64,000 nucleotides of DNA. Origin: Phallusia mammillata (taxonomy: Eukaryota). Below, piece by piece: positions 1-64,000 of this stretch. A program made the position numbers and the translations under genes. Where the stretch lies: contig OZ281496.1 in the NCBI GenBank assembly GCA_965637545.1, forward strand, positions 14,012,001-14,076,000. Reading direction: 5' to 3'. The stretch's first letter is position 1. Every line of letters starts with the position of its first letter. Below the pieces are notes generated by a model. That model did not search any database. It was not told the DNA's origin and was given only the letters and a program-made list of their open reading frames with translations.

Positions 1-2779
1 CAAGGCCTGGTGGAAATGAAGCAACAAAGCTGTTGTTTATAGAATCTGACAGTGATGATGACGATTTTAGAAAGGTAGTTTTGTATATGACAGTTAGTGT
101 TTTTCATTCGGTTAATTCGGCTATTTGGGTTGGTTTTGTTGAAAAAAATAAAAATGTTTGGCAGGATTACAAACATTCACTACCCTCGTGCACAAAACAA
201 AGAGGATCTAGGTATGTGCCAACCGCAGTAAAAGGAGGTAGAAGACGAACAAAACCAAAAACAATGTATTACACCCGAACTATAATTTGCATACCTGCAA
301 ATATAATGGAGCAAGTACAAAACAACTCGCACAACATTGCGTTTAAAATACCAAGAGGAAAAAACAGAAGTGAACTTGCTGCTATTGGGTTAGTTGCAAA
401 GATTTCAATAAGTAACAGCTGGTCTGAACAGGAAGTAAGATGAGAGATTTCAGATGTTTTCAAAAGTCAATTTACTCCATTTCAAACACCATTATTGTCA
501 AAAGATTTACTACAGTTTGATTATCTCAGCAATTTGCCTGGTTTGAAAGTACTTGTTAAGCCAAAAGTAAGTGAATCATTTAGATGGGATGCTGCTGCAG
601 TGCTTTCACTCGGTAAAAGCATTATTTACGTCACTGTACAAAAAGAACACCAACTTTTGAAATCCTCCATGAATCTTTTGACAGAAAAAACTGTTGAGGT
701 AATATGAGTATGTAAATGTCAAATTAACAATCATAAAACAATAGGGAATGACAATTTTATAAATTTATTGCAGAAAGGTGACAAAACATGTTCAAACATT
801 TCTTTGCATAAATATAATTCAGTTTTAGATGAAGATTTCAAGTGTGGGGTGAGCAAAACTTTCTAGTTAGATTTTCTAACATTTCAAATTATTTTTTATT
901 GCAAAAATATTTTGTGTTTACAGGAGTGCTCAAATACCAAACCTGGCACATGTCAGACACCTTCTTTGTACATGTAAGTGGACACTTAAATTTATCTCTT
1001 AATTTTTTGTGGTTATTTGTAATTACTAAAATTGACTTGCACACAACAAAATAACTTCAGGTATGTTTGTGTATTGGTTACCAAATTGCACTTATGTTGT
1101 TAGGGATTATGTAAACTTGATATCTGAGGAAATTGATGAGGACACTCTGATTCAAGAGGCAATTGAGGCTTCATTGCTAGAAACCCCAAACAAAGATAGG
1201 TACATGTTTCAGTGTTAGTTTTTTCGATGAGTTTGGAATTTGACACATGGTAGCAATATTTGGTACAAAGAAGGTTAATTAACTGTGTTTCTGAAGGTGC
1301 CAAGTTGAGGAATTATCTGCTCATGAGTCTATAAGGTGTATTAGAGACAGCATCGATGAAAGTCAAGTAAACTTCTTTAATGTCAATCGCCAAAATGTTC
1401 TGGACTGTGCTGTCCGTGCCATAAAGCGAAAAAGTTTTTGTGCTAATGCAAGAATGAGTGTGAAATTTAGTGATGATATTGGCCAGTCTGAGGGTGCTGT
1501 AGATGCAGGTGGACCTACCAGAGAATTTTTAAGATTAGTAATGCAAGCTGTGGCAAACAGCATAATATTTGAAGGAAATGAAACAGCAAAAATTCTCACA
1601 AGAAATGAAACAGGTACATAATAGTACATTAGATATACCTTAGTTCTACAGTTTGTTGATTAGCAAACAACTTTGTAAAATGTGTACTTTTGTTACGGTA
1701 TATTGAAGCAAATTAAGAATGAAAAATACTACCAAATTAATAGTTGTGTTTATTTTATAGCAATTGCCAAGGACCTGTATTATGTGTATGGGTGTATTAT
1801 CTCCCTTTCAATCATTCATGGTGGGCCTGCTCCACGCTTTTTTTCCCAGTTATTGTATGATCAAGTTCTTGATAGATCAAGAAATTTTTTGGACGCTCTT
1901 GCAACTATAAATGACCCTGTCTTGTTTTCCAAGTTAACAAAAGTAAGCGCTAATTCAATTGTATAGTATTTGTATGTTAAACTGTCAACTTTGTAAGATA
2001 AATTCAACTTGTCAACAGATCAAAAATACTGATACAGTAGAGGAATTAAATGTGGCATTGTCAGATATGGATGATTTCTTGTCTATTTGTGGTTCCATTA
2101 CATTTGTGAAGGACCTGTCATGCAAAAATGACATTGTTGAAAAAGCAATTAAATTTTATAAAGAGGATCGCCTTACCGAGTTATTGGCCAGGTATGGCTT
2201 AAAAGCAATGATTTATATTACTGAGACAGTAAGAGGTTTTTGTTTATTTCAAGGTTTAGACTTGGTCTAATGACACATAATTTGCTACATAAGGCAAAAT
2301 TGGCACCAAATGGATTTGAGGATATTTTTCTGTGGCAAAACAATAAACCATTGAGTGGCATAGAAATTGTTGACTCAATTTTCATCAATTTAAATCTATC
2401 AGAACCTGGAAGCAACGAAAGATGCCAGGAAAATCGGGCGGTTTCCTTCTGGAGGGATTACATACTGGATGTTGAAGGTATTCACATTCAGCACATTAGC
2501 ATACAACACATGACTTGTGTTTTGACTTTCATTTCAGATGGGGAATCCTTATGTTCAATAAAAGAAATTTTAATATTTGCAACTGGGGCAGATCAAGTGC
2601 CTCCTCTTGGTTTTTCTCCAACTCCATCCATTGAGTTCTCGAACGAGTCTATGTACCCTTTGGCAAACACTTGTGCGAACATATTGACTGTACCCACAAG
2701 ATACAGCAAGTATGAAAACTTCAAAGAAGCAATGGATTTTGCAATCCTGAATTCCCCGGATTTGGTGTTGCTTAACTGA
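1..2779 (+). pseudogene. Multi-exon G2E3-like HECT E3 ubiquitin ligase gene with a UIM, probable cargo of the IS3EU-like transposon; 5' end is outside the window
   Basis: Exons joined at GT-AG introns give UIM-like DEDTLIQEAIEASLLE (~1137-1185), HECT N-lobe EGAVDAGGPTREF (~1490-1530), SIIHGGPAPRFFS (~1808-1846) and C-lobe FATGADQVPPLGF...PLANTCANIL with the catalytic Cys. Lesions: in-frame TGA at 441-443 (a GTAAGA donor just before it might skip it) and a 1-nt shift at ~2757 that hides the usual GFGVA* end. Confidence 0.85.
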
Positions 2780-2984
2780 AATATAACACAAATCTACCCT
2801 GATATTTTGGATCCTTTGAAATGGCTAGTTGGGTGTTCTTTTGTTTTTGATCTTTTTTAGCCAGTGCTTTTCTGGTCACTACCTGGATTTAAACCCGAAA
2901 TAAATGACATCTTGCTGGCACATTTTTGTATTGTTTTCAAAACATGCAAATCAAAAAACTGTTACATTAGTTCATGCATCAAAT

Positions 2985-4338
2985 TTACACTACCAAAGCA
3001 TTGTGTTGTGTCCGGATTAAATATTCCAACGTTTTATTGACTGCATTTTTATACAAAATAATTCCATCTAGATTAGAGTTTTGCTGCAATAGGTCCTGTA
3101 GCTCACTCACACATTCATGTGGTAAATGGGGAATAGCGTCTACTTCAACAGAACTTGTACCTGGGCATACAATATCCTCACTATCTATTTTACCAGTATC
3201 GTTTAAAGTTTGCAGTTGAAGTAAATGTAAGTTAAGATGAAACAACTGTTCAGGAGTGCAATTTTTTTCAGTGGAAAGACTGTGCTTGTTCCAAGCATTA
3301 ACAAACTCCTGGATTCGCTTATTAATGATGTGGCAAAACACAAAATGTAAACAAAACAAATCTGTATCATTTGTTGGGTCAAGCAAATTACTTTCTTCAA
3401 GAAAGAAAAAGTCATTGTAAAATTTATTTACAACTTGTGTGTTTATATCACGGTTGAACCTTTCAATGCGCTGGTTATGGACAGAGCTTCCAGTAATAAC
3501 TGCATGATAGTTCTGATGCTTTTCTAGCATGTAATTCCACACTTGCACATTTTCTCCTCCATAGTCGGATCGAACATGTAATGGTAAACCATATTTTGCT
3601 TCAGCTTCCTTAAACAATTTTAACACTACAGATGATCTGTTATTGGTTGAACAGTGGCAGAATGTAATGAGACGACTAAAGCCATCCATAGCTGCATGTA
3701 TGACAAATTTCCATCTTATGAGCTTATGTGTTCCATCTATGTGCCAAATATAATTAGGACACGGAACAGTGTAGGTCCTTCTGCTTATTGTAGTCAGCTG
3801 TCTTGCATGGATCCCCTCGCCATCAACTCGGTGAAGACTCTGACGCAATCTTTTTCTTTGGATACGTATACCCTGTGATTGAAGATGACCCTTCATCATT
3901 GCCTCTCCAGCTGCTGGGTGGTTTTGTTTTATGTTGCGGACTACATCATCCAACTCATTATTGGTCAACGAACTGCAAAATAAATACCCGACCTTGAGAA
4001 AATGTACTTTTTGAACCTGTGTATACACATTGATCAGATACAGTATACTCATTTAGAACCAAAACAAAGTTCATGATATACCTGTACTGATTAATATCCA
4101 CATCGTTTTCTCTCATAACCCTTTTTAGGGTTGGTCGGGAAATTTCCAAGATTTTTGCAATTTTTGTAATTGAGACTTTAAGTTGCAAAAGTTCCAACAA
4201 CCTGTCCATCGGAACTTGCTTTTTTGGCCTTCCCTTGAAGTAGAATAAAGAAAATAAAAAAATGCTCTTGCATGGATGTTACCAAACTAACCATAATAAA
4301 ACACATGCAGGTCCGCCTCTACGACGTCCACGTTCCAT
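2985..4338 (-). CDS. IS3/IS481-like (IS3EU-type) DDE transposase, 3 exons (about 4338-4305, 4233-4082, 3972-2985)
   Basis: N-terminal HTH (GRPKKQVPMDRLLELLQLKVSITKIAKILEISRPTL) and rve-type triad WHIDGTHKL / VRSDYGGEN / HNQRIERFNRD. The long last exon is open to the stop at 2985-2987. GT/AG sites join exons 2 and 3 in frame (QYS-SLTNNELD). The exon 1 boundary is uncertain. Confidence 0.85.
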
Positions 4339-4581
4339 ATTTCTGGTTTTGGAACCGAGATTATCCACACCGTTCGTTCATTGCATTGCTAATGTTTAAC
4401 TGTATTTACCTCTCCTAACCTAATTGATTGCAATTAAATAATATGTTACAGTTGTCAACTAACAGCAGATTTCTGACCGGTTGCGAATTAGACAAACCCC
4501 GAAACGTTGCATGTAATTTAAGTCCTTACACCCCGTTGGTTATTATGGTCCGGTCCATCACTCAGTTCGTCATGGTTCAGT

Positions 4582-4877
4582 GCTAAATCGGAATGGCATT
4601 CCCGTTCTGATTTAGCTAAATCGGAATGGCATTCCCGTTCTGATTTAGCTAAATCGGAACGGAAATTTTATTCCTCTTCTGATTTAGCTAAATCGGAATG
4701 GCATTCCCGTTCTGAAATAGCTAAAACGGAACGGAAATGTTATTCCCGTTCTGATTTAACTAAATCGAAATGAAAATGACATTCCCGTTCTGATATAGCT
4801 AAATCGGAATGGAACTGTTATTCCCGTTCTGATATAGCTAAATCGGAATGGCATTCCCATTCTGATATAGCTAAATC
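4582..4877. repeat. Minisatellite of about 8.5 palindromic units, 33 or 39 bp each
   Basis: The unit GCTAAATCGGAATGGCATTCCCGTTCTGATTTA is exact at 4582-4614 and 4615-4647; variants carry a 6-bp insert. Unit junctions form the palindrome GATTTAGCTAAATC, and 33-bp units contain the hairpin GGAATG-G-CATTCC. Confidence 0.95.
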
Positions 4878-5085
4878 AAAATGACGTGGTTCTTTACACA
4901 TGCATATTTTTACAAAGGGCTTCATTATTTGGGCAAAAAAGGCTTTTTAGAAATGTCATTGATATTTTTACAAACGGCGCCCCATAGACGGGAAGGTATT
5001 GTTTCAATGAAATACTGTGCGCTCTTACAGAAAGTTTTAGTTAAATGTCAGGGTTCAAAACTACACATTAAAACACACATTAGGG

Positions 5086-5354
5086 CAGTGGTTCTAAACA
5101 CGTTTCAGGCCATGGACCACAGCCCCAGTCATAATAATATCGTGGACCATTTTCTTTTTAGCAAGATCGAAGTATGCATATAAAACTACTATTTGGACTT
5201 GAAACATAATTGTTTAAAACCGATTCTCAAGAAGTAAGATACAATAACATTTTGATACGCTTTCAGCATGTAATCATCTCTAGTATATCACCAAATTTAG
5301 TGGACGTCCTGTAGACGATCCAAACACTCATGCACCACCAATTGAGAACCACTG
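5086..5354. mobile_element. hAT-type MITE
   Basis: TIRs CAGTGGTTCTAAA / TTGAGAACCACTG; 8-bp TSD CATTAGGG / CATTATGG (1 mismatch). Confidence 0.85.
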
Positions 5355-6167
5355 CATTATGGGATTGTTAGAGACTGTATTCAAGCCAGAACTTTTTTCC
5401 AAAAGTTACGGACTATTGGTTAGACAAGACTTGAAAATTGTCTCCCGTGCGATGTGTAATAAGTGCTGTTAGTGATCACACACATTACGAATGCCAGTGT
5501 TGTTGTGACTAAGTTGATACGACTGTTCTATTAACCATCATTCTTGCACAGTTGTAAACCACATTATTTTTCTGTAGAAGCACAGCCCTCGCATATTTGG
5601 CTATATACAAACTTATCAGATCGGCCACATGACAACTAACAATGCCACGTCGCTTTCAGGTGTATCGCTCGCTTCAGAACAGGATGTAGGTAGTAATGTC
5701 GTAAAACTAAATCGTCCAAATCTTTGTAATGTTGACTGGTACTGTGTATGAAAATATCGAAGTTTTAACCTGGAGGAAGACAGGCACAGTCAAACTATTT
5801 CCAGTTTGTGGAGGCAATTTTTTTCCTTGCGATAAAACAGACGCAAAACATTTTTTAACACCTTATCAGTTTTCTTGCACCCCTGTCTTTAAACACAGAA
5901 GATAGCAATGGCAAAAGAAACTCGGAGACTAAAAGGGTGCCTGTTGTTTTCGCACCACCTGTTTCTGCACCCGATTTTTTTACAAATCACACTTATTCAA
6001 CATCAGATGTAGTGAATGTTAGCAAACATGCAGAGTCAAAAACTATTGTTCAGGCTGTAAACATTGGGACCGTAGCAGAATAATATTTACATTTTTTTAC
6101 TTTTTGAGGTATAAGCAGCTATATAGCGACCTAAAGGTTGATTGTTCAAAAAGTTTGCAGGATCATA

Positions 6168-6950
6168 ATGGCAAACTTGGAAGGTTTCTCTTCTTTGAAA
6201 TATAAACGTCATTCTGACAATAAAAACTCAACGCGACGCTTTAAATCTCAACTGATCTTAAAAGAACATATTGGAGAAGCTGATCAGTTCGAACGACCAC
6301 AGTTGTTTCACACAGTAAAGAAAACTCACAGATGTGATGTTTGTGAGAAAGTATTTGGGAGCTACGGAAAATTGAAGAGACACATGTTAACTCACACCAA
6401 AGAGAAACCCTATAGATGTGATGTTTGTGAGAAAGTATTTGGACTCTATGGAAATTTGAAGAGACATTTATTGATCCACAGTAACGAAAGACCGCATGAA
6501 TGTAACATTTGTAAAAAACGATTTAATCGCCGCGAAAATTTAAAAACGCACATATTGACTCACACGCATGAGAAACGCCACCGATGTGATATATGTGAAA
6601 AGGCATTTATCACGGGCGGGTTGTTAAAAAAACACATGTTGACCCACACCAATGTCAAAGAGCATCATTGCGACATTTGCAAGAATAGATTCAGGCGCAG
6701 TGGCGATTTGAAAAAACACATGGTGACTCACACCAACGAAAAACACTATCGATGTAATGTCTGCGAGAAAAGATTTGGCTGGAGCGGAAATTTGAAAAGG
6801 CACCTGTTGACACACACGAAAGAGAAACTCCACCATTGTGAGGTTTGTGAGAATCGATTCTGTCGTAGAGATGCTTTAAAAATTCACATGCTGACTCACA
6901 CCAAAGAAAACAACGGTAATGTGGTCAATGTGGAAAAGGACAATAAGTAA
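6168..6950 (+). CDS. C2H2 zinc-finger protein, 7 tandem fingers, no recognisable effector domain
   Basis: Seven C-x2-C-x12-H-x3-H repeats with non-canonical linkers (TKEKPY, SNERPH, TNEKHY). The ATG at 6168 lies 7 nt after a TTTGCAG acceptor-like site. Confidence 0.9.
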   Translation: MANLEGFSSLKYKRHSDNKNSTRRFKSQLILKEHIGEADQFERPQLFHTVKKTHRCDVCEKVFGSYGKLKRHMLTHTKEKPYRCDVCEKVFGLYGNLKRHLLIHSNERPHECNICKKRFNRRENLKTHILTHTHEKRHRCDICEKAFITGGLLKKHMLTHTNVKEHHCDICKNRFRRSGDLKKHMVTHTNEKHYRCNVCEKRFGWSGNLKRHLLTHTKEKLHHCEVCENRFCRRDALKIHMLTHTKENNGNVVNVEKDNK

Positions 6951-7621
6951 AAAAAACATACTTTTATCCACTTATATGTTATAGTTAGTAATAAACTACT
7001 TGTGTTTTTTTGCGGTATTATAATTTGAAGCATTACGTTCAATTAATTTTGGAGCCTTATTTGTATTGTTTTGTTTAATAGTAGTCCCTGCAATTAAAAT
7101 ATGTTGGTGGAGAGTGTAAAATTAGAACATGTCCGGGCACATTTGCGAACAATCCAATGCGGCACAGTTGTGTTTTGTATTTCTCCTTGTTTACCGACTG
7201 TTGTTGCTGTTTTTCGTTTGGTTGTTAAAGTTAATGATGTTCTTGTTCATGTTTACTCGTCACCTGTTCATGTGGTTTTCTCCTTTTATGGTTAATTTTT
7301 GTGGAAAATTTCAAGAAACCAAATTGCACATCTAAATCTATTTTCCAAAAGGATACATTACAGTCAGAACATACGAAAACACCCGTGTAAAATAAAATAG
7401 ACTATTGTGAAAATTGTACCTTTTCATTTAAATGATTACGTTAGGTTTGTAGGCTTATTGTGACGACGTTATTAACGACTAAGATAAAGTTGTTTGAATC
7501 TGTCAGTCAGTCAAATTTTATTTGCATAGTCACTTCATCATCATCACAGTTCCATTGTTGAACGGATACGTAAACAGCAAGGACACCGAAAAAAACGTAG
7601 TTTATCGAGTCAAGTGTCCTG

Positions 7622-7873
7622 TTATTTGAATTGTGGTTGAATTCCGTTGTGGGTATGTTCTGCCGTAGGATCGCAACCGACCGCACGAGCCTGGCGGGGT
7701 ACGTCCGGTTGCATAAGACGGTAGTTGAACCCGCAGATTCTGCTGGCCAAATGAAACCCGCCTAAACGGAAACACCAGCTCGGTTCCTCGGAACGTTTCC
7801 TGTGATCCTGTAGGCAGACCCGGGTGTCCCGAGGACAGTTCGTTGCGACGATGAGAATGTTGCCGTCGAGCAT
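7622..7873 (-). CDS. Hypothetical 83-aa ORF in the LINE 3' region
   Basis: GC-richer block 7560-7963, preceded on the minus strand by a strong acceptor T11-CAG (7977-7964). The first ATG downstream opens this ORF. No recognisable domain. Confidence 0.3.
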   Translation of the reverse strand: MLDGNILIVATNCPRDTRVCLQDHRKRSEEPSWCFRLGGFHLASRICGFNYRLMQPDVPRQARAVGCDPTAEHTHNGIQPQFK

Positions 7874-8612
7874 CTCCTCCTCTGCTTTTGTAAGATCGAT
7901 GACGAGATTTCAGATGTTGTTCGCTAGGAAGGTGCTGCACTGTCTTCGACCCGGATGGCTGATCTGAAAAAAAAAAACTAAATCCTACGGCAGTATTTTG
8001 TTCTTTTGTATGTGACTAAGTTAAGTTTTCCAGTTTAATGATATAATAGTATGGAATAAAAAAAAAAAAGTAAAATCACACTAAGATAAAACTGAAACAC
8101 ACACAAAAAAAAACACAAAAGGAAAAAAATAGTGAAAACTGGGGTAGTTATAACATAGAAGAACAAGCTCTATTATGTGTATTCTGGGGTGAGCGAGGAC
8201 CCGGAAGTGAATTAATTGTTGAGAGGTCGTATTTCCTTAATAAATGTAAGCGAAGCTGTTTTTTAAGAGGACAAGCGTGACAGAGACTTGATATCGTGTG
8301 GTAATTCTTGCCATACTTTTGGACCTCGATGACAAATTGATCTTGTGCCGAACGCGGTGTTTACGCGTGGATGAAAGTAGTTCTGGTTTTCAGCCCTTCT
8401 GGTGTTGTGATGGTGCAATGACGCAATAGGTGTGAACAGGGAGTTGTATGTGGAAGGTGTACCAGTACGAAACGCATGTAATAGTTTGGCTAACTAAAGT
8501 TTGTAAATGTCTTCAAATTTTAGAAGACGCAAGTCGTGATATAGTGGAGTAGCGCGACATCGGTAAGGGCTGCGAGTAATAGCTCGCAAAATTTTATTAT
8601 GTTTGATGTTAA

Positions 8613-9312
8613 TGTTACCGTAATTTTTGCGTTATGTTATCACCTTGTTTTACGTTAGCCACCACCGTTGTACTGTCTTGTACTGTCGGTTTATTAAGTT
8701 TGTTTTCTGTGTATGTGCTTATTTTCCTAAAACGGAAGTTATTACCTTAATTTCACGATGTGTTTTTCATGTTTTTTACTTAATCGCATTCACATCTGTT
8801 TGTTTAGTTCACGTTTATCTTTTAACTGTTCGATTGCTTCCCTGTGCATTGTTTTCATTTATACGGGAATTTAACCCACGGCACACCTTGTGTTCACTGC
8901 ACCTTGCTTTAACTCCTCCCCTGCCGTTGCCTTTCGCAGCATTCCGGCTACAATCCCAGGTGTACCTTCTAAAGTAAGCCGCTAGGGCGATGATAATTGA
9001 CCGGTGCGTTTCGACCACGTGACTTGTTGGTTTCCTTGCTTCTTTTACTAGTTTTGTTGCGATCCCTTTTTCGAGTGTTTTGCAGTCCTTTTGCGGGCCA
9101 CGTGTGGTTACAGGGGTTCTTCCCCGGCTGTCGTACTGTTAACTTGTGTTCGTTTTTGTGCAGCGCAGTGACTTGGCCAATATTGTAGAATTTTATATAG
9201 TGTTTTTAAATAAAGACAGCAGTGCTCGAACGCGTCTAAACTAGGGTTTTTCGTGACTAGCCGTTAGTGCAGTGTTCGAGGGCTTTTGGCAACCATTAAA
9301 TTGGGCGCCACA
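8613..9312 (+). repeat. 5' LTR (700 bp)
   Basis: Differs from 10819-11508 by an extra 10-bp tandem copy of TTGTACTGTC and 3 substitutions that I could see. Confidence 0.97.
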
Positions 9313-9386
9313 CAAAATTGGACACTGCAGTCACGCAGGCGCGTTCATATCACAGGGGAAGGGCTACGGTTTTTGTTGGTTTTATT

Positions 9387-10691
9387 ATGTCTTTTAATTT
9401 GAGTATGTCGCCTCCGTATTTTAAATGCGGTGACAATTTTAATACTTTTCTTATGCTTTTTAACTCATATTGCGCAAGTGTCAAGGCTACAGACGACGTC
9501 AAACGCCATTTGTTTTTAACCCACGTCGATAAAGACTATTTGTGGGACCTTAGCAGAGGAACAGGCGACGTGTACCAATTATCTTTTGAAGAACTTGTGA
9601 CAAAGGCAAAAGCCTGGGGAAACAGCCATGCGAATTTAGCAGCATTGCGTAATGAACTCCTAGATCGTGCACAAGGGCCTCAGGAAGGAGGGCGTGCGTT
9701 CGTTTATGCCTTGCAGTCACTTGGTGAGCGCGCATATTCCGCCGAGGTGGAAGCTGCGATTAAAAATGAGGTCTTGTTTTTGGCTTTGTTGCGCGGCCTT
9801 CGTGACCGCCAGCTTGCGGCCTCTTTAGGGCGTGAAATTGTTCAACGCGACTTTTGCACCGCAGCCAGCAGAGTTGCCGATATGGACGCCCGACCCCATA
9901 TCCTTCCAGTTACGACGCTTCAAGGCCCAACGGAAAGGCAAGAAGTAAAGGAGATGCTGTCCAAGATGGGCGAACACTTACAGCAGTCCGTCTGTATGCT
10001 TCGATGTGAACTTAACGAGGTACGGGCAGAAGTTGCAAGGATATGCTATCAAGATCATCGTCTGACGGCATATGACAGGCACCGTCCGGCCTTTCGTCCA
10101 GCGAGTAAGTCAGTGCGAAAATGCTTTATTTGTAACGCTGAAAGACATTTGGCGAGAAATTGCAAAGCGAATACACGTAGGCAGCAGCCGTCTATACATT
10201 TCGGGGACGCACCACAAGATTTCAGTAGAACCAGAGTGGTGAGGAACGTTCAGTGGAGTGGTCAGGAACGTTCAAAACACGGAGACTCTACACATCAACC
10301 GGGCGTTCGTGTAGATCGGCTCATTACCCCACAAAAGATGCGACATGATGCGATTTCGGCTCTACATAACCCACCTCACGGCGGTGGACACCTTGGAGTG
10401 GCCAAAACGCGTTCCAAAGTTGGCGATCGGCACTTTTGGCCAGTGTGGCCTGTGGAAGTTGAAGCCTACGTTCGGAGCTGTACAAAATGTGAAAGAAGTA
10501 AGAAGTTCAATGCTCGGCCCAGGGCGCCTTCAGGCGAACTAAAGCCGATGGAACGCTTGGAAATTGATATCCTGGAACCTTTACCTCTGTCGGTGGCTGA
10601 CAGTACACGGTGTCCCCGATATATAAATGTTGCGACCCGTCCCGAAACGAGGCCCCAACATTACAGCGGCAGCCACGAGACGAAGGCGTAA
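9387..10691 (+). CDS. Gag (CCHC knuckle) fused in frame to the integrase N-terminal HHCC domain; protease, RT and RNase H absent
   Basis: Open 434 codons from ATG 9387. Contains CFICNAERHLARNC, then LHNPPHGGGHLGVAKT...FWP...VRSCTKC, then the start of the core (MERLEIDILEPLP). No DSG protease or YxDD motif. Confidence 0.88.
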   Translation: MSFNLSMSPPYFKCGDNFNTFLMLFNSYCASVKATDDVKRHLFLTHVDKDYLWDLSRGTGDVYQLSFEELVTKAKAWGNSHANLAALRNELLDRAQGPQEGGRAFVYALQSLGERAYSAEVEAAIKNEVLFLALLRGLRDRQLAASLGREIVQRDFCTAASRVADMDARPHILPVTTLQGPTERQEVKEMLSKMGEHLQQSVCMLRCELNEVRAEVARICYQDHRLTAYDRHRPAFRPASKSVRKCFICNAERHLARNCKANTRRQQPSIHFGDAPQDFSRTRVVRNVQWSGQERSKHGDSTHQPGVRVDRLITPQKMRHDAISALHNPPHGGGHLGVAKTRSKVGDRHFWPVWPVEVEAYVRSCTKCERSKKFNARPRAPSGELKPMERLEIDILEPLPLSVADSTRCPRYINVATRPETRPQHYSGSHETKA

Positions 10692-10818
10692 ATCTCCCTC
10701 TCGAAGGTAGAAACTTTGATGTATCGCTAACCGCCTTAGGGTAAATCGGCGGCGACCGAAGTACTTTGCAGATCTGTAACGGGTTGCACAGGAGTGCAAC
10801 GAGATAGGGTGGGGGGTG

Positions 10819-11508
10819 TGTTACCGTAATTTTTGCGTTATGTTATCACCTTGTTTCACGTTAGCCACCACCGTTGTACTGTCGGTTTATTGAGTTTGTT
10901 TTCTGTGTATGTGCTTATTTTCCTAAAACGGAAGTTATTACCTTAATTTCACGATGTGTTTTTCATGTTTTTCACTTAATCGCATTCACATCTGTTTGTT
11001 TAGTTCACGTTTATCTTTTAACTGTTCGATTGCTTCCCTGTGCATTGTTTTCATTTATACGGGAATTTAACCCACGGCACACCTTGTGTTCACTGCACCT
11101 TGCTTTAACTCCTCCCCTGCCGTTGCCTTTCGCAGCATTCCGGCTACAATCCCAGGTGTACCTTCTAAAGTAAGCCGCTAGGGCGATGATAATTGACCGG
11201 TGCGTTTCGACCACGTGACTTGTTGGTTTCCTTGCTTCTTTTACTAGTTTTGTTGCGATCCCTTTTTCGAGTGTTTTGCAGTCCTTTTGCGGGCCACGTG
11301 TGGTTACAGGGGTTCTTCCCCGGCTGTCGTACTGTTAACTTGTGTTCGTTTTTGTGCAGCGCAGTGACTTGGCCAATATTGTAGAATTTTATATAGTGTT
11401 TTTAAATAAAGACAGCAGTGCTCGAACGCGTCTAAACTAGGGTTTTTCGTGACTAGCCGTTAGTGCAGTGTTCGAGGGCTTTTGGCAACCATTAAATTGG
11501 GCGCCACA
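10819..11508 (+). repeat. 3' LTR (690 bp)
   Basis: Near-identical copy of the 5' LTR, directly after the PPT. Confidence 0.97.
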
Positions 11509-11805
11509 TTAAGCGTTTTAATTGATGCAGCGTATCCGCTACCCCACGCCGCGACGGCATATTGCAGATAGGGGTACGCAAAAGAGTAGTAGATAATACG
11601 GAGAAACTGTTGTCCAAAGTAGTCACGCAGCTTGACTACGTAGTCGTACAAACGTTGATACATATTTTTTTTAAATACCTTAGCAAAAGGGGATAGCAAT
11701 GAAATTGGTCTGTAGTTAGTGCATTCAACTCGTGAGCATGATTTATGAATTGGTATTACTTCCGCAATTTTAAGTTCAGTGGGGTATTCTCCATGTTGTA
11801 TAGGC

Positions 11806-12703
11806 CAGTGCTCTTCAACCGGGTATACTGTATACCCAAGTGTATACCACATTAAAACTAGGGTATACGACTGAAGAAAGGTATACGAAGGGAATACAGC
11901 TGAGGTCAGTGTTACTAAACATCGCTATTTTTATGAAATGCAGGAAGACATAGCATGCTGGTGACCTATGTGAGACTGACCTGCTTGCTGTAAATATTAT
12001 TACGTCAGGTTGGGATTGTTGCGTCAATAATGTGAATTATGAAGCAAATAAGCACATCCCTGGAGTCTGTTAAGGTTGAACAATGTACTTTCTGAAATTT
12101 TAGTTTTAAAGGCCCTGGAGTAAAGGATTGCGAATACAAAAAATTGAGAACAAGTCAACACCACACCACATGTCCACATCGCTGAAAGAATGCAGCAACA
12201 AGCCAGCCATTAAATCAACTACTTAGGTTTACACACTTTTGTATGCTAAATTTCCTAGACGTAGCACAGGGGGTGCACAACCTTTCCGCTGTGACGGCCG
12301 CATCGTAAATCCTTATTAATAGTGCCTGATGGCCAATTTAATTTCTAGCTTGTTACGTAGAACAGTCTAGGGATCAGACTTTACTGTTTATAACGTCACC
12401 ATCTAAATTGTGACGCTAACGATGCCTGTTTTCGCATTGTTTACCCATAGTATGCTTATAAAAAGTCTCAAACATGCGGCTTCTTGGCTTCTGGGCCAAA
12501 TATTTCAGTTTACATGTTCACGGCCACAGGTTGTCTACTCCTGGCCTTTTGTATGACAATAATTCACGCGACCAGGCAAGTAGCCTACCTATTGGTAGAC
12601 TGTTACTTTCTATGCACAATTATAAATTGCTATGTGTAGGGTATACAAAGTTGCTTAAAAATTGTAAAAGGTATACAACGGGAAAAAAGGTTGAAGAGCA
12701 CTG
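11806..12703. mobile_element. Non-autonomous hAT element inserted in the LINE ORF2
   Basis: 15-bp perfect TIR CAGTGCTCTTCAACC; perfect 8-bp TSD GTATAGGC. The LINE frame resumes across it (FNWCSLY-QHGEYPTELK). Confidence 0.95.
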
Positions 12704-14821
12704 GTATAGGCTACACCAGTTGAAAGTCTCCGAGAGCATAGGTGAAATAATGCTTTTAACCATTTTGATGTATTTAATAGGAATTTCATAACTGGGCACA
12801 GATTTTTGACTATCAAGAGTGGATATATACATTTCCACCTCATCAGGGGTAGTGCCATAGAAGAAGAAGGATGATGGCTTTATGATGGAGGAACTATCAG
12901 GTGGTGGCATAACTGGCTGTGGAATGGATGATGCCATATTTGCTCCTATTTTGGCAAAGAACTGATTGAAATTGCTAGCAATTGAAACTGGGTCTTTAGT
13001 GCATTGTGATATTCCATCTAGTTTGAGTTCTACAGGAGCTTTGAGTAAAGTTTGTTTTCGTGACAACAAACTATTAATAATTTTCCACATTCCACCAATA
13101 TCATTTCTGTGATTTGTTAGTTCTTTTTCAATGTATTTATGTTTAGCTTCTCGCAAAATGTGGTTTAACTTATTACGATACTGTTTATATTGATTATGTT
13201 TACTTGTACTTGAAAACCCTGATCTACATAAAGCATGATACATTTTATTTTTTACTTTGATTTATAAATACTTTTGCTTATCCAAGGTTTCTTGGCCAAT
13301 TTTCTTCTTCTACTCACTGTGGTCAGTGGTGCATGGTGTTGCAGTATTTTGTTAAATACATGGTTAAATGAAGAAAATTGATGTAATATAGTTTCAGATA
13401 ACAGTGGTATTTTCATAACAGCATCTTTTATATCAGAAATAAAATCTTCACTAAAAAACTGGGTCTCATTTCTTCTCAGGAATTTTTCTGTTTTATCACA
13501 GCAAGTTAAATGCAATAACACAAAAGTTGGCAGGTGGTCAGAAATGTCTGCAGTCAGTATTCCTGATTTGCAGGTAATATTTACATTGTTGGTGTAAAAA
13601 TGGTCAATAAGAGTTTGGCTGTGGTTTGTTAAACGTGTGGGTTGACATATTAAGGGTGATAGACCATAAATTTGCATAGAATCTAAAAAAATTTGAATGC
13701 TTTTAACTTCCTTGTATTGCATGAGATCTATGTTAAAGTCACCACACATATATACAGGATGGTTGGTATCACTGAGTTTATGCAATACTGATGATAGTGC
13801 ATCCTGGAACACTTCAAATGAATGTTTGGGATGTCTGTATATTACTCACAATATTACATTTTTTTGTTTCAGTTTAAATTGCAACCAAAGACTTTCAGTA
13901 TCTGGAGCAGTAAATTTAATATCAGATCTTATGCTATATAAAATGTGTGATTTTATATATACTCCTACTCCTCCTGCACTATGTGAAGTATCGATATGAT
14001 GGAAATTATATCCCATTAAATCAGTAGCAGTGATTATGCCATTCAGGCTTATTCTAGTCTCAGATATCATAACAATATCAGGGGATCTGATAAGCAGGTT
14101 TGTTTTTTCTCAAACTTTGAATGTTTGTGTGCAATATATACATACCTTTGTTGCTAAGTTTCTTTAGGGCATGGTTCAAGGATGCACAATCATAGTAACC
14201 TGAATGGGTGTGATCAATGCAGGCTGGTAAACAGGGTGAAAATGGTGATTTTACTGGTGAAATAGCATTTACTAGCTCTGAGTTACTGACATTGCTGAAT
14301 GGTAAATAGGACAAAAGGCATCGGGTACAAAAGTAAGGGGTGTTATTGTGAAGATTACTTGCACATTTGTTGCAATTCATGTGGAAGAAAAGTGGTAAAA
14401 GTTTGTGGGTTTAAATACTACAAGTATTAACAAATCTTATGCCTCACCAAGTCTTTGTCACTGTGGATGGGAATGATGTTGCTGTTGTCATCCTTCTTCA
14501 GAAAAGTCTCTCCGTTCAGTCCAGATGTGATCTCAGCCTCGTTGTTTACCAGCTAAGTCTGCACCTTATCATATTGTTCCTGCAAGAAAGTTTGGCTCTT
14601 GCGGATCTCCCTGAGCTCATTGATTAGTTCTTTTAGGGTTGAGTCGGTGGAGATTTTACTCTCCCGAACCTCATCCCTCAGGGATTCTATCCTTTCAAGA
14701 ACCACAGATTGGTCATCTTTCTTTTTCCTCAATTGAGACATTTTTCCAATAATCCTCAAGTTTTCACGAAATTTCACAGCAAATCAGATTTTGTATATTT
14801 AAATAATGTTACCTAAGCAAC

Positions 14822-14837
14822 CTTATTCAAATAGAAT
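14822..14837 (-). other. Exact 16-nt ascidian (Ciona-type) spliced-leader sequence ATTCTATTTGAATAAG
   Basis: Plus strand 14822-14837 reads CTTATTCAAATAGAAT. Its reverse complement matches the Ciona intestinalis SL exon, as recalled from the literature, at 16/16. It is in sense orientation at the LINE 5' boundary. Confidence 0.85.
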
Positions 14838-16074
14838 CTTTTCAGGCACATAATCAATCTCAATTCTTATCAAGTGTTAAAACAACAGCATTCCTGTGCC
14901 CGCCAAGTCGTCATGGTTGTACTGCCCTGTGCTATAGTTTGTGTCAAATAGGGTCTGTCGAAAAACATTAAGGTGTGACACGCTACACAGAATATACTAT
15001 AAAATATATGCTAAGTTAACGAATGTATTCTTTAGCAAGAACTTTCTGCAACGTGCAGTGAGGTTTAGGTAGTAAACGAACGTGTTGTCAAACAGCACAC
15101 CTGACGTGTTGTCTACGCCTGCAGTTTCACGACACACCTGGTAGGTTGTTTGAACACGCGTGTTGTCTAGAGTTACACAGCACAATACGCCAAACACAGT
15201 GTTGTTTTCATTGCATAGTGCAAAACGGAACAGTGCATAATAAATAGGAAAGAAAAGTTTGAACAAACAAAAAGAAACGAACACTGAATATAAAAAACAT
15301 TTGCCACACAGTGAATTTTTGCACATTAGTTTTAAGTATTTGAAAAAAAAAATTAATTAAAATTTAAAGCTAATCTACCATAAAAGGTTTCAACCCGAAG
15401 TACCTTTTGCCTGCCATCTTCATTGAGAACAATGTATGGATACTTAGGCATGTTTCTAGGTTGGTCCTTTCAAGAAAATAGCCAATATTACAACATGTTT
15501 AAACAAACATACAAATTGTAATAACTTTTTTGCTGTAAGTATCACAAAATTTTAGGGTGGGGGGAGGGGGCGTGAGCCAAAAGGTAAATAACCAAATTTA
15601 TTTAACTTTGGACTCACCTCCCCCTACAATTTTGCAACTGTAGTGTATTGTTTGCGAGCATTGTTCACGTTTTCAAAAAAGGAACGAATATTATGATGCG
15701 ATACCTTATGGCGTAACACAAACTTTAAATAATGACATACAAGGCAAAGTTTTTGGTTTGTTAGTTTAGAACAAGGTTCACCAAATTGGATTAAATACGT
15801 GAAGCATGGTCCAAAGCGTTTATCACCGGGTCTTTGTTATCAATCACTTTGGCCCTTTTCTGCTGACTCATTTACTCATGAAGAGAATGAAAATGTCAGC
15901 CCTTGCGTCACCAGTGCGGATTGTTACCGTTTCTTCTTTCACGTATATGTAAGATTTACGCACCTTTATTAGCATGGTAGAGCTACTAACACCGTAACGC
16001 AAATGACAACGAAAAGTTAATAGGTTATATCTCCAAAAATACTGACGGTTAGGTCTATTAGGGTCGGTGTAAGG

Positions 16075-16200
16075 CAGGGGTTCCAAACCTTTTTTCGATC
16101 TCGTACCACTTCGACGCTTTGTACTGCCACGCGTACCACTTCTTGCAGAACAACTTATTTAATCGAATCATATTTTATTATAAATAATAATAATATTGGC
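16075..16200. mobile_element. One end of a hAT-type MITE
   Basis: CAGGGGTTCCAAACC terminus; the partner end was not found and the right boundary is approximate. Confidence 0.45.
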
Positions 16201-17300
16201 CTCCTAAAATAACACTAAAGCAAATTTAACAAATCACAAGTTCGGGAAATGTTTATTTCCAGGCTAAAATCACAAATTAATTTCGCTAAAAAGCATCTTC
16301 AGTGTCTAGAAAGCAATAAAAGGGATTAAAAATAGAAAAGGCATTGAAAATAGAAAAATCTAATGTTTCCTTTGCACACACAATCAACCCTCAACTGAAA
16401 GCCCAACAGACTAAACTGACTGGACACGCAACGAAAGAAAACGAACGAAAGATAAAAACGTAAAAGGCGATGGAAAAAACACGCGTCACTTACACCTCTG
16501 TAAAACCATTTTTTTGATGTTTATTTTCGCATTGATTTTGTTTAGCCATTTGTCTTCGGCTAAATCCAGATCAGCAGTACGTGGCTGTTCCACAAACACG
16601 ACACAACAGCAACTTTCAATTGATGGCTTTTTCGCAAACTCGTTTGGATGTCGTTCTTTATAATGGTGTAAAAGCGCCGTCCCATCATCGCGCTGCGCTG
16701 TGTCAAACTTCGCCCAAATGGCGCGGTGACCCGACCACCGAGTTGCAAACCGATTCTTTGTCTGGCCTACATATTGTTCTTGGCATAAGTTGCAAGTGGC
16801 GACGTAAATGCCATAACTCCTACATGTCAGATGTTGCAAGATCTTAATAAATCTGCGCATCGGGGTTTGCAGAAATGCGGTATTTTTAACCATGTCGGTT
16901 TTGTGGTTTCCATGGTTGCCACATAGAGCACAATGCCCGCAGGGATAGCATCCTGATGAAGCGCGATGGTTTAGTTGCCCTAAAGCAAGTTTCCTAGGGC
17001 GTAAAAACACTTGTTGTAGGGAGGGTGGTCGTTTATATGTCACCATACAGTTGGGTTTAAGTGCCCTTTCTTTATCTGTGAGGTGCAGTAGCGCTGGAAA
17101 TTCCGTGGCCCAAACGAGTTTCTTTGTTCTTTCCTTTACACACGTACTGTTCTGGGAATGCCTTCTGTATTCATAACGCTGATCTTTCCAAGCTTTTGCC
17201 TCTTCAACTACAGCAGCAGTCATTCTTTTGGAAAAACCCGAGCAGCTCGCCTTTAATTGCAACTTTTCCAGGCTGTTTGTGTAATCTGCATACAACATAC
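16200..17300 (-). mobile_element. 5'-truncated Penelope-like element (Cys-rich linker suggests Neptune-like); boundaries approximate
   Basis: Linker GCYPCGHCALC and GIY-YIG domain YGIYVATCNLCQEQYVGQTKNRFATRWSGH...EDKWLNKIN; no RT core. Confidence 0.85.
16270..16308 (-). ncRNA. Candidate minimal hammerhead ribozyme of the Penelope-like pseudo-LTR
   Basis: The minus strand reads ACA-CTGAAGA-T-GCT-TTTT-AGC-GAA-ATTAAT-T-TGT: core CUGANGA and GAAA, a 3-bp stem II, a palindromic stem III and only a 3-bp stem I. It lies ~180 nt downstream of the GIY-YIG stop. Confidence 0.6.
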
Positions 17301-17655
17301 AAATGTTTACAAACAATAGTGGCTGAGAATTGATGGTCGCTTTGATCATTATAAATCTGCCTTCGACGTCTCGGTATATATTCGATAAAGAATAGGAAAG
17401 ATGTTTGTCAAATAGAATTGCGACCCTGCGACTATTTGTGTTGCCGTGTGCCCAAAATGCTTCACCGCCCCACTCCATTCCCCACAATTTTTCATGCTTC
17501 TCACAGCCATGTGTTTCTTGTAAGAATGATACATGACACTTTTTACGGTGCAAATATTTAAATATAGTTTTTCTTTTTACGGCTAGGTTTAAACGTCGGA
17601 CATTGTGAGAATTAATTTTAAGAGCCATGAAACCTAAATAAGAGTGATAATTCAT
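16486..17655 (-). CDS. Chimeric 389-aa ORF: N-terminal half of a Tx1/L1 AP endonuclease fused to a PLE linker and GIY-YIG endonuclease
   Basis: The first ~118 aa (SHNVRRLN, FLQETH, WAHGNTNSRRVAILF, RDVEGRFI, LFVNI) are L1/Tx1 APE-like and the rest is PLE. No stop across the junction near 17300. Confidence 0.75.
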   Translation of the reverse strand: MNYHSYLGFMALKINSHNVRRLNLAVKRKTIFKYLHRKKCHVSFLQETHGCEKHEKLWGMEWGGEAFWAHGNTNSRRVAILFDKHLSYSLSNIYRDVEGRFIMIKATINSQPLLFVNICMLYADYTNSLEKLQLKASCSGFSKRMTAAVVEEAKAWKDQRYEYRRHSQNSTCVKERTKKLVWATEFPALLHLTDKERALKPNCMVTYKRPPSLQQVFLRPRKLALGQLNHRASSGCYPCGHCALCGNHGNHKTDMVKNTAFLQTPMRRFIKILQHLTCRSYGIYVATCNLCQEQYVGQTKNRFATRWSGHRAIWAKFDTAQRDDGTALLHHYKERHPNEFAKKPSIESCCCVVFVEQPRTADLDLAEDKWLNKINAKINIKKMVLQRCK

Positions 17656-18470
17656 TTATGCACTTGTCCTATCAATCAATGAATCGTTTTTTTTTTACCC
17701 GCAAACGCAAATAATAAATTGAAAAGAAAAGTGATGGTCCTATATTAATGTCCCATTCATATTCTATACCACATTCGCACAAAAAGCGGCTGGCTGGGAC
17801 TGATAAGACGAGAGGATTTCTGACCACGCTTGCAATTAACAATTTTGCATCTGCAATCTTTGTTAGAACATTCTTGGCACGTTGTAACTTTCGGCAATGA
17901 GTTAACGGTATTGCACAAACACGTTAATGAAAACTTTTGACACACAAAATACTCAAACAAATTAACTTCCACTTGGAAGTCTCTACAACAAGGCATCCAT
18001 CTCATTTGATTGGTGCATGTTTTCGCGTTTTCTTGCACCAGGAAGAGTTCGTCAGTGCAGCTTTTAACTGCTACCAGAAACTTTTCAGAACAGCTCCAAC
18101 ATACAAACAAACGTATGGCAACATAAATCTTGTCGGTTTCGTAAAGTGTAATTTGCTTAGATTTATCTGACTGCTTTGAATAAAGTTCAGAACATTTTCG
18201 CGGCTTGTGCAAGTCACATCGTTTCTGTTACTTCGCATCTCAGCTATACCAATAATTTTTTCATTGGGTAATCCAAGTTCTTCAGGATTGCCTCATTACG
18301 TTTTCCTGTCTTGAAGCTGTGACGACTTGGTCTTTTAAATCCAACTGCTGTTTTATTTAGCGCCTCTGCGTAACTGGGTTTATCAGCCATTTTTTGCTCC
18401 GCATTACACGAACGCAACACGTGAACGTGCGATGCTTAAATCAACTCCGGTCAAAAGTCGACCTTTTGCG
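17300..18470 (-). mobile_element. 5' part of a Tx1/L1-type LINE (degenerate gag-like ORF1 from ATG 18390 plus the APE start)
   Basis: ORF1 begins MADKPSYAEAL and ends in decayed Cys knuckles (VCQKFSLTCLC, TCQEC, VNCKRG); stops and frameshifts are present. Left and right limits are approximate. Confidence 0.7.
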
Positions 18471-19534
18471 CAGCGTCACCTTGTGAAAAATGTGACCCAT
18501 TACAACATTTTCAGTGGAATTCTATGAACATACTGGATTTTCCAACCTAAAATACTGAGTGGGGTGTGTGGTTCATTCAATGTAAATTTAATTTCCACCT
18601 TTTCAATTTACAGTGTGTCTCGATGGTTCCAAATGGATATTGGGACTTCCCTGTGCCAAGCGCATAATTCGTTCTGCTTTAATCTCGAAAGTCTTTGGTG
18701 CAGAGAAGATGTGCATGACAATCTCCTGCTTTTTGTCCTATTCGGAATTTTCTTAGTTTTTAATTTCGCTCCCTGACGACCGAAATTTGTAATGGCATTT
18801 TGGTAATCTTATCATTGCAAAAACGGAATCTTTGAAGCGCTTGGTCGTACAGTTTTACTTTCGACTCCAGCTCCCGAGGCCCGTTGACTAATAAAACTAA
18901 TAAATAAACTTGCAAGCAGGTAGAACAGTGGAAAAGAAATAAACACATATTCCGATTTGATTCCTGTAAAACTAAAGTATGTGGTACATATCTCGACATA
19001 CAATTTTCTCCTGTGAGGCAAGTAACAGGTTGTATACATCAATGATTTTGCTGACACTTTAAGAGAGAGCTGTTTTTGTCAACAAAATGTTTCTGCAATG
19101 AAAGACTTTCTTTAATTTTTTTGATATGGAATGCTTCTGTTGATTTTTTCAAGCTTTAAGCATTTCCTAAATGCTAAATGACATTTTCTAAATAATCAAG
19201 TAAAAGATTTTAAAAATATACATTTAATATCTAACGTCAGGAATCTGAGCGCCTGGTATTGCGCTGGCGTCACACCAATTTCTGGAAACGCGTGAATTTT
19301 ATTTAAGCACGTCAACACGTTCACAACACGTTCACGACACGTACAAATCAACACGGTTTTCTGCGTAGAAAACATTCGCTCAAAATCGGAAACACAAATC
19401 AATTTTATGCCGGCGGAAATAAAGCTCACCAGAGTTTTGTACCAGGGTATCACAGATGTAAATATCTTGACATCAGGTAAGAATTTTATGACTCATATTA
19501 ACACAGTTGACATAGTAACAAATAAAATTTTACA

Positions 19535-20130
19535 GATATTTCATGCTTTTGTATGCAAAGAGCCCAGCAGCTTATGACACCCTTAAAGATATATTGATAT
19601 TGCCATCGCCAACCATACACTAAGAAAAAAGCGCAACAGTAGTGGACAAGTGTAGCCAGGAGTTCAACCAGGCTTGCAAAAATTGATTGAAAAAAATTGC
19701 TAATTAAACAAGTATTCCCCATGAACAAACAACAGTGCTTATTCTGGATGAAATGACTATACGAGGTTAAAACAGATTGTCTAAAAATTATGTTTAAATC
19801 TGAAAAAAAAACTGGCTAAAATTAAACTGTCACTTTTCTCAAATAGAGGACACTATTTACAATACAAACCTAAATAAGGTGATAGGGTATGCAGATTATG
19901 GAAACGGGGCAATAGGGAAAGTGGCCAGTCATGGTTTGGCTTTATTTTAACGAGGTACACGGTTGGTTAAGAAATTTAAAAAATCATCGCTAGAAGAATA
20001 AATCAAGATCCACTTGAGGGCTACTTTAAGGTTTAACGATACACCAACAGTCAGCATATTTGGTTATAATGCAAGAGCAACAATTACTTGTCTGAGGAAA
20101 TCAGTGCAAATGTGAGAGCACATGATTTTT
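19535..20130 (+). pseudogene. Degenerate intron-containing P-element/THAP9-like transposase remnant
   Basis: Frameshifted pieces read LYAKSPAAYDTLKDILILPSPT, VLILDEMTIR, KVIGYADYGNG...ASHGLALF and DPLEGYF...NDTPTVSIFGYNAR. Confidence 0.65.
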
Positions 20131-20446
20131 TTATTTGTTCTATCCTTGCATCATATTTTTCATGAAAGTAGTGGTTTATACACATGGTTTCATACAAACA
20201 TACATACACGGTTATTTATACATATATATCATTTGTTTCGATACATACAGCAGGGTTTCTAGAATCTGGTCTTTTAGTTTCGGAAACTGTTTCATTAATT
20301 CAAGGACCACGTGCTGATACTACAGGTGTTGGGGATATCTTTTATGCAAAATAGAAATTGTAATTTGTGATCAGTATTTCCTGTCATCTTACAGTGTATG
20401 AACAGACATTGAATAAAATAATATCTGACAAATTTGTCTTCTAGCT

Positions 20447-22655
20447 CAGGGGTGTGCAACCTTTATTACAGGAGGGCCAGAAATGAAAAACTGGAAGAAA
20501 CCGCGGGCCGCATGTTCGTTTAACATAGCCTAGGCTTTCTAGCAGTTGCAGGCACAAAACTAGTTTCTTTTCGTCATTGATCCGATGGCATTATTAGGGG
20601 TTATCTCTTTGCAAAAACATCAAGTTAAGACGCATAAATTACTGAAAAAAACTGCATCCAAATTTATTGTCACACCCACATTACACGAATTCAGTGAGAA
20701 ATTTGCAGCTGGCTTCTTTTCCCGACGACTTTTTCCAAATTTGTTTTAATGGATGTGCTCGCAATTCGAAGTCCGTTTTCCAAGTGTTCGTCTGTCAAAG
20801 CCGATCGATAGGGGGATTTCATCACGCCCATTTTCGAGAAAAATTGTTCGCACAAATACGTTGAGCCGAAAAGGGCCATTTTTGAAGCCATAAATTTGTT
20901 TAAATGTGGAAAGTTATCCGGGTTGAGATGTTTTCGGTAAAAATCACCAAGATTCATTTCCAGGTACTTTGCTTTCAAATCAGTATTCTTTTGGAGATCA
21001 ATCAGTTCAAGTTGGATATCAACTGGTGCTTTGTCAACGTCTGTGTTGAATGGCGAAGAGAGAATATATCGAACAGATGTTCATGAGATTTGAAGTCCTT
21101 AAAACGATTCAAGAATTCACAACAATTTTTCAAGTTGGTCTGCAAATTCAGTTTTTTTCTCGGGATGCATTCCACAGTTTCTTAAAGTTGGAAAGTGGAA
21201 AAGATTTCCTGTCAGTATGTGAGCTTTTCACAGTCGTAATTTGTTCATGAAACCTTTTATGTGACCATACATTTCATTTGCATACTGGCTTTTTCGCTGG
21301 AGTCTTTTATTAAGTTCATTTAGATGCGTTGTTATATCAACCAAGAAACCTAGATCGCATAACCAATTTTCGTCTTCCATTTCATCTATTGGGTGCCCTT
21401 TAAGTTTCAAAAAAATCGCGACTTCTTTCCGCAGTTCGTAAAATCGGCGCAACATGCAGCCCTTGCTTAACCAACGGACTTCAGAAAAGTACACTAGATC
21501 TTGATGTGTCGTGTTGAGGTCATCCAGAAATTTTTGAAACTGACGATGGTTGAGCCCGCGTGCTCGAATGAAATTTACTGCCTTAATTACCGGGCTCAAG
21601 ACGTGTTTGAATTTTAAGGATTTTGCACACAGGTTTTGCTGGTGAATAATACAATGAAAAATTGCAATATCTTCATCGATTTTTCTCTCCCTCAAGGCAG
21701 ACTTTAAGAGACCTACAAATCCAATGCCAGTTCCGGACATGGATCGAGCACCATCAGTTGCGATTCCCCATAACAGAAGCTCTTCGGTTTCGTTTAACTC
21801 TTTGTCCACTCCTTTTACAAATATGGCCAACTGTGCAGTATCCTTCTGGTCTGTACTTTCATCGATAGCAAAACTCCACTAAATAAAGTTCTTCACTTTA
21901 TCCCTAAGAGTCTCACTGATATCAAACGCAAGATCATCGACACGCCTCGCTATCGTCCACCGTGACAGACTTATTTTCTCAAACTCGCTCTTCAGTTTAG
22001 GGCACATTTCTTTTGCTACATCGATAAGACACTGCTTCACAAAATTACCGTCGGAATATGGTTTCATGGTTTGAGTTATTCTCTGTGCAATCAAGTAACT
22101 GCATCGGATTGCTTTTTCGTTATCGCTATTTATTTTTTGAGTCCTCGAACGCTGGCTTTTTAATTCTTCCTGCATTTGCTTCGCTTTCATCTTTCAGTTT
22201 TGTCCTTCTAGCTTTCCATAAACACCTTCAGAATGCTTTGTCTCATAGTGTCGTTTAACGTTGTACTCTTTAGCAACATTAACAGTTTGATTGCAAATAA
22301 GACATAAAGGCCTTTTATCTGAATTTTCAATGAAGAAATACTCAAAGGTCCATCTCGTCTGAAACATGCGTTTCTCTTCCTCTACCTTTCTCTTTTTTGC
22401 ATTCTGCAAATTTGCTACTGAGTTTGCCATTACAGACAAAAAAAATTTACAATGAGTCAGTGTACAAGATTCAGAAATGCTCACTGCTAAGCAATTGAAT
22501 GCTTTGTGAATTGCTTTGTTCGCTTCCCACAAGCTATTCTGATAGAGCGTTGTTACGTCATAGGCGTAGATAACAAGTTGAATTCGCTTTCAAAATTGGC
22601 ATTTCTCCGCGGGCCGCACAATTTTTCTTCGCGGGCCGCAGGTTGCACACCCCTG
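20447..22655 (-). mobile_element. hAT (Buster/SPIN, GTF2IRD2-like) transposon with a disrupted transposase
   Basis: 16-bp TIR CAGGGGTGTGCAACCT; perfect TSD TTCTAGCT. ORF pieces include CLICNQTV..KEYNVKRHYETKH, GIATDGARSM, FHCIIHQQNLC, VRWLSKG and FGSTYLCEQFFS, with frameshifts and an internal gap. Confidence 0.95.
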
Positions 22656-23940
22656 TTCTAGCTTGTCTGTCATTACAATCATGAATAGCCTGTCGCACCA
22701 TAACAGGTACGACAGGCAGTTTTCAGTCAACAATCCAATCGGTGTTACTACATGTGGCCACTGGTTCATCTACAGGTTTGTTTTGGTCAAAGTTGTTGGA
22801 TTAAAAAAATTATCTGCAATAAATATATGTATACTTGCTGCAACATCATCCTCAGAACTTAATGGAACAGTGCTGGCCACAGAACTGGAGGAACATACAT
22901 CCTGAAACAAGCAAACCTGGTTAAGATTTACTACAAAAAAAGTGATTTACATTTATTCACCTGCAGGGAGAACAATCAGTTTGGTCTCATCTGGCAAGAT
23001 TTCAGGCATGTCAATGTCCCCCAATCCCGAAAGTCTACTACATTCCATTGTTGCAAACGAAATACATCCACACCAAACGTGCTTTTACTTTTTGAAATAT
23101 TTCACTTTTTCACATTTTAAAACTTGTTTCCTATCATTGCAGCTAATATGATATTGATTACTCATGTTCCTGTTTAACTCTTATCCAAAAAAAAATAGTT
23201 AAATAGGTCATTTGACACTATCAATAAGTATCATAGCAAAATCATACTGGTAATACAAATAACAATGTACGTACACAAATCAAATGCATGTAATAAAAAA
23301 CAGTTAAAACTGATCTTCACATCCTGCAGCTCTATCTATGCATCAATTTGAAAAATAATCTGGGCTTATGGGATGTCAATAGATTGCATATGAGTGATAC
23401 AAACATTTTTCTACATCCGTAATTTTAAAACAAAAACCAGCAGATATATGGCGGCTGTTGGTGAAATAAAATGCTTCCGTCAGAGCGAAAACGTTGTTTA
23501 AGTACATAAACTAGACTAAAAATCACATGCGGCCACTGATCTATAAAAAAGCCTGGATAGCGCATCCAAGCGGAAAAGTGAAGCCTACATGGAGGGTACG
23601 GCGGCCATATTGGAAGGATCACCTACGCTAGGCGGTGGTAGCCATCGGAACGTAATTTGTGACTAAATTCAGCGGTAGTGCTAAGTTTTTGTATCATTTA
23701 TGTTGTGTTTAGGTTGTATTAAATGTACTGCCCTTAATATACGTATATTGCGCGGTTCTGTGGAGGTAAGTTGCTAGTGTTGTCGGATTTATATTATAGC
23801 TATTTTACCTTTTACGCAGGTATTTTGCAACAAAGATATTTTTTAAGCAATTGTTAATTAATAGTTTATCTAAAATGAGACAAGTTGACAAATTTGCAAC
23901 ATGCAATGAACAAATAACGTTTATTGAAAGTTTTGAATCT

Positions 23941-26900
23941 TTACTGATTTTTAAATAAAACTAGTTTGCTGTACTTTTTTCTGATCATGTCTCCGGTAAT
24001 TTTTGCAGTTTTTTCTTTGGCAAGGTGGTGAAGTCGCACTTTTGTGTAACATTTTGATACTATTCTGATTAATCCAAATTTATGATTGTCCAAAACAGAG
24101 CAATCTAATGAATGGTCATCTAGCTCCTGGAACACTTTGGAATGAGGATCATCTGTGAGCACCGATAATGCAATTGCATCAGAAATACCTTTTCCTTTGG
24201 GTAATTTTCCACCTGTGGTGGCAAGCATACGTTGAAATCCTTTCTCTGTTTCCAGGCAAAGTGTAATTACACTAGGCGATGGTTTAAAGAGACCTCCTCT
24301 ATCCTTTAAAGACAGAAAGCTATGGTGAGATGGTGAAGAGGGTGAACCAAGCGCTTTGTTGCAAATGAAACAAAGCGTTTGTTTTTGGGCCATCTTGCCT
24401 ACATATCCTCCAATGTATGAAATCGCTGCTGTTTTATAGTCAGATAATGTTTGTATTGTTGGAATGTCTGCAAAGTCATGATCACTTTGGAGTGGATTTC
24501 GGTCTTGTAAGTCATACTTTCTGATTATTGCAGAATGTGAAATTGAAATTTCCTTATTTCTGATCTTGCATGTATCACTCATCATATTTAAAATATTGGT
24601 ACAATCTTGATTTTGGCAATTGCCATTTTTCCCTGTGATGCTGCTTCTTAAAAGAAGGCGCTTGTATGCTGCTGTTAATAGCTGAGTCGTTGGGTTGTTG
24701 TTAAAGCCTCCAGCAGAACGTATTGCTCCGAAAAAAAAGCTCTAAATGGTCTTCGCTAAATTTGTACATCAACAAATACTTTAAAGGTGAGTCATTTTTG
24801 TTAACCAAATCTTCAAACAGGCCTTCAGTACTTTTAATGCATGTCAAAAATCCAATGAAACCAGTTTTTCTTCTTGATTTGTGCAATGGTGTGTTATTAG
24901 GCAATTTTAGACCAACAATATATTCAAAGCACTCTTTCAGGAATGGTTGCCATGATGCCTTTTTACCAACACGTAGGGGTGATTTAAAGCCACGGGCAAA
25001 TGGATTCCGAGAGTTTAATACATCGAACAAATGATCAAACAATCTAATAAACTGAACTGTAGCTTCACTACCAGTAAATTCTTTTAACCTGAGTTGTGTA
25101 GCACAATACTCAATTGCATCTGCAACATTGGAGCTCCTTGCAATATTCACTTTCATTTTGTGTTGGTGCCATTTAATATGTTTTAATTTAAGTTTGTTGC
25201 CCAGCCGTAGACCTTCTCTGTCCTGCAACTTATGCAACTCAACAATATACTGCCATTTAATTTTTTGTCCTTTTAGGTCAACAAAAACATTCCAGTCAGC
25301 AATAGTATTACGAACAAGTTTCAGCATATGGCATACATCAAGCATGATGTAACATCAAGCTGGGATCAAGACAAGCACCAAGCTCCGAAAGCATAGAGAA
25401 GTGACATGATGGTCCATCACAAGTCAAAGACACTACTCTTGCTCCAGTGTCAGCAAGCCGTTGGATACAAATTTTAACAATGTTGGCGCGTTCAATGCCA
25501 TTCAATCCATCAATGTAAAAATAGGCACATGGCATTTTCCATGAACTGTTAACACATACTGCCATTAAAACAAGTGCTTCCCGTGCCAAAGGTTGTGAAT
25601 CATTATCTTCTACCCCATTACCTATGTCAACAAAGCCACAGAACTTCTCACCATCCCATGCAACATGCTTCTTAATAGCCATCTCATCCAACATCAAGGA
25701 ACATACCACTTGTTTGCCACAATCTGCATAATTTTTGACTTTTTCTTGTATTGCATCAAATGAGGGTTTTGTAAACCCTGGCTCTGCAGGAATTTTCGAG
25801 TACCATTTTCTTATTTGTGCTTGATGAGGAAGGGCAAACTGAAATGTTTTACGGACAAACTCATAAGCCTTGGTGGAATAGAATTGCAATGTTAATGCAA
25901 ATGCTCTCAGTGAGTCTGGATACTTGGACCCTTTACCTGACTTGGTTTTAACAATTCTACTCATTATATCCAGAGGTACACCTGCCAAAGCCTGCTGTAG
26001 CTTCTCTTCACATTTTAGTGTTATCAGCTGTTTATCTCTTAAGACACTGATTACTTGTGTAAGAGATGTCACCTTCTCTTTAAGTCGCCTTGTTTTTTTG
26101 GTTTGCAAGCTTAATTTTTCTGTTTAAACTGCAAATTCTGCTACCCATTTTTTTATTTATTTTTGTTGGCAAATCTGCTAAACAGTAGTTGTGGTCGTTC
26201 TTCGCTTCTGTGCTATTTTGTGCAGATGGTTTGTCAATTTCGGCCTCATTCTCTGCATGCCTTTTTAAAGGGGGCCTTCGTTCTTTTTGTGCCTAATTTT
26301 TTTTAATAGACAAATGTAAATATATTCTCATTCTATTGTGTGTTAAATGTAATTATTTTTCAATAAAATTCATTATTCAAAATAATACAATTATTTATCA
26401 CCTGCTTTAAATGTTTTGGCAAATTCTTAAATCTAGTGGGAACAGCATCATCACTAAGAGTGGTAATTTGACCAGTACGGTTAATATATTTTTCCAAAAA
26501 GTGATCTGAGCAAACCAGAGAGTGTTTGCTTGGAATCCAGTTTTGCCGGCGAGTGTTATTAATCCAGACTTTTCGCCGGCCCGATTCTGATGGAAATCTA
26601 GGAGCAAATGTAAAGTAAACCTCCAATTAAAACGTTTGTAAAATAGTAATGAAAAAAACCTGTAGTATATCTTATTAGTTTGGCATCAACTTACCACTAG
26701 CACTACAATCAACTGACCACATAACCAAGTATTTGTATAGTTATTAATCCTGCCTGGAATCGAACCAGGGTCCTTTGCCGAACAGCAAATGTGATAAAGC
26801 CACTACACCACAGGATTTGACAAATGTATACATCACTTGGATAAATAGGTACTACTACACCACAATGTTTGGCTGAGGAGCGCCTGCTTGTCTTGTACAA

Positions 26901-27169
26901 TTATAATAGTATGAGATGCGTAGTAACAATACAAACGTAATGTTCCCAGTCAAATACAACTAGAATCAGCTTGGCCTTAGTTGCTGCCTGCTGGCACTAA
27001 CTCAACTGAACTGCCAAAATATATCCTACTTGTGAAAAGTACGGGGATATCTGCGCTTTGTGCAGCTCTCTTCGTCGTCACTGCCTTCGCTGTTACTTCT
27101 ACTTCCACCTTTTTTAACTTTTCTTTTGCTGCAACCGAAAGCAGAACACTGCGAACCTGCTTTGCCCAT
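23941..27169 (-). pseudogene. THAP-domain P-type transposase, spliced, inactivated by stops and frameshifts
   Basis: Exon 1 27169-27030 (MGKAGSQCSAFGC...RTFH), exon 2 26597-26402 (KFP..W..VCSDHF...AVPT), exon 3 from 26292 (DHNY motif). Catalytic region: MLDEMAIKK, TCDG, DVCHMLKLVRN, EDHLELFF. Confidence 0.92.
26745..26817 (-). tRNA. tRNA-like gene (pseudo-tRNA with a 6-nt anticodon loop) in intron 1 of the P transposase
   Basis: 73 nt: acceptor AATCCTG/CAGGATT 7/7, D stem 3/4, anticodon stem TTTGC/GCAAA 5/5 with loop TGTTCG, T stem CCTGG/CCAGG 5/5. A box TGGTGTAGTGG, B box GGTTCGATTCC. Confidence 0.8.
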
Positions 27170-27973
27170 TGTGCCAGACTACCAGGTGATCCTTCCAATA
27201 TGGCGGCAAAAGCTACACACAGGCTTCAAAAATCCCCTCATCGTAACGCCTGGTTGCGCTATCCAGGCTTTTTTCCAGATCAGTGCATGCGGCCCTCGAC
27301 ATAATTGCCAAACTGCAATGTGGCTCCCAACCCCACGAGTTTGACAACCCAGGTCTACCGCCTGATGGCGCATTCATCGCCGCAAGGTGGCGCAATATAT
27401 TGCATATTATATTTTACAAAATTTTCGTATTTTTTGAACATAAATAAAATGCAACTAGCTTTTACTGAGTTTGTTTAGACACACATCTTCTTCGACTTTA
27501 AGTAGTGTCTGTAATAGGATATAAGGGCATCCAAAACATTAATCCTCATATTGTTGTTATAATGGCTCCTTCAAGTGATCTCAGAGGGACCACAAAAGGC
27601 AAGTATTTTAAAGAAAAATGTTTGAGAACCACTGTTATAATGGTTTTCGCCGTTGTGGTCGAGACCATGAAAGCACAAATATTTGTAACTCCACTTGTTA
27701 GGCCTTATCAGCATGAACTGTTTCAAACAGGAATGGGCTATGAACGGCACCACCATCTGTTCGTCAACACAAAGATCCGGTTGTTGCGGATTGCGAGTAA
27801 TGAGAAGTTTATTACTATGGTGGCGGGGTGTCCCAAAACCGGAGTATCATCTACAGCTATAAAGAAAACGTCTGAAACAATTGAAAAATTTAGACATTAT
27901 ATCCCTGTAGCATTTAATGGAAATTTAAGTTCCATGTCTGATTTGCTTTATTGGAACGCAATAGTGTTTAGGA

Positions 27974-28489
27974 CAGGGGTGGGGAACCTGCGGCCTAAAG
28001 GCCACATACGGCCTATTGAAGTGCGGCCTTCCAAGTCAAAATACATTTTTAGGATGTTGGGACTATTGACTGCAACCGGCGCAGAAAAACTAGAGCCAAT
28101 AGTCCCATATTGCTACACGCAGCGATTTCCGTAGGACTGCCGAAAGGCCAAGGTTCTACAATCTTAATTAAGTTGCAAGCGCATAATCGAATGTCTTAAA
28201 CTCGTCTGTGATGTCACAAGGTTTTCTTAGATCATTGATATTTGTAAACAAACAAGTTTCTAGTATAAATTAATCCATAATGTTGTAGTGAAGGTGAAAA
28301 TGCAGTCAGGAATTTTATTTAGCTTCGACAGTAAGTCCTACATCACTACGAGGGAATAACAAAACGACCATTCTGCAAGTCAAACGGTTAAACAGCACTG
28401 TCAATGGCCTGGGAAATAGTCTATGCGGCCTAACGAGTGTCGATAAACTGTTTGGTGGCCTTTACATACAAAAAGGTTCCCCACCCCTG
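27974..28489. mobile_element. hAT-type MITE inserted in the CMC transposase remnant
   Basis: 16-bp perfect TIR CAGGGGTGGGGAACCT; perfect TSD GTTTAGGA. Confidence 0.95.
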
Positions 28490-29264
28490 GTTTAGGATGT
28501 TTGTGTTGTATATTGGCTTGGTAGTTAACAAGGATTTCCTGTCAGCGCTATCTCAGTTTCTTAAGTTTTGCTGTTGCTATGAGATACTTGTTAACAAATG
28601 AACTAACAAGCAAGGATGTAAATGTTTGTACTTGCTCTTTAAAAGATTTTGTTTTAAAGTGTTGCCAGTTGTATGGGAAAGTCCCTAATTCATTTACCTG
28701 AAGATTATGAAAAGTGTGGACCTTTGGAAAATGTAAATTGCTTTGTTTTTAAAAGCTGTTTGGGAGCTTTAAAAAATATGTAAAATCTGGCTTTAAACCA
28801 TTGCAGCAAGTTGCACGGTTTGTGTTTTATGAAAACGAAAATGTCATTGATCCTTTTTATAGGTGCCAGTCAAGTTCAATTACTAAATGTGTGAAGGTTG
28901 TGATAAGAACTTGTGGTTGAAGTGTTTAAAGTTTGATGCTAAATAAATCAGTCTGTATGTGTTAAATTTTGTGACGGGTCTAATGATATAGTACCCAAAC
29001 AGTGGCTAGTAGGGACAAGTGAGTGTGTAGCGGTCACGTGCTTTCAAACCATCATTTTGGCTAAGCAGTACGTAATGGAAAATTTTAACTTTGGAAGCAT
29101 GACTTTTCGTTCAATGAATTTTATAAGTTGCTTTTGTGACATATGGCTTTACTGTTCCATGTGTTCTCATGATTCAGTAACTATTGGAAGCACATATTCT
29201 GTGTCGTTCTTACATGTTTCCGTCTTCCTGATATCGTCCAACAGCCTGACCATAAAGAGCTCTA

Positions 29265-30573
29265 CACACCAGACGCGGTTGACGGCTGGGGCTAGCGACG
29301 TTAGTCAGCGCCGGCGGTTGTTGGCAGATTTTCCGCGTAACGTTTGGAGCGACGTTGACCCTTCACACCGGCAATACGGTTGACGTCCACGACTTTTTTT
29401 GCTAAGAAAACTGGCTCAATGTGTTTGACATATTGATTGTTTCTGTGTTTTAAGAGAGTTGCTACAAAATTCCGATCAGTTTATTTTGTGACAAAATATA
29501 ACGTTGAGCATAATCCTCCTACTGTAAAGTGTTTCCAAAAACAATTGCAACAGCAATATTGGATTTAGTTTATTTCTGTCATTGCTGTTGAAACACACGT
29601 TACTGTTTTACATACACTTTTATGTTTGAAAGTTGGCAATATAATAGCAATAACATAAATGAACACAATTTAGGAAACACAAGATCGCAGAAATGCAAAG
29701 AAAATATAACAACCTTCCAAAAAAGCTTAAATGTAAAAATATGCATGTACATTTCAATTTCATTACAAACTTGCACATTGTTGCACAATCACAATGATGC
29801 CAGATGTTCTGAAGTATGAGAAAAAAACTTTTATTCTTTGGCTGGTGGCATTATTTTAAGTTTGAAAATTGATCATTTTGCTGCGCGATGTTGGATGAGG
29901 TTTTCATTGGAAAATTGCTTTCTATAGTGTGAATAACATGTCACAAATTGATGACTTGAACTCTGGAAACATATGGGACAGTCGACTAGCAGAAACTACA
30001 TTTTATTCAAGTATACTAACCTGGAAATCCAATTATGCACACATTTTCTTTTCTTGCAATAAAGTTTATTGAACTAGTGCACTGGAGTTGAATCAGTCAG
30101 AGCTACAATTCTGCAACAAAACACAGTTGTTAAAGCAACAATACATTTAGAATATATACCAAAATTCACCTACAAATATGCTCATATGAGTAGTAATTCC
30201 ATCCTGGTAAGATTATAACAGCAGCACCTCTCTTGCACTTTTAAAGTAGTGGTTTCATATTTACAAAATCATTTCATTAAAAATGACCAGTTGACCACCC
30301 AGGACTACACAAACAAGCTGTGTATATAAAAGTTATTTAAACCACTGGTAATAAAATTTTAGTATGTTTGTATTCAGCATTAATATCAAACTGTTTACAA
30401 GTCGAACACCCGCCGAATACCAAGTTTTTCACCCAGCAGTTCATCGCGGCTGACGGAAAAGTTAAATCCGATTTAACTTTGCCGTCACGGCAAGTCGCTG
30501 TCTGGTGTGAATACCCCGTCGCTTGCCGTCGAACGCAAAAACGCGTCGCTATCCGCCAACCGCGTCTGGCGTG
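29265..30573. mobile_element. Non-autonomous TIR element with CAC termini
   Basis: CACACCAGACGCGGTTG at 29265 versus reverse-complement CACGCCAGACGCGGTTG at 30573 (16/17). GC-rich structured subtermini; no clear TSD. Confidence 0.55.
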
Positions 30574-31193
30574 AATCTTGCTTAAGACAGGCTGTTGCGT
30601 AAACCGGGTGTTTCGAAATAGTTGTGCAATCCTTTGCAGTGCTGCATATCTTTGCAAGCATTTAACTTAAAACAAACTAATAACTGATGTGAGTAAAAGA
30701 AGGCACTACTGTTCTGGAATGATTGCACGAAAAACGAGTATCATTTTAAAAGCCAATGTTTATCGTTGATCTTTTTCTTTCCCATTGTATCCTTTCCTTG
30801 GAGATTAGAGACTTGATGTGTGTTGCGTAACCACAATAAAAGACAAGAACTAAATTAATCTGTTGCTGGATCATGTCGGCTCTATGCAGCAAGCGTTAAG
30901 AATCGTACCAATGAACTTACTCGCTACTGCAGACGACCGATACTAACCACGAGAAGCAGAAGAAACAATGAGCTTCCTAGTAAAGAATGCCATAGCTCAG
31001 CTGACGCAGGAGCACATTTCCAAACCAATATTAGCTCTGTTATTCATTGAGGAAACCGCGCACGCGCATACACCTAGCCCCGCAAGTGCAGACGGCCCAA
31101 GATGTCACCAACATGCAATCACTTTTTCAGAAACAAGCCTACAGCAGATTGGACAACTTGTCCTTGTTCTATACTGTGTCAAGCAAGTAAGTA

Positions 31194-31195
<2 letters not shown>

Positions 31196-31237
<42 letters not shown>
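31196..31237. repeat. (TA)n microsatellite
   Basis: Uninterrupted TA dinucleotide run. Confidence 0.98.
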
Positions 31238-31239
<2 letters not shown>

Positions 31240-32807
31240 GTAGCTGTATTGATTATGTCACAATCATGACAAGTGTTGTCAATTGTAGATGCATATGAGC
31301 AATGTGTGAAAAAAAATTATTCAAAACAACAAAGTAGTGGATTCTTCAACGGAAGAATGTTCTGGTGAGGAAGGAGACATCCAAGGTTCAGACTGAGCAA
31401 AAGCACCCAAATTGAAAAAGCAGATGATCCCCCCACTTGTACGCACTAAAACAGCACAGAGGTTCATAACTGCTTATAATTTACTTTTTATTAGTGTTTC
31501 CACTTCTGGGAACAACAGGGCAACTTTTACGAGACTTTTACCACGAATGCGTACAGATCAGGCACCTACCCTACACCCCACTAACTTGCAGGTGGTACTC
31601 GATAAACTTAACGAATGGATTCCAAACTGGAAACACATTTGGACCTTATAAAAGAAAAGGATACATGCCTCACAGAACTGTGGATGCCAGAACCTGCCGA
31701 TAATGAAAAAGACCTCGTGGGTATTATCACACAGATGAAAGTTATATATATTTTTTATATGTGCAAAAACTTTTTGTTTTGTTTTTGTGTGTACACTGTA
31801 CTCATTTTCGGAGATAGTGTTGAGCTTAAGTTTATAGTATTAAAAGAAATGATGCTAAAATTACGGTTAATGATTATGGTATGCTAGTTGTTATGTTAGT
31901 TAACTTCAGTTCACTTTGATGAACCACTGTTTGTTTCTTATGGCAATTTATTGTTTTAAAAATAATTCTTATTGTGCACTGAATGTGATTGCCAATTGGT
32001 CTAATTCCTTGTCTTATGTGTTTCAGGATAAATCTAGGTTGGCCAAAGTAATTGAAATGGATGGCAATTTTTAAAATTTGTTAAAGATTTTTATGACCAA
32101 AAATCTGGCCTTACAATTTTCAGGGAGTAGTTTGTGGCCTGGAAGACAGCTGACGAAAAAAAGCTTCAAACGGCATGCATTGTTTGCTTTCTTTTCAGTT
32201 AAGACACGTTTTTAGCAATGTCGGCGTAGGGATACAGTGTTACTTTTGTTTTAATTTACTTATTTCATCAGAAATTCTTCAATACACGCAACTTCAAAAG
32301 GCGACACATGACGAAATCGGCTCAGCTTTTAAAAAAGTTTTTAACGGCGTGACCGACTGGGACGGCGGTCGTGCGTTGACAGCAAAATCTTACAAATCGC
32401 AAGACCCCCAGCTGATAAACTTCCAACTACAGCCGAATGCGAAGCGGGCGGCAGTTCAACTGATCCTTGTTTATCAGACAGTGAGTAAGCGTGATCCTTA
32501 CTCTTGTTCGTTTTTGTTTTGTTTCTTCTTTAAATAAAAGTAACACCAATGGGGATGACTGACTAGACCAGTGGTTCTTAACCGGTGGGAAATTTCCCAC
32601 TAGTGGAAAATATGTTACGTAAATTGTTGTCGCTGATTTTTCTTCAATACCTATTTTAGGTTTATATGCATTATTAGGTTTATACAGCAGTACGCCTGTA
32701 GTTACAATTCATACATGTTGTAAATCTGATTATTGAGTCACTAAGTGTTTTTTCATCGAACAAAGGCCTATTATTATTTTGATACACACCGTTGCTAAAG
32801 GAAGAAG

Positions 32808-33413
32808 GGGTGCCTTCGAATACTACATGTGCGCTTGGTAACCTTTTTTCGTGTAACGTAACTTAAAACTACTGCAGGTAACTCTCTTTGGTGCGATTAA
32901 ACTCATAATAGGCGCGACGTAACTCGAAAATACTGCAGATGTCCTGTTTGTGTATGCGACGATTCATAAATACTGCAGTTCACTTTAAAACAAGCTTAAA
33001 ATGTTGGAAAAGTGTTACGATAGTCACAACAGACACCCAAAACCTAAATCCCTGAACTTAAGACCCTGAAGCCTTACCCTAGGCCTAAATCAATCCCAAC
33101 CTTTATTGCAGAACCTACAGCTTTTTAAACTAAAGTCGCACTACGAGTTTCCTCGCTTCAGAAAAGGTTACCTGCACTGTTTACGAACTTTGTCGCATTA
33201 AAACGAGTTACCCGGAATATACTTTTTTTCACGGGGTTCGAACCCAGGACACTCCCGGGGACGCATCCCGATCAGGTTTTTATGTCTGTATATGAGTCGG
33301 GCGCGCCAGGTCTTTCGGCCAAGTTCCTGCCCACCTGCAATATACCTAGCAAAGTACCAGCGGACTAAGAGCACTTAGCGCACCAGGTGGACCTGCAGTA
33401 TTCGAAGGCACAG
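32808..33413. mobile_element. Mutator (MULE)-like MITE nested in the hAT element
   Basis: TIR core GTGCCTTCGAATACT(A/G)CA at both ends; perfect 9-bp TSD AGGAAGAAG (32799-32807 / 33414-33422). Confidence 0.8.
33230..33330 (-). pseudogene. Degenerate tRNA-Leu-like sequence with an apparent anticodon-loop intron and a long variable arm, followed by A7
   Basis: The minus strand reads GCAGGAACTTGGCCGA...GCGCCCGACTCATA-[~17 nt]-GATCGGG...TCCCCGGGA...CTGGGTTCGAACCC. This resembles the 5' half of eukaryotic tRNA-Leu(CAA) (GTCAGGATGGCCGA...GCGCCAGACTCAAG, from memory). Anticodon stem CCCGA/TCGGG; the acceptor stem is lost. Confidence 0.55.
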
Positions 33414-34987
33414 AGGAAGAAGTAGTAAGGCTAGCTGCAAAATTGTTCTGTTAACAACACATACTTAAAGGAAAGAAACCGCAGAGCTAAAACATTTTAG
33501 AATATTTTTAATTTATCATTGTTTTCCGCACGCATCTAGTGTAAGCTAGTGCAAAATGTTGATTGCGAAAGTTAAAATTAACACTAAGCGATAGTATGAC
33601 GAAGATTACACCAGGTATGGATTTACTTGCCTCGTGAAAGATGGAGTGGATATACCGCAGCGTGCGTAATGGTTTTATCATGCGCTAACAGCTGCTTAAA
33701 ACCATTTCAACTCAACCAGCCTTCACACAACGTCACAATAAGCTGCAAATGGAGGATGATTTACGAAGCTCGCTTTCTAATATCAATCGTCGCATCGAGA
33801 TGCCAGTGATAAAAAATCAATCGCAAAAATCACATTGATTAAAATTACCTCTTTGCTTATTTTGTTTAAAGTAACAGGTAGTAAACTTGAAGTTGTTTTA
33901 ATTGTTATGTCCGTTTTGCAAAGTTTATAGGCTACAACATAGTGCGTACGGCTAATATTGTTATGGCACAAAACATTATTAAATTACCAGAGGTGGAAAA
34001 TTCCAACTTGGTGATTGACATAAGTGGGAAACTACACCAAAAAGGTTAAGAACCACTGGACTAGACGGTATACGTAGGGCGAACACAATGATAAGCAGCC
34101 TCGGTCAAGTTAGTTTAAGTGAGGCTCAACGACGTAAGAAGTAAGATGTCCGGTATGTGCCAGACATGGATATAATGTCTGGCCATAAATACGGAACGTG
34201 GATGGACCAACCATAAATCCGGACGTACGCCCCATGTATGGGGTTGTTTCAATGTCAACCCTTAGCCATAATTTTATGTAAGGTTGAAACACGGTTGTCA
34301 TGTGCGACCCGTACTTGGTTGCACCAGTAAGCCATATACGTACTTAGACACGGCCCGGGCATAAATTTTTGCCTGGTGTGCAATGCGAAATGAGACGTGT
34401 AGTTAGCATCGAGGCAAACTATAATTCCATATCGCGCGATCGGAAACAACATTCTTCATTTTTAAAACAATGATAAAAATGCATACACATTTTTTAACTT
34501 AATGATGACAGTCCCCCAAGACTACCATGTGCCCCGGTGCGACGCACCGACTGCCCTCCCCTCTTATGAGGCCTGTCTTATTGCCTTTTAGTTAGCTCGC
34601 CTAGACTGGAAGCAATAAAAACAACCTGCTGCGTCGCAGCGTAAAAATAACCTGCAAGTCGTAAAACCGCATGGTTTAGCCATATTTATCCTCGACAAAA
34701 CTTTCATGCAAAAACTTATGGCCAATCAATGGAATTTATTGCGATACATATTTCCAAGAGAGACCAACAAAAATTACACAGATAATTTAAATCACAAAGC
34801 AACAACTGCGTACTCAAAACAAAAGGATCAAAGTTCCAAACTTACCACGTAGTTATTTGTTAGTATCAACCTACTCAATTTCCTCAAGTGCGTAAATTCG
34901 AGAAAAAAATTACGTTTGGCAAGGAGGGTTACTAAAATACCACACCTGTTACAGACCTGGACTAAATTACTCAACCACCGCAACAAA

Positions 34988-36245
34988 TTAATTGATTTTG
35001 CACTTGTGTGTATTTAGGCAAGAAGCTGAAATGAAATTCTTTGTACATTTAGGGCAATGAAGTTTTTTTTAGATTGCCTTTTCCATGTTCTGTTCTCATG
35101 TGATCTTGAAACTTCTCTACTCTTGGAAAGCTAAGTGGACATTCAGTGCACTGATGACGTTGCGGCGTTGTGTGAACTTTCATTGACTCAACATATTTCC
35201 GCGCTGTCGAAATTTCTTCTCGCAATACTTACAAGTGAATGGCAATTCGCCGTTATGAAGTAACATATGGTTTTGCAAACTTGACTGTATCCGAAGCTCT
35301 CTTTGCAAACTTTGCACTGGTAAGGTTTTTTCTTGAAATGAACTTTTTCCTCATGGGTCGTCGCTAGTGTTTTTGTTACAAAAGTCTTTGAGCAAACGCC
35401 GCAATTAAATTGTTTCTTTCCGGTGTGTCGCACCATATGATACTTAAGATGATGCTCTCGACGGAAAGTTTTCTCACAAACGTCACATCTAAAGGGTTTT
35501 TCGTCATTGTGTACTCTCATATGGGCGATTAGGTTATGTTTCTGGTCTGAAGAGAACGTGCTTTCCGAACACTGGTGTCGCTGCTGCATGGACAGTCCTG
35601 GATGTTGTAATTTAAAATGCTCCACGAGATTTGCTTTGGTGTTGAACTGGTCTTTACACTTGATGCATTTGTAAACCAAATCTGTAAAATTGTTATGGTT
35701 ACATATAGAAACGAAGTGTAACGTGGTACCAGTGTCTAAATGAAAAAATGATGCTGCCACCAATCAAATAAAATCTTTCTACTCAAATCTGAAAAGTTAT
35801 TTATCATTTCGGACGAATTTAGCGTTTGTGAAAACAAATGTCAAAACAGTTTGTGCGATTAGAAATTTTTGTGACGATATAAAAGCATTTTAAACAAACC
35901 GTGATGAGATTTTTCGTGAAGTTTGCAAGTCCCCGTTTGTGCAAATTGCTTGTCGCAGAACTTGCACCTATACGGTTTTGCTCCCGTGTGTTTGTTTAAA
36001 TGCTGTTCATAGTTAAACTTTCGGTTGAAGACCTTTTGACAAAAACCACAAATAAACTTCTTTTCTTGTTTATGCGTAGATCGCTTGTGACTTTTCATGG
36101 AACTTGACTGGCTAAACTTTTCCCCACATTCTTTGCATTCGTAAGACTGTTCAAAAGTATGCGTGCGAGTGTGAAGTTTTAGATGCTCTTTCCGCTTGCA
36201 AATATCGCAGGAGGCTGGGCGTTTCAGCTCCTTCTGAAAAGACAT
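34988..36245 (-). pseudogene. C2H2 zinc-finger pseudogene, inverted paralog of 49291-50570 (exons 36245-35900 and 35681-34988)
   Basis: Same finger order and intron position as the plus-strand copy. It has a short deletion in finger 1 and at least two 1-nt deletions in exon 2 (~35290 and ~35190). Confidence 0.85.
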
Positions 36246-39200
36246 ATTTATGCAGTACAACAATCACCGACTAATTAATAACAAAGCTAAAAGCTAGCAT
36301 ATGTCAACGTTAATTGAAGCTTTCAAATTTAGCCTGTTTTAGAAATGCGTCTCTACCTTCAAAGTTTGCTGTACATACATTTGAGCTCATTCGACACAAG
36401 TTACTATAGCTCACTATTTATCCCAACCGTATTTTTTTAGTTCCTAAATATCGCAAGCCACAGGGTAAAAATGATTTTTTGTCTCTGAAACAGTGGTGCA
36501 AGAAATCCGATAAGACTTATCGAACTTTTTGTTAAGAAAAGATACGTTCAAGTTAGGTACTCACCAATGGTTGTACTTTCCCATTGTTTTCCTTACAACA
36601 AAGGGGTTTAGTCTCAAACTTTTGAAAACACGCAATTCAACACCATACAAAGACCCCATAACAGTGACTTGTTCTTCTTACTTTTGGGTATTTTTCGTCT
36701 GGTTACTTGCATACGTCGGTGGGTGGTTCAGTTTTGTTGTCTATAAGCATAAATTTTCATTCCTTCGAGGACAAGCAACTAAGTCAACCCACAAGTTGCA
36801 TTTCGCATAAAACACATTTTATATCTATATTTCGTGCGCGAACAACGCCAGACGTTGACGGTAGCTACGCCTAAAAACAGCTTGAACTGTCGGGCTGTCC
36901 GGTTGGTTAATCCGGCACTGACTGCAATATAGATTTAATAGAACAAATAATAATTAAAATGTTTACCCTCCCCAAACAATAAAAGCTGCAGTAGTGTAGC
37001 CTGAAATAAGTACTACAGCAACTTTCAGCGATCATCAAGACAAATCGTAAATAGTGAAGATCAACTTCCTTAGAACACTAGCTTGGTCGTGATTAAACCG
37101 AAAAGAAAAACAGAAGCAATCTGGTAATTAAATTACTGAAACCCACCGGCAACTTTTTCAATTCAGGTTCCGATAAATTTTCACACTATCGCTAAAGGGT
37201 GTAACATGCGGCATCACTTGCAAATGCATTCATCTCTGCTGTTTTACTGGCTGTTAGGTTAATGTTGCCGAAATGTTTGTATTTTGCTAACAGTGTTAAA
37301 ACGACAAACACAATAGTTTAAGTTATTAATTTGGTTCAAGTCGGCCAACAAACACCGACACTTATTTAAGATAATATGCAACACAAAGTGAGTTAGTTCT
37401 GGTCTTGTCTGTTGAATTAAGATCTGTCTAATTCAGTTTCATGTTAAGTCGTTAAGTCTGGTTCTTAGTTCAATTAAGTTCTGGTTATTTAGTGTCTCAG
37501 GTATCATGCACATATAGTAAAGCAAGTGACGATGACGTAACTGCACAGATGTAGTGACAAATGGGAATTTAGGTCGATTGTCAATAAAGTGATGATGGCG
37601 AAACAATACCATCACATGATTTAAATTAATAGTCCGAATGAGAACCCGACAGTTTGCAATAAAAAATTTTTGCAATAAAAATTTAAACAAGAAAATCACA
37701 AATTGGTTTTGATGATTGTGTTCGAGATCTGTCGATTTATTTCTCAGGGTTCGAAATTTTTCTAGTTCCCTTGCAATAATCTTTTGGTAATCCGAGAACA
37801 TTTAAAACTTGTTGTTCCTTTTCTGATTTGCAGGCTCGTAGACCCTTAAAGCGAAGGGTTGCTTCGAACTTTCAAATCGCGGTAAAGTCCATGGTGAAAT
37901 TTGACTTGTTGACTATTGTGGCATCGGCTTGTTGCAATTGTTTGGCACGCGTGATGAGAAATTTCCTTTTCCTGTATGTATTATTGTAGTTAAGATTTTT
38001 AACCCTCTGTTTGCAAACCTTGTTGACGAGTTTCTTCCGCATCGCCGTTGGTTTGGCTTCCATAGAATTATTCAAAAAATGAAGGATAGTGTTTCAAATT
38101 CATATAGCACACACTGTATCAGAAAGTCGCGTCATTATATGACCCCGGTGTTCTAACTTCTGAAATTGAACAGCGCAACTGTTTACAGTCAGTGGATGAA
38201 CGCAGATTAGGGAACTACAAGTAAACAACGTCAAAAATACCCTTCCAGGATAACTGTTAAATAACCCTAATGTCGGTCATATCAATATTTCGCACACATT
38301 AATCCAATTGCTTACTGCCAAGGGTTAAGAGACATGCAACGCAAAGACAGAGTCTAATTTTTATTAGCGAAATAAAAATAAACAACAACTCAGCAGATGC
38401 AGAATAGGCGCATTTCGGGGGTGCACTAAAAAAAAATCAGTTTAGTGCTAGACTGTGTCACATTGTAAGCATTTCTAGAACAAATCAAAAAAATACAAAC
38501 ACGGGCAGATAGCACGTGAGAGTACAGTTTGTTTTGGATTCTGCAGACCTGAATACATCTAATCACAGAAACACAAAATCAAGTAGCACGTACTCAGCGT
38601 TCCAATGAGAGCGAAAAAAATACAGAAATTTCACATCTGTTATGCATGACCGTTTCCGGAGAACACATGTCAATAAAAAGACCAAAACGCCATACCAGAT
38701 AAAAAAACAAGTCATACCACATAACCAAAAGAAAACAAAATACGACTGATGTGCTGGTATAAAATCTTTGAATACTGCTTTAAACAGATCCAAATCCTGG
38801 TTAACAATTTACTGCTAGCATAAAAGACTTTTTAATGGTACCAATGTCAGCAATATGTACATTAATTTTAAGCGTTATAGCAACCATTCTTCAAATCCTG
38901 TAAACCATGAACAAACTCCACAGTTATGCCGAGGAGGTCAAGCTCTGATGAAGTGTGGCAGGAAAAGCATCTAATCGTTAAGATTTTATAATAAGGTTAC
39001 TGTTAGTCAGCCCTCTACAAGTTAAAATAGACCTTATACCTTACCATCAAAATAACACATTTCAGCAAGAGAAATCCTGCAAAACTTCTCAAAATTCCAT
39101 TCAAACAATGGGGATGAGTAAAAAAACACTAGTCTTCCATTTGTTCTAATATCATTTTAAAAATTTCGTAAGACCATTCAATGCTATCCAGTGGTGAAAG

Positions 39201-39489
39201 CAATGGCGTAACAAAAAATTTATGTATATTGACCTTTAAATACATAGAGTAAACGAACATACATAACACTGGTTATTACTTTTAACCCAAAGAGTTACAA
39301 AAATATTTCCTGTTGAACAGTTGCAAAAATATGATTTGTTACAAACTAATACCCTCAGTTACTAGGGTGTTTTATTTCAGTATTACATTTTTTAAAAATG
39401 TTGAATTAAAGAAAACGTCAATCCTAAAACGCTGATAAACAACTAAAATCAACAAACTGACTTTCTCATCACAAAATGTAGAAAGCAAA

Positions 39490-39845
39490 ATGTGAAAGTG
39501 AAAGGTTTCTTTTACGTGATTTACGATTGGGATTAGGAGACCCGTCACTTTTGTCTACATTTTCCTGCAAAGTCATGTTAAAGTCACCCCCTCGTCTTAC
39601 GACTTTGGGTGAGTGCGAATCTTTTTTTGTGAGCAAGATTGCCTTTTTGTGAGCAGGATTGCCTTTACTACGGGTAGAGCTATGTGCCCAATCTATTTTG
39701 TTACCCAATTCTATTTCAACTGAAGAGTACGTTTCCTGGAGAAAAACGACATAAAATACTTTCCCTTTAAGAAAGTGAAAAATAGCTTTCGTTTGTTATA
39801 ATTCCCAATACCCTCCACATTGAATGAGGTATTAATTTATACGGA
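39490..39845 (-). mobile_element. Tx1/L1 AP-endonuclease fragment with internal deletions
   Basis: SFNVEGIGNYNKRK, VVFLQETYSS, WAHSSTRSKG, GGDFNMTL. Confidence 0.75.
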
Positions 39846-40189
39846 CATCGCAGTAAAAAATAAGTTAAGAACAAACACTCTATTGATACTTTCGTCAATT
39901 GCTAATGAAATCAAATCGCTGAGGCAAAAAAAATCAACAAAATGTATAATTATTATATTACTTTGGTGGTAAACAAAGAAACATACCAATCAAAACTTTA
40001 GCAATTTTATTACCCTCATTTTTAATTATACTATCTTATTGGCTGTGCAATTTTTGTCCCTTTCACGCGCCCGCCATTCCAGAACTTTTGATGTTGAGTC
40101 TTCGCATGTCATTTCGTTATTCCAACTTGCTATCAATGAAGTATTTGCCGGGGTAAAGCGTAATGCCTTTTACGAATCACAACCTTGCA

Positions 40190-40360
40190 ACTCTGTTTAT
40201 TGCCTTTTTGTGTTGAGTGAATTGACATGTGCCTTCAAATGTTCACCACGTTGAAATGTTTTTTCACAAACTTCACATCGATGAGGTTTCTCATTGGTGT
40301 GCGTCAACATGTGTCTTTTAAACTTCCAATAAGACTGAATCTGTACAAATGCCTCCCACA
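40190..40360 (-). pseudogene. C2H2 zinc-finger remnant (about 1.5 fingers)
   Basis: [38 protein letters not shown]; similar to the last fingers of the 60340-60925 locus. Confidence 0.75.
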
Positions 40361-40564
40361 GGTGTTGTTATGTTTTGATTTAAACGTTTCAAGCATCGAA
40401 CAGCGTGTAAACTCGTGGTTGTATTGTGCTTGCTGTTATAAGAAAAAGCAATTCACAGGCGTAGATGTGCAGTCTGTTATGAGGATATTTCGTCAAAGGA
40501 AAATTTATTTTTTAAGTTGATGCAAAGGACAGTGTGTAGCCATGCTGTTTCCATTTTATGATAT

Positions 40565-43500
40565 TGTAGCGCTGTTTACTTGCGCAAGTGCAAATATTGA
40601 ATAAACACAACACAGAAAGGGCGAGACAAAACACGTTGCAAATAGAAAAAGGCACGTGACGTATTGTGCAGTTCGATTACGCGTGAATGGTTAACGCAGT
40701 TGGGGAAAACACCCAGTTGTCGCCACACAGCCCCCCTCCAGAATCGTACAATGCGCGACAAAAATGGTTGACGTCTGGTCGCATTCTCGCGAAGGCATTG
40801 CATGCGTTTTTCTTCGGGGGCCGTCCTCTTCTTGGGGGTTGTGCAACCTGAACAGGCATAGTTAAATCGACCTGTGCTGGTTTGAGTCTGTCAACCGAAA
40901 CGGTTTGTGGTCGCCCACCCAAATCCACTATGAAAGACTTCTCGCCGGTCTCAATGACTTTGTAGGGACCCTCATATGGCGGTCGATGGGAATCTTTCCT
41001 GATAAACACAAACTTTGTTGTTGACAAATTAGCTGGAATAGCTGAGTTTTTAAGACCATGGCGGGACATACGGACCGGAGCCTGCTTTGAAATCGTATCT
41101 TCCAGAGTAGGGAGAAGTGTTGCTAAATCTGACGAAGGATTTTTCAGTGGGACGATGTCTCCCGGTATCCGTATCGGCACACCATATACAAGCTGAGCGG
41201 ACGATGCTTGTAACTCTTCTTTAGGTATGGTTCTAATTCCTAGAAGTACCCATGGTAACTCATCAAGCCAATTTGAACTGGGATACTGGCCATGAGGGCA
41301 CTTTTTAAGTGTCTATGAAATCGTTCCACGAGCCCGTTTGCTTGCGGGTGGAAAGCCGTGGTTTTATGAAGCTTAATGCCTAAAAGCTGATTCATCATTG
41401 ACCGCAGTTCTGAAGTGAATTGCGCCCCACGATCTAAAGAAATATCTGCTGGAATGCCAAATCGGGCAATCCAGTTGCTCTAGCACAGTGGTTCTCCACT
41501 AAAGTAAATCACCAAGTTCGAATTTGTTATTTTTATAATGATGTTTTGTGCCCAACATCAACAAAAATGATTCTTTAAAAAAAAAAAATATGTGAAGCGA
41601 TTTGGTCGGGACCTTAAAGGTATACTGAAATCTTATTTAGTGATTTCGTGGGTAAGTAAATTGTGTGGCATTTTAAAAAATCTCATGTGCTTGCAATAGT
41701 AGTCATTTACAGAATCAACGGACCAAATGCATTTATTCGCGAACAATAACAAAGTCCTTTGAACTTCAGCTTAGTAATAGAGGTGCGATAAGGTTGCATC
41801 TCGTTATGAGCTTCTTGCTTGGCGGAGCCAATAACATGTAATCAAAATTAACACAGTCAGAAACACTTGCGAGCAAGGACCTGGAGAGTGCATCAGCAAC
41901 ATGTTTGTTTTTACCGTCAATATGTTTAATATCAGTGGTAAACTCTGAAATGTATGAAAGGTGTCGTTGCTGACGTGCTGACCACGGATATGTAGCTTTA
42001 TTAATGGCAAATGTGAGTGGTTTATGGTCCGTGTACGCGGTGAAAGATATTCCTTCCAAAAAATATTTAAAATGGCGGACAGCCAAATACAATGCCGCTC
42101 GCGGTAAAAGGTGCTGTACTTAAGCTCAGCTGGCCGTAGGCATTTGCTAAAAAACGCCAAAGGTCTCCATTGACTGTCGATTAGCTGCTCCAAAACTGCG
42201 CCAACAGCAAACCCGGCAGCGTCCACGATTAAAGCGGTTTTTGCCTCGAGCCCTGGGTGGTTAAGTAGCGTAGCATTTGCAAGTGCGTCTTTAGCTTCAT
42301 CAAAAGCGGTTTGAAGGCTTTCTGTCCACGTCAAATCTTTGGCTTATTAGACAGAGCTTTGTATATGGGTAACAACATTATGGTAGCAGCTGATGGTATG
42401 AATCGATGATAAAAATTTATTACCACTAAATTGCTGTAAACCTGCAATTGTTGTTGGGCGTTTGAATCTTCGTATTGCCTCCACTTTTTCCGGCAAGGGC
42501 TTGGCCCCATGAACATTAACTTGATGTTCAAGAAAATCAATTTGTGTCTGCCGAACCTGCACTTCGCAGTGTTAATAATAAGCCCATGGCTGTCTAATCT
42601 TTTGAACAGTTGTCGTAGATGGTCAATATGCTCACTTGAAGTTTTGCTGGCCACAAGAATATCGTCAAGATAAACAAAAGCAAAAGGTAAATTTTGGCAG
42701 ACGAAATCCATTAAACGCTGGAAAGCTTGTGCTGCGTTTTTTAATCGAAATGGCATACGCAAGAATTCGAACAAAGCGAATGGGGTAATTACTGCAGTCT
42801 TTGGTACATCAACTGGCGCAACAGGCACTTGGTGATAACCACGAACCAAGTGTAGTCACCACAGGGCCTCCAACCGCCGGATGCTTTGGGCACCATGTGT
42901 AAAGGCGATGACCAGAGACTCGAAGAACGCCGCACGATTCCTAGGTCAAGCAAGTGTTGAAATTCCTGTTTGGCAATCTTCAATTTTTCAGGGGGCGGAC
43001 GCCTTGCCCTGGCATGGACTGGCGGCCCATTTGTAATATTAAAGTGCTCTAACTGATGCTTGGGTTGTGAGTCAGAAAAGCTACTTTTGGTCAGATTGGG
43101 GAATTCTGAAAGTAGTTTGGTGTAAGTTGGTTGTACTGCAAATGACATTATGTCACCCGCTGAATTCACTGTCTTAGAAGAATTCACAATATCTGCAGAA
43201 CTCGGATGCCACAGTCGATGGCGCTTGACGTCGACAAGCAACCCATTTGCATGCAAAAAAAACGATGCCCAGCAGGGGCCGAGATACATCGGCTATTACA
43301 ATTTTCCAAGCAAATCTACCAATGGAAAGATGCAAACTTAAAACTTTGAAGCCGTACGTACGCACACTAGTTCCATTGGCTGCTTTTAGTGAAACACCAG
43401 GTCTGTTTGAGCGACGATCCTGTCCAGTTGCAGGTAGCACACTTACTTCAGCACAACTGTCGATTAAGAAGTTGGCTCATGTGTTGCGGTCTGACACGAA

Positions 43501-44368
43501 AAAGAGTCGGTTTTGCCTGCCGGCCGTCGCAGTCAATGGGCGGCCGGCTGGCTCGTTTCCCTGACAAATACATGGACATGCCTTGGGCCCAAAGCGCTAA
43601 TGTAGAAAACAAAGCCCGTCTCCACGCGGATCAAAAGCAGAGGTGTTGCTTTGACTCTGCACTTTTGAAACAATAAAATTTGGGTCGTGCCTTGCTTGCC
43701 ATAAAACATCTGGCCTCTTGGCGAAACTTCGAAGGTCGTCGATGTTCTCATTTGCCAAAATAATTCTGATGTCTTCTGGCATTTGTTCTAAAAATATATG
43801 CTCAAAAAGGAAACACGGCTTGTGATCGCCTAATAAAACCAGCATTTCATCCATTAGGGCTGAAAGCTTTCCGTCCCCTAAATCAGGCAAATTTGAAAGA
43901 CGAGCGGCTCTCTCTTGCTTTGAAAGAGAATATGTGTCCAACAGTTGCTGCTTAAGCGCTTCATGTTTTTCTTCTGCAGGCGGATGTTCCAACAAATCAA
44001 TTAGACGTTGTGCTGTGTTTTGATCCAATGCAGAAACCACGTAATTAAACTTTGTTTTATCGTCAATTATTTTCCGCAAAGCAAACTGTGCTTCTGCTTG
44101 ATTAAACCAAACACGCGGTTGCGCGGCCAAAAATGTCGGCAACTTTAAAGACACTGCATGCTCTTCCATCCTGAGAAATTCGTTCTCAGGTTACGGGGTC
44201 ACCACTGTAGCGCTGTTTATTTGCGCTAGATCAAATATCGAATGAACACAAAGCAGAAAGGGCGAGACAAAACACCTTGCAAATAGAAAAAGGCACGTGA
44301 CGTATTGTGCGGTTCGGTTACGCGTGAATGGTTAACGCAGTTGGGGAAAACACCCAGTTGTCGCCACA
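40565..44368 (-). mobile_element. Ty3/Gypsy LTR retrotransposon, CsRN1-like, with frameshifted gag-pol
   Basis: 163-bp LTRs at 44368-44206 and 40727-40565 (11 mismatches counted); ATAT TSD; PBS TGGTGACCCCG (44204-44194) complementary to the tRNA-Trp 3' end; PPT GGAGGGGGGCTG. Gag KLPTF..QPRVWFNQAEAQF, RT AFVYLDDILV, RNase H TDHKPL, integrase ANGLVERFHR. Confidence 0.95.
41486..41765. mobile_element. One-ended hAT MITE fragment replacing the integrase N-terminal half; right limit approximate
   Basis: CAGTGGTTCTC terminus at 41486 next to CTCTAGCA. The integrase HHCC domain and first Asp are missing at this point. Confidence 0.55.
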
Positions 44369-44936
44369 ATATAAAGCAAGAGTCAAATGTAGCAGTTAGA
44401 ATAGGTTTGCAATAACTTTCTGTTGTTGACACTTTTGTGTTGCATTTAGTGACAACAACGAAAACGACACTGGCAGTTATGGAAATTGCATGTATGCTAA
44501 AACAATTCGGCCATGTATCAGCAAGGGTCATAGGATTTGTACATTGGTCGTTTCTATCAGGGTTGTGGTGTGCCTACAGGTTGCGTCTTTATTACATGCT
44601 ACTTAACAGTTTTATTGCCGTTGTCTATATATCTGGCAACCCCTACAGAGCGTCACAGGAAGTATGACGTCATCTAGAACAATGGTAACACAGCATTACA
44701 ATAACCGCATGTCCATATTATACTTGTTTGTATTGGAGCAACGCGTTCAAAAAAAGCATACACGCAAGTCGTAGTCATCTTAAGAATCTAAAAGCTTGTG
44801 TAAGAAGTGCTTGATTTTACTAATTTGATTTGGACGCTTTTTCTGAAAAAGTGAAAACAAGTGGCTTTCAGGCATTATTCGTCGAAAAACGCAATACAAA
44901 CGAAAATATTACATTTTAGATTTTGCATTTTCTTAG

Positions 44937-46425
44937 CCTAAGTTAAACTTTATTAGTCCGGTGGATGCAAACCTGATGATGTCATACCATTTAGGATTTT
45001 CTCGTAGTGGTGATGGTTTACAAGCAGGAGAAGATTCCTATTCAGAAGTGGGAGTCCCACCTGCAAAACCTATTCCTGTTCAGGGTTATGTGAATTACAA
45101 TTTTGAGGTAGGAAAAACATACCCATATCTTCCTAGTTTTGTTCATTGAAATCTATCCAACTTTCGCTAATGTAAAAACATTGATGTGGAGTTTGCATTA
45201 CTAAATAGTTTAACTTAAACCGCACACACTTTATAGGTGGGGAGAAAAGGAAAGGTCCCAGGTCAGTGCGGGGGCTGGGTACAACATTTTACCACCAGCA
45301 AGGATGGCAAAATCCTGTATGTATGTGACCTTTGGAACAAACGCGTACAGGTAATTGACTTGTTAAAGCGAAAACCAATGTGAGTAGCTAAGTTTAAAAC
45401 ACTGAAGATTACGATAGTTACGAGCTCTAATTCCACAGTTGTTAATTGTTGGTGTAAAAAAAAAGAATTAATTTAACACAAATTTATGATCTGGATCTCG
45501 CATTCTCTCTTCTTTACAGAAGTACCACTATGGAGGGATTTAACTTCCAAGCGCAAGGTGTCCAGGTTTTTAGGGACGGGAACATGTATTAATTGCGTTG
45601 GTTTGGACGCGACTTCGAGGATTCGGATTTCTCTCCCGAAGGCCGAAAAATAAGCAGCTTCGGACCGGGTGTGATCGGTTCAACGTCTTGTATCGCTGTA
45701 GACAATATGGACCGAATCGTTGCTATTGACAGGTAAGTTTCAAATTAAGAGCACATTCAATTCAGTTTGTACATCCGCTGAAACTTTTTCTTAGTATTCT
45801 TTAACTTTAGTTGTTAATGGTAACAGGCCAGTGAATAGAAGAAATATAGACTCAGCTAATCTATAAGTCTGAATAACGAATATAAGAATGATTTGTAAAG
45901 AATGTTGAACTTATAACGTAACATTATTGCAGTTGTGTGAAGATAAGGTTAAACATTTGATTTTTCTGTCATGCAGACGCAAGATGCGGATTTCTACGTG
46001 TTCAAAAGATGGCAGACTCTTGGAAAGTTTTTCATCCGGGCATCAAGGGCGACCTCCTGCGAATTTGCTGCAACAGTAAAGGCTACGTTGTGGTGCCAAA
46101 CCACCTTGAAAACCAGGTGGTGGTTTTTGACCCTTATGGGAACCCCATACACCTGATCCGCCCCCTAAGCGGTTGTGGGTACGAGATGAAGTACCCGGCC
46201 GGCGTCACGTGCGATTGTCATGACAACGTGTTTGTTTGTGATGTGGGGAATCACCGAGTTTTGCAGTTCAACTCTGATTGTGAGTTCAGGGCAGCAACAT
46301 TAACCAAGCGTGACCACAAGCTATGGCGACCTCATGACGTCACTGCGACAAAATTGGGCGATTTAGTTGTCAGCGAAGTTTCCGAAATTTTTCGCCAAAA
46401 GTGTATTAGGATTTGCTTTCTGTAA
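44937..46425 (+). pseudogene. NHL-repeat (beta-propeller) gene, at least 4 exons, disrupted
   Basis: Exons with GT-AG borders encode LYVCDLWNKRVQ, GVQVFRDGNMY, CIAVDNMDRIVAID and YPAGVTCDCHDNVFVCDVGNHRVLQF. There is an in-frame stop and frameshifts near 45590 and 46030. Confidence 0.7.
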
Positions 46426-46801
46426 AATCTCATTTTTTATTTTGTTTGTTGTTGAACGAGCTGATTTCAATCGTGTTTGTATGTTACCAGTTTATGTGTA
46501 TATCGCTCCTGAAATTATTTATCAAAATAACAGCACTGACATACAGCAAAAAAAGTTCGGGCCCAAGAAGGAAAAATCACCTAAAATCCTACAGTTGACT
46601 TCATGAAGGTAAAAGCGGTTAAATAATTTCTTTTCCTCATTTTTTGTTATTATTCAACACCGCTCGGGAGATCTACTTAGAGGTAAATAAACGAATGTTT
46701 TAACAAGTATCGTAATAAAGCTATACTGAGTTAACACCTCAAAATGATGGACTTATAGCAGGCACATGGCCACAAACAAAGCAAACTATCATCGTCTAAC
46801 A

Positions 46802-47146
46802 CAGGGCTTCTCAAACAGTGGGTCGCGACCTCAATTGGGGTCGTGTAATATAATTTTGGGGTCGCGAAACATTATGGGTTATTATGTCAGTCACAGTAAA
46901 TAGTATACGTGCGTACATTTATTGTTTAAACATCATTCCCGTCAATTCAAACTGCTCTAAACATATTTTGTAAAACTTCAAAGAGTATTGCCAGCCTAAT
47001 AGCCATATGCTCCTATTGTGCGCAAACAATGCGAAAAGACAGATAGCACAAGCGTCACAATATAGATTATTACGTCATAAAAACTAAGACTGTCATTCTG
47101 TGTATCAAGTCAGAAAACAATTTAGGCTTTTTAGGAACTATTAGAT

Positions 47147-47203
<57 letters not shown>

Positions 47204-47287
47204 CTTTACAGCATACCCATCAAGGGGTCGCGTAGAACTTTCTGTTTCAAAATGGGGCCGCAGAGCAAGAAAGTTTGAGTAGCCCTG
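46802..47287. mobile_element. hAT-type MITE containing a (TA)n run at about 47149-47201
   Basis: TIR CAGGGCT(T/A)CTCAAAC; TSD GTCTAACA / GTCTCACA (1 mismatch). Confidence 0.85.
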
Positions 47288-49290
47288 GTCTCACAGAGTT
47301 TAAAATGTATTTCTTCATATGCTTTCGACACTAAGTGTGGTCAGAAACGGGCAACTGAATTGCTTCCGATTGTATATTAGCAGTAGCTACACAAACGCCA
47401 TATATTGCGTGGCGCGAACTATGGAAAGGTACGTCTAGGAAAAGAAAGTGTATACCACATCCATTATTTTTGTAGAGCAGTTGCTTAAACCGATTTCAGG
47501 AAATCCGTATGTTATTTATAACATGGTTTAAAATGTTGATGCTTTTCATACTTACTGCTATATTAAAGCGTAAGGTTTTACATCACTGTCGTATAGGTAT
47601 TTTAAACCATGTTAAGAATAACTGTAGGAGTTTCGAATTTCACGTTAAAGTTTGTTGAAGTTAAAATAATTTTTTGGCAAAAAATGACCACAAAGCCTGC
47701 ACTTGCGGCTACTTTTACATTAAAAGCACAGTTTTATTCCAAAGAACAAGAACATACAGTATAGGAGATTGTACGAAACAACTTTATCGGATAACGTGTA
47801 GTTAAAAGTATAACCTGCGTCGGAAAACAGACCAGTTAACCACTAGACGTGCCATGAAAACACACTAAAGATACCCCGATTCATTTGAGGGCCGCTGCTT
47901 TATTCCGCCCCACATTACGTGCTCTGGTTTCCCAACGTGAATTGAATTGCTTCCTGTTTGACAAGAACACCTGCGTTCGCTGCACAACAATAGACTTATT
48001 CTGTGTGGAAAGGCAAGGAAAGGTTTTGGAAAACTTTACTACATAGAAAACCGAGTTGGATGTAAGTTGCATGAAACTTAGACTTACGATATGACTTTGC
48101 AAATGCGTACGCAACGATATGCGGAGTACCACTTGAATACCCAATGGAGCAGTTATTTTGGAAGTGACTTAGGTGGTCTACGACAAAAATTAATTTTAAA
48201 TTTCGTGAGTGTCGCTCCATTTAGTAGGCAGTGTGAAACGTATGTGAAACAGTTATGGTTTTACTTGAAGATTGGTGTTGATTTTATTTCGCCATCTATG
48301 TTGCAAAGATTAGGAAACATAAGAACTTCCAGTTTTAAAAGTTGTACGTAGTGGTGTCAAGTTTGTACCCTGTCAGTTTGTGGCATACTTAAGTTCCGGC
48401 GCGCGGCGCACATTACGGTTTTCTTTTTTAACATCGCTGAATACAAATTTGTTTCTTATCTGCAAACTATGAACATTTGGTCCGAATTCTTCAAACTTAT
48501 CAATGTATTTCACTAGAGATCTTGTGGTAATTTTACAAAAAAAAGTTAGTCCCCGCCGTAGCGCAGAATGATTTTTTCACATTTAAACGAAAGAATTGGG
48601 ACGCCAATACACGCTTCATATTTTTCATGCAACGTAGCTTGACGTATTTTAGAGCAGTGTTTTTAACTGGTGTGTCTTGAGAGATTGACTAGCGGACTAG
48701 CCTGTCGCAAAATTATTGTAATAAAGAATGCACCTACTACTGAATATTTTAGGGCTTAATGACTAAGACAGGGACCTCATTTTATTTATTCAATTGTTAC
48801 ACAAATTACCGACATCTTTCACACCATATTTAAAAATATTTGTAAGCTTTTTAGCAAATAAAGTGTAATGTGAAAAATGGCTTTTTACAGCGGTAATAAT
48901 GTAATAAGCCGCATTAAATTCTAAATAAAGTTGTGGTAAGAATTGTCTCGTTGCCATTTACGCAGCTGCTTGTTTCCAACTGCCAACTTTTGTGTATGGC
49001 CTGAACCTAACAGTGTTAACTGTCGGTCATTATCTAGCTTGCGTGTTCTTTTGCGACAAAGTGCGATGTCTTATCGGTTTCCTCGAACTACTGTTTAGGA
49101 GTTTAGTTTGCAAGAGAAAAAATAGGTGCAATGTTGATAACTAGTGTGATTAAAGCGCTCTTTCGGTCAAATTAGTCATTGCTTGAACAAAAACGCATAC
49201 CAAATAGTTAAGTATTTCATTTTGTGCACAAGTCTACAGTTTCAGCTTCTTTAAGACATTAGTGGGTATAAAGTCGTTCACTGCTGGAAA

Positions 49291-50570
49291 ATGTCACTTC
49301 AGGAAAATCTGGAACGCCCGTTTTCGTGTGAAATTTGTGAGCAACGATTCAAGCGAAAGGAACATCTAAAACTTCACATTCGCACGCATACTTTTGAACA
49401 ACCGTACCAATGTGACTTATGTGGGAAAAGGTTTAGCCAGTCAAGTGCCATGAAAAGTCACAAGCGATCTATGCATAATCAAGGACAGGAGTTTGTCTGT
49501 AGTTTCTGTCAAAAGGTTTTTAAATGGAAATTCAGTTACGAACAGCATATAAATGGCCACACAGGAGAAAAACCGTGCAGATGCAAGTTTTGTGACAAGC
49601 AATTTGCACGAGCAGGAACTTGTAGACTTCACGAAAAAAATCGTGAAGGTTTGTTTGAAATGCTTTTTAGTTTACAAATTTATATTTTTATAGGTCGAGT
49701 AAAATATCTTTTGAATTGGACTGCATAAACTTCTTTTTATGTTATTAACAAAATTACCCCTATTTACTACAGTTTGTAAAGAAAACGATATCGAAACAAA
49801 CAACTTATAATACTATCAATATCAATATGGCTTCTGCTCTAAACCACGATATTTTCACAGATACGCTTCACAAGTGCATCGAGTGCGAAGACCAGTTTGA
49901 CAGCAAGTCTAACCTAGTCAAGCATTTTAAGTCACAACATCCCGGGCTCTCCATGCAACAGAGCCACCAGTGCTCAGAATGCACTTTCTCTTCGGACCTC
50001 AAACACAATTTGATCGCCCATATGAGAGTCCACAATGACGAAAAACCTTTCCGATGTGACGTTTGTGAGAAAACTTTCCGCAGAGAGCATCATCTTCAAA
50101 GTCACATGGTGATGCACACTAGAAATAAACAGTTCAATTGCGGCGTCTGCACAAAGACTTTTGCTACAAAATCACAAGCGACGACCCACGAGGAAAAAGT
50201 TCATTGTAAGAAAAAACCTTACCAATGCAAGGTTTGTAAAGAGAGTTTCGGATATAGTCAAACTTTGCACAACCATATGCTGCTCCATACCGGCGAGTTG
50301 CCATTCGCTTGTAAGTATTGCGAGAAGAAATTTCGTCAGCGCGGAAACATGTTTCGTCACATGAAAGTTCACACAACAGCGCAACGTCATCAGTGCACCG
50401 ACTGTCCTCTGAGCTTTCCAAGAATAGAACAGTTTCAAGAACACATGAAGACAGAACATGGAAAAAGAAAGCTAAAAAAACTTCACTGCCCTAAATGTAC
50501 AAAGAACTTCATTTCAGCGTCTTGCCTCAATACACACAAGTGCAAAAGCATTGAAATTGTTGCAAAGTAA
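49291..50570 (+). CDS. Two-exon C2H2 zinc-finger protein, about 12 fingers (exons 49291-49648 and 49861-50570)
   Basis: A phase-1 GT donor at 49649 and the TTTTCACAG acceptor ending at 49860 join the two ORFs in frame (G+AT = Asp). The paralog has the same junction. Finger 4 is degenerate and the last finger is C2HC. Confidence 0.85.
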
Positions 50571-51014
50571 TTTAGTCCGGATTGTCTTTAAACCTAATTG
50601 TCAAGCGTTTTTTTTTTTTTTTGCTTCAACCTACATACTGTTGTAAACTGAAAAAATACCTACAAAAAAATTGTTGGTCCTGTTCTGTGTGTAGTTTTTG
50701 TCAATTGTGCCTATACTACCTGGTCTCGCTTGAAAACATGTAACATTGTTTTGTAATAAATCCCTTTGATTGCCGTTAATATGGAAGATTTTATGTTAAA
50801 GTTGCTTTGTAATTACGGTTTAGCAGCAAGATACAACATTTCCAATAAGTCTTACCTTGACGCTAATTTTGCAAAGATAAAGTGGATCGCCACGACCGAA
50901 CTGTTGAAGGCTACATAGTCGATGATTCTTATCTCAGTGATCCACGTAATGCAATATGATAAAATTCACCGAGCACTGCAAAGAACTACGCATTAAAACA
51001 CGGGGGAGTGCTAG

Positions 51015-51170
51015 CAGTGCCGGATTAACCATTAGGCAAAGTAGGCACGTGCCTACAGGCCAGTCAAAAATCCAGGCCACTTTAAAATCAGTAGAATGAT
51101 TTGGCAACACTGATTTTCGGGCCACTTAATAATTGTGCCTACAGGCCAGCAGACCCTTAATCCCGCACTG
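51015..51170. mobile_element. Short hAT-type MITE
   Basis: TIR CAGTGC(C/G)GGATTA; perfect TSD AGTGCTAG. Confidence 0.88.
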
Positions 51171-51637
51171 AGTGCTAGAGGGAGGTCGGTGAAGGCTTAC
51201 TGCTTATAATTTATATGAAGGGCCGTTTCCATGCAAAGTTCAAGTGTGTTTTAATTAGATTTCCTTCATGAATACCGCGCACAAACAATAACTGACGCAA
51301 CGTGTCATAAACGAAAACATTCCAACACTCTTGGTTTTGCATACCATCGGAAACTGGTAATCAAAAATGGGTTCACCTACTTAGTATTTCAGTCTACCAG
51401 CAATCTAAAAAGGGGGCATTTTGAATACGCGAAGGCACATTTTCATTTTTTCCGCAATGTTTTTATTGTCACGCTTTGAGATTTAAATAAATTCATAAAC
51501 GAACGTAATAACTGCGCGACCGGGTCAGTGAGAGCCAAACATTGGCAATCGAGTCACTTGACCGATTACTCCTTACTTAAGAATAAAATGTGGGAAAGGG
51601 ACGAAGGGTAATAAATGGACATGCGGAGTGTTATTAA

Positions 51638-54447
51638 CACGTTGACTGCCATGTCAACAATTATTGTTGACGCGGCGGTTTTATAAGAGGCCGCGTCAAC
51701 AATTTTTGTATACAACCTCATTACACCTGTATGGTGCTAAAAGCGTCTAGCGTCCAGTGCATGTTCTTTCTCTGGTCTGTGGCACCTCATGCAAAGAGAA
51801 ATATATTGCAACTAGGAATTTTTATTCCCATTTCACATCACAAAATCTGTTCGGTGGTTAAAAAATAGTACTCAATTGCAAGCAGTTGTTTATCAGATCG
51901 GAAAAAAGACACAATTAAAAAAACTATTTTAAATCAAAACATAAATAAACTTTGACAAATTTTTATGCAGTACCTTATATATGTAACAATAAATAAATAA
52001 ATAAAAAATAAAAACAGAACTTTAAAAATATAAATCCACAAAATAAAAGAGAACTCCATAAAAATAAATCTGAACCAACGTAACATAAATCTTAAAAAAA
52101 AAACTGAATAACTAGTTTTGTTTGTGACTTTCAGAAAAGCATGTAACACACATAACAGGTTCATCTGGACACCCAGAGCAAAAATACTTGGATCTTGGAT
52201 TTTTTTTCTTAGCAGCAGCCCTGCCTTGTGAATTAGACAGTTTCTGGTAACACAATTTGCAGGTCCGATAAATTTCTTTGTTGTTTGTATTCTTCAATGT
52301 TACTAACACATGACTTTGCTTTACTTTGACAGGATCTGTAGGATAAGACAGATCTAAAATTGCTGAAGTAACTTCCTCTCTAAATTTTCGAATTTTCATT
52401 TTAGATCCTTTTATTTCCTGATACAGCACATGAGCATTTACTATGCAGATTCCAAGTAACAGTTCTATGCCCAATTTTCGATACCACTTTACACCTTTTC
52501 GAAGAGTTGAACCATATGAAGCCATCTGATCAGACAGATCGATGCCCAACTTTCCTTTATTGTATGCTGTTATAGCTAATGGCTTTTCACTTGCCCTCAT
52601 ACGCTTCTTTTTGGGAGGTATATTTGATGGCCTGTTGTCTTCTTCTAACCTTTGCCTTTTTCTTGTTACCTGCACAAGTTGTGGTCTGTGTTTGGTTGAG
52701 AGTATACGGACATCTCTAACATCCTTCCATTTTAGAATTACTATTCCATTTTCATCCTCTTTTGCAACAAAATCTCCTCTTCTTAATTTTGCATCCATTA
52801 CTTTCTTTGGAAAAAGCTTTTTAGCAGCTCGGACTGTCCCAACCAAATGTGTGTTCCTTTGTAAAAGGCAGTCAGCTAATTCATAGCTAGTGTAAAAGTT
52901 ATCTACATAGAGTGTCCGTCCCTGATCAAGCAGACCTTCCATCAATTCTTCACAGATTCGCTTTGCCAACCCCATTTCTCTTTCACCTGCTTCCGTCTTT
53001 CCGGAGTAGACAGACAAATTATAAGTAAAACCCTTCAGGGAACAAAGTTTGAAGAGTTTAATTCCATATTTGTGAGCCTTGTTTGGTATATATTGACGAA
53101 ACTTTAATCTTCCTCGCCATGGAATTAGGGTTTCATCAACAACCACATCACTTCCTGGAGTATAAATAGATTTGAAATTTCTAATAAGAAGATCTAATAA
53201 GGGTTGTATCTTCCTTAGTTTCTCTCCTTCTGACTCCTCATTGTTGGAAAAATGAAAGCAGTTTAGAAGTAGTTCAAACCTATTGCGGCTCATTTTCGAA
53301 GAAATATGGTTTTTGTACAGTGGATTATGGCTCCAATATGATGAGATCGTGCCCTTTCTATTCAATCCCATCCACATAAGCATACCTAAGAATGTCTCTA
53401 TTTCTTTTCTTGTTGTTGGAACCCATTTTGCATGCCTACATTTATGAGTTAGCTGGTCTTTATTTGTTTTTATTACTGTTAGTTGATCAGCATACAGGTT
53501 CGTCTGTGTGACAAGCAAATTTACTACTTCTTCATTGACAAAAAACTTGAAAGCATTTACTGGAGTTAAATTGTTTGACTGTGAAATGGATGGATGAGGG
53601 CCTTCATCACCAGTAAAGTTAAATATTTTGTGTCTTCCACTATATTCTGTCCACTTGGGTAAAGTACCTGCTATTCTAACTTGCTGATTCTGTCTTTCAT
53701 TTTCTATTTCTTCCTGTCTTTCCTCTTCTATTACCATTTGGTTTAGCTCCATATCTAAATCATCTTCAGCCTCCACTTCAGATAAATCTGGCTGATAATT
53801 TGGATCACTGTCAGAGTCATCATCCATAAAATCGGATTCATCTGACATAAAAGATTCATCTGACACTTGTATGATAATTTTCTGTATCTTTTCTGTTTCT
53901 GCAGCTTTCTCATCACTCATATTGTTTAGTTTTCACTAGGGACACCAAATTTATCTTAAATTATCTAAAAAATACAAAGTCTTTTTACAAAAGTAGGTAC
54001 AAAGTCAAATGATAGTAGTTCAAAATTGCACTATATTGTCTCAACATGTTTATAGTTGAAACAGAGTGTCAACAACATATGTTGGCATGGCCAAAAAAGC
54101 AAACCAATTTTTGTGTCACATTTTTGCAGCACACAATGGCACTGAATCTAAAAAATAACTGAAATCATGTTTTTAGCACAGTACAACTACCAGGTTATTC
54201 TAAAACATTTACATATACTTGCAATTAACACGCAAAAAACCCGAAGAAAAAGTGTCAACAACCTATGTTGACATGGCCAGGCATTTGTCAATCAGGATAT
54301 GTTTGCAGTTTTTTGGAGCACATAAAGGTACAAAAACACAAAAATCAAGTGGAACAAAATGTTTACCTTTCAAACTTTAATATTATGCAAAAAAAATATG
54401 TGGCCCCATGTTTACGTTTTTTGAACACATACATGGCAGTCAATGTG
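51638..54447 (-). mobile_element. Full-length piggyBac transposon (2810 bp)
   Basis: TTAA on both sides (51634-51637, 54448-54451); 17-bp TIR CAC(G/A)TTGACTGCCATGT; subterminal GTCAAC..GTTGAC palindromes. Confidence 0.96.
52112..53920 (-). CDS. Intact piggyBac transposase (PGBD4-like), 602 aa
   Basis: Single open frame. DDD triad VVDETLIPWRGR / YVDNFYTS / GIDLSDQ; acidic N-terminus; C-terminal Cys-rich domain CKLC...CSGC...CVTC..H. Confidence 0.96.
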   Translation of the reverse strand: MSDEKAAETEKIQKIIIQVSDESFMSDESDFMDDDSDSDPNYQPDLSEVEAEDDLDMELNQMVIEEERQEEIENERQNQQVRIAGTLPKWTEYSGRHKIFNFTGDEGPHPSISQSNNLTPVNAFKFFVNEEVVNLLVTQTNLYADQLTVIKTNKDQLTHKCRHAKWVPTTRKEIETFLGMLMWMGLNRKGTISSYWSHNPLYKNHISSKMSRNRFELLLNCFHFSNNEESEGEKLRKIQPLLDLLIRNFKSIYTPGSDVVVDETLIPWRGRLKFRQYIPNKAHKYGIKLFKLCSLKGFTYNLSVYSGKTEAGEREMGLAKRICEELMEGLLDQGRTLYVDNFYTSYELADCLLQRNTHLVGTVRAAKKLFPKKVMDAKLRRGDFVAKEDENGIVILKWKDVRDVRILSTKHRPQLVQVTRKRQRLEEDNRPSNIPPKKKRMRASEKPLAITAYNKGKLGIDLSDQMASYGSTLRKGVKWYRKLGIELLLGICIVNAHVLYQEIKGSKMKIRKFREEVTSAILDLSYPTDPVKVKQSHVLVTLKNTNNKEIYRTCKLCYQKLSNSQGRAAAKKKNPRSKYFCSGCPDEPVMCVTCFSESHKQN

Positions 54448-57371
54448 TTAAAGCAGCAAACAAAATGAAAACTACATTAAGCAATAAGGTGAAACACAAC
54501 ATGCAATATAGAACATAGATAGTACCAAGAACATAGCAATTGTTACAGAGTACGAAACCTGAAGTGTCATACAACGGAGTAAAACGAAATGCACGAATCG
54601 CTTATTTCGGAACAATCTCGTAGATAAGCCCCTTTTACATAGAAGGCAGGGTTGCATACAGTAAAAGCATAGATGACATGAACTACAAAATACACATTGG
54701 TATGTACAAGAAAAGTGGCAACTAGTACGCCAGCTAAAGTTTTAATTGTGGTAGACACATTTTCGCTGTGACTGCAATTACCTCTTTTTTGTTGAAAGAT
54801 TTTGTGACATATTGATTTTATCTCGTTTAACTCATTGGAAACCGCCTCAACACCGCCTGTTGACAACCGCCATGTTTTTAACAAACATGCTCGTAATACA
54901 TTTTCAATGTAAAAAAAAACGATTGGTAATCCTTTAAAGTACGTCAATTTCCACACAGTACCGAAATTGTTTTGCAAGTCTTTCTAGCTTTTTGCAAACA
55001 CCTGCAAATTAATCTGGACAGTTAAAGTTTTAGTTTTTGAGCAAATGTACAATACCTTGTTTGTAACACGAAAAAAGCGTGTTTTGGAAATACCAATACA
55101 TAAAAAAGTGGAAACAGAAACGTTTTAACACTGCGAACGACATCAGTGCACAAATCTACATGTTAATTTGTATCGTGACTTGGATGAAAGAAGTTACAAA
55201 CTTTTTCATCGGGTTTCATAAATAGAAAACAAATATGGCCAGAAACTTCAAGTTGAATAATGTAACAGCTGCATATTGTGAAATACGCTTAAAAATCAGT
55301 TTATACGCCAACCTAATTATTTGTTTAAGAAACAAACTAACCTTTTTGATTGGCTGTGATTCTCTAGAAAATCAAACAAACTACATTAATTGTATTTCTA
55401 CTGCGCATTTGAAATTGTTCTAGGTAATTCCTGAACAACCGTAGTTAACAGTACCAGAATCTTCACTACATTAAACCGCACACCTTACTGTGGAGATACA
55501 AACTGGTACATGGCTTTGATCAAATACATCCTCCAACAACGTAAGCAAAAACAGGAAACCGTATTGTGATCGTAAATACAATTGTTGAGTCTTAATCCTC
55601 ATCAACATGCTTGATCGTATGCTCGTCAGTTGAAAACTCTTCTCAGTGCACAAAGTGGCGATGTTTGTGCAACCTATGTGTGATTAACGGTTCGTGATTC
55701 TTGTCTTAATTCATCCTTTAAGATGACACGGTGCTTAGTACAACCGCCTTGATAGCAAGGTTGGTGGTTCTCATCTCAGATTTACCTCTAAGATCGCACT
55801 CAGAAACTGTTTACGCATTGCAATTGTGACAGTTAAGCTTTTTTTCAACACGTTAGTAGACACATTTACACATTTAAAAACTAAAGCGACGATTTGACCA
55901 AGTAGTTACATTGTCCAAACCAAGATAAAAAAGGTTAACCCTTCGGAGTGGGAAAAATCCTTTCAGCTATACGCACCATTTGCCAGTACTCTGAACCCAT
56001 TGCATTGCAATCTATTCTGTACACAATTATAATGTTTAACAAGCATCAAATTCACAGACTTAGTTTTACACAAGTAATTTCATTTTCATGTATACTTGAT
56101 CAAAGTAAATTAAATTTTCCTGAGCTACTTAGATATGCTTACATTTTACATTGAAAGTAATACGCCAACTATACTAGTAACTTACTAGAATTGGGGACCT
56201 TGATATATACTACCAAAAGTGCAAAGGTTGTATAGTTTGTACCAGACTCCAACAATACATAAAAGCTGCTCAACTGATTACACACAAAAAAGACAATTTC
56301 TTGACATAATTTTACAAGAAGGACACTTTTTCTTGTATAATTATTCTCGGCGTTAATACCGCGTCGTCTATCTACGTCGTTTGCAGTACTTTTTAGGGTT
56401 GAACATAATTTTCAACACTACCTGTACAATAAATAGAATTTATTAAAAGAAAATTGAAACAACAATCAACAACAAAAAACATGTTGAATAAAACCACATT
56501 ATTTGTCAGGAGACATTCCTATTTTCCAGGATTTTGCCTGCTTCAAATAGTTAGCGACTTTTGAAAATCACAGCCACTTCCGTTACTGGAAAACATAAGT
56601 GTTGTGTATTTGTACATACGCCATAAATCAGTAATTCTCAACTTGTTTAAGGCTAGAGACCACCATTTTACATTTTCAGTTTATTGCAAAAGTGCCATAA
56701 AAAAGGCATTTCTAAACACTGATCTTGTTCAGCGAGTTGTGGTATATCCACAACAATAGCAATAAACTTTACCATGAAGCATTTTTGTTTGCATCCGTCG
56801 AAAAAAAAAAACATTTCTGACATGAATATTTGCTTCACTCCTAATCAAATTGTCCAGCGTAAATACTTCGAAGCGAAAGCTTTTGTGTTGCAATGCTTTA
56901 TCTCCCAAGGTAAAACTAAAATATAGAACCTAATTCCTAGTTTGAACAATTACTGAAGGTGACAACGATATAGCGCCCAATTTCAAAACTGTCTTCATGG
57001 TTGAGTAATTCTTAGACTAAGTTTGATTTCTATGATAAACAAAAACTCCAGGAACTAATTTCTGTTTCCAATGAAATCGAGACAATGAAAACAAGCAGAA
57101 CATTTTCCAATATGCGCATAATTAGGACTATACCATGTAGCTTGTTTCAATTTTTTTTTACTAGTTGAGGTAACTGTAACCTTGAATCACTCTTACAAAC
57201 AACTATTATAAACAAGTCAATTTAAGTGGGTTATTTTTGTATTAAAACAACCGCACGAAAATTAAATGCATTCTGTGTAAATATAAGCTATAACAATAAG
57301 TTTGTTTTTCAAGTCTTTTGGTTTATCATCATATTCATTCATCCACTCTTCGTTTCCTTTTCATATTGCTT

Positions 57372-58800
57372 CTAAATCACAATCTTCTTTACATCTTTCT
57401 TCTTCATCACCATGACAACAGTCAGAATGAAAATGATCAACATTATCAGGCCAAGAATCGAGATAAGAGAGACCTCCATAAGTAAATTAATGCCTCTGCC
57501 TCGATTTACATGGATGCCTCGATTGACCAACAAATAGGTGTAAGAGTAAAAACTTGTGACAGTTTACAATGACTCATAGATTGGATTAAATTTCAACGCA
57601 TCCAGGTAATTGTGTTTTCAGCAAAACCTAAATTTTGAAACAAATTATAAGCAGACTTTTAATTGTGTCTTACCAAGCCAAGTTTTTCATCTTTCGTCAG
57701 CAAATATCCTTCAGAACAATAGCAGTAAGCTGCACCAGTCGTGTCGATGCCACACATGTGAGAACTTCCCAATTCCTTCTACAAAGCATCGCTTGGCGAC
57801 ACAATTGCACTAAAAACGATCCTTAAGCCGGAAATAGATGCGTTATTGAACGCAAAAAAGGTAAATAAAGCATTAGGCCCAGTCTATTTTATATGTCAAG
57901 GTAAAATACAAGTTTACCTTATTGCAAACAAGTTGGTCATCATTATCAAGTTCAGGTGCAAGGATAAAGGGTCGTAGAGAGATTTTCTTAGAAGCATCAT
58001 CAGTATCAACTGGGATTGATCTTTTGACTGGAATATCAGGTATCGGTCCAGAAGGACAGTTCTGATGAAATCATGTTTAAACGATTTACAGGTGGCGGGT
58101 AACAACATACGCAGCAAATAGTTAATAGAAGAATATGATTCTGGTAAGTTGCCACTTAGTCTGTGCAGCAATGTTAATAAAATATCATGGAAATACACAG
58201 GTTGACAATCATCTAATTTCAATGACATTCAAAAAGAGATCCGAAAAACTCTCATACCATTTTGCAGTCGTTGTCTTCCATTTTTTTGCAGATATTCATT
58301 CTGCATCTAAGCTGTATCTCCTGGTCAGAGTCTTCGACACCAAACCAGCTGAATCCCAAAAAAGAGAAACCAAACTTGCGGGAGTCGTTCACATTGTAGA
58401 TGACGTTCCCATCCACATCAAGAGGATCAGGCGCGACACAACTGTGAAAAAGAATTGAGTTGAAGTGGAACTTTCGTCACTCTGAATTACAAGCGCTCAC
58501 CCTCCGATGACAACAGGATAAACAGTTTCAGTTTCATTCTCTGCGTCCGCCAGAATACAGTCTATTCCCAAACCATTTAAAGTAATGAAAAAGAGTTGGT
58601 GGTTTTTATCCCTGGGTATTCAAAGTGTGTTTATGTGACATTAATCCTGCAAAACCAAGCTGGTGTCAGCCTCCACATCAATGTTGACACCAATGTAAAC
58701 AGGGAATCCAATTGTTATCATTTGTTCAGTTTCAATTACAGTAAAACGGTCCGATGTGTAACGAGCCATTTCCATGGTGAATGATGACGTTGTTTTGCCC
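57372..58800 (-). pseudogene. ZP-domain / EGF-like / transmembrane gene (3' exons only), probably disrupted
   Basis: Exons at ~58795-58646, 58561-58501, 58441-58258 and 58061-57918 splice to a ZP-C-like sequence (FTMEMARY...VYIGV...DC...VVIGGC...FSFLGFSWF...LRCRMNIC...C...C...VKR). 57809-57674 is EGF-like (SHMC...YCYCSEGYLL) with a frameshift. 57479-57372 encodes a hydrophobic helix plus a KKK tail. One donor reads AT instead of GT. Confidence 0.7.
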
Positions 58801-58889
58801 AAATCCACCTTAACGTGGCTGCACAAGAGGATTTATCTGGTTAATGTTTGTCACTGCGATAATCAGTGAAATATTTTATTCCGCAAACA

Positions 58890-59372
58890 CACGGGTGTCC
58901 AACACGAAAGCACCGCCGCGCCAGTCTAGGTTTTAAAATATACCCGCGTGCCAACGTTTGGTAGGCATACTTTTTCAACGTTTGGTAGGCCTACGGTAGA
59001 AACAATTATGTTGTCAAACGCGAATACGGAGTAAACTTGTTTAAGATATTCCAGGAACTTTTTATAACATACCATGTTGTTTAAAGGGCAGAATCCATAT
59101 AACACGACAGCATAAAGGCCCGGAATTATCCAGAATTAGACAGTTTCAAGTGCCTCAAAGTAGACGAATCGAGTCTAAAAACGACCAATTTAATTAGTGG
59201 ATTTGTGTAACCTTGATATTGATCATTTTTACTGAAGTTAGAATAAAAGCCAAAAAGAATCCATAGAAACATAATAATTGCGTGACAAATCCTAATGTTT
59301 ACCATCTGAATGTCCAAAAATTACGTGCCATTTTCCACTTTTGACACGCGTGCCACGTGTTGGACACCCCTG
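58890..59372. mobile_element. hAT-type MITE
   Basis: 17-bp TIR CA(C/G)GGGTGTCCAACACG; perfect TSD CGCAAACA. Confidence 0.92.
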
Positions 59373-60339
59373 CGCAAACAAAACAACGTAACCGTTTTCG
59401 TAAAGTAAAGTATAACGCATTCTGCTCACAAATGATAACTGATTATTTTGACTGATCCGTAAAATAAAAAACAAAATCTAAATGAAGTGTTACCTGTGTT
59501 CATAACCGCCATGTGACGTTTTTGGAAAAAAATATGAGTTTGTGGTTTGTTTGGCTGCAGTTTAACAAAAGAGTAAGTTGTAAAATGATTAGTCTTGTGA
59601 TTGGCAACAAACCTATCTGTTGTGTTCAGTTGGTCTATATTGCTTCAAAAATGGTGTATTTTTCCGCCCAATCATTTGCGTTGCGACGGTTTTGATGAGA
59701 AAAAAGATTTTGTTGACTAACATTATGATTTGCACTCTGTCATAATTGTTGATAGGATATCTTTTGCACTGGTCATGACCTACCTGATTTTACCTTTGCA
59801 ATGCTTTTAAAAAAAGAAACAAGGCAGCTTTAGAAGATTGCTGTGAAATCCGTAGTAGTTTTTTGCATCAGTGGCATTTGTTTTGATAAAATTACGGCTT
59901 AAATCGATGATCTAGCTTAACACCAACTACGAATGTTTTTGTGGTTCTTGTTTTATTGTTTGTGACTCATTATCCACAAAATGTAAACGCGCAAATCACG
60001 GTCTGTAAGATTGATCAAAAACTCTATTGACCCACTGTTTTTACGAACGTTTATCACAAAATGGTTTAAATTTGTAAATTTTAAAAATTTTGATGGAATG
60101 CAGATTAAATTTGACACTGTCTTTATTGTACATTGTTACATGTATTCTCAAAATTCAACATGCTGTTAGGAGAAATTTTCGTTTTTGTTATTTATTCATT
60201 CTGGAAATACAACTAAACCAACTTTAATAGAGTTGTCTAGTTTTATGCAAATAACATTGCAAACACTTCAACACACTATCGATAAAGCCGTTGCCAGAAT
60301 GAAGTTCCTTTTACAAATCCAAACCTTCCACTTTTTATT

Positions 60340-60925
60340 TAGTGTGAATCAACAGGTGTCTTTTCAGAGTATCAAAACGTTGAAATGTTTTTTCACAAAC
60401 GTCACATCGATGGAGTTTCTTATTTGTGTGTTAACATGTGTCTTTTCAAACTTCCAACAAGACCAAATCTGTTTCCACACACATCACATTGATGGTTTTT
60501 ATCTTTGGTGTGAGTCAACATATGTTTTGACAAATAACTTCCGTGCCTAAATCTTTTTCTACAAATATCACATTGATGTTTTTTCTCGTTGGTGTGAGTC
60601 AACATGTGTGTCTTCAACGTTCCTCTCAGACCAAATGTTTTCTCACAAACATCACACCGATGTGGTTTTGCTTTGGTGTGAGTTTGTCATGTGCGTTTTT
60701 AAATTTTCACTGCGACTAAACCATTTGTCACAAACATGGAATCAGTGGCGTTTATCCTTAGTGTGAGTCGACATGTGTATTTTCAAAAGTCCCTTCCGAC
60801 CAAATTGTTTCTCACATACACCACACGAATGCGGTTTTTCATCAATGTGAGTCTACATGTGCCGTTTCCAATTTCCTCGGCGACTGCATATTTTCTCACA
60901 AACCTCACACCGATTTGCAGTTGGT
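60340..60925 (-). pseudogene. C2H2 zinc-finger pseudogene (about 7 fingers)
   Basis: Repeating CDVCEK..F..G.LK.HMLTH units broken by several stops and frameshifts. Confidence 0.85.
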
Positions 60926-62404
60926 GTCAGTAAGCCCGAATCCTTTTAAGACGTCAGAGAATCTGGAAGTTGTAGATCTGTCGAATAATGCAATCTCATC
61001 ATAAATTTATTTATTTTTACCTACAAAATATCATGAAATACATCTTTATTTATTGACTAATTAAGCAAGGTTGGCAAGCTTTTTTTAGGCCTGGAGCGTC
61101 GCAGTAATAGCTGTGTCTTGACAGGAGGAAGCCCACATTCAAAATAAATCACACCGCTATGAATTCACGAGTAAGTACAGCTTTGTAACTTTCTAATCCA
61201 CTTGGTGTAGACAGTTTAATGTGCACTAGGGCTTAATCTTTTTCACACAAACATATTTCTAAAGTTTGTCCTAGCTTTATAAAATAAGGCGGTATTTTCT
61301 CGCCCACCTAAATTAAATTGATCAGAGTTTTGCCAAGTACCCTGTCTGAGTGCACATATATAACTGCCACTTAACCCTTGACATTCATACTGCTGTTGAC
61401 TCGAAAATGAAATAATGTGTGCTCTAACGAATTTGGACGTAGATAGCTTCTTTGCGCACTACAGTCTTCAATATTCAAGCTCTTATCTATTTAATGGTGT
61501 GACTGTCGAACCAGCATATCCAACACTACATATAACTGCACTGACCTATTGCCTACAGCCTTGTCAACCAGGAAGAAAGAGTTTATAACGTTATTTAGAA
61601 GGCTGCCTCTCCAGAAGAGTCAGTGTGTAGTCTCAAACTGATCAGTTGAGTGCAAGATACCTGATAATAAAAGATAAATTTGGACAGCTGGTATCTTGAC
61701 CGTGCTAAGTCAGACAAGCAGCATGCAAGTTTTAAAAAAAAAATTCAGGCCAAATCGCCCCACTCAAACCTACTGTTATTGTGAAGTTAAAATAAAAAAG
61801 TTACGCAATCTGATACCCAATTAACAACAGTCTAAACCAGAGTGTAGTTCTCAAACCTTTTAAGCACGCGGCGCATCAAATAATCAAAATTTCGTGGCAC
61901 ACTTTGCCGGTAAACGTAACAAAAGTTGTTCAAACAATATTAATTTTTAACTTCACGGCGGTAAGTAAGGATGCTTTTCTTTGCCAATAACAAAAACGAG
62001 ATTTGAAATGTTGTCATGCACACAGGTATTTGGTGATCATCCTAAAACATCATGAATTGTTTGTACTTTTGAACAGGAATAAGTATCGCTGGTCAGAACA
62101 ATAGTCGACCAAAAACAACCAGAACGTTGAAGGTTTATGAACGGATAGAGAAACACGACAACAAATAAAGTATGACGTGGGCAGAGTCGGTGAAACTGAC
62201 CGACCCTTAGTACCTGTTTAAGCGCCTCGGTTGCGTTAGCAAACACGAAGATACAGCCAACTGACGATGTGTTATTTTAAATCAGGGCAAAAATAAAAAA
62301 CAAACACGAACAGTTTGTAAAGACATAACAACATACAGTATTTCTGGCAAAAATATTTCACTCAAGGAACAGTGATAATGTTCTCGGTGTCAATCCTATT
62401 CATT

Positions 62405-62543
62405 GTATGTCCTTTTAATGTTTTACTAATTATTTTCAAACATCACTTTAATGAGAATTCAAAACTAATATTTATACGTCTTTTTAATGTTTTACTAATT
62501 ATTTACAAACATTACTTTAATGAGAATTAAAAACTAATATTTT
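62405..62543. repeat. Tandem duplication, period 69 bp, two copies
   Basis: TTTTAATGTTTTACTAATTATTT.CAAACAT.ACTTTAATGAGAATT.AAAACTAATATTT starts at 62413 and again at 62482. Confidence 0.9.
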
Positions 62544-62591
62544 TCTTTAGTGTTGTGATATATATAAACATAAATGTCGGCATGCGTCTTT

Positions 62592-63613
62592 TTAAAACTC
62601 CTCTACAACTGTGTAGATCAACGTTTGTCCTTTCAGAACTCCATTTCGAGCAAAGTTTTTTGCACAAACATCGCATGGTTTTTCATCAGTGTGTGTCAAC
62701 ATGTGTCTTTTCAAATCTCCACCTTGGGCAAATCTAAGACAGAGATGACGTTTCTCTTTGGTGTGTCTTAACATAAGTCTTTTTAAATTTCCACTTTGGG
62801 TAAATCTTTTTTCACAAATACTGCATCGATGAGGTTTTTCATTGGTGTGTACCAATATGTGTTTTTTTAAAGTTTCACTATGGCGAAATCTTTTTTCACA
62901 AACATTACAACGATGAGGTTTTTCGTTGCTGTGTGTCTTCATGTGGCTTTTCAAAAGTCTTCCTTCGCGAAATACTTTTTCACAATCAGTACAACCATGA
63001 GGTTTTTCGTTGGTGTGTGTCATGATATGTACCTTTAAATAATTCACCTTGACGAAATTTTTTTTCACAAACATCACACTGATAAGGTTTTTCGTTAGTG
63101 TGTGTCAACATGTGTCTTTTCAAATCTCCACCTCGGGCAAATCCTTTTTTTACAAATAAGACATAGATGAGGTTTCTCTTTGGTGTGTGTCAACATATGT
63201 GTTTTCAAACTTCCACTTTGGGTGAATCTTTTTTCACAAACATCACATCGGTAAGGCTTTTCGTTAGTATGTGTCATCATGTGTTTTTTTACATTTGCAC
63301 CCAATGCAAATCTTTTTTCACAAATATGACATTGATGAGGTTTCTCCTTAGCGTGTGTCAACACGTGTCTTTTCTCACAAACATCATGAGTTTTGTTTAT
63401 AATATATGGAGTTGACTTCTTTGTTTCCAAATAGGCATCTTCATTAAACTTCTTTTCACAAACATCGCTTTTTGATATATTGTCCCAAGTGTTGGCGCGA
63501 ATGTGATTTTGAGAAAATTCGCATTGGTAATCACTTTCTGTTTTGCTAGTTTGTTGTTGGTTGGCAGATTCTTGGAACGCTGCTTGCTCAGAGTCCGAAT
63601 CCAGGGTTTTCAT
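62592..63613 (-). pseudogene. C2H2 zinc-finger gene with frameshifts (about 9 fingers)
   Basis: A +1 base in an A run at ~63150 and a +1 at ~63040 split the frame. Two later fingers have lost their CxxC segments. Confidence 0.85.
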
Positions 63614-64000
63614 GTTTTTATATTAGTTAAACAACTAAATATTGAAAATCTGTGTTTGAAACAAGTCAACAGTTAACATTTGGTTGAACGATTCTCTTAT
63701 TAGATGCTAGACACCTAAGCAGATCCAGATGGCAATATTTTAACAATCTAGATGAGATGCTGTCGCACAGAAAAAATTAACTAGATGTTACATTTTTCGG
63801 TGAGTGCGACGAACTAACACTAGCGGAACAGTTAAATATTCGGCAACCTGCCAAACACCAGCAATATTGTATAGCCTTTACTAAAACAAAAGCAGAGTTG
63901 CATGCAGCTGTCGTGCGATTGGAAAAGCCAAACTTCAGGAAACCTCTCTTGTGATAATAAGCGCATTACGCCAACACTGTACAAGCTGAAAACACTAGCG

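Follow-up and report, generated by a model that had tools for sequence, protein, structure and literature searches.

A LINE in the genome of the ascidian Phallusia mammillata begins with the spliced leader (SL) of its host, and this leader is the 5' end of the insert and belongs to the insert, not to the target. Recurrent SL trans-splicing, by which the element would not need a promoter of its own, is the best explanation for this 5' end and probably the correct one. The copy described here lies in a window of 64,000 nucleotides (assembly GCA_965637545.1, contig OZ281496.1, positions 14,012,001 to 14,076,000), and positions are those of this whole stretch. The window LINE is a dead copy, interrupted by nested insertions, as summarized in Table 1.

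Table 1. Parts of the leader-headed LINE and of the elements nested in it, from the 5' to the 3' end of the LINE
Feature	Positions	Strand	Evidence and remarks
SL 16-mer, opening bases of the LINE insert	14822-14837	-	Single exact match in the window; same sequence as the Ciona SL and as the exon in the 553-bp SL RNA gene repeat; missing from the empty sites
5'UTR, 80 nt, AT-rich, starting GTTGCTTAGGTAAC	14742-14821	-	No upstream ATG; first ~26 nt conserved across subfamilies
ORF1 remnant, coiled coil	14440-14741	-	In-frame TAG at 14555-14553
N-terminal segment of ORF2 with a Cys-rich start and an AP-endonuclease domain, broken frames	12716-14380	-	ORF list; Exo_endo_phos weak in the window copy, clear (4.6e-11) in the intact copy
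Nested MITE-like insertion, ~0.9 kb, interrupting ORF2	11794-12715		27-nt terminal inverted repeats 11794-11820 / 12689-12715
ORF2 RT start (NYRPISLL motif) fused directly to a late ORF2 segment	11498-11793	-	RT core deleted; read from the sequence; RVT_1 9.6e-34 in the intact copy
Nested element, ~2.9 kb, bounded by direct terminal repeats of ~0.7 kb; ORF of 457 aa at 9318-10691	8613-11497	+	Direct repeats 8613-8977 / 10819-11173
C-terminal segment of ORF2, then a 3'UTR of ~0.75 kb; includes a GC-rich stretch	7514-8612	-	Aligns with the intact C1 copy at its 3' end, 74% over 1.1 kb
(TGAC)3 microsatellite tail, LINE 3' end	7502-7513	-	Read from the sequence
AGATTC, 3' copy of a possible target-site duplication	7496-7501	-	5' copy 14839-14834 overlaps SL nt 1-4; empty sites have a single AGATTC

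The leader and the insertion site

The 16-mer ATTCTATTTGAATAAG is the exact ascidian SL, as known from Ciona (PMC1488885 Table 1; PMC7986045), and an exact search of the window finds it once, in sense orientation and, as a preliminary description had reported, 80 nt 5' of the ORF1 ATG at 14741, with no ATG upstream. That the leader is the host's own was borne out in this species by its SL RNA genes, which form a tandem array of 553-bp period with a GT donor, a hairpin and a U-run and have the same 16-mer as their exon, and by RNA contigs in which the template-switch oligo is joined directly to the SL. The intron of these genes is GTAAGCATCATACTCC, unlike the Ciona-type SL RNA gene pattern SL+GT..AGCTTTGG, which has no match in the genome. 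The exact SL occurs 3860 times genome-wide, while the reversed pattern, used as a control, does not occur; about 3,000 SL+GT matches sit in the gene array, 681 SL matches lack a following GT, and the dispersed matches number roughly 700-800. One RNA contig has the SL attached at an AG of the genome (window 12779-80), a place at which the DNA itself lacks the SL. Among the contigs of four RNA runs, small in size, no sense contig over the LINE 5'UTR or ORF1 was found.

The claim that the insert truly starts with the leader was upheld by empty sites. Two paralogous loci match the predicted empty-site sequence without a mismatch, and the homology extends ~200 nt to either side; both sites lack the SL and have only the ATTC of the leader and one AGATTC. 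Because the empty site holds only these four bases of the leader, the duplication at the window LINE is 2 bp (AG) if the ATTC came from the RNA and 6 bp (AGATTC) if it came from the target. The AGATTC repeats proposed earlier as a target-site duplication with 5' microhomology are present, and their length as a duplication depends on the assignment of the ATTC. The G directly before the SL in the window copy is derived from the target, not from a cap. The intact copy on C1, inspected for a target-site duplication, has no clear one.

A family headed by the leader

The family is an APE-type, two-ORF non-LTR retrotransposon (LINE), CR1/Jockey-like. It has the LINE hallmarks of ORF1 before ORF2, 5'-truncated copies (L043, L068-70), a short-repeat 3' end and empty-site proof of insertion. 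An intact element is 4.7 kb long and consists of the SL, a UTR of 54-80 nt, ORF1, ORF2, a 3'UTR of ~0.7 kb and a (TGAC)n or (TTGAC)n tail, which is (TTGAC)3 in subfamily B as against (TGAC)3 in the window LINE. An intact ORF1 homologue (L008:1571-2344) has 258 aa, with a coiled coil and a Baculo_FP_2nd domain (PF25298, 1e-09). Intact ORF2 has Pfam matches to Exo_endo_phos (4.6e-11) and then RVT_1 (9.6e-34), of which the window copy keeps remnants only; the Pfam search of the intact copy found the N-terminal AP endonuclease and no restriction-enzyme-like endonuclease C-terminal to the RT. The label "CR1-group" for the family is based here on motifs in the C-terminal part of ORF2 and on the microsatellite tail. 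The closest database relatives are at most 44% identical, and the SL is absent from the relatives L073, L075, L076 and L077. Copies L068-70, which have an open ORF2, were considered as full-length copies and rejected, as was L116, given that their predicted 5' ends are truncated or misplaced.

The 5' junctions of the family were surveyed with the 5'UTR, without the SL, as the query, and L033/34/37/39 were treated as one insertion, duplicated along with >900 bp of its flank. All 15 independent full-length copies are headed by the SL, shortened on its 5' side in some, and the flanks all differ; the SL is exact in nine junctions, has one or two changes in three and is 5'-shortened in three. A different SL in the species, full-length copies without the 16-mer, or the 16-mer already at the empty site had been named as grounds to abandon the preliminary description, and none of these was found. 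Some copies have a defective genomic SL, such as those at C6:22905635, where 8 nt are left, C3:16657529, with 10 nt, C3:13156521, with the change T13A, and C3:26645284, with two changes, and no defect common to a sub-lineage was seen. Subfamilies that diverge by 16-24% further downstream do not vary at the SL|GTTGC junction or in the ~26 nt after it, and every SL-LINE junction observed begins with GT. In the junction comparison the SL is no more conserved than the 26 nt that follow, and therefore an argument from "refreshing" of the leader has no statistical force.

The association extends to other assemblies. In ERZ25067582 the exact SL heads three copies that share an identical ORF1 but each have a different flank, and ERZ21736675 has one LINE copy with a shortened SL. 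The ~26 nt after the SL can be recognised in a LINE of another assembly at 38% ORF2 identity, and the SL is identical to that of the host across deep LINE divergence. The start of the window 5'UTR resembles the post-SL start of a related LINE from another assembly (L074) and does not resemble the SL RNA intron.

Origin of the leader

The most economical origin for an SL-headed LINE is the one proposed in the preliminary description, reverse transcription of a capped, SL-bearing LINE RNA. The base before the SL is G in 26 of 49 (53%) dispersed SL sites with unique flanks, compared to a background of ~13% G at positions -2 to -7 (p = 2e-11 vs position -1), and in 8 of 13 copies of this LINE family. 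This excess of G at position -1 fits reverse transcription through the cap. An untemplated G before nucleotide 1 of full-length human L1 insertions and processed pseudogenes has been attributed to cap copying. The likeness is the extra 5' G on full-length retrocopies; the difference is that here the G stands before the SL and identifies the SL as the end of the template RNA that was capped.

Repeated trans-splicing is favoured by two tandem "relic" SL copies. L045/46 read SL + GAA + 13-nt SL + LINE, and L050 has, in this order, the SL, 12-13 nt that used to be flank, the SL and the LINE. Tandem SLs give 27 matches across the genome, and a different assembly has another (L124). The two relic copies show that read-through transcripts of SL-bearing copies were trans-spliced anew and then retrotransposed. 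In both, the acceptor is an upstream AG and not the AG that ends the genomic SL. AAG is a weak splice acceptor. The traits of SL-tagged retroposition, with the host SL at the 5' end of the copy, its absence before insertion and relic or tandem leaders, are thus all present. Many unrelated element types and host retrocopies in this genome also carry the SL, and we infer that other retroelements and retrocopies, many of them, use the same route. Repeats of the form SL+CTGATGA...GAAA were considered as candidate hammerheads but not confirmed, as Rfam gave no match to them or to the SL gene unit, either at the gathering threshold or at E<=1.

The proposed cycle would begin with a Pol II transcript that contains the LINE and is SL trans-spliced just 5' of GTTGC, such that it gains the SL and a cap. 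The SL-headed RNA would be translated, and TPRT would then copy it to its extreme 5' end, such that the new DNA copy includes the SL. A transcript that enters this copy from the flank could be trans-spliced again, with no trace if the AG ending the genomic SL is used and with a relic SL if an upstream AG is used. The LINE 5' end would thus be restored again and again, and no promoter within the element would be required.

A different history, which we consider rather unlikely, is that the SL was acquired once or a few times and then inherited, with an internal promoter in the SL and the ~26 nt that starts transcription at SL nucleotide 1, and with selection, for instance for translation or RNP assembly, keeping the SL. 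Given that the 26 nt after the SL are conserved like the SL itself, such a promoter is possible, and short internal promoters are known in Jockey/I-type LINEs. The strong conservation of SL|GT and ~26 nt between the diverged subfamilies, its survival at 38% ORF2 identity and the GT at all junctions are what inheritance would lead one to expect, and the cap-G signature is expected under it as well. The relic copies, however, require read-through transcription and a new trans-splice even then, and inheritance is also opposed by the many unrelated SL-bearing elements and retrocopies, by the lack of a common SL defect in any sub-lineage and by the identity of the SL to that of the host across deep divergence.

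Targeting of SL genes, or capture of an SL-gene promoter by master copies, is very improbable. The SL followed by GT does mimic the exon-donor junction of the SL RNA gene, and SL gene units are in fact broken, always at the same position in the intron, by a different element of ~4.1-4.6 kb. But, in line with the preliminary description, which had discounted such targeting, the flanks of all 15 copies are unrelated to the sequence upstream of SL genes and the empty site is not SL-gene sequence; a search for SL-gene flank + SL + GTTGC with at most one mismatch gave no matches, such that no LINE copy abuts an SL-gene promoter. The endonuclease is of the AP type rather than restriction-like, and after the GT the sequence that follows the SL does not resemble the SL intron. 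Scarcely credible, and slightly less likely than targeting, is a switch of the RT from the 5' end of the LINE RNA to SL RNA or an SL-bearing mRNA, as in U6-L1 chimeras. SL RNA is itself retroposed, as dispersed SL+GTAAGCATA pseudogenes (L079, L094), and the GT that follows the SL in both the LINE and the intron could act as microhomology. A jump to SL RNA, however, would bring the intron along, and the trait of snRNA-LINE chimeras, a whole small RNA with its 3' part, is absent, with only the 16-nt exon present and GTAAGCATCATACTCC missing beyond the GT; nor would a sporadic jump predict a junction that is identical in all copies and subfamilies. A chance 16-mer beside the LINE, already thought unlikely in the preliminary description, has a negligible probability and nothing beyond the AT-rich region to recommend it, against one match in the window where 0.05 are expected at up to two mismatches, the empty reversed control and the recurrence in 15 junctions and other assemblies.

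Recurrent trans-splicing can be taken one step further, to a reading that we regard as possible but short of probable: a long-lived, promoter-less LINE lineage of chordates in which the genomic SL is a self-renewing trans-splice acceptor. The sequence of the genomic SL contains a run of pyrimidines and ends in AG, with no other AG inside it. Any Pol II read-through would then give rise to LINE mRNA that is capped, headed by the SL and precise at its 5' end, the LINE behaving like a downstream cistron of an operon. If true, this would be a new answer to the problem of the LINE 5' end and promoter and would explain why the SL matches that of the host across LINE families and ascidian species.

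Significance and relation to known systems

LINEs lose their 5' ends at insertion and must bring or find a promoter, and the solution used by CR1-type elements is poorly understood. In this trans-splicing chordate, the retrotransposition intermediate would be a capped, SL-headed RNA, and the arrangement is stable across subfamilies and genomes. Should re-splicing renew the SL, the element would be using host trans-splicing as its expression system; the copies with a defective genomic SL provide a natural test of re-splicing. The SL allows full-length retrocopies in ascidian genomes to be marked exactly, with the G at -1 as a footprint of the cap. Caution is warranted for SL-based annotation and SL-primed libraries in tunicates, which will collect transposon RNAs and genome-encoded SLs.

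The SLACS, CZAR and CRE elements of trypanosomatids and NeSL-1 of C. elegans are LINEs that reside in SL genes and have a restriction-like endonuclease, and SLACS RNA starts with SL bases. PMC4640811 refers to such elements. They resemble the present family as LINEs physically tied to SL sequence, but differ in that here the endonuclease is of the AP type and the insertions are dispersed, with unrelated flanks and no copy in an SL gene.

Dinoflagellate retrogenes carry relic DinoSL in the DNA (PMC5585692, PMC6050394, PMC12014239). The likeness is a leader fixed at the 5' end of retroposed sequence, with tandem relics that mark repeated cycles. Those are retrocopies of host genes in protists, with relics cut at an AG inside the DinoSL, whereas this is an autonomous LINE in a chordate, whose SL has no internal AG and therefore leaves no relic on precise replacement.

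About 30% of Hydra TE Iso-Seq reads carry the SL (PMC12220107), and in Schistosoma mansoni suspected SL-containing retrotransposons led to the proposal of "trans-spliced retro-transcribed elements" (PMC5832876). In both, TE RNAs use host trans-splicing, as proposed here. The evidence from Hydra is at the RNA level only, and the Schistosoma cases are few and possibly assembly artefacts, whereas here the SL is the constitutive DNA end of a whole family; the empty sites, the cap signature and the replication across assemblies go beyond both.

Finally, R2 and L1Tc, the latter with Pr77, are LINEs freed from host co-transcripts by a 5' HDV-like ribozyme (PMC3185411, PMC4035085). As a conceptual parallel to the mechanism proposed here, they can rely on read-through and make their own exact 5' end by RNA processing. 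Their 5'-OH end is uncapped, whereas trans-splicing, in an element with no ribozyme, would supply a capped leader.

The spliced leader and the window copy

On the minus strand, the 5' junction of the LINE reads ...cctgaaaag, then ATTCTATTTGAATAAG, then gttgcttaggtaac..., in which the central 16-mer is the Ciona spliced leader (SL; PMC1488885 Table 1; PMC7986045). The preliminary description had placed a leader here, and it is indeed present; with up to two mismatches allowed, the window has no other match (0.05 expected). It is followed by 80 AT-rich bases that contain no ATG, and then by the ORF1 start codon. The 3' end is (TGAC)3, and AGATTC is found at both ends of the element. The copy is dead, as ORF1 is broken by an in-frame TAG, the ORF2 frames are disrupted and the RT core has been lost by deletion. 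The LINE also hosts two younger insertions, the longer of which includes a 457-aa plus-strand ORF.

Features with coordinates (bare positions refer to the window)
Feature	Location	Remarks
SL	14837-14822 (-)	16-mer
ORF1 ATG	14741	
ORF1 in-frame TAG	14555	
(TGAC)3 tail	7513-7502	
AGATTC	14839-14834; 7501-7496	both ends of LINE
MITE-like element, ~0.9 kb	11794-12715	nested in window LINE; 27-nt inverted ends
Terminal-repeat element, ~2.9 kb	8613-11497	nested in window LINE; ~0.7-kb direct terminal repeats
Antisense SL transcript over ORF2	12781-13364 (+)	acceptor AG beside nested MITE
Empty target sites	C3:13,186,061 (-); C3:15,592,578 (+)	
Apparently intact sister-subfamily copy	C1:2,615,372-2,620,062	4.70 kb
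SL gene array	C3:11,108,338 onward	L078, L117-L119
SL exon + intron start	C1:12,449,884 (L079); C2:7,309,965 (L094)	
Decayed array, SL-gene-like units	C1:31.416 Mb (L054)	array ~130 bp
Tandem-SL repeat family	C1:1.15-2.18 Mb; C3:1.818-1.820 Mb	L004-L006, L111, L112; conserved upstream sequence
SL+CTGATGA...GAAA repeats		L002, L007, L009-L016, L025, L027, L090, L091, L096-L102; also L072:1223

The 16-mer is the genuine cap-adjacent leader of P. mammillata mRNAs. The 240-Mb genome, in which the window spans C3:14,012,001-14,076,000, contains 3860 exact matches, 3179 followed by GT and 681 not, and none to the reversed 16-mer used as a control. Most of the SL+GT matches (~3,000) lie in a tandem array of 553-bp period on the same chromosome as the window, and dispersed SLs total roughly 700-800. 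The array unit, SL followed by GTAAGCATCATACTCCTCGGAGTAACTTTTTTCC, comprises an exon, GT donor, hairpin and U-run, the layout that an SL RNA gene should have. RNA contigs from the same organism terminate in a reverse-complemented SMART template-switch-oligo tail that immediately precedes the SL (loose end CCCGTACTCTG). In a 473-nt contig, the SL is found on the plus strand exactly 219 nt ahead of window position 13000, and the inferred acceptor, ttaatAG before G (12779-80), lies in genomic DNA without the SL. Taken together, the gene array, the contig ends and the SL-free acceptor identify the 16-mer as the host leader, and the species' sequence, assumed previously, is thereby confirmed. Longer antisense RNA contigs (1.5-1.7 kb) reach below position 13000. 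Dispersed SL+GTAAGCATA... sequences (L079, L094), in which the exon runs on into the intron start, resemble retropseudogenes derived from SL RNA that had not been spliced.

The leader across the LINE family

A genome query of the 5'UTR and ORF1 start without the SL (window 14560-14821, minus strand) matched 23 copies, and the SL, whole or partial, lies directly upstream in all those that extend to UTR nt 1. Merging of duplicates (L031/L032; L045/L046; L033/34/37/39, with >900 bp of flank in common) left 15 independent junctions with unrelated flanks: nine with an exact SL, three with 1-2 changes and three 5'-shortened to 8, 10 or 13 nt. The shared 5' end to be sought in other copies is therefore found. 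The family has ~46 copies, several with an open ORF2. In the apparently intact copy, the SL and a 54-nt UTR precede ORF1 (258 aa; coiled coil and Baculo_FP_2nd) and ORF2 (1046 aa; Exo_endo_phos and RVT_1), followed by a 3'UTR of ~0.68 kb and the tail (TTGAC)3.

The predicted empty site, ATGTGCCTGAAAAGATTCAAACAACTTTATC, occurs with 0 mismatches at two C3 loci, neither with the leader. Both resemble the insert flanks over 200 nt upstream (~95%) and downstream (~91%), and the two alignments overlap by AG. Since these loci contain only ATTC of the leader, the target lacked the SL. Given that ATTC is common to SL and target, the duplication is AG if the RNA supplied ATTC, and AGATTC if there was microhomology or truncation over 4 nt. 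After insertion, the filled locus underwent a duplication of its own (L032, 99% identical, 1.08 Mb distant). Copies of the window subfamily (>=88% aa identity) lie nearly all within C3:11.4-17.7 Mb, a 6-Mb stretch that adjoins the SL gene array and contains segmental duplicates of filled and empty sites; it may be TE-rich and duplication-prone, and is possibly pericentromeric.

A G at -1 marks the SL as the end at which the template RNAs were capped. On full-length L1 insertions, an extra G before nt 1 is the recognized trace left when the cap is reverse-transcribed. Among 49 dispersed, uniquely flanked SL sites, taken from the unselected first 30 matches, the LINE family and 37 SL+GT sites, G is present at -1 in 26 (53%), against 10-20% at -2 to -7 (mean 13%; binomial p 2e-11). 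For the LINE family alone, it is present in 8/13. SL RNA genes have C at -1, so the G is not derived from the gene. The window copy is an exception, as its -1 G pre-exists in the empty site.

Other repeats also begin with the leader. At least four further LINE-like families are headed by SL+GT (L003, L113/114; L110, L115; L080, L103; L030), with post-SL starts GTATTGAATAGG, GTTTGTTAGGC, GTGATAAGG and GTTGATG... In a large dispersed set, the motif CTGATGA...GAAA begins no more than a few bases after the SL, with some copies head to head; Rfam gave no match to these at the gathering threshold or E<=1, so a hammerhead ribozyme there is unconfirmed.

Source of the leader

That the LINE RNA carried the SL and was reverse-transcribed in full, the core of the preliminary description, is well supported. 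Recurrent trans-splicing probably supplies the SL. Two independent copies have a second leader, with the structures SL-GAA-CTATTTGAATAAG-LINE (L045/46) and SL with its final G altered or missing, ~12 nt of what had been flank, SL, LINE (L050). Such double leaders are the expected outcome if a transcript begun upstream of an SL-bearing copy receives a leader at an AG lying upstream and goes on to be retrotransposed. A further partial SL relic is found in another assembly (L124). Tandem-SL matches number 27 genome-wide, and an LTR-like family (L004-6, L111/112) has 3-4 SL relics in succession, for example SL-TCTATTTGAATCAG-C-SL-GTCTATTTGCATAAG, with leaders full or relic, which suggests that trans-splicing and retroposition followed one another several times. 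Recurrent trans-splicing is also favored by the many unrelated element types that carry the SL and by the RNA antisense to the window LINE, which is likewise SL trans-spliced.

The SL might instead have been acquired once and now be transcribed from an internal promoter, a possible but distinctly less probable history. Against renewal, or neutral to it, the SL is no more conserved than the following 26 nt, this stretch is recognizable in a LINE of another assembly with 38% ORF2 identity (GTTGATGTAGGGATAAAATTTAATA vs GTTGCTTAGGTAACATTATTTAAATA), and GT opens every SL-LINE junction. No sense LINE RNA was found among RNA contigs of the same organism. Recurrent trans-splicing is preferred when the double leaders, tandem SLs and antisense SL RNA are weighed against the 26-nt conservation and lack of sense RNA. 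A promoter-less LINE with a self-renewing acceptor is plausible, and this model is now open to direct test.

A 5' end made as a chimera with SL RNA is not favored, as GT alone is common to the LINE and the SL intron. Targeting of SL genes had already been judged no explanation, and this holds, also for capture of their promoter: no LINE flank resembles the SL-gene upstream region, a genome search for SL-gene flank + SL + GTTGC gave 0 matches, and the LINE encodes an AP-type endonuclease. Some SL gene units do contain an insertion at a constant position, after intron nt 8 (GTAAGCAT), but it is another, GC-rich element (~4.1-4.6 kb, starting with ccggcacgatgaccggttgcc) that looks specific to SL genes; the interrupted units have the SL variant ATTCTATTTGCATAAG. 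A chance 16-mer beside the LINE is excluded by the match counts in window and genome.

Relatives and known systems

Even its closest relatives in the database match ORF2 at no more than 44% identity. In ENA ERZ25067582, three copies with identical ORF1 on three contigs with differing flanks all start with an exact SL (3/3), with the ATG 78 nt downstream, and one LINE copy in ERZ21736675 retains a 10-nt SL remnant. The SL is absent from four other relatives (L073, L075, L076, L077).

SL relics are well described in dinoflagellate retrogenes (PMC5585692, PMC6050394), ~30% of Hydra TE Iso-Seq reads have an SL (PMC12220107), and "trans-spliced retro-transcribed elements" were cautiously proposed in Schistosoma (PMC5832876). 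Our literature search found no autonomous LINE family, chordate or other, described with a host SL as its constitutive DNA terminus. SLACS, CRE and NeSL elements are located inside SL genes, whereas the LINE family of the window has flanks unrelated to SL genes and an AP-type endonuclease.
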